DNA of 30,390 nt from a virus. Lineage: Duplodnaviria > Caudoviricetes. The stretch is taken from positions 1 to 30,390 of IMG/VR virus record IMGVR_UViG_3300049023_000048; one strand, given 5' to 3'. Position 1 is the first letter of the stretch. Every line of letters starts with the position of its first letter. The position numbers and the translations under genes are program-made. This document shows positions 1 through 30,390 of this stretch, piece by piece. The notes beneath the pieces were generated by a model, which was not told where the DNA came from, searched no databases, and was given only the letters and a program-made list of their open reading frames with translations.

Positions 1-94
1 CCATCGTCGTGCTCTCTTCCGTGATCAGCTTCGGCACATTGAGGGCTGCGCCGAGTTGTGCCCTGTGAGAAAGTGACAAACGAAAAACTCACCT

Positions 95-150
95 ACTAGC
101 GCTATTTCGAGCCGCTTCGCACCCGCATTCAAAACTTCTTAGAAGGACCC
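95..150 (-). other. Candidate cos packaging site (cosQ-like GGGTCCT plus cosN-like region)
   Basis: Minus strand reads GGGTCCT (150-144), 17 nt, then GCGGGTGCGAAGCGGCTCGAAATAGCGCTA. Lambda cosQ is GGGTCCT 17 bp upstream of cosN. A minus-strand ATG at 4-2 leaving the window could start the small terminase. Confidence 0.5.
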
Positions 151-157
151 GACAAAT

Positions 158-772
158 TTATCTGGATGCCTTGTTGAACCGCTTCAAGAAGAACCGGGCC
201 TCACGCTCAAACAGAATCGGAAAGCGCAGCTGCATCCCCACACGCACAGGCTTGATCACACGCCTCGTGTTGAACATCTGCGGCACATCGATCACCTGCA
301 CTGGCTTGATGGGTAGGCGTGCAGCACCCACACGACGGAACACGGTGCGCCCCTTGTTCCCGATGAATGCGTCCTTCACGATCTTGCTCGCGCCCTTGCG
401 AAACACCTTCACGAAGAGCGCACCCTGAGTGCCTGCCTTCTTGCGCCTGCGCCCCTCGGCCAATGTCACTTTGCGCTCGACGAACGCAATGATGTTGGCA
501 CTGCGCTTTGCACCATCCTTGCCACCGATGAGTGAGCCCTCGATAGCGAATGCACCCTGCTTTGCACTGGCACGTCTCACACGCAAGCGCTCTCGCACGT
601 ATGCCTGCTTCACGTTGAACTCGTCGGTGATGCCGCGTGTCATCAATGTGCGGCCATGGTCGATCGTCTTGTTGACGGCTGACACCGTGGCCTTCTTGCG
701 GATGTCATCACGCAGGCCGCCGAGCTTGATCTCTATGGCTGCGATGTTGGTGCGAATGTCGAGCTTGATCAT
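158..772 (-). CDS. Lambda gpZ-like minor tail/completion protein
   Basis: Basic 204 aa protein (MIKLDIRTN...AVNKT...AFI...VFRRVGAARLPIKP...VPQMF) resembling prophage gpZ-like proteins; ATG at 772 preferred over the longer ORF. Confidence 0.65.
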   Translation of the reverse strand: MIKLDIRTNIAAIEIKLGGLRDDIRKKATVSAVNKTIDHGRTLMTRGITDEFNVKQAYVRERLRVRRASAKQGAFAIEGSLIGGKDGAKRSANIIAFVERKVTLAEGRRRKKAGTQGALFVKVFRKGASKIVKDAFIGNKGRTVFRRVGAARLPIKPVQVIDVPQMFNTRRVIKPVRVGMQLRFPILFEREARFFLKRFNKASR

Positions 773-897
773 GATCGCCCACAGCTGTTGATGTCGGCCA
801 CGTGTGCATCCAGCCATCGCTGTAGCCGATGCCTGTCATCGACCTGCAGTTGTCTTTGTGGCGGCGTCAGCTCCCAGATAACGGGTGTGCCACGCAT
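769..897 (-). CDS. Possible 42 aa hypothetical protein
   Basis: MRGTPVIWELT...; stop overlaps the next start (ATGA); no other support. Confidence 0.3.
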   Translation of the reverse strand: MRGTPVIWELTPPQRQLQVDDRHRLQRWLDAHVADINSCGRS

Positions 898-998
898 ACC
901 AGGGCATGCTCGCTGCAAGACGAGTCGGAACTGAGTTGGGCGGTGTATCTGCGCCATTGACCTGTGCAGGCGGATTCGTCTCGGTAAGTGGCGCTCGC

Positions 999-1256
999 TC
1001 AGCATTTGCGCTCCCCTTTGCTGTTCATCATCGCGTCGCCCGCCGAAGCATCTTTGACCTGCTGATGCGTCACACCAGCGCGCGTGATGTTGTCGATGTA
1101 CTCGTGGTCGAGCTTCCCGGCCTTGCGCACACGGAAGTAATGCGGACCTCGCGCGATTTGCCTTGCGGTGCAGCCTAGGCAACCGATCTTGAAGCTGTAC
1201 GTTGCACCAGCCGCAGCGGCCATGCAGTCGAAGCATTCGAGCGACGGGGCGTTCAT
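999..1256 (-). CDS. Small CxxC/CxxC putative zinc-binding phage protein
   Basis: MNAPSLECFDC...GCLGC; ATGA overlap with rusA stop. Confidence 0.7.
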   Translation of the reverse strand: MNAPSLECFDCMAAAAGATYSFKIGCLGCTARQIARGPHYFRVRKAGKLDHEYIDNITRAGVTHQQVKDASAGDAMMNSKGERKC

Positions 1257-1747
1257 GCGTCGATCGCTCCGAATGCGTCGTGCTCGCGCAGGTCGAAAGC
1301 GCTTTGCTGCGCGTTGATTGGCTCGACGACGATCTCCGCCCGAGGGTTCGCTTTGTCGATGCCGTGATAGACGTGCTTCTCGCGCACCTGGCGGTCGTTG
1401 CGGTAGACGCCTGCTTGAAGCAGCGGTCGCGGTCCTTCGCAGCCGATCGACGCGCAGGAGACCGAACCGTGCGTGCATGGCGCCGACTTGCCGTGGCGAT
1501 CCTGAAGCACGTCGAGCACGATCGATTCGTCAAGATCGGGGCGCTCGCTGGCGTAGAACAAGCGAAGCGTGACGCGCACAGGGCCTTCTAACCGCTGACG
1601 AGCGGCCGGCGGGATTTGCCGCACGGCGTCGTGCTCGTAAGCGCGAGCCTCCTTCGACTTGATCACCTGCGGCCGCTGCCCAATGGTCACGATCTGCCGG
1701 CTATTGGCCTTGCTGCACGGCTGCCCAAGGATGGTGAACCGGATCAC
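1253..1747 (-). CDS. rusA: RusA-like Holliday junction resolvase
   Basis: FTILGQPCSKAN, LEGPVRVTL, RPDLD, LDVLQ, GVYRNDRQV, NPRAEIVV motifs; GTG start coupled to upstream stop. Confidence 0.85.
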   Translation of the reverse strand: MIRFTILGQPCSKANSRQIVTIGQRPQVIKSKEARAYEHDAVRQIPPAARQRLEGPVRVTLRLFYASERPDLDESIVLDVLQDRHGKSAPCTHGSVSCASIGCEGPRPLLQAGVYRNDRQVREKHVYHGIDKANPRAEIVVEPINAQQSAFDLREHDAFGAIDA

Positions 1748-1899
1748 AGCAGCACCCCCGCCAGCCACCCGATGAACACCGCTAGGAGGATGGCCAGAGG
1801 CCACAGCAACGCGGCGATAGGCACTCCTGGTTTGACAATCGGGCAGCTATCGCCCTGGTCGCAGTTGCGATTGCATGGTGGGCAGTCGGTCGCTTTCAT
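1744..1899 (-). CDS. 51 aa Cys-rich membrane-anchored protein (absent from ORF track)
   Basis: MKATDCPPCNRNCDQGDSCPIVKPGVPIAALLWPLAILLAVFIGWLAGVLL; 4-nt start/stop overlaps at both ends. Confidence 0.7.
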   Translation of the reverse strand: MKATDCPPCNRNCDQGDSCPIVKPGVPIAALLWPLAILLAVFIGWLAGVLL

Positions 1900-2267
1900 G
1901 GCGCCTCCCGAAGCAATGCGTTCACGTCGTCGTCATCCAGGCCTTGCGGTGCCGCCACTTCCGCTCGGCGCTCGCGCATGCGATCAGCCATCGCGGTGAA
2001 CACGGTCGGGGCTCGCACGACACGCTTTGCTGCCTGTGCAACCCAAGCAGCCGGGCGGTGCTCACGCGGGCGATTTGCTCCGCTGTAGCCGACGCGCAGG
2101 AACTGGTCGTAGCAGCGCTGGCATCGCGCACCGAGCGCTGAGAGCGTCTTCCATGCCGTTTGCTCGCCGCAGTAGCCGCAGGGGTGCAAGCGATCCGACG
2201 GTAGCAGCGCTGGGGCCTTGCCGTGCGGTGGCAACGGGGTGTCTTCATCGAAGGATTTGCGAGTCAC
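1896..2267 (-). CDS. Zn-finger hypothetical protein downstream of replication initiator
   Basis: CGYC...CQRC; GTGA overlap with the replication gene stop. Confidence 0.65.
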   Translation of the reverse strand: MTRKSFDEDTPLPPHGKAPALLPSDRLHPCGYCGEQTAWKTLSALGARCQRCYDQFLRVGYSGANRPREHRPAAWVAQAAKRVVRAPTVFTAMADRMRERRAEVAAPQGLDDDDVNALLREAP

Positions 2268-3205
2268 GCTGTGGCCTCCTCGTGGTACTTGCCTTCGATG
2301 ACGCGATCCCAATTGCCCCGCTCCACAAGCCACTCGAGCTCGATCACGAACGGGCGTTTGCCGGGCGTCGTCGTCGCGCGGCCGTTGAGAAACGGGCTGG
2401 TGGCGATCCAACCGAACAGCTTTCGGAAGTACCGCAGGCCGTCTTCGGCACTGCGCCAACCGCGGGCGACGGCCGTCTCTCGCCACCTCACCCGCAGGTT
2501 GTCCGCCCTCGCGCCACGCCAGCGGTCGGGGTCGTGCTGCGGCAGGTGGGGCAGTACCTCCGCCCAGGCGAGCAGCACGGCGCGGTGCGGGCAGTCAGGA
2601 GGGCCTTCGGGCTTGGGGTCGGTGCCGACGAGGGCGAGCTGCGGGCGGTCGGCCGGAGGTCGAGCGGAACCAGCCGTCAGGCTGGTGGTATTCGAAACAT
2701 CGTCCCGTCCCGTCTCGTCACGTCGCTTCCCGTCAGCGGGGACAGCCGCGTCCCGTCCCTGTTCCGGGTTAGGTCCGTTTGGTGGTTTGTCCCCGTCTCC
2801 GGCCGCGTCGCGTGACGCGCGCCACTTCGCCTTGCGTTCACGATCCTTGACGCGCTTGTCCCAAGCCACGAGAGCCTGCGCACACACGAACTCGTGATAC
2901 AGGCGGCCGTCGCTGCAATGGGTGAAGCCGTGCAGCGCGCGGTCCTTCAGCTTGCGCCACGACTTCAGGTCGCGCCCGAGATCGGCGAGCCTGCAAAGCG
3001 CGATGTCGTCGCTTGGCAGCGAGCCTGCAGGCACCTGGTTCCAAGCCGCCCACCACAGCGTGACCGCGGCGCGCCACTCGGCATCGCTGGCGGCGGCGTT
3101 GAACTCGCTGCCGAAAAGGTGATTGCCGAAGAGCGGCATGTATTCCAGGCCGCGAAGGTCGACCTCGGCGGGCACCATGGGCGTTGGCAGCGTCGATTCG
3201 CTCAC
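2264..3205 (-). CDS. Phage replication initiation protein, DUF1376/YdaU-like
   Basis: VDLRGLEYMPL...LWWAAWNQVPAGSLPSDD..LCRLA N-terminus; C-terminal SPFLNG...LEWLV..GNWDRVIEGKY typical of O-like initiators. Confidence 0.8.
   Translation of the reverse strand: MSESTLPTPMVPAEVDLRGLEYMPLFGNHLFGSEFNAAASDAEWRAAVTLWWAAWNQVPAGSLPSDDIALCRLADLGRDLKSWRKLKDRALHGFTHCSDGRLYHEFVCAQALVAWDKRVKDRERKAKWRASRDAAGDGDKPPNGPNPEQGRDAAVPADGKRRDETGRDDVSNTTSLTAGSARPPADRPQLALVGTDPKPEGPPDCPHRAVLLAWAEVLPHLPQHDPDRWRGARADNLRVRWRETAVARGWRSAEDGLRYFRKLFGWIATSPFLNGRATTTPGKRPFVIELEWLVERGNWDRVIEGKYHEEATA
2701..2800. repeat. Iteron-like repeats, candidate replication origin
   Basis: CGTCN x5 (2701-2725), further GTCCC units, and inverted pair CGGGGACA (2737-2744) / TGTCCCCG (2788-2795) in the linker of the initiator gene. 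Confidence 0.5.
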
Positions 3206-3948
3206 GCCGCCGCCCCAAACACCAAGTCCATGAACCACGGCTGATCCACGCGCCGCAGATCGATCCACCGCGGGTTCGACGCTATCCAAGCGCGCAGATC
3301 CTTGCGCTGCACGACCCACATGAACGACTCGCCGCGAGGCTTCTTCTTGGCCTTGAGCCCGCGGCGCTCGATCCAGTCAGCAACCGTTGCGCGGTTGACG
3401 CCAAGAAGCCCGCCCAGGTCAGTCGCTGTCCACGCGTTCGGATCCGTGCGATCGAGCTGCAGCCGCTTCAGCTTGACGCCGATCGCGGTTGGAGTACGCG
3501 AAAAGCCGGCCGATCGCAGCTTCTGCCCGATCACCTTTATGTCGCAGGCCACGTATTTTTCGAGGATGGCCAATTCCTCGCGCTGCCACACATCGAGACG
3601 TCGATCTCCGTTGCGAGCGAGCCCGAGCTGCGCCGCGCGCTTGTGCACCCACCACTTGGGCCGATCCACCAGAACGGCGATGCGCCCGTAGTCGCCGCGT
3701 TTGGTTGCGGTGGCGTAGCCATGCCGTATCGCGTCGTCGATTCGCTCGCTGTTCGGATACTTGCGTGCGAAGCGCTTGCCGGCGGTCGGCGAGAGAACGG
3801 GTGGCGCGCGCAGGCCTAGCTGTTGCGCCTTCCCGTAGATCGCGTGTCGCTTGCGCTTCGGCAGCGCCTCTTGCGCTGCGGGCAGGCCCCCGGCGGGATA
3901 CGCCTCGCGCAGCGCGGTCACTTCCGTGGTCGTCCAGAAATAGCTCAC
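3202..3948 (-). CDS. Multi-repeat HTH (Myb/SANT-like repeats plus C-terminal HTH) DNA-binding protein
   Basis: WTTTEVTALREAY, WQREELAILEKY, WTATDLGGLLGVNRATVADWIERRGL; GAGG RBS 8 nt before GTG 3948. Confidence 0.75.
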   Translation of the reverse strand: MSYFWTTTEVTALREAYPAGGLPAAQEALPKRKRHAIYGKAQQLGLRAPPVLSPTAGKRFARKYPNSERIDDAIRHGYATATKRGDYGRIAVLVDRPKWWVHKRAAQLGLARNGDRRLDVWQREELAILEKYVACDIKVIGQKLRSAGFSRTPTAIGVKLKRLQLDRTDPNAWTATDLGGLLGVNRATVADWIERRGLKAKKKPRGESFMWVVQRKDLRAWIASNPRWIDLRRVDQPWFMDLVFGAAA

Positions 3949-4073
3949 GCCGGGCACCTCGATTGCTCACTTGCTGCGCGAGTTGCAAAAGGGGGGCCCG
4001 CTGGGCGAACTCGACCGCAAAATTTGCGCACGCTGGCAAAAAAAACAGCCTCAAACCGCCGCTGAGCGTTCAT
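3945..4073 (-). CDS. Possible 42 aa protein
   Basis: MNAQRRFEAVFF...; ATGA and GTGA overlaps with both neighbours. Confidence 0.4.
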   Translation of the reverse strand: MNAQRRFEAVFFASVRKFCGRVRPAGPPFATRAASEQSRCPA

Positions 4074-4300
4074 TTGCGCGGCCCGCGCGATCGTGCATTG
4101 CTTTGCAGTGCAATGCTTTCTCCACAGCACTCGCAGTCGTCGGCACCATTGCTGACATGACCAAAGCAGTGGAGCGAAAGAACGCGTCGGATGTAGTCCG
4201 ACAGCACGCGGTCGTCTTCGGACGCCAAGCGCATGAGCGCTGTTTCGAGCGCTTCGCCACAGCGAACGACTGGCAATTGGCGCGTGAACTTTTCAGCCAT
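4070..4300 (-). CDS. Ribbon-helix-helix-like regulator in CII position
   Basis: VVRCGEALETALMRLASEDDRVLSDYIRRVL fits the Arc/CopG pattern; directly after cro. Confidence 0.65.
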   Translation of the reverse strand: MAEKFTRQLPVVRCGEALETALMRLASEDDRVLSDYIRRVLSLHCFGHVSNGADDCECCGESIALQSNARSRGPRK

Positions 4301-4326
4301 CGATCAGCACTCCCTTTGCGACGCGC

Positions 4327-4530
4327 TCAGGCGTCCGCAGTGGATTGGTCACCTGCCTCGTGCACGGGTAAGCCGTGCTCCTGACGCCAGAGAGCCGCTT
4401 GGACGCGGTCAGCGATTCGGGGTGGGAGTTCGTCGGGCCACTTGTTCACGGCCTCCCAGCTGATCCCGATGGCCTTGGCCGCCGCGGAGACGGTGCCGCC
4501 GAGCAGGTCGATCGCTTCCGTTTTGAGCAT
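4327..4530 (-). CDS. cro: Cro-like repressor
   Basis: MLKTEAIDLLGGTVSAAAKAIGISWEAVNKWPDELP HTH; divergent from cI. Confidence 0.85.
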   Translation of the reverse strand: MLKTEAIDLLGGTVSAAAKAIGISWEAVNKWPDELPPRIADRVQAALWRQEHGLPVHEAGDQSTADA

Positions 4531-4540
4531 GAGGCGAATA

Positions 4541-4589
4541 CTAACCTTAGTTCGCCGATGTCGGGAAGGGTTGGCCGAACTAGTGTTAG
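4541..4589. promoter_or_regulatory. Two operators between cro and cI
   Basis: CTAAC-CTTA-GTTCG (4541-4554) and CGAAC-TAGT-GTTAG (4576-4589). Confidence 0.75.
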
Positions 4590-4614
4590 CCCTCAGCCGT
4601 CAACATGTCTCACC

Positions 4615-5007
4615 ATGGAGTACGGGGATAGGCTGGCCCAACTCATGGGCGCGAAAGAGGGGGCGGAACCGCCCAGCGAAGAGCTTCACCGCCTGGCCAA
4701 GCATCTGGAGATCAGCTGGCAGGCTGTGCGCAAGGTGCTGAAGGGTCAAACCAACAGCTTCAGCGCCGAGAACAATGCGCGAGCCGCCATGTTCTACGGT
4801 TGCGACCCGGACTGGCTTGCGATCGGCAAAGCCTCTACCGGCCTCAGCTTATCGGCCCAACAGCTCGGTGCGATGCTTGATCGGGTTCCGGCGGAGCGTC
4901 GTGAGGAGGCGTTCTGGACGTGTATGGGTGTGATCCGACAAATCCTGCGCGAAGACGGAACGCCGCCGCCTTCCACGCCCACGCCACCGCCTCGTCGTAG
5001 TCGGTGA
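4615..5007 (+). CDS. cI: CI-like XRE repressor without S24 autopeptidase domain
   Basis: MEYGDRL...LAKHLEISWQAVRKVLKG...YGCDPDWLAIGK; only 130 aa. Confidence 0.8.
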   Translation: MEYGDRLAQLMGAKEGAEPPSEELHRLAKHLEISWQAVRKVLKGQTNSFSAENNARAAMFYGCDPDWLAIGKASTGLSLSAQQLGAMLDRVPAERREEAFWTCMGVIRQILREDGTPPPSTPTPPPRRSR

Positions 5008-5416
5008 AAACCTGGCGCCACACCCCAGTGCGCGCCATCACATCGCTGTACGCGCCGAAATAGGCCACCTGGTGCAGGTGGGGCACGATCGCCATCGGGC
5101 GCCCGATCGCTGTGCGCGGCTGAACGACTGACCGCGCGAGCGCCAGGAAGACGCGCAGGTCCACCCGCACCATCGCCATTCTGTAGTCGGCCACGTGCGC
5201 GAGGGCCTGTGCTTGCAAGTGCCAGGCGGCCGCGTCGGCCAGCACCGGGCCCAGCGTCTCCGCCGTGAGGAAGCCAGCGATGCGCCAAAAGGCGATGCCA
5301 TCTTCGTCGACTGCAGCCTGAACGCGCACGCTCAGACCGTACTGCCAATGCTGCATGGCCTGCCTTGAGGCCCCCTCGTGGTGCAGTGTACGAACGAGAG
5401 TTGGCGTGCCTGACAT
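4844..5416 (-). CDS. STAS/SEC14 (SpoIIAA-like) domain protein
   Basis: WRIAGFLTAE...HVADYR...MAIV...QVFTDYDEAVAW follows the SpoIIAA-like pattern; convergent overlap with cI. Confidence 0.6.
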   Translation of the reverse strand: MSGTPTLVRTLHHEGASRQAMQHWQYGLSVRVQAAVDEDGIAFWRIAGFLTAETLGPVLADAAAWHLQAQALAHVADYRMAMVRVDLRVFLALARSVVQPRTAIGRPMAIVPHLHQVAYFGAYSDVMARTGVWRQVFTDYDEAVAWAWKAAAFRLRAGFVGSHPYTSRTPPHDAPPEPDQASHRAVGPIS

Positions 5417-5459
5417 GTGACATCCCCCACAGGTTGGCTAAGTATTTTCCCGCAAATTG

Positions 5460-5497
5460 CTAACTATGGTTTGCCAAGAATGGCGAACTATGGTTTG
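5460..5497. promoter_or_regulatory. Two operators upstream of the rightward early operon
   Basis: CTAAC-TATG-GTTTG (5460-5473) and CGAAC-TATG-GTTTG (5484-5497), same consensus as the cro/cI operators. Confidence 0.75.
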
Positions 5498-5526
5498 ATG
5501 CATTCATCGCAACGGGAGGCCCACAC

Positions 5527-5688
5527 ATGCAACTCACCCGACTCCAAATCGCCGTGCTGCGCGCCAAGTGCGTTGCGCGCCAGAGCATCAAGCGCGCTGC
5601 CGAGATCCTCATCGCCGCCGGCATCGATCTGGCCGATGCCGCGCACTACGTGCTGTCGGTGCTGCGCGCCCAACGGGTGGCCGCATGA
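5527..5688 (+). CDS. 53 aa first gene of early operon (absent from ORF track)
   Basis: GGAGG RBS; MQLTRLQIAVLRAK...QRVAA; ATGA overlap with next gene. Confidence 0.7.
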   Translation: MQLTRLQIAVLRAKCVARQSIKRAAEILIAAGIDLADAAHYVLSVLRAQRVAA

Positions 5689-5993
5689 ACACCGTGCTCG
5701 ACCTCCTGCGCGAAACCGCGCCGCCGTTCGTGCCCAAGGTCGAAGACCCGCTGGTGCTCCGCCGCGCAGCGTACGTCAGCGCTCTGCAGCACTTCGATTG
5801 GAGCTTCGAGTTCAGCGACGACTACCGCCGCGTGCGCACGTGCCGGGCGGCGCTGGAAGTGCTGCGCCACGAGCAGCAGATCGTCGACCCCACCGGTGCG
5901 CTGTGGCTGCAGAACTACGAGCCCGGCTATGGTCATCCGCTGCCGATCGTCAAGCGGGTGGGTGACTTCGTCGACGCGCGGAAGGCGGCATGA
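5685..5993 (+). CDS. Hypothetical phage protein
   Basis: MNTVLDLL...LQHFDWSFEFSDD; coupled at both ends. Confidence 0.7.
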   Translation: MNTVLDLLRETAPPFVPKVEDPLVLRRAAYVSALQHFDWSFEFSDDYRRVRTCRAALEVLRHEQQIVDPTGALWLQNYEPGYGHPLPIVKRVGDFVDARKAA

Positions 5994-6298
5994 GCGTGCA
6001 GCACACACCGGGGCCGTGGTACTTCCACGTCAACAAGGCGGACACGCTGTACGTGGTGCGAGGCCCCAAGGACATCGTCGTTTGCGAAATGAGCTGGCAC
6101 AGCAGCATTCCCTGCCACTACACATTGCGCGATGAGTCTGAGGCAAACGCTCGCCTGATCGCCGCAGCGCCTGATCTGCTGGCCGCGCTGCGCCTCGCTC
6201 AAGAGCAGATGGAGCGATTCGATGGTGAGTCGGCTGGGTGGCACGAAGCCAACGACGCAATCAGCGCCGCCATCGCCAAAGCCACAGGTGCCGCATGA
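5990..6298 (+). CDS. Phage HTPGPW...ANARLIAAAPDLL family protein
   Basis: Characteristic HTPGPW and EANARLIAAAPDLLAAL motifs. Confidence 0.8.
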   Translation: MSVQHTPGPWYFHVNKADTLYVVRGPKDIVVCEMSWHSSIPCHYTLRDESEANARLIAAAPDLLAALRLAQEQMERFDGESAGWHEANDAISAAIAKATGAA

Positions 6299-6504
6299 GC
6301 GCCGTGCGCCATAGCGATGACAGCATGTACGGCACTGCGTCGGTGCGGTGCTGGTGGTTCCATACCCGCGAAGTCGAATTGCTACTGGGCTGGCATGGCG
6401 AAGGGATTGAAGCGCCGTATGTGATCACCGTCGACGAGCCCAGTTGCGAAAACTTCAGAGCTGTCGTCGACGACTTCGGCAGCCTCGTGGTGGTGGGTTC
6501 ATGA
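6295..6504 (+). CDS. Hypothetical protein
   Basis: MSAVRHSDD...; ATGA overlaps at both ends. Confidence 0.6.
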   Translation: MSAVRHSDDSMYGTASVRCWWFHTREVELLLGWHGEGIEAPYVITVDEPSCENFRAVVDDFGSLVVVGS

Positions 6505-6770
6505 GCCCGCCTCGCGACCTCACCCACGCAGCACGCGTGTTCGACCACATGCAGGTGCAGGACGCGCAATGGCCATTGGGCGTGCCTGCGTCACCGGTGC
6601 GCGCCTCGAACGACACGGCGCGCGAGGTGACAGCGCAGTTGCGAAAGGCGATGAACCACCTGGCCAGCCTGTCGCTGGTGGCCGGAGTGCCGCCGGATGT
6701 GGCGCGCACGGCGCTGGCGTTCTCGAATGAGTGCCGGGCGCTACTGCGGCGGGTGGAGCCTGGCAAGTGA
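6501..6770 (+). CDS. Hypothetical protein
   Basis: MSPPRDL...; coupled at both ends. Confidence 0.6.
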   Translation: MSPPRDLTHAARVFDHMQVQDAQWPLGVPASPVRASNDTAREVTAQLRKAMNHLASLSLVAGVPPDVARTALAFSNECRALLRRVEPGK

Positions 6771-6961
6771 TCGCTCTGTCGGATCGCACCGCGAAGCAAG
6801 CGCGCCGGCTGTTGAACGGGTGGCGGCGCGCGATCTTCGAATCGCACGTCAGCAAGGAAACAGGAATGGTCGACGACGACAAGGTCGTGCGCGAGCTCGC
6901 AGAGTTCGACTCGGTCATCGCAACGCTGTCCGAGGCCATCAAGAAGGCGAGGAGCAAATGA
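6767..6961 (+). CDS. Hypothetical protein
   Basis: GTG start with GGAG RBS; coupled at both ends. Confidence 0.6.
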   Translation: MIALSDRTAKQARRLLNGWRRAIFESHVSKETGMVDDDKVVRELAEFDSVIATLSEAIKKARSK

Positions 6962-7170
6962 ACCAACGCACGATGACCGGCCCGCGCAGGTGCGACACCA
7001 AGTGGCCGCAAACCGAGGTGATGCCTCGCCGAGCGATGCGCACGCGCGAGAACCCGTATCGCAGGCCGCAGCGCGAGCCGATCAACTGGGGGCTGTGCCT
7101 GATGCTGGCCGGCGCGATCACGATGACGCTAGCGGCGCTGGTCTACAAATTCGCGGGGCCGTCGACATGA
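6958..7170 (+). CDS. Small protein with C-terminal TM helix
   Basis: GAGGAG RBS; INWGLCLMLAGAITMTLAALVY. Confidence 0.65.
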   Translation: MNQRTMTGPRRCDTKWPQTEVMPRRAMRTRENPYRRPQREPINWGLCLMLAGAITMTLAALVYKFAGPST

Positions 7171-7442
7171 GCCTCGCCCTGCCCTGGCTGCAAAACGCCG
7201 AGAGCACCGTCCCTCCGGGCCCGATCACTGTTCCTGGCACAGGCCGCCGCCTCTATTGGACCGGCCGCGTCTGTGTCGGCTTGCTCGCGCAACAGCAGCG
7301 GCCGCGCGACCCTGGCGTGCATGCCGAGCTGCTGCAGCGCTTGCTGACAACGCCTGAGCCGAGGCGTGAGTGGCACGAGACGCCGCGGACGTTCTATCTG
7401 AAGCCGCCGCTGTGGCAGCGCATTGCTCGGATTTGGCGATGA
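7167..7442 (+). CDS. Hypothetical protein
   Basis: MSLALPW...; ATGA overlaps. Confidence 0.6.
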   Translation: MSLALPWLQNAESTVPPGPITVPGTGRRLYWTGRVCVGLLAQQQRPRDPGVHAELLQRLLTTPEPRREWHETPRTFYLKPPLWQRIARIWR

Positions 7443-7711
7443 AAGTCACCCTAATCCCCGAGCGCGCTTACACCGTCAAGACGAACGACGGCGAGCTGAA
7501 GAACATGCGCGTCATCAGTGAATGGGAAGGCTTCACGAAGCTGCAGGCCAAAGAAGGGGACGTGATGATCGTCGAGTCCCCGGCCGACGGCTTCAGCTCG
7601 GCCTTTAGACGCCTGTTCGAGAACGAGCACGGCGAAGTGGTCTCAGTCGTCAAGGCGTCGCCATCGCTGATCGCTGTGCTGGTGCCCAAGCGAGAGGAAT
7701 CGCAGGCATGA
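7439..7711 (+). CDS. Hypothetical protein
   Basis: MKVTLIPERAY...; ATGA overlaps, GC3-rich codons. Confidence 0.65.
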   Translation: MKVTLIPERAYTVKTNDGELKNMRVISEWEGFTKLQAKEGDVMIVESPADGFSSAFRRLFENEHGEVVSVVKASPSLIAVLVPKREESQA

Positions 7712-8544
7712 ACGCGATTGCGCCGCCGCTCGGCCTGATCCTCGGCATGCCGCCTGAGGTCTATCACAGCACCCTTGCGATGAGCGCGGGGGGCCTGAAG
7801 CGCATGCGCCAGAGCCCGGCGCACTTCTACGGCATGCAGTTGGACCCAGATCGGCCGGCGCCGAGCGAGCCCACTCCTGCCCTCAAAAACGGCGCCCTCG
7901 TGCATTGCTGCGTGTTCGAGCCCGACCAGGTTGCGCTGCGCTACGTGGTCAAGCCGGCCGGCCTCGACTTGCGCACGAAAGAAGGCAAGGCTTGGCGCGA
8001 AGCGCAGACGCTTGAGATCGTCGACGCCGAAGCGATGGCCCTAGCCGCCGGCCAAGCGCGTGCCATGCGCAGCCTCCCTGAGGTGGCTGCTCTGCTGAGC
8101 GACGGCGTGGGCGAGGCGTCGGCATTTTGGATCGACGAAAAGACTGGCGAGCTGTGCAAGTGTCGGCCGGACTGGACGTCGCCGGTTGGTGACGGCGTCA
8201 TCCTGGTCGATGGCAAAACCACCATCGACGCGAGCCTTGCTGGCTTCTCGCGCGCCATCTGGAATTTCGACTATCACCTGCAGGCGGCTTGGTATTCGGA
8301 CGGCTACGAGGCTGCGACAGGCAAGCACGTGCACGGATTCGTGTTCGCAGCCGCCGAGTCGTCATGGCCTCACGTTGCTGCGGCATACATGCTCGATGAC
8401 CAGGTGCTCGATCGGGCGCGCGCTGAGAACAGGCGCCTGCTCGATCTCTACGCCGAGTGCAGACGCACCAACCACTGGCCCGGCTATCAGACCGGCATCC
8501 AGCCGATAACCCTGCCCTCGTGGGCCATGAAGGAGATCGCTTGA
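7708..8544 (+). CDS. RecE/exonuclease VIII-like PD-(D/E)XK nuclease (DUF3799-like)
   Basis: YH...SPAHF, G.LVHCCVFEP, CKCRPDW, VDGKTT, YHLQAAWYSDG. Confidence 0.9.
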   Translation: MNAIAPPLGLILGMPPEVYHSTLAMSAGGLKRMRQSPAHFYGMQLDPDRPAPSEPTPALKNGALVHCCVFEPDQVALRYVVKPAGLDLRTKEGKAWREAQTLEIVDAEAMALAAGQARAMRSLPEVAALLSDGVGEASAFWIDEKTGELCKCRPDWTSPVGDGVILVDGKTTIDASLAGFSRAIWNFDYHLQAAWYSDGYEAATGKHVHGFVFAAAESSWPHVAAAYMLDDQVLDRARAENRRLLDLYAECRRTNHWPGYQTGIQPITLPSWAMKEIA

Positions 8545-9560
8545 ACACCGAAGTTGTCGAGTCACCGTTCGCCGCCCGCACTGCCGTCGCGCCGCACGAC
8601 AGTGCCGGCTCGCGCCAGAACCAGAGCCGCGAGTTGGCCGAGACGCAGACCAAGTATTTGATGGCGGAGCGTTTCCCACGCGATGAGGTAGGCGCAATGG
8701 ATCGCATCCTGAATGCTTTCTCGCGTCGCACGCTCGCCGAGAAGGCCGCCTATCAATTCGCGCGTGGCGGCACCGACATTGCTGGCCCGAGTATCCGCGC
8801 GGCCGAAGCCATCGCCCAGCAGTGGGGCAACATGGACAGTGGCTGGCGTGAGCTGCAGCGCGGGGTCGCTGTCGACGGCGTGCCGTTCTCCGAAGTCGAG
8901 GCCTTCTGCGTCGATCTGCAAAGCCGCAACAGCAAGCGGCTGCAGTTCATCGTGCGGCACTGGCGCGACACGAAGTCTGGCGGCTACAAGCTGAAGGATG
9001 AGCGCGACATCTACGAGCTGTGCGCCAACCAGGCGCAACGCCGACTGCGCGCTTGCATCCTGGCCTCCGTGCCAGGCGATGTGACCGAGGCCGCCATGCA
9101 GCAGGCTGAGGTCACGCTGAAGGCCAACGCCGACACCAGCTCCGAGGCCATGGCGAAAATGATCACGGCATTCGCCGAGTTCGGTGTGACGAAAGAGCAC
9201 ATCGAGAAGCGCATTCAGCGCCGGCTTGACGCGATCACGGCAGCGCAGGTGGTATCGCTCAAGCGGATCTATGCAAGTTTGCGCGACGACATGAGCGCAC
9301 CGTCGGAGTGGTTCGACATCGCGCCCCCCGAGCCCAGCGCGAGCGGCATTGATGCGGTGAAGGCCGCTGCTTCCGCAAAGACGGCGAAGCCGGCATCACC
9401 GAAGAAGGGTGCCTCGCTTGCGCAGTTCAAAGAGCGCATCGACAACGCGCTCGACATCGACGCCGCTCAGCTTGTGCTCGACGAAGCGCGCAGCGTGCTG
9501 GACAGCAACGAGAACGACGCGCTGGGTGAGCACTACCGGACCAAATGGAGCACCACATGA
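8541..9560 (+). CDS. Putative single-strand annealing protein (exonuclease partner)
   Basis: AAGGAG RBS plus TTG start; FPRDE...YQFARGG..IAGPSIRAAEAIAQQWGN; function inferred from position after recE. Confidence 0.6.
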   Translation: MNTEVVESPFAARTAVAPHDSAGSRQNQSRELAETQTKYLMAERFPRDEVGAMDRILNAFSRRTLAEKAAYQFARGGTDIAGPSIRAAEAIAQQWGNMDSGWRELQRGVAVDGVPFSEVEAFCVDLQSRNSKRLQFIVRHWRDTKSGGYKLKDERDIYELCANQAQRRLRACILASVPGDVTEAAMQQAEVTLKANADTSSEAMAKMITAFAEFGVTKEHIEKRIQRRLDAITAAQVVSLKRIYASLRDDMSAPSEWFDIAPPEPSASGIDAVKAAASAKTAKPASPKKGASLAQFKERIDNALDIDAAQLVLDEARSVLDSNENDALGEHYRTKWSTT

Positions 9561-9763
9561 AGGGCCGCATCTACCGGGTCACGGTCGGCGAGAACGACCG
9601 CCTCGTCCGCGCCACGCACCCCGCCACGGCATTGATGCACGTCGCGCGCGACATCGCGAAGGTGCGCGTTGCATCGCAGGATGACCTCGTGGAGTGCTTC
9701 GGCGACGGCATCCAGGTCGAAGACATCAAGGCCGAGCAGATGCAGATCGGGCCGACTGGCTAG
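9557..9763 (+). CDS. Conserved small phage protein
   Basis: RIYRV...RLVRATHPATALMHVA...VASQDDLVE; GGAG RBS. Confidence 0.75.
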   Translation: MKGRIYRVTVGENDRLVRATHPATALMHVARDIAKVRVASQDDLVECFGDGIQVEDIKAEQMQIGPTG

Positions 9764-9769
9764 TTTCCC

Positions 9770-9853
9770 GGGCGCGCCTGGCTGGGTTCTCATCCTCCTC
9801 CCTCCCTCCCTCCTTGCCAGCCAGCGCACCGCAAGGTGCCGCCCTCTTTCTTC
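9770..9853 (+). ncRNA. Candidate structured RNA (three-way junction with CU-rich anti-SD loop), possibly also a terminator
   Basis: GGGCG/CGCCC closing stem, CTGGCTGG/CCAGCCAG stem around ATCCTCCTCCCTCCCTCCCTCCTT, GCACC-GCAA-GGTGC tetraloop hairpin, then TCTTTCTTC. Confidence 0.55.
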
Positions 9854-9873
9854 ACCAACCACCGGAGCAAACG

Positions 9874-10428
9874 ATGTTCGAAATCACCAACCAGACCAGG
9901 GCGCTCCTGGTGTCCGTGACCAACCGCAGTGAGAAGCATGGCGACGAAGAAGTGCCAGCCGTGTCGCTGGGCCTGAAGATCACCGGACCGAACACGCTGC
10001 TCGACCTGTTGAGCAAAGACTTGCGGCCGGCGCTCTACCACGTTCCGCGCAACAAGACCGTCGATGGCGTCGACGAGCTCGCGCCCACGCTGCGCACGAA
10101 GTGCCTAGAACACGTCGCGCTCAGCCTAGGCCCGTTCGAAGGCTGGACGCTCAATGTCGATCACGGCATCGACGAGGAAGACCCAGTCACGTTCGGTTCG
10201 TGCAAGGTCGACAAGTTGCGTGTGGTCCCCGTCGAAGGCGGCAGCGTCGAGCTTTCGATGCGTGTGGGCACCAGCGACATCAGCGCCGAGTCGCTCGGCA
10301 TCATCGGCATGAAGATCAGCCAACAGATCAGCGTCACGCTGCTGGCGCCGAAGGTCGCGCCGGACAAGAAGCCGGTCGACGGCAAGCCGAGCCTCACGCC
10401 TACCGAGGCTTTCGCCGGGACGCACTGA
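9874..10428 (+). CDS. Hypothetical phage protein
   Basis: GGAG RBS; MFEITNQ...RSEKHGDEEVPAVSL...EGGSVELSMRV. Confidence 0.75.
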   Translation: MFEITNQTRALLVSVTNRSEKHGDEEVPAVSLGLKITGPNTLLDLLSKDLRPALYHVPRNKTVDGVDELAPTLRTKCLEHVALSLGPFEGWTLNVDHGIDEEDPVTFGSCKVDKLRVVPVEGGSVELSMRVGTSDISAESLGIIGMKISQQISVTLLAPKVAPDKKPVDGKPSLTPTEAFAGTH

Positions 10429-10431
10429 ACA

Positions 10432-10845
10432 ATGACCCCCGATACAGAAGCAGGGCTTCCTGAGCTGCCTCCACTCGAAGGCTTTGTGAAAAACGACGGC
10501 CGTACCAGTGATCGGGTGTGGATCAGGATCGAGCAGGTTCAGGAATACGCAAAGCAATACGCCCTCACCGCCCTATCCCAAGAGCGAGCAGATGCGCAGA
10601 GGTGGAGCGCAATGGTTTACGCGCCGCTGGATGGTAGCGAAGTCGAGTTGATGATTCGCCATCGCAACTACTGGTTGTGGCTCAAGAGCGAAAAGAAGAT
10701 CAAGGGCGAGTCATGGGAACAGGTCGTGCGCGGCCAATGGCTTGACCACAACGGCGGCGGATGGTCTTGGCACGGGATGGCCGGCACACCGATCGGCTGG
10801 CGCGCAATTGACATAGCACGTTCTCAGGAGGGCACAAATGGCTGA
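10432..10845 (+). CDS. Hypothetical protein with DUF551-like C-terminal half
   Basis: W....APLDGSEV...PIGWR pattern. Confidence 0.6.
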   Translation: MTPDTEAGLPELPPLEGFVKNDGRTSDRVWIRIEQVQEYAKQYALTALSQERADAQRWSAMVYAPLDGSEVELMIRHRNYWLWLKSEKKIKGESWEQVVRGQWLDHNGGGWSWHGMAGTPIGWRAIDIARSQEGTNG

Positions 10846-11284
10846 CCAGATGCGCGAGCTGAAGCCGTGTCCGTTTTGCGGCTCAGCATCACTGACCTAC
10901 GAGTACATCGAACGCATCGGGTGCTTGTGTTGTGGTGCAACCGTCATATTCGATGACAGGCAAGGCCGCGGCGCAATTGCGCTTTGGAACGCTAGGGCTG
11001 CTCTGGCCGCTATCCCTGAAGTCTCCGCAGTGCAGGCAGCCGCTGAGCCTGTGGCGACCGTGAAGATTACTGACGCTGGCTATGCGCAGTTGTGGGTGCA
11101 CGGCATCTGCATCAAGAGTCTTTACGGAGAGGTTGGGCGCGATGCAATGGACACATTGGCTGCTCGCTTGAACCATGCCACCGCACAGCCAGTGCAGGCA
11201 GCAGCCTTAGATTCTGCGATGGGTCATCAGACCGAGCGCGATGGAGAAGCGGTGCAGCGGCCACTTCGGGGGATCGAGCGTTGA
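10838..11284 (+). CDS. Lar-like restriction alleviation protein with C-terminal extension
   Basis: ELKPCPFCG...CLCCGA...AIALWNAR; GGAGG RBS. Confidence 0.75.
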   Translation: MADQMRELKPCPFCGSASLTYEYIERIGCLCCGATVIFDDRQGRGAIALWNARAALAAIPEVSAVQAAAEPVATVKITDAGYAQLWVHGICIKSLYGEVGRDAMDTLAARLNHATAQPVQAAALDSAMGHQTERDGEAVQRPLRGIER

Positions 11285-12134
11285 GCCGGATCGTGTGTCA
11301 GTTCTCATGCGGAGCGACTTCGGCTGTGGCAACCAAACTCGTGCTCGCCCAGCATCCAGAGGCGGTGATCCTAAACGCCTACCTGAAGAATGAACACGAA
11401 GACAACCGGCGCTTCTTGGCTGACTGCGAACGGTGGTTCGGCAAAGAGATCACCGTCATCAAAGACGAAAAGTACGGCGCTGACGTGATCGAGGTCTTTC
11501 GCAGAGAACGTTTTATCCGCGGGATCAGCGGAGCGTCTTGTACCAAACGCATCAAACGCGGCTTGCTGGATAAGTGGAAGCGCCCAGATGACGTGATGGT
11601 CCTTGGATTCACCGCCGAGGAACAAGACCGAGCCGACGACTTCACCGAGGCGTGGCCGGATCGGAAAGTATTGTTCCCTCTCATTGAGCGAGGGCTGACG
11701 AAGAACGACTGCAAAGCCATGATCGAGCGTTCCGGCATCGTCTTGCCGCTGATGTACCGCATGGGCTACCAGAATGCGAACTGCATCGCTTGTGTCAAGG
11801 GTGGCATGGGCTACTTCAGATCCATTCGCCACGACTTCCCAGAGCAGTTCTATGCACTCGCTAAGGTCGAATCAGAGATTGGCCCGAGCGCCTACATTCT
11901 TCGACACCAGTCCGGCCCCAACAAGGGAGAGCGCTTTTCGCTTTACGACTTGCCGGCAGGGCCAATCGACCGCAAAGAGCACCTTCCTGACTGCGGACTG
12001 TTTTGCGAAACGGCCGAGCGTGAGTACAGCGCCTAAGCCAATCGAAGAACCTCGGGTCTCTAGCCGAAGCGCCTGAGCCAAATGACCAGAATTCCAGTTC
12101 TGCCACACCGCCGGATCTGATGAACAAAGAAAGC
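11213..12134 (+). mobile_element. Putative repeat-bounded gene cassette 1
   Basis: Left end GGTCATCAGACCG...AGCGGTGCAGCGGCC; right ends TAGCCGAAGCGC-N3-AGCCAAATGACCA (12061-12088) and CGGATCTGATGAACA (12112-12126). Confidence 0.45.
11281..12036 (+). CDS. PAPS-reductase-like / adenine nucleotide alpha-hydrolase family phage protein with Cys clusters
   Basis: FSCGATSAVA PP-loop-like motif, EHEDNRRFL, CTKRIK, FPLIE, NANCIACVKGGMGY, CGLFCE; TTG start. Confidence 0.8.
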   Translation: MSRIVCQFSCGATSAVATKLVLAQHPEAVILNAYLKNEHEDNRRFLADCERWFGKEITVIKDEKYGADVIEVFRRERFIRGISGASCTKRIKRGLLDKWKRPDDVMVLGFTAEEQDRADDFTEAWPDRKVLFPLIERGLTKNDCKAMIERSGIVLPLMYRMGYQNANCIACVKGGMGYFRSIRHDFPEQFYALAKVESEIGPSAYILRHQSGPNKGERFSLYDLPAGPIDRKEHLPDCGLFCETAEREYSA

Positions 12135-12139
12135 ACAGC

Positions 12140-13627
12140 ATGACACACCAACCAGAGAACACCCGCGCTCTTGTTGATCGCGTTGCCAGACAGATCGCGC
12201 GCGATGTGTACGGGTTCGGCACGGCGATGACCCTTGCCCGTTATTCGTCTGAGGCAATCGAAGAACAACATCGCAAGATTGCCCAGGCTGCCATCGAAGC
12301 CATCGCGGAGAACACCCGCGCCACCCCACTGGATGCAGCGCAGGAGATCGACACGGGTGACGTTGTTCTGCACAAGCCATCGGGTGAGCAGTGGCTGGTG
12401 GCGTTCGTGGAGGGCGACATGCTGTGTGCGTGCGGTTGGCCTGAGTCGCTGGCGCCCTTGGCTGATTGCACGCTTGTCACTCGCGCAACACCGGAAGCAC
12501 GGATCAGCCTTCTGCATGAGATGGCTCGTAGTTCCGGCGCCAGGGCTTCCTATGCGAATCGTGCGCTCGCTGCGCCTTCATTCCGTGATGCGTTGGAGTT
12601 TGCCGCCAAGCACTTCAACAGCGATTGGCCGGAGCGCTGCCAATCGATTGTGCTTTGTGCGCGAGCTGCATTGCGGGCTGCACCACCTCAGCCCGACACC
12701 CGCGCCACCCCACTGGATGCAGCGCAGGAGCCTCAAGCCTGGCTGTTTCGCTGCTGGAAGCCTGGGCGGTCATCGGTTTCGGCCAGTGTTGACAAGGACG
12801 ACACGCACTGGTGGCCACGCGACGAATGGAAAAGTGTGATGCGCCTCCCGTTGTCGATTTGTGGGCCGGCTGAAGTGCTCCACGGCGAAGCTCGTGAGTG
12901 GCACGATCTCGCACCACCCCAGCCCGACACCCGCGCCACCCCAGGGGTGCAGGCGGAAGAAGTGAAGCGGCTGGCTGACGTAGCTGCGTCGGCGGAAAAA
13001 GCTCACATCGAATGCTTACGCAGTGCCGGTGATGGTTACGGCAGACAAATGGAACTTGCCGCCTTGGCAGAAACATCGGCAACTGCACGCCAACGGTTTC
13101 ACGCCGCCATCGACGCCCTTGCATCCGAGGCAGGTAAAGCGCCAGCCCCATGGGTGCAGGCCGATTTCGCGCAATCTATGCTTGAGCATGCGGAGACCTA
13201 CTCTGCCGGGCGACAGGACGTCATCAATCGCTTGCGCTACGACGTGCTGCACGAATTCGCCAGCAAACACGGCGTGAGCTACAGCGATTTGCGCGCTGCA
13301 GTTAGAGCCTCCCTTGAGCTGCCAGATGCATCAGAGCCAGGGAAGAAGATTGCTGCTCTGCGAGACGATGTCGGTTCACGCAAGACAGGAGAGGCAGGTA
13401 AAGCGCCAGCCGAGCCTGTGGCGTGGATAGGTCAGTACGAATGGTCGGTGCTCACGGAGAAGAAACAGGGGGCGATGGTTTACCCCGACCAGACCATGCC
13501 AGAGCCGCACGCTCGCCCGCTCTACGTCGCACCCAATGCAGCCAAGGGGCCTGCCCCTTCTCTTGTTCATTCGGCAGAGGCTTCGCTTGGAGCGGTGCAG
13601 CGGCCTGAGCGGGAGACCGAGCGATGA
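12140..13627 (+). CDS. Mosaic multi-module phage protein with repeated linkers
   Basis: 495 aa ORF with repeated TRATPLDAAQE, PPQPDTRATP, EAGKAPA and AEPVAW linkers. Confidence 0.7.
   Translation: MTHQPENTRALVDRVARQIARDVYGFGTAMTLARYSSEAIEEQHRKIAQAAIEAIAENTRATPLDAAQEIDTGDVVLHKPSGEQWLVAFVEGDMLCACGWPESLAPLADCTLVTRATPEARISLLHEMARSSGARASYANRALAAPSFRDALEFAAKHFNSDWPERCQSIVLCARAALRAAPPQPDTRATPLDAAQEPQAWLFRCWKPGRSSVSASVDKDDTHWWPRDEWKSVMRLPLSICGPAEVLHGEAREWHDLAPPQPDTRATPGVQAEEVKRLADVAASAEKAHIECLRSAGDGYGRQMELAALAETSATARQRFHAAIDALASEAGKAPAPWVQADFAQSMLEHAETYSAGRQDVINRLRYDVLHEFASKHGVSYSDLRAAVRASLELPDASEPGKKIAALRDDVGSRKTGEAGKAPAEPVAWIGQYEWSVLTEKKQGAMVYPDQTMPEPHARPLYVAPNAAKGPAPSLVHSAEASLGAVQRPERETER
12312..12943 (+). 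repeat. Direct repeats, linker family 1
   Basis: 35-bp identical 12312-12346 / 12696-12730; 33-bp with one mismatch 12680-12712 / 12911-12943. Confidence 0.9.
13127..13411 (+). repeat. Direct repeats, linker family 2
   Basis: GAGGCAGGTAAAGCGCCAGCC at 13127-13147 and 13391-13411. Confidence 0.9.
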
Positions 13628-13871
13628 AACCAGCGTTATTTGCAAGCCTCGTGGCGCACATTGAAGCCTGGGGCAACGAGAACTGTGAAGAGGCCCACTG
13701 GGTCGATGGCTACGTGCACGAGAAGTACGCCGAGCAGATGGCCAGCGCCGCTGCTGCCGTCATGGACGCAATGGAAGGTGTCCAAGAGTTCATGCGCCGC
13801 GAAGGGCACTCTGAATGACTGGGCGCATGCAGCGGTGTAGCCGAAGCGCTCCAGCCAAATGAACAAAAGAA
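13558..13871 (+). mobile_element. Putative repeat-bounded gene cassette 2 with terminal inverted repeats
   Basis: TTCTCTTGTTCATTCGGCAGAGGCTTCG ... CGAAGCGCTCCAGCCAAATGAACAAAAGAA. Confidence 0.5.
13624..13818 (+). CDS. 64 aa hypothetical protein (cassette 2 cargo)
   Basis: GGAG RBS within the conserved left end; ATGA overlap. Confidence 0.7.
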   Translation: MKPALFASLVAHIEAWGNENCEEAHWVDGYVHEKYAEQMASAAAAVMDAMEGVQEFMRREGHSE

Positions 13872-13915
13872 TCCCATGAATCTCACTCAACAGACAGGGG
13901 AGCCCAAGGCCTGAC

Positions 13916-14152
13916 ATGAGCGAAGCCCTGCACCTCACCCGCGAACAGCTCGAGCAGCTGACGGGAACAGTGCAGCCCAAGCGCATGTGCGATTGGCTGG
14001 ATGCACGGCACTGGGTGTTCGAGCTTCCGGCACGCCGCGGCGACATCCCGAAGGTGGCCCGGGCGTACCATGACGCGCGCATGAGCGGCCAGCCCATCAC
14101 CGGCACCACACGCAGGCGCGCGAAAACCGAGTGGATGACGCAGCCCGCATGA
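13916..14152 (+). CDS. xis: Excisionase-like DUF4224 protein
   Basis: LTREQLEQLTG...WL...PKV.RAY; immediately upstream of and coupled to the integrase. Confidence 0.75.
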   Translation: MSEALHLTREQLEQLTGTVQPKRMCDWLDARHWVFELPARRGDIPKVARAYHDARMSGQPITGTTRRRAKTEWMTQPA

Positions 14153-15282
14153 TCCGCCCACGATCAAAGCCAGACGGCCTGCCGCCACGCGTCTACGAGC
14201 GCTTCGGCAAGCGCACCTACTCCATCGGCCACAAGGCCGACAGCGGCGCCTGGAGCTTTCGCCTCAGCTGCCCATTGGGTCAGCGCGCCAAGATCGCCGA
14301 ACTGCGCCTGCAGGCCGTGCGCAAGGCCGCCGAGATCGATTCGGGCGCGCCAGCTGATGGTTCGTTCGCAGCGCTGGCCAAGGCCTGGCTCAAGTGGCAG
14401 CGCGAGCTACCCGCAGGCACCCCAGGCAAGCGCGCCGACAGCACGCTGAAGGAGAACGAGCGGGAGATCGCCGCCCTCAATCGCAGCTTCGACGACATGC
14501 AGGTCGCCGAGATGGAGAAGGGCGACGCCTACGACCACCTCGACGCCTGCCTCATCGCCAAAGACAAGAAGGGCAACCCGCGGCCGCGGCCCGAGAAGGG
14601 CAACAAGGAAATCGCGCTCGCGCACGTGATGCTCGAGTGGGCCGTGCGCCGGCGCTGGATCAAGAGCAACCCCTTCGACGGCGTCGAGAAGCTCGTCACC
14701 GAGAAGGCGCAGCGCGCCGTCACGGCGCAGGAGCTGTGCCTCGCGGTCGAGGTCGGGCGCAAGCTCGGCGGCCCGCAGCACATCGTCGCGCTCGCGTGCA
14801 AGACCGCGTGGCTGTGCGTGCGCCGCTCAGTCGAGGTGCGCGCCATGACCCGCGACCAGATCGACGCCGAGCGCGGCATCTTCTGGAAGGCAGCCAAGCG
14901 TCAGGCAGGCCAGGCCGAAAAGGTCGGCCTCATCGAGTGGAGCCCCGAGCTGCGCGCCACCATCGACGAAGCGCTGGCGATCAAGCGCAACAAGCTCGCC
15001 GGTGCGTGGTACGTCTTCGGCAACCTGAGCGGCCAGAAGTACACCAAGGGCGGCTGGAAGAAGACCCTCTCGGTGCTGATGCACGCCTGCGTCGAAGAGG
15101 CTGCCAAGCGCAAGCTCGCCTTCGCGTCCTTCTCGCTGCAAGACTGCCGACCGATGGGCGTCAGCGACAAACTCGCGCGCGGCGATCGAGATGTGCAGGA
15201 CGCAACCCTGCACAGCAGCGAGCGAATGATTCGTCAGGTGTATGACCGCAGGCGCGTGCGAGTTGCGAAGCCTGCGGGTTGA
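14149..15282 (+). CDS. int: Tyrosine integrase
   Basis: LPPRVY arm-binding N-terminus, NKEIAL...NPFDGV, catalytic R (VRRSVEV), QDCR, LH, VYDR; adjacent to att site. Confidence 0.92.
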   Translation: MIRPRSKPDGLPPRVYERFGKRTYSIGHKADSGAWSFRLSCPLGQRAKIAELRLQAVRKAAEIDSGAPADGSFAALAKAWLKWQRELPAGTPGKRADSTLKENEREIAALNRSFDDMQVAEMEKGDAYDHLDACLIAKDKKGNPRPRPEKGNKEIALAHVMLEWAVRRRWIKSNPFDGVEKLVTEKAQRAVTAQELCLAVEVGRKLGGPQHIVALACKTAWLCVRRSVEVRAMTRDQIDAERGIFWKAAKRQAGQAEKVGLIEWSPELRATIDEALAIKRNKLAGAWYVFGNLSGQKYTKGGWKKTLSVLMHACVEEAAKRKLAFASFSLQDCRPMGVSDKLARGDRDVQDATLHSSERMIRQVYDRRRVRVAKPAG

Positions 15283-15296
15283 TGAATACCGGCCGC

Positions 15297-15535
15297 ATAT
15301 TCCAAAAACTATGCGTGATATTCCAAAGTTTGCTCTACGTGAGCGAGCGCTATCGAGAGGACGCGCAATGACACTTGATGTGTTGGCGGAGTGGACGGGA
15401 CTCGAACCCGCGACCCCCGGCGTGACAGGCCGGTTGGCGGCGCCAGCATTGGCGCGGGTTTCAGCCCCGATTCATATTCCAAAGATCGACGTTTTCCAGA
15501 GATTCTCACCTGGGAAGCGCAACGCTGATTCCAAA
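15297..15535 (+). repeat. Integrase arm-type sites of attP
   Basis: ATATTCCAAA at 15297, 15318 and 15474; degenerate TTTTCCAGA at 15492 and GATTCCAAA at 15527; they flank the core on both sides. Confidence 0.8.
15384..15434 (-). other. attP: attP core: 3' 51 nt of tRNA-Asp(GTC)
   Basis: Minus strand ACCGGCCTGTCACGCCGGGGGTCGCGGGTTCGAGTCCCGTCCACTCCGCCA contains anticodon arm, T arm and CCA; 5' half of the tRNA is absent. Confidence 0.9.
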
Positions 15536-15677
15536 AATCGCCGGCGCATTCGGCGCGTCGCTTTGCTGCTCGCGATGGGCACTGCAGCCCTCACCGCCTG
15601 CACCTCTCCCGCCGAACTGGACCGGTGCTTCCACCATCCAGAGCTGCAGTCGACGGCTTGCAAGGTGTAGGCGAGTC

Positions 15678-16994
15678 GTGCGCTTCGGCAGCGTGTGCTC
15701 CGGCATCGAGGCCGCCAGCGTGGCGTGGCGCCCGCTCGGTTGGCGCGCGCAGTTCTTCAGCGAGATCGACGCCTTTCCGTGCGCCGTGCTGAAGCACCAC
15801 TACCCCGACGTGCCGAACCGCGGCGACATGACGCGCTTCAAGGACTGGCCCGATGCAACTCTCGATCTTCTCTGCGGAGGAACACCCTGCCAGTCGTACA
15901 GCAACGCCGGATTGCGCGCGGGGCTGGATGACCCGCGTGGCCAGCTCATGCTCACCTTTGGTGCCATTGCTGCAAGGTATCGGCCCCGCTGGCTGGTTTG
16001 GGAGAACGTCCCCGGCGTACTGTCGAGCAATGGAGGACGGGACTTTGGTGCCTTCCTCGGGCTCCTGGCCTTCATCGGGTATGGGTTCGCCTACCGAGTT
16101 CTTGACGCTCAATTTGTGCGAGTGGACGGCTACGCTCGTGCCGTCCCCCAGCGACGGCAGCGTGTGTTCGTTGTCGGATGTCTTGGAGACTGGCGAAGTG
16201 CCGCAGCGGTACTTCTTGAGCGCGAGAGCCTGCGCGGGGATCCTGCGCCGCGCCGAAGCGCGGGGGCGCGCGTTGCCGCCACACTTACTCGCGGCGCTGA
16301 AAGCGGTGGCCGAGGCGGGTACGCCGGACGGCGACAGGAAGATGACACCAACATCGTCGCGGGCGCAATCCAGTGCACCGGACCCGGCGCAGGATGGCGC
16401 ATCGGCGCGGACGAAGCGGCGGCGAACCAACTCGTCGCCTACGGCGGCAACAACACCAGCGGCTCCCGCGACGTAGCCTCGGCCCTCTCGGCCCACGGCG
16501 GCACCGGCCGCCACGACTTCGAAACCGAGACGTTCATCGCGTTCGACACCACGCAGATCACCAGCCGCGAGAACCGCAGCAACCCACAGCCCGGCGATCC
16601 GTGCCACCCTGTTGCCGCGCACGCGCACGCGCCTGCGATCGCGTTCAACGCGCGGCAAGACCCGATCAACGGCCCGATCAACGGCCCGATCGACACCGAT
16701 CCCAGCGGTGCAGCGGTGCTGCACCAAGCGCGCGTGCGCAGATTGATGCCAATCGAGTGCGAGCGCCTGCAGGGCTTCCCCGATCACTACACCGCCATCA
16801 CCTACCGCGGCAAGCCCGCCAAGGACGGCCCTCGCTACAAGGCCATCGGCAATAGCTGGGCGGTGAACTGCGCGCGCTGGGTGGGGCAGCGCATCGCAAT
16901 GGTCGATGGCGCTATCCTGCCCCAGTGGACGACCCCCGCACCACCTGGCTCCTTGCCTTCACCTACGCCCTGCGAGCGCTTCGGCCGCACCTGA
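15678..16994 (+). CDS. dcm: C5-cytosine DNA methyltransferase (orphan)
   Basis: SVCSGIEA, GGTPCQS, WENVPG, PQRRQRVF, RRLMPIECERLQGFP, RYKAIGNS. Confidence 0.95.
   Translation: MRFGSVCSGIEAASVAWRPLGWRAQFFSEIDAFPCAVLKHHYPDVPNRGDMTRFKDWPDATLDLLCGGTPCQSYSNAGLRAGLDDPRGQLMLTFGAIAARYRPRWLVWENVPGVLSSNGGRDFGAFLGLLAFIGYGFAYRVLDAQFVRVDGYARAVPQRRQRVFVVGCLGDWRSAAAVLLERESLRGDPAPRRSAGARVAATLTRGAESGGRGGYAGRRQEDDTNIVAGAIQCTGPGAGWRIGADEAAANQLVAYGGNNTSGSRDVASALSAHGGTGRHDFETETFIAFDTTQITSRENRSNPQPGDPCHPVAAHAHAPAIAFNARQDPINGPINGPIDTDPSGAAVLHQARVRRLMPIECERLQGFPDHYTAITYRGKPAKDGPRYKAIGNSWAVNCARWVGQRIAMVDGAILPQWTTPAPPGSLPSPTPCERFGRT
15853..16476 (+). CDS. Overprinted ORF in +1 frame of dcm, putative MTase beta subunit
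   Basis: AAGGA RBS 8 nt before ATG; SLSDVLETGEVPQRYFLSARACAGILRRAEARG resembles beta polypeptides of split MTases. Confidence 0.65.
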   Translation: MQLSIFSAEEHPASRTATPDCARGWMTRVASSCSPLVPLLQGIGPAGWFGRTSPAYCRAMEDGTLVPSSGSWPSSGMGSPTEFLTLNLCEWTATLVPSPSDGSVCSLSDVLETGEVPQRYFLSARACAGILRRAEARGRALPPHLLAALKAVAEAGTPDGDRKMTPTSSRAQSSAPDPAQDGASARTKRRRTNSSPTAATTPAAPAT

Positions 16995-17110
16995 GCCACA
17001 AGGTCGCAATGACCATCGCGGCGAATACGTATCCGGCGGGCGGGGATGCGGTGGAGGCGGCCAAGCGGTACAACGAGACGCTCAGCGAGCCTCGAAAGCC
17101 GAAGCGATGA
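16925..17110 (+). CDS. 61 aa hypothetical protein
   Basis: GTG start 6 nt after a TATCCT -10-like box; ATGA overlap with the next gene. Confidence 0.55.
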   Translation: MDDPRTTWLLAFTYALRALRPHLSHKVAMTIAANTYPAGGDAVEAAKRYNETLSEPRKPKR

Positions 17111-17487
17111 AAACCAGGCACCTCTACCGCTGGCGCGTGATCTTTGGCGGCAAGCCATGGGTGACCGGCCACCTCACCAAAGAGAGCGCCGAGCGCGACT
17201 ACGGCAACTACTGCACGCCCGAGCCGGTCGAAGGCTCCCACATCACCGAAGAGGTGCCGGTGACGGAACAGGAGTTCATCGACGCCTTCATGCGCACGCC
17301 TACCGGCCACAGCACGCCGCGCTGCCATCATTGCCGGGGCGAGCGCTGGGTTTGCGTGGATCACCTGCAGCCATGGCCGCACGAGGGCTGCGACGCCGAG
17401 GGCAAGGCGTGCATCTGCAATCCGGATGCGGCCGTCGCCTGGCGCGAGGTGTACGCCGATAACACGCCGAAGGGCACGCCGCAGTAG
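17107..17487 (+). CDS. Hypothetical protein with C-terminal Cys/His zinc-binding motif
   Basis: CHHCRGERWVCVDH...GCDAEGKACICNP. Confidence 0.65.
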   Translation: MKTRHLYRWRVIFGGKPWVTGHLTKESAERDYGNYCTPEPVEGSHITEEVPVTEQEFIDAFMRTPTGHSTPRCHHCRGERWVCVDHLQPWPHEGCDAEGKACICNPDAAVAWREVYADNTPKGTPQ

Positions 17488-17566
17488 CCCAGCGGCCCCC
17501 GTAACGGTGCAGCGGAGCGGCATGTTTTCACGGCCGCGCACCTGAGTCGAGGTCTACCATGCAGGC

Positions 17567-18238
17567 GTGCGATACGCCTTCCTTGCTCTACTCGCTCTGG
17601 TGCTCAACGCCACGGCGGAGCCCGCGCCGGTGCGCATCGCGCTCTACGGCGACAGCACCAACGAAGGCATCGACGGGAGTACGAAGAAGCTAGCCAGCGT
17701 CACGCCGGCGCAGGCATTGCAGACTGCGCTCGAGCGACGGTTCGGTGCTGGTCGCGTGCTGGTGGTCAACCGGGCCATCAGCGGCACCACCAGCCGCGAC
17801 CTTGCCGCGACCGATCGGACCTTCGACTTGGTGGTGATCAACTTCGGCATCAACGATGCGCGCCTCGGCGTGCCGCTGGACGAATACCGCGCGAACCTGC
17901 TGGCACTGCGCCGGCCGGGGCTGGTGCTGAAGACGCCCAACCCACTGCACTCGCGGCCCTACAGCAGCGATGCGCACGCCCAGGCGATGCGCGAGGTGGC
18001 CAAGTCGATTGGCGCGCCGTTGATTGACACGCACGCGCACGTGGGGGGCCTGCTCGATTGGCGGCGGATGGTGCCCGATGGCGTCCACCCGAACGCCGAA
18101 CTCTACGGGCTGGTGGCCGAGGATTCCGCGCGCGTGCTGGCGCCACTGATCGAGCGGGTGCTCGCCGGCAGGTCGGCGGCTACCGCGTCGCCCCAGCGCT
18201 CGCAGCGCTCGCCGGCGGCCGCGGCGCTGTCAGCGTAG
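17567..18238 (+). CDS. Secreted SGNH/GDSL hydrolase (moron)
   Basis: Signal peptide MRYAFLALLALVLNATA; YGDST, NRAISG, FGIND, DGVHP. Confidence 0.9.
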   Translation: MRYAFLALLALVLNATAEPAPVRIALYGDSTNEGIDGSTKKLASVTPAQALQTALERRFGAGRVLVVNRAISGTTSRDLAATDRTFDLVVINFGINDARLGVPLDEYRANLLALRRPGLVLKTPNPLHSRPYSSDAHAQAMREVAKSIGAPLIDTHAHVGGLLDWRRMVPDGVHPNAELYGLVAEDSARVLAPLIERVLAGRSAATASPQRSQRSPAAAALSA

Positions 18239-18732
18239 CCTGCCACTGCTGAAACGCGAGCTGAGCAGCGTCTGAGCACGTCGGCGAGCACTCTGGCGGC
18301 CTCGGCGGCTGCCTGGCGCTCTCGGGCATCGGCGGCACTCGCGCTGGCTTCGGCAGCTCGGGTGGCGTCGGCAACAACGGCGCCGAGCTGAGCCGACAGC
18401 CCGACAGCAGCAGCGTCAGCGCGGCCAACAGCAGCGCGCAGTTTCTCGGCGGTCTGGAATCCATCACGGTCGATGCTCCTGGCAATGTCGGTCAGCATGC
18501 GTTCGAGCTCGCGCTCGCGCGCATCAGCGGCCCGCGCTTTGCGCTGCCATTCGCCCGAGATCGTTGCGGCAGCGGCTTTCTCCGCCTCTCGATCGCGCTG
18601 CTCGTGCGCCAGATCGAGCGCGCCGACGTAGCGCCCTGCCTTGTATCCGCCAGCAGCGCCGATGGCTGCGAGCGCCGCGGCACCGACCAGCCATGCCCAC
18701 CAGGGCGCGAAGCCGAGGAGCTTGCCGAGCAT
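18103..18732 (-). CDS. Rz: Rz-like inner-membrane spanin (DUF2514-like)
   Basis: N-terminal TM, Ala-rich coiled coil, AGYAD...AGERCER; downstream of endolysin. Confidence 0.8.
   Translation of the reverse strand: MLGKLLGFAPWWAWLVGAAALAAIGAAGGYKAGRYVGALDLAHEQRDREAEKAAAATISGEWQRKARAADARERELERMLTDIARSIDRDGFQTAEKLRAAVGRADAAAVGLSAQLGAVVADATRAAEASASAADARERQAAAEAARVLADVLRRCSARVSAVAGYADSAAAAGERCERWGDAVAADLPASTRSISGASTRAESSATSP
18180..18464 (-). CDS. Rz1: Rz1-like outer-membrane lipoprotein spanin, embedded in Rz
   Basis: LLLAALTLLLSGC lipobox and Pro-rich mature part in an alternate frame. Confidence 0.8.
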   Translation of the reverse strand: MDSRPPRNCALLLAALTLLLSGCRLSSAPLLPTPPELPKPARVPPMPESARQPPRPPECSPTCSDAAQLAFQQWQATLTAPRPPASAASAGATR

Positions 18733-19223
18733 CAAGCCAGCCTACCGCCGGCCTGCTCGAACGCAGCCAGCAAGTCATCCTGGCGGCGCTGCGGCTGGCC
18801 GGCGAAGTTGCCCGGCAGGCTCGCCCACTCGGCCGAGCACTTGGCAATGGCGGTCTTGATGCGGCCGGCATGCACGTCTTCGAGCGCGCCGCGGTTGGCA
18901 ATCAGGTAAAGCGCCGCTCGGTCCTGATACTCCGGATCGAAGCTCGGCAGGCGCAGGCGGTCACGGATACCGCGCCACGTTGGCCGGATCATCTGGTACG
19001 CACCGGCCGCCGTGCTCACGCAGCCCGGGCCCTGGCCTGCGTTGCGGCACATCCAGTCCGGCAACTTCTCGCCCATCCACTCACCGGTGATCGACGGGTG
19101 ATCCTTGAAGCTGACGATGGTGTGCTTGTAGCCGTAACACACGCGGTACGGGTCTTCTCCCTTGTCGGTGCCCTCGGCCCACTGGATGAGCTTCAGCACG
19201 GCGCGTTCGTTCTCGAGGATCAT
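18732..19223 (-). CDS. R: Lambda R-type endolysin (lytic transglycosylase)
   Basis: IQWAEGT, STAAGAYQ, QDRAALYLI, EWASLPG; GGAG RBS. Confidence 0.92.
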   Translation of the reverse strand: MILENERAVLKLIQWAEGTDKGEDPYRVCYGYKHTIVSFKDHPSITGEWMGEKLPDWMCRNAGQGPGCVSTAAGAYQMIRPTWRGIRDRLRLPSFDPEYQDRAALYLIANRGALEDVHAGRIKTAIAKCSAEWASLPGNFAGQPQRRQDDLLAAFEQAGGRLA

Positions 19224-19237
19224 GGGACTCTCCTGAC

Positions 19238-19567
19238 TCAGGCTCGGGTTGGCGCCTGCTGCTGTGCGATCTCGCGCGCCAGGCGCCTCGCTCTGAGCGC
19301 CGGGGTCTCGGCGTGCGCGCGCACGTCGGCCTCGAGGTAGATGTAGCCCTTTTGCCCCGGGAACGGCCGGCGCGCGATGGGCATGTGCCGCAGCCCATCC
19401 CGAGTGCAGCCGAGGATCTCGATCGTGCGCTCGTAAGTGAGCCAGCCCTTTGGTACCGGGTTGTGGAAGTGCCACCGATTGCGCTGACTCTTGTTGTCGA
19501 GCACGCTAAGCCGGCCAGCGCCATCCACACGCCGCATCAACTGCTCGATCGGCAGCCTGGCACCCAT
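19238..19567 (-). CDS. Basic protein with possible excisionase/MerR-like HTH
   Basis: WLTYERTIEILGCTRDGLR...YIYLEADV. Confidence 0.55.
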   Translation of the reverse strand: MGARLPIEQLMRRVDGAGRLSVLDNKSQRNRWHFHNPVPKGWLTYERTIEILGCTRDGLRHMPIARRPFPGQKGYIYLEADVRAHAETPALRARRLAREIAQQQAPTRA

Positions 19568-19568
19568 C

Positions 19569-20207
19569 TCACTGCCCTGGCCTGCACGCCACCACGCGCA
19601 CCACGGCATCGCGCAGGTTCCGATCCGGCTTGTCGTCTGCATACGCACAGTACGGCCCTCCGGTGGTCGTCTCCTTGCTGCGCCGTTGGCAGTAGCACCA
19701 GCGCGGCGTTGACTTACCGGCATCGCCGCCATTGCCCTTGATGACGTCCGACACACGGTCGCAGGCCTTCGTGTCGCGCGTGCCGTCGGCCTTGAGGCAG
19801 TACACCGGGCGTGTACCGTCGGTGCTGGTGGGGCGGTCCACCACCCACGTGGCGGCCGGGCGCGGTTGCATGCGGGCCACACACGCCGCCACATCGGCAT
19901 CGGCCACGGTGCGCGTGCGCGCCACGGTCATCTTCTTCAGGTCGGTACCGAACGCATAGCAACCGGCGTCGCGGCAGAACGCTCGGCGCAGCTGCCAGTC
20001 GCCGAACTTGTCGTCGTCCAGGCCCCACCACACTGCGCAGGCGCGGCGTTCTTCGATGTTGGTGTCCATCGTCACCGCCGACAGGTCGGGCATCTTGGTG
20101 ATGGGCCTGTCGGTCACCTGGGCGTGCGCGTTGGCGATACCCAAAACCACGAGGGACAGCACGACGAGTTCGACGGCGAATTCGCGGCAGAGGCGGTGCA
20201 GGTTCAT
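19569..20207 (-). CDS. Secreted cysteine-rich protein
   Basis: Signal peptide ...VVLSLVVLGIANAHA|Q; 10 Cys in the mature part. Confidence 0.7.
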   Translation of the reverse strand: MNLHRLCREFAVELVVLSLVVLGIANAHAQVTDRPITKMPDLSAVTMDTNIEERRACAVWWGLDDDKFGDWQLRRAFCRDAGCYAFGTDLKKMTVARTRTVADADVAACVARMQPRPAATWVVDRPTSTDGTRPVYCLKADGTRDTKACDRVSDVIKGNGGDAGKSTPRWCYCQRRSKETTTGGPYCAYADDKPDRNLRDAVVRVVACRPGQ

Positions 20208-20377
20208 TGCTTCCCTTTCAGCAGGTGCTCGCGCACGTGTTCCAGCAGCAGCACCTGCGCCGCCTTCCAGTCTTCGATGTCGTGCAAGCGCTTGCGCATG
20301 CTCCTGATTTCCCACCAGATCGCACCGCCGATGGCCACCAGCACCCATTGCAACCAGCTGCTGTCTTGCAGGCCCAT
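20204..20377 (-). CDS. 57 aa single-TM plus coiled-coil protein, holin/XhlA-like (absent from ORF track)
   Basis: MGLQDSSWLQWVLVAIGGAIWWEIRSMRKRLHDIEDWKAAQVLLLEHVREHLLKGKQ; GAGG RBS. Confidence 0.65.
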   Translation of the reverse strand: MGLQDSSWLQWVLVAIGGAIWWEIRSMRKRLHDIEDWKAAQVLLLEHVREHLLKGKQ

Positions 20378-20380
20378 GGA

Positions 20381-20656
20381 TCACCTCTCGAACTGCTTGG
20401 GTTGCCCGCGCGACCAATACCGCGCCGTGACCATCTGCACCACCAGCCCGGCCGCCATGTAGCCCGCGATCAACCACGGCAGCCAATGCGGCCTGCCGAA
20501 CGGGATCACCGCCAGCGCAAACGCTGCGCCGCCTTGCGACATCAGCGCCCACCGCACAGGCTCGCGCGTCTGCGCATTCATCTTCACCGCGCGGCACACG
20601 ATGGACACCACCATGCCGGCCGCGATCAACTGAATCAGCACCTGCCAGATGCTCAT
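20381..20656 (-). CDS. 91 aa three-TM membrane protein, holin candidate
   Basis: MSIWQVLIQLIAAG...; GGAGG RBS and ATGA overlap. Confidence 0.7.
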   Translation of the reverse strand: MSIWQVLIQLIAAGMVVSIVCRAVKMNAQTREPVRWALMSQGGAAFALAVIPFGRPHWLPWLIAGYMAAGLVVQMVTARYWSRGQPKQFER

Positions 20657-21006
20657 GCGGCGCCTCCGGTCAGCGCGTCGAGCTTGGCGAGCGCCCATTC
20701 CGTGCGTAGCCCAACGAGGAAACTGATCGCCGCCACCCCCTCGGCGTAGTCGAAGCCAGGCAGCCACTTCGCCCACAGCGCGGCACCGATGAAACCGAAC
20801 GCAGTGGCCAACCCCATGCCGCGGCCGAGAATCAGCAGGCCGTGCCGGAAACCATCGGTCTTGACGCGAGACAGCGCGATGAGCGCCCCAAGGAACGAGA
20901 GTCCGAGGATGAGCACCACTTGGCCGAGCAACGAGCCCAGCGTCGCGGCAAGGAGCCCAAGCAGCAGTGACGCCAAGCTGTCATGAGCGGGGGTGGCTCC
21001 AGTCAT
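20653..21006 (-). CDS. 117 aa multi-TM membrane protein, holin candidate
   Basis: Three to four hydrophobic helices; coupled at both ends. Confidence 0.7.
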   Translation of the reverse strand: MTGATPAHDSLASLLLGLLAATLGSLLGQVVLILGLSFLGALIALSRVKTDGFRHGLLILGRGMGLATAFGFIGAALWAKWLPGFDYAEGVAAISFLVGLRTEWALAKLDALTGGAA

Positions 21007-21377
21007 TTACGTTTCCTCGGAAGCAAGATCCACATGAACCACAGCAGCAGCACGCCGCTGATCAGCGCATAGCGCCATGGCCCGAGCAGCCCGATGCACA
21101 TATCCAGCGCGCGCGGCTTCATCCAGCTCGCAGCGCCGCACGCACCGACCATCAGGCCATCGGCGGCACCCCACGCACCAGCGCCAACGGTCAGCGCCCC
21201 CACGCCTCCCCATTGCCAGCTGAAGACGATGAGCAACGCACACAGCAACGCGAAGCCGAACCCGTTGCCGACGTAGTGCGCCCAGCGGCGCTCATCGGTG
21301 GCCTCGGGCCAGACGTAGTACGCGTAATGGGCCAGCCACACGGCCATGCCGATGGTGCCGGCGGCCAGCGTGCGCAT
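21003..21377 (-). CDS. 124 aa four-TM membrane protein with paired Cys loop
   Basis: MRTLAAG...HYAYYVWP...GACGAASWMKPRALDMCIG...RKRK. Confidence 0.65.
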   Translation of the reverse strand: MRTLAAGTIGMAVWLAHYAYYVWPEATDERRWAHYVGNGFGFALLCALLIVFSWQWGGVGALTVGAGAWGAADGLMVGACGAASWMKPRALDMCIGLLGPWRYALISGVLLLWFMWILLPRKRK

Positions 21378-21568
21378 CACCGCGGGATGGGGCCCGGACC
21401 GCCGCCGCCATTGATGACGACACGGCCGGCGTCCTTGATCGCGCCGAGGCGATCGGCGCCGGCCTTGCGCGCATTGCGGTAGGTCCGTATGAACACCCAC
21501 AACGCCGCAGCGCCGGCGCCGCCGATGCACGAGACCCATGGGTTCGCGAGATTGCTCAGGATATCCAT
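21377..21568 (-). CDS. 63 aa single-TM protein ending GGGGPGPIPR
   Basis: AAGGAG RBS; MDILSNLANPWVSCIGGAGAAALWVFIRTYR... Confidence 0.7.
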   Translation of the reverse strand: MDILSNLANPWVSCIGGAGAAALWVFIRTYRNARKAGADRLGAIKDAGRVVINGGGGPGPIPR

Positions 21569-21687
21569 CTCTGCTCCTTCACTGGCGGCCTGCGCCGAAC
21601 GAGAAACCGATCGATCAAGATCACAGCCAGCCACGTCGCCGTTGAACCGGCAAACAGACCGATGAGCAAGCCATGCTCGAAGGTCAT
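21556..21687 (-). CDS. 43 aa single-TM protein (absent from ORF track)
   Basis: MTFEHGLLIGLFAGSTATWLAVILIDRFLVRRRPPVKEQRWIS; ATGA overlap. Confidence 0.55.
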   Translation of the reverse strand: MTFEHGLLIGLFAGSTATWLAVILIDRFLVRRRPPVKEQRWIS

Positions 21688-22025
21688 GACAAGCCCGCCA
21701 GAAGCGCAAGCACCAAGAGCGGCAACGCCACTGGCAGACCGCCGCGGGCGGTGGCATACACGTCCGCTCGCTCTATCGAATGCGGCGGCGGCCTGTCATC
21801 GGCCATGGCCTCTGCGTTGATGCGCGATTGCCAGCGCTCTACCAACTCGCCGGCGAGGTATGCAGCCAGCTGCGCGACGGCAGCGGCGGTCAAAATCACT
21901 GCCACCTTGGGCCCGAAAGCGAGCACCCCGGCGAGCAACGCAATGCATGCGCACACCGCGGCCACGTTGCTGCCGCGCACTCTGTGGTTTGCCTTGTCGC
22001 CAGGAATGAGTCTGGGTTGCTTCAT
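21684..22025 (-). CDS. VanZ-like membrane protein
   Basis: DKANH...GELVERWQ...D.YAT..GG pattern with TM helices. Confidence 0.55.
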   Translation of the reverse strand: MKQPRLIPGDKANHRVRGSNVAAVCACIALLAGVLAFGPKVAVILTAAAVAQLAAYLAGELVERWQSRINAEAMADDRPPPHSIERADVYATARGGLPVALPLLVLALLAGLS

Positions 22026-22036
22026 GGCTGGTTGCT

Positions 22037-22783
22037 TCACGAAGTCGGGAACGCTGCGGTTGGCGGCGTGAAGTTCGCGGTGTAGCGCGCTACGTTGTTC
22101 GTTATGCGCACCTCGTCGATAGAGCCATTCATGGGCTGCACTCCGAGCGGGTGCATGCCGATGCGGATTGCCGTCGGGTTGTACGCGCCAGCAGGGGAGC
22201 CGCCGGCCGACCACGTGCTCGCCTGCACGGTGCCGTCGATGAAGATCCGATGCACACCGCTCGCGCGTGTCCAAGCGAGGTGCTGAAACGTCGCATTGCT
22301 CAGTGTTGAGGTGCTTGTCGCACGCGTCACTGAGCTGTCGCTCAATCGCAGCTTGTTTGGTTCGGTGCCATGGTTGGATGCCTCGCGGTAGATGTACAGC
22401 GTGTCCGAATCGGCCGTTAGGCGTAAGCAGATCAGCGCCTGCGCCGTGGTCACAGCCTGGGTGCGAAACCAGCCCTCGACTGTGAAGTCGGCGGTGCCGA
22501 TGTTGAAGTCGGGGGTGTCGTTGGCGCTGAGGAAATCGCCCGTGCCGTCAAGCAGGCAAGACCGCGTCCCATACTTGGCGAGCGCGGTGTCAACCTGCGC
22601 ATCAGCGTTCGCTGTGACGGTGCGCGGCGATGAACTGCGGTCGATGAATGACGTGCTCCCATCTACGCCCGTTTCCATGTCGAGCAGCAGCACGACGTTC
22701 GCGAAGTCGGGATCCGTTATCACAAACGGAGTGGCGGCGCGGCCGCCCCTGCCGAGTTGTGCGAGTTGCAGCGACGGAATCAT
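22037..22783 (-). CDS. LamG/ConA-like lectin domain tail-associated protein
   Basis: DPDFANVVLLL, LDGTGDFL, DFTVEGW, HLAWTR, GSIDEVRIT, ARYTANFTPP. Confidence 0.85.
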   Translation of the reverse strand: MIPSLQLAQLGRGGRAATPFVITDPDFANVVLLLDMETGVDGSTSFIDRSSSPRTVTANADAQVDTALAKYGTRSCLLDGTGDFLSANDTPDFNIGTADFTVEGWFRTQAVTTAQALICLRLTADSDTLYIYREASNHGTEPNKLRLSDSSVTRATSTSTLSNATFQHLAWTRASGVHRIFIDGTVQASTWSAGGSPAGAYNPTAIRIGMHPLGVQPMNGSIDEVRITNNVARYTANFTPPTAAFPTS

Positions 22784-25053
22784 GCGTCGTTGGCCGCGTC
22801 AGTCGTGATGTAGAGAAGGATCGCCATCAGCCGCGCATCGACTGCCATGGTGTCGCTGCCGTTGCCGGTAACGCGAGACACGCGGAAGTGCAGAAGATCC
22901 TCGGCGGCTGGCGAACCGCCGACGGTGATCGCGCTCGACTCCGGACTCACATACTGGTCATCAGTCGTGCCGCCGGTGTCGGTGCTCGTCTGCGCTGTCC
23001 CGTAGGCTGTGGCCATCGCATCGTCATTCGACAGCGCCACCGCCTGCAGATCCCACACGACGCCGAAATTCGTCGTTGTGCTCGGGTGACTCCACACCGC
23101 TTGAAACGTGACCGTGCCCTCGTTCCAACTCTTTGGCATCGGCACCGCGAACTGCGCATACTCCTGCGTCGTCGCGTCGAATGGCAGGTAGACGATGTCG
23201 GGCTGATTGGCGCCACTGGCCACCGAGGCTAGTGCGCCGCACCCGCCGCTGACGCTTGGCTGCATCGCGGCCGCCATGATCGGCACCATGTGGCGCCCGA
23301 CCGGCGACGAGCCGGCTGCGGATGGCCCGATCGGCACGAAGTCCCAGGTCAGCGCGTCGACTTTCAGCAGCAGGCCGCGTTCGTACTGCGCGAGCGTCAG
23401 GTCGCTACCCGGTGCGTTGACGGTCACACCCGTGTCGCCAACCAAGGTGAGCGCGCCGGCGCCGGAGGCGGCCACTGGAATCAGCGTGCCCAGCTCGAAC
23501 GGAACCTCTACGTTGGTGGGGATGGTCAGCGTTTGCGCCCCGGCGTTTCCGATGCGCACCGACTTGTCGACGTCGGCCATGACCAGCTTGTATGTGGTGC
23601 CGGTCTGCTGGTTGACAGGCCGGCGCTCCACCGGCTTGACGCCCATGGTGCGCGGCTTCTGGATCTGGTTGATCGCCTCGAGGAATGCTTGCGCGATGAC
23701 CGCGTGCCCGCTGTCGTCGGGATGAACGCCATCGGTGTCGAGATCGGTTGAAGGGTTGAGCCGCGAGGCGGAATCCACCAACGCCACGTTCAGACCATCG
23801 GCCGCCAGCGTCTCCACGTTCTGCCGGATCATGTCGTTGAATATCGCGACGACGGCATCGCTTCCGCCGCTCGCCACATACCCGGCCGACGTGAAGCGCG
23901 GCACGTTGCCGACCCACAGATTTGGACCGTCCTTCGTGCGGTGCCCCTGATTGCCGGACACCCACAGCACATACACAGGGTTACCGCTGGATGCAGTGCC
24001 CACGGTGATCACCACAGAGTGCGAACCCTCCGACAGACCAGGGATGCGGATCAGCGCCGGCATGAACGTGCGACCGTTCACGCTGGTGATGGTTGTGCTG
24101 TTTCCGGGCATGCACTGATACGTGCCCTTCACCACGCCATCGACCGAAACGGTAAACGTGGCGTTGATGGCGTTCTGCAGGATCGTGCAGACGTAGGCGA
24201 CGGTCCCGTACGTCGTGAAGGTGGCCGTCGACGCCGGCACGATCGACTGGATGCCAAGTGCCCCGCCGTACTCGGCGTTGTTTGTCCAGGTGCCAGTAAC
24301 CGAATCGCGGCCTTGACCCTTCTGCTTGCGCGCCTCCGGTATGGCAAGCCATGCGGCCAGCGCCATGTGGCCCACCTTGAATGCGCCTTGCCGGTACGTG
24401 TTGGTGGTGTATGTGCGCTGGTCGTTTGTGCCGAGCATCAACGTGCACTGATGACCATCGCCGATTGATTCGGCAAAGACGTCGTCGGCGTGATCGGCGA
24501 CCATGTCGCCACTCGTGCCGTGATTGGTGGCTGTCCAACCGCGGCCGCTGGCGATCAGCGAAACATACTCGTTCGCGCCGGAGCTGGCACCAGTTCCGTC
24601 GGTGATGGAGTCGCCGAAGGCATCGAAAGCCGTCGCGCTGTTGAAGGCAGCGGCGCTCGAGCTTGCGGCTGCAGCCCCGCCGATCAGGCTGAAGAGCCCG
24701 AACTCGTCGTGACGGTAGTCGACCACTGCGGTGATCTGACCTCCCGACGTGGTGACCTTGGCGACTCGCGCGTACGTCGCCTCGTCATCCCAGTTCGTTG
24801 TTGTGGTCGCGTCGGTGATCGCGCCAGTCGTGAGGTTTGCCACGACGTAATTCGTCGTGTTGTCTGCGAGCGTGGTGGTGGTCGCCGCCTTGACGGTGTC
24901 TTTGAAAATTCCACCCATGAGGCCGTAGACCAAGCCGCTGCTGCCATCCTTGTTGAAGGCGTAGAGCGACAAGCCGGCCATGGCCTCGAAGTTCTCATTC
25001 ACCTTGGTCCATGGCGCCGTGTCACCGCTGGCCCATTGCTGGAAGTTGCTCAT
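22780..25053 (-). CDS. Tail spike/fibre with central SGNH esterase domain
   Basis: Virion-anchor-like N-terminus; FGDSIT, GTSG, LGTND, DGVHPDDSGH; TYKLVMAD...LTIP fibre segment. Confidence 0.8.
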   Translation of the reverse strand: MSNFQQWASGDTAPWTKVNENFEAMAGLSLYAFNKDGSSGLVYGLMGGIFKDTVKAATTTTLADNTTNYVVANLTTGAITDATTTTNWDDEATYARVAKVTTSGGQITAVVDYRHDEFGLFSLIGGAAAASSSAAAFNSATAFDAFGDSITDGTGASSGANEYVSLIASGRGWTATNHGTSGDMVADHADDVFAESIGDGHQCTLMLGTNDQRTYTTNTYRQGAFKVGHMALAAWLAIPEARKQKGQGRDSVTGTWTNNAEYGGALGIQSIVPASTATFTTYGTVAYVCTILQNAINATFTVSVDGVVKGTYQCMPGNSTTITSVNGRTFMPALIRIPGLSEGSHSVVITVGTASSGNPVYVLWVSGNQGHRTKDGPNLWVGNVPRFTSAGYVASGGSDAVVAIFNDMIRQNVETLAADGLNVALVDSASRLNPSTDLDTDGVHPDDSGHAVIAQAFLEAINQIQKPRTMGVKPVERRPVNQQTGTTYKLVMADVDKSVRIGNAGAQTLTIPTNVEVPFELGTLIPVAASGAGALTLVGDTGVTVNAPGSDLTLAQYERGLLLKVDALTWDFVPIGPSAAGSSPVGRHMVPIMAAAMQPSVSGGCGALASVASGANQPDIVYLPFDATTQEYAQFAVPMPKSWNEGTVTFQAVWSHPSTTTNFGVVWDLQAVALSNDDAMATAYGTAQTSTDTGGTTDDQYVSPESSAITVGGSPAAEDLLHFRVSRVTGNGSDTMAVDARLMAILLYITTDAANDA

Positions 25054-27959
25054 ACGCTCTTTCTGAATCCGTAGCCGCGGCCGACGGTCTGCGAAACTTG
25101 AAAGACCTCGCTATCGAGCGCGCCGGCCGAAACTGGTGCGCCAAAGTCGGCGGTCTGTTGGGCGGCGCTGTAGGCGACGCTTTCGCTGGTCGCACTGAGC
25201 GTGCGAACCACGTTGCCCGCGTTGTAGATGTCCACTTGGTAGGCCTCGCTGTCTTCACCCAGCGGCGCCAATGTGCCGCCCGGGCCGCCGTAGCGCACCA
25301 GCAAGCGCGTTCGCCGTGCCCACGTGAACGTGACGTTGCCTGACGTGTCGCGATCAGCGCGTAGCTGCGTCGGTGCGAATGGCTTCAGACCAATCGCCTG
25401 GTGCGTGTGCGCCACCCCTGCGGACGAGGTGAGCGCCGCACCCAGAGTGATGCCCTTGTAGAAGCGCTCCAGTCCGATTTCTGCTGAGGTCCCGGGCGCG
25501 CGGATCATGCCGGCGGTGCGCAGCATCACGAAGCGGTCGCCAACGGCGTGGCCATCAACGAATGATTCGGTGCCTCGGAGCCCACGCAGAAAGCCACTCA
25601 GCATGTAGACGCCGGGCGACAGAAGCGCCGCCGTGCGGAACCGCAGGTATTCCCACCCGCTGCCGCTGGCAAGCGCCATCAGGTTGATCGTTGCGTCGGC
25701 CTGCATGGCAGCCCGCGTGGAGCTCGAAAGCGCGGCGCTGGATGAAACAGTCACCGTGCTGACCTCGTCCCATACGTATGGGTTGGCCACATCCGCAAGC
25801 GCAGTCGTCGCGGTGCCGCCTATCGCCTGTGATGGGACATCACCAACGGTGGTGAAGGTCACGCCATCAAGTGACTTGAAGACGCGCGAGCCGGAGCCTG
25901 TGCCGCTGCTGATTCGCGTCGCCGCGTACATGCCGGCATCGTTGTCCTCGTCGCGCAGGATCGGCCCGTCGATGAGCTGCAAGAATGTGACGCCAGGCAC
26001 GTCGACGGAAACTGCCGGCTCACCATCTGCCGGTGCGATGCCGGCATCCACCAGGGTGTTGGGGTCGTCGAGAACCGTTTCGCACTGCATGACCCAATCG
26101 GTGAATGCCATGCGAACGATGCGTGCCCGATAGCTGGTGCCGTCGATGTCGTTGAGCGTGATGACGTCAGTCGGCGTGCGCGCAATGTGGGCCACCGTCA
26201 GGTTGGCATTGCCGTTGTGCGCGCCGACTCGGGCATCGGCAGCGTATGAGTCGGCACGGCCTTTTGCCTGCGAAGGCGTCATGACCACTGCGCCCTGCAC
26301 TTGGCGCACCTCGCTCGATGCGCCCACGAGGCGATCGGACATCACAGATCCCATTTCGTGATCGCGCGTGACATCGGGGAAGCTCACTGCGTAGAACGCC
26401 GGCACCGCAAGTTCGTCTGCACGGTCCATACCGTTGAACGGCTCGCCGGGCTCGTTGACGCTGGCGCCTGTTTCTTCGTAGGCGATCGTTGCAGCGGACG
26501 CACCGCCGCGTCGAACGAAACGGATCTTGTCGTCGCAAAACGCCTCGAAGTAGAAGATCACGGCCAGTTCTTCGAGAGTCGGGCGTGCGGCCTTGCTGGT
26601 GGCGTATCCCGTGACGTCAATGCCCACCAAGTCCGTCACGTCGATTTGCCCCGCGCTCAGGCCCACGCGCTGGCACTCGGCCGTGACGATGTCGGCCAGG
26701 TCCACAGGCAGGATGACGGCGCCAGCGCCCGGCATGTCCAGCGCCGAATAGAACGTGTCGCCGCAGTTGCCTTCGGTGTCGATGCTCAACGACTCGACCG
26801 TGAAGAACGCGGCATCCAACCCTGGCACGTTCTGTTCGTCGACCACTGCGCCGGTGGCCAGGTTTATCAAGCGCACGAGCGAGTTGCCTGCGCCATCAAT
26901 GAGGTCGCACTGAAACTCATACCAGGTGAGCATTTGCAGCGCTGCGGCGCCGAGCGTGACCTCGACCAGGTTGATGAAGACATGGCACCGCTGCAGCGGA
27001 TCGACCGCTGCCTCCCGACGCGGCACGATGGAGAACTTGAGCTGAGACGCGCCATCGAAGACGCCGAACTCGCCAGCGTCGTCAGTGAGCTGAGCGAACA
27101 TCATGAACTTGACACGCATGCCGGTGACGTTGGCAATGGGAAAGGATTTGGTGATCTCCTTCACCCCGAGCCCATCCGCACCACGCCCAAGCGCCTCGAT
27201 GAATGGCCCGTATTCGCCATCGCCGCTGTTGAAGAAACCGAGGATGTCGCCGGTCCATGCGTGCACGCCATCAGCAAAGTTGTCGCTGTGGCCAGCCACG
27301 GACGCGCTGCCTGCGGTGAACAACTCCACTTCGATCAGAGGTGGCTGTCCACTCGTGCCGACATCCAGCCCCTGTATTCCGATCGTCGTGCGATGGCGGT
27401 ATGCGGGCGCGTTGCCGATGCCGACGGCGGCCTCGTAGACCGACCATGGCAATTGCGCGGCGTTGCCATCGAACAGTGAAATCGACTGCCAGGCGGGTGT
27501 GGTGTTGCTGTTGACGATTGCAGTGATGAACTGCTGAAATTTCGTCGGGTTGGCGTCCGCCGGCGGCGCCTGCACGTTGTAAACCAGCTTCTTGTTCAGC
27601 CAGACGCGCGAGATCCCAACCGCCTGCGTGTCGATCGCGCAGCCGAGCAAAATGTCGATCGTGTAGGTCGTTGTCGTGACCTCGGCGCCGCCGCCCTTGC
27701 CCTGTTCTTCGGTGTTCTCGTGCGGCTGCAGATCGCTGACCCAAATCGGCGCGACGCTCACTCGGTTCAGTCCGTACAAACGCAGCAGCGGGGTTCCGTA
27801 CTGCAGCTTGGGGGCGGTGAGGTTGTCGAGGCGCGCGCCATCGATCTTTTCCGATGGCACCAGGAAGCCACCGAGCGCGAAACCGATCTGCGCGCCGTAC
27901 GGCCCGCCGATGAGAAATCCTACGTAGGCTGCGGCGGCGCGGACGACGAGCTCCGCCAT
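25050..27959 (-). CDS. GTA-like central tail fibre / host-specificity protein (Phage-tail_3)
   Basis: YGTPLLRLYG, PAYR, KIRFVRRG, EYLRF, LRGLRGTE, W.RRTR, VGRGY. Confidence 0.85.
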   Translation of the reverse strand: MAELVVRAAAAYVGFLIGGPYGAQIGFALGGFLVPSEKIDGARLDNLTAPKLQYGTPLLRLYGLNRVSVAPIWVSDLQPHENTEEQGKGGGAEVTTTTYTIDILLGCAIDTQAVGISRVWLNKKLVYNVQAPPADANPTKFQQFITAIVNSNTTPAWQSISLFDGNAAQLPWSVYEAAVGIGNAPAYRHRTTIGIQGLDVGTSGQPPLIEVELFTAGSASVAGHSDNFADGVHAWTGDILGFFNSGDGEYGPFIEALGRGADGLGVKEITKSFPIANVTGMRVKFMMFAQLTDDAGEFGVFDGASQLKFSIVPRREAAVDPLQRCHVFINLVEVTLGAAALQMLTWYEFQCDLIDGAGNSLVRLINLATGAVVDEQNVPGLDAAFFTVESLSIDTEGNCGDTFYSALDMPGAGAVILPVDLADIVTAECQRVGLSAGQIDVTDLVGIDVTGYATSKAARPTLEELAVIFYFEAFCDDKIRFVRRGGASAATIAYEETGASVNEPGEPFNGMDRADELAVPAFYAVSFPDVTRDHEMGSVMSDRLVGASSEVRQVQGAVVMTPSQAKGRADSYAADARVGAHNGNANLTVAHIARTPTDVITLNDIDGTSYRARIVRMAFTDWVMQCETVLDDPNTLVDAGIAPADGEPAVSVDVPGVTFLQLIDGPILRDEDNDAGMYAATRISSGTGSGSRVFKSLDGVTFTTVGDVPSQAIGGTATTALADVANPYVWDEVSTVTVSSSAALSSSTRAAMQADATINLMALASGSGWEYLRFRTAALLSPGVYMLSGFLRGLRGTESFVDGHAVGDRFVMLRTAGMIRAPGTSAEIGLERFYKGITLGAALTSSAGVAHTHQAIGLKPFAPTQLRADRDTSGNVTFTWARRTRLLVRYGGPGGTLAPLGEDSEAYQVDIYNAGNVVRTLSATSESVAYSAAQQTADFGAPVSAGALDSEVFQVSQTVGRGYGFRKSV

Positions 27960-27960
27960 T

Positions 27961-28401
27961 TCAGTCCACCAGCCCCGGCACCGCGTAGGCCGCTACGAAG
28001 CGCATGGCGCGGCCAAACTCGATTCGCGTCTCGCTCACCTTGCGCGCGCGCACACTGTCGGCGTGAACCATTGCGAGGCCGCCACCGGGATAGTCCACCA
28101 CCACACCCATGTGCTGCGGCGGGCCCTTCTGCCAAGCCACCAACACGACATCTGCAGGGCGCATGTCCGATTGGGACACGGGCTCCAGATGCTCATCGAG
28201 ATAGCCTTTGATCGACACACCGTCTGGGATCGCGGGATACCCGACCACGTCGAACGATCGCGGCTTGATATGGAAATGCCACATGCCACAGATCACTGGC
28301 CCGGGGCAGTCGAGGCCTACTCCAGGCACACGACCTTGATGGTGAACAGGTGTGCCCTTCATGCTGCGCACGTAGGCGACGAACTCGGCGCGCGTCGTCA
28401 T
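27961..28401 (-). CDS. NlpC/P60 tail peptidase
   Basis: GTPVHHQGRVPGVGLDC...QHMGV...MVHA. Confidence 0.88.
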   Translation of the reverse strand: MTTRAEFVAYVRSMKGTPVHHQGRVPGVGLDCPGPVICGMWHFHIKPRSFDVVGYPAIPDGVSIKGYLDEHLEPVSQSDMRPADVVLVAWQKGPPQHMGVVVDYPGGGLAMVHADSVRARKVSETRIEFGRAMRFVAAYAVPGLVD

Positions 28402-29243
28402 AGCGCACCCGCGAGGAAAGCGTCTACGCGTGCCTTGTGAGGCTCGCCACCGAAGTTGACGATGTTGTTGAACTTGGTTTTGCAGTCTTCGAGATCGCGT
28501 TTCCGACAGCCCACCACCGCCGTGTACGTGTCACCTGGCGTGATCGCGAATGGCGCAGGCAAAGCGAACGTGAAAACGTCTGCGGCGTAAGTGCGCACCA
28601 GAAGCCGATAGCCGGCGTTCAGGCCGCTGGTGAAAAGCACTTCACCGGCGCCAAAGTAGTCATTCACCTCGGTCCGTGTACTGTCCGTGAATGCGTAGCG
28701 CGAGGCCACCGACGTTGCGCTACCAGTGACGGTGAACGGCGCTCCAGTGATGTCGAGCGTGCATTTCGCGTCGCCGAGTCGGTAGCGGCAATCGGGCTGC
28801 AGCACGTCGGTCGTGTCGACCTGCAGCGCCTGGCGCAGGTCACGCAGCTCGGTGATGAACCTGCCTTCACGCGGCTTGAGATCGCCGAGCGTGCCGGTCA
28901 TGAACACCGCGGCGCCATCTGCTGGTGCCTTCCAGTTGAATACCGAGAGCGTGAACTGCGCGCTGTCCCAGAGGCCGGCCAGGATGTCCGGCCGCGTGAT
29001 GTCGTCGTCGGCGAGGATCTCGACCTCGGTGTTGTCCACGGCGAAGCCAGCGGACATCGCAATCGATTGGATCTGTATGCCCGGGGCGCTCAGGTAGTCG
29101 TTGCCGCCAAGCGCTACGTCCACGTCGTGCGTGGTCCAACGAAAAACAACCCCATCACCACGTGTGACCACGATCGCCCACGCGAGCGTTGGCATCGCGC
29201 TTTGCGCGTTCAGCAGCAGATTTGCGCCAACGCTGCGCGTCAT
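28398..29243 (-). CDS. DUF2163/BR0599 baseplate hub protein
   Basis: R.DG..F.WTTHD, GLWDSA, CRYRLGDAKC, GCRK...CKTKFNNIVNFGGEP. Confidence 0.9.
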   Translation of the reverse strand: MTRSVGANLLLNAQSAMPTLAWAIVVTRGDGVVFRWTTHDVDVALGGNDYLSAPGIQIQSIAMSAGFAVDNTEVEILADDDITRPDILAGLWDSAQFTLSVFNWKAPADGAAVFMTGTLGDLKPREGRFITELRDLRQALQVDTTDVLQPDCRYRLGDAKCTLDITGAPFTVTGSATSVASRYAFTDSTRTEVNDYFGAGEVLFTSGLNAGYRLLVRTYAADVFTFALPAPFAITPGDTYTAVVGCRKRDLEDCKTKFNNIVNFGGEPHKARVDAFLAGAL

Positions 29244-29839
29244 AGCCGCAGCTCTTCCAGCTTGATGCTGGGCAGTGATTGCAGCGGTAGGTCGATGGTG
29301 CCGTCCCACTCGATGTTTTCGAGCGTGTCATCCTCGAACGTCACTGGCACGTCGAATGTGCCTGTCCACCCTGCCGGTGTGCCGCCACTGACGCCGGTGG
29401 CGATGCCGGTTGTGGTGCTGATCGTCGCAGTCAATGCGGTGCCACCTGACGTGCGGAGCACAGCGTCGGCGTTGGGCTTGCTGATGACCCGGTCGAAGTT
29501 GACACCCCCGAACGAATAGCGCCTGCAGAGCTGATACGCGCCGCCGCCAAGATTCACGACATGAGTTTTCTCCAGCGTCGCGATGTAGTCGTTCCAGTCC
29601 TTCACCCGCAAGCCCTCGTAGGGCGTGAACATCACGACGTAGTAGGCGTTGCGGATTTCCTCGAAGTCTTCGTAGGTGCGGATGCCGTAGCTGATGTCAT
29701 AGCGCTGTAGCGGCCGGCTGTACTGCGGGATCTGCACGAGCCGGCCGTTTGGCACATAGCTCTTGATGCGCCGACCGGTCGGGCCGCCGCGGCTGCCGCG
29801 CATGATTGCGTCGCTGATTCGTGCTTCGAGGAACGTCAC
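29240..29839 (-). CDS. DUF2460 distal tail protein
   Basis: GSRGGP, RVKDWND, FDVPVTF, IKLEELR. Confidence 0.85.
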   Translation of the reverse strand: MTFLEARISDAIMRGSRGGPTGRRIKSYVPNGRLVQIPQYSRPLQRYDISYGIRTYEDFEEIRNAYYVVMFTPYEGLRVKDWNDYIATLEKTHVVNLGGGAYQLCRRYSFGGVNFDRVISKPNADAVLRTSGGTALTATISTTTGIATGVSGGTPAGWTGTFDVPVTFEDDTLENIEWDGTIDLPLQSLPSIKLEELRL

Positions 29840-29843
29840 GCTC

Positions 29844-30390
29844 TCACCCGTTCCTCGATCGAGCTAGCGCGATGCCATCGCCAACGCTGCGCCCTTGCTG
29901 AAGCAGCGTTTGCCGGCTCATGCCAGGCTGACCCTGGATCTGCACAACGACGTTCAGCGTGTCGCCGATCGTTCTTCCGCCAGCGTTGTTGCGATGGCGC
30001 GGGTCGCTTTCCGTGAGCACCTCTTCGCCCCTGCGCAAGATCGCCGGCACCTCTCCGATGACGCCGCCGCCGTGGTAACGCTGGGCGCCGGCAAACGCCA
30101 GCTGATCGACGGCACGTGTGCGGCCGCCACCGCCAACCACGCCGCCACCGTGGAACACGCCCAGGAACGCGCCTGCGCCTTCGGTGGCTGCGCTTGTGGC
30201 AGCTGCGCCTGTGGCTGCAGACAGAGCGGCCGTGAACGCTGCTGTGGCCGCTGCAGCTGCGGTATCGGCACTGATCCGTGCCGTCGTGGCCGTCGTGCTC
30301 GCCGTCTCGGCTGCGGCCGCGGCGCCCGCCGATGCGCTCAGCGCACTGAGTGCTGCTGTCGTTGCGGCCGCGGCGGCGGATTGCGCGGCA
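29844..30390 (-). CDS. Tape measure protein, C-terminal part (truncated by window)
   Basis: Frame stays open to the window edge; Ala/Thr-rich, then FHGGG...RYHGGG..GEVPAILRRGEEVLT. Confidence 0.85.
   Translation of the reverse strand, partial: AAQSAAAAATTAALSALSASAGAAAAAETASTTATTARISADTAAAAATAAFTAALSAATGAAATSAATEGAGAFLGVFHGGGVVGGGGRTRAVDQLAFAGAQRYHGGGVIGEVPAILRRGEEVLTESDPRHRNNAGGRTIGDTLNVVVQIQGQPGMSRQTLLQQGRSVGDGIALARSRNG

Follow-up and report, generated by a model that had tools for sequence, protein, structure and literature searches.

A short junction element in both orientations between accessory genes of three phage genomes

The clean swapping of accessory genes at gene boundaries in temperate phages is a long-open question. 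The window, that is, the whole stretch of 30,390 nucleotides that was analysed, is one phage contig in which the accessory genes all lie on the same strand, bounded upstream by exonuclease VIII-like and recT-like genes and downstream by xis-int. A preliminary description had read two unrelated genes in this run, a PAPS-reductase-like gene and a 64-aa gene, as cassettes held between shared and mutually inverted end sequences. What are these ends, and do they delimit units that move? We find that both kinds of end represent not separate motifs but a single element of about 55 bases, here called E, which stands in forward orientation at the right ends (R) and in inverted orientation at the left ends (L). 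The features of the locus are as follows.

7708..8544, + strand: RecE/exonuclease VIII-like gene (phrog_412, E 1e-78; NF007259 below cut-off)
8550..9560, + strand: RecT-like single-strand annealing gene (phrog_3657; its relatives carry RecT or RecE-linked annotations in records of phages)
10838..11284, + strand: Lar-like modular ORF whose 3' tail is L1 (PF14354, phrog_599)
11027..11056, + strand: VQAAAEPVA linker repeat, a module-swap site (direct-repeat family; contig break in run X4; P0006)
11212..11280, - strand: L1, inverted E (11212-11267) plus a 3' part with the ribosome site of the PAPS gene
11281..12036, + strand: PAPS-reductase-like gene, cargo 1 (phrog_424, E 2e-46; 14 related loci)
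12045..12096, + strand: R1, forward E without the outer GCAGCGGT box
12097..12134, + strand: R1', a second, incomplete forward copy of E ahead of the following start
12140..13627, + strand: 495-aa modular ORF whose 3' tail is L2, with linker repeats DTRATP (three) and EAGKAPA (two)
13552..13623, - strand: L2, inverted E (13552-13610) plus a 3' part with the ribosome site of the 64-aa gene
13624..13818, + strand: 64-aa gene, cargo 2, with no family match; its stop and the R2 tail share a frame
13819..13876, + strand: R2, forward E, followed by ATGA-linked mini-ORFs up to xis
13916..14152, + strand: excisionase (phrog_4764, PF13986)
14149..15282, + strand: phage tyrosine integrase (phrog_1)

The repeats at the two cassettes are present as first described. 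The left end TCAT-N20-AGCGGTGCAGCGGCC lies at 11224 and 13567, its continuation AGCGGTGCAGCGGCC-N12-CGAGCG-start at 11248 and 13591, and the right motif at 12061 and 13838, with two matches in the window at up to three mismatches and none in 100 shuffles. The inner repeat AGCGGTG(C/T)AGC is found at 13591 and 13831, and a fourth exact copy lies at 16704 within a methylase-like ORF. Both ORFs upstream of the cassettes terminate in AVQRP....ER, and the left ends (L1 and L2 as listed) provide C-terminal codons to the gene upstream and a ribosome site to the gene downstream. The flanks that were read share no target duplication, again in agreement with the first account, and the ends of the element are not sharply defined.

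A forward copy of E consists of the outer box GCAGCGGT, about 10 variable bases, the inner box CGCTCGGTCAG or a variant of it, and ATGA, 3' of which follow a purine-rich stretch and the next start. Whichever genes flank it, E gives them tail codons, a stop, a ribosome site or a start. The right ends R1 and R2 each have one frame that stays open until a stop shortly ahead of the following gene, the open frame of R2 extending the 64-aa gene beyond its stop, and both carry TAGCCGAAGCG 10 bases before an ATG.

Fourteen copies of E were counted in three phage genomes: five in the window, six in the phage G306 and three in the phage G002. Twelve of them are in the training alignment and two outside it. 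By reading of the sequences, all 14 lie at accessory-gene junctions, beside different genes, and one overlaps the stop of a NinB-like gene. G306 is the whole record behind the one virus record (L001) returned by a scan with the left pattern. It has no blastn match to the window at E 1e-3 and is a different phage. Its accessory region holds three forward, R2-like copies at gene ends, which score 44, 42 and 33 in alignment where shuffles reach maxima of 27 to 33. It also holds three inverted copies that directly follow start codons and encode M-x-x-x-T-E-R. L1 contains an in-frame ATG at 11219 (MGHQTER) in the same register as these inverted copies. G002 (contig L028) was reached through its recT-like gene and carries one inverted and two forward copies, the last of which directly precedes a xis-like gene, as R2 does in the window.

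Because circularity had to be avoided, profiles were trained on one phage and scored on another. With the profile of the three forward copies of G306, the top three hits in the window are R2 with 15.8 bits (E 4e-4), the inverted L1 with 9.4 and R1' with 6.6, against at most 3.6 bits in the reversed control; L2 and R1 are missed by this G306-only profile and belong to the family by way of L1 and R2. The profile of four window copies recovers two forward copies of G306 (15.3 and 12.9 bits; control at most 7.4) and a forward copy of G002 (12.4 bits; none in the control). R1' is an untrained match to the E model with 8.4 bits, and elsewhere in the window no copy exceeds 7.2 bits. Copy pairs within the window are close, with 81-84% identity over 31-37 bases, and of the roughly 34 core positions, between 8 and 23 agree when copies of different phages are compared. 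The 3.7-kb region contains five families of short direct repeats, of which E is one. We conclude that E is a real cross-phage element. It had been considered that the ends might occur in this genome only, or always with the same cargo; instead, copies occur in two other phages and beside different genes. The preliminary reading of a cassette system is thereby borne out in its family of ends shared by other phages, in their differing neighbour genes and in their mutual inversion, and it is not supported as regards units with matched pairs of ends.

Further searches defined how far E extends. The exact right-end pattern has no match in viral contigs. Its two metagenome and three genome matches in two large collections all lie in non-phage contexts and were set aside as chance, and the one viral match to a looser right-end pattern is the L028 contig for which that pattern was written. 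Searching cultured phages by blastn with the region or with single ends gave only two PAPS-gene matches and chance fragments. Plain alignment of the window ends with 232 kb from 37 related regions put no copy but the forward one of L028 above the shuffle range. The E model matched five of 41 virus records; single partial matches without the inner box end, in G419, G004 and G432, are likely chance and were dropped. Genome samples of one bacterial class gave distant integrase matches in 3 of 201 and a recT-like match in 1 of 300, and the E pattern has 9 matches in 401 genomes of one bacterial class against 7 control matches. The E model matched two of 55 large genomes, in a search that scored only 96 candidates in each; both matches fall within housekeeping genes and were rejected. 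Scores of about 19 bits are reached by chance in whole genomes, and the searches in genomes of the bacterial class are too weak to show absence.

The account that we favour, at a probability of roughly one half, is that E is a boundary sequence which lends a stop, a ribosome site and a start to the genes on either side, and whose like-facing copies serve as homology for the swapping of neighbours by a RecE/RecT-type system. Such copies would offer short homology for annealing, and the genes next to them would be exchanged in the process; swapping at E would thus be driven by homology and not by the adjacent integrase. The RecT-like product of 8550..9560 is the likely swapping enzyme, and the exonuclease VIII-like gene at 7708..8544 is, to judge from its sequence, a candidate partner of this annealing protein. 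Genes predicted as recE and recT-like are present in the window and in G002, and a predicted NinB-like gene in G306. According to the available part of PMC3945230, proteins of the RecT type can recombine short stretches of diverged homology in other phages. In favour of a boundary sequence we count the cross-phage validation, the placement at junctions, the swaps at neighbouring linkers and the recE and recT-like genes 2-3 kb upstream of the E region. Against it we count that the agreement of E copies across phages is below that of the 67-78% substrates in the available part of PMC3945230, that a plain boundary sequence has no need of two orientations, and that E occurs in only three phage genomes of the sets searched.

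Swaps can in fact be seen at protein-linker repeats of the same region. In P0006, a different N-terminal module is joined at the VQAAAEPVA linker to the same C-module and tail as in the Lar-like ORF. A contig of run X4 breaks at 11028-11057, in this linker, beside a second allele that is probably P0006. In P0007, modules of the 495-aa protein are lost and swapped at the DTRATP and EAGKAPA linkers, and in run X6 a loose end at 13147 encodes the next ten residues of P0007. Two further points are counted for the boundary sequence here: P0007 retains the L2 tail behind a different module, and P0009 is one other protein with an L1-like tail among the 150 listed of the 774 representative proteins in which modules of the 495-aa protein recur. 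No swap was observed to break within E, and the breakpoints of close variants lie at other linkers. The swaps actually seen thus map to other repeats, which speaks against the cassettes as moving units.

Related phages offer a second comparison at this position. Of 33 recT-linked loci found, 29 were examined, two duplicates and two without downstream DNA being left out. Four of the 29 related phages carry attC arrays of 3 to 11 attC-like hairpins at the same position as the E region. These hairpins lie on the strand opposite the genes, with the start often within the loop, and the loops hold the ribosome site. The leaders of the arrays read CCG(A/G)AGCG 5 to 13 bases before ATG, with 26 occurrences on the gene strand against one on the other strand in 26.9 kb, and the same leader is common to R1 and R2. 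The sequence TAGCCGAAGC occurs three times in 182 kb downstream of recT, each time on the gene strand; the opposite strand there and 177 kb upstream have none. In the window itself, a crude hairpin finder detected no attC site in 9560-14150. The ends had been described as lacking the attC consensus. This is correct for the paired boxes, which are absent; TCGAGC-GTTGAGC of L1 does fit GTTRRRY, but has no partner arm upstream. Decayed attC sites were considered for the ends and rejected, with half-site matrices giving at most 6.2 bits against at least 13 for all but one training site per matrix. The window integrase has no NCBIfam match and none to the integron integrase model TIGR02249. We conclude that E is not attC and that the window integrase is not IntI.

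With E as a boundary sequence, the complementarity of left and right ends would be inherited from an ancestral hairpin junction. In it, the forward arm would have stood at the gene end, the ribosome site and ATG in the loop, and the inverted arm would have encoded the M-x-x-x-T-E-R of the next gene, a layout that the true attC sites at the same position in related phages do have. This ancestral hairpin is a reconstruction, because no intact hairpin of a forward and an inverted arm is found among the 14 copies; the present copies are probably for the most part unpaired half-sites.

Unlikely, yet the most serious alternative, is that the arms of E are halves of a folded single-strand recombination site, an analogue of attC with a sequence of its own whose recombinase acts in trans, with a module running from an inverted arm to a forward arm; this would be the preliminary reading in amended form. 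Each inner-box variant (GGTAGG, GGTC and GCCAA types) does occur in both orientations, the order of inverted copy, cargo and forward copy is shared by the window and G002 with different cargo, and the attC arrays of the four relatives, with start and ribosome site in their loops and the leader found in R1 and R2, also count in its favour. The pairing of the arms gives a divided picture. The inverted pairing of left and right ends that had been described holds for cassette 2, where 13558-13585 pairs with 13842-13871 at a score of 29, which 3 of 658 control windows matched for position also attain. It fails for cassette 1, where the score of 16 lies below the control mean of 18.6 and the pair alone is therefore not above chance; L1 is complementary at the level of the family. 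The long stem of cassette 2 is kept in both centroid folds, but the folds as a whole have ordinary energies (z -0.76 and 0.01). Among six possible partners, the enclosing one ranks 4th, 2nd and 2nd in complementarity in the three cases of inverted-cargo-forward order. The three forward copies of G306 have no inverted partner before their genes, and the best-scoring inverted repeat of G002 is shifted relative to the homologous position and reaches in the opposite direction.

Mobility of the cassettes was followed in contigs from 8 of the 24 sequencing runs with this DNA. In two runs (depth 18 and 40) a single contig reaches from L1 through the PAPS gene to R1, and in three (depth 15 to 31) a single contig reaches from L2 through the 64-aa gene to R2. 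No RNA run is listed with this DNA, which is no argument about expression either way. No joint at the E ends occurs in contigs of the 8 runs, of which the deep ones may be the window's own source; mini-circle joints at the ends are likewise absent from these contigs, which drop rare forms. No strand-change joint was seen in the contigs examined, where all genes face one way and rare alleles would be missed. The junctions and inversions expected of moving cassettes were accordingly not found at the ends, within what contigs retain. The flanks of the PAPS-gene relatives lack E ends in 14 of 14 loci; the two closest have plain start-stop overlaps, and four nearly identical loci have a direct repeat on both sides. 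The 64-aa protein has no family match, no relatives but itself and only atlas matches below 0.8. A tRNA-like attachment core lies near 15384-15434, 3' of int, and contigs have tRNA-like loose ends. G306 (72% complete) has no PF00589 integrase match, the integrase of G002 is of another kind than that of the window, and no recombinase common to the three E phages was detected. These results count against a folded site, and they do not support the earlier claim that each gene is a unit which matched ends enclose and the neighbouring integrase moves: no cognate arm is the best complement of its partner, G306 has unpaired copies, deep contigs have no branch for inversion or excision, and the three phages have no detected recombinase in common. 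It is likewise doubtful that E belongs, as its site, to an undescribed system of gene cassettes in phages, in which hairpin arms would enclose the ribosome site and start of the next gene and a recombinase yet to be found would cut.

E could also act in mRNA, its arms hiding or exposing ribosome sites or forming processing stems and the ATGA-linked mini-ORFs relaying ribosomes. This would suit the position of every copy at a translation junction, the mini-ORF chains into which R1 and R2 lead, and the top-strand RNA fold, in which the 64-aa gene is closed in a loop. The arms of cassette 1, however, pair at chance level and unpaired copies are common, and at the two core mismatches of cassette 2 the RNA strand has C-A, with G-T confined to the opposite strand, which makes such a role rather improbable. 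Rfam has no match in the window at gathering score. It is very unlikely that E is a DNA site indifferent to orientation, be it an operator for a protein or a very small insertion element, and that junctions tolerate it since its frames are open both ways. Two conserved boxes with a variable spacer, the occurrence in both orientations and the open frames that E copies keep in each would fit, but the placement tracks translation signals (forward copies end in ATGA and the three inverted copies of G306 stand just after ATG), there is no target duplication, and no copies above 7.2 bits lie elsewhere in the window. One old local duplication with chance complementarity would agree with inverted repeats of 25-33, which are common by chance in multi-kb regions, and with the exclusively non-phage matches to the exact right-end patterns in two large collections, but it is largely refuted by the independent, cross-validated copies in two other phages and has only a very slight chance of being correct.

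Boundary (linker) sequences are a standing proposal for the mosaic junctions of temperate phages, in the available part of PMC3029335. Compared with that part, E is alike in being a short junction repeat beside unrelated genes, in carrying a stop, a ribosome site and a start, and in its recE/recT-linked region; it is unlike in its two orientations, its two-box layout and its greater divergence. E can further be compared with the attC sites of phages (CALINs; PMC9892861): in the arrays of the related phages, too, a gene begins within one arm and finishes within the other, so that its two ends are inverted with respect to each other. In contrast to attC, E lacks the paired RYYYAAC/GTTRRRY boxes and L boxes and an intact hairpin, and the window has no IntI. 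The PeSL cassettes of T4-type phages have a repeated junction element which, in the available part of PMC2839356, is put forward as the cause of gene shuffling, one copy recombining with another. E resembles the PeSL of that text in purpose, and differs in having no sigma-70 promoter, in the absence of observed circles and in facing both ways. No sigma-70 promoter-like site was found in 10300-15600, and one weak terminator-like stem lies at 13544-13559 near L2. MITEs, shufflons and pdif modules have inverted sites that flank a cargo with no enzyme inside. E is unlike them: its neighbour genes are not each enclosed by a matched pair of termini, the flanks read have no target duplication, and no inverted allele was seen in the contigs, pdif being compared by description only. 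In the full-text literature, chiefly open main texts searched by description, no two-way junction element like E was found.

E provides a defined and testable junction sequence that is common to otherwise dissimilar phages, while their relatives use true attC hairpins at the same locus. If E is only a boundary sequence, it would be a two-way variant of this type and a marker for the mapping of breakpoints. If it is a folded recombination site, phages would have a second cassette chemistry beside that of integrons. Should the cassette reading be true, temperate phages would run at least two parallel families of hairpin cassettes, attC and E, at one recE/recT-linked locus.

Canonical attC hairpins lie in arrays that separate accessory genes 3' of a recT-like gene in four loci of related phages, all on the strand opposite the genes:
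L027, 2355-4025, attC array
L029, 10636-16815, attC array
L033, 9935-15156, attC array
L034, 6618-8235, attC array

The hairpin loops of these arrays often hold the ribosome site and the start of the next gene. PF00589 has one match in the record of L029 and none in those of L033 and L034. In the window, the attC left-arm matrix gives 9 bits to the stretch 17499-17523, directly 3' of the stop of a small ORF; this stretch also resembles the AGCGGTGCAGC motif.

Around the cargo genes and the integrase, the window carries the following features:
11027-11056, 12312-12961 and 13127-13423, protein-linker repeats
12082-12142 and 13815-13918, ATGA-linked mini-ORF chains
15384-15434, tRNA-like attachment core 3' of int
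15678-16994, cytosine-methylase-like frames beyond this core

The mini-ORFs, of 6 to 15 codons and joined by ATGA overlaps, span the distance from the cargo genes to the real start that follows. Protein-linker repeats divide the 495-aa ORF (12140..13627) into modules, which are lost or swapped among close variants, and in sequencing run X2 the depth of the module between two exact 35-base repeats is about half that of its flanks. The methylase-like frames closely resemble frames in the accessory region of L036.

In L028, the locus of a second phage bearing the ~55-base repeat E, a small gene on the reverse strand lies in the interval 8892-9160 between inverted and forward E copies, together with a divergent, AT-rich region in which a 13-base sequence resembling an operator is repeated. 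In L008-L011, a direct repeat of ~29 bases, containing a small hairpin and a ribosome site, stands on either side of the PAPS-reductase-like gene; this repeat is a further family of boundary sequences, flanking cargo that the window also carries.
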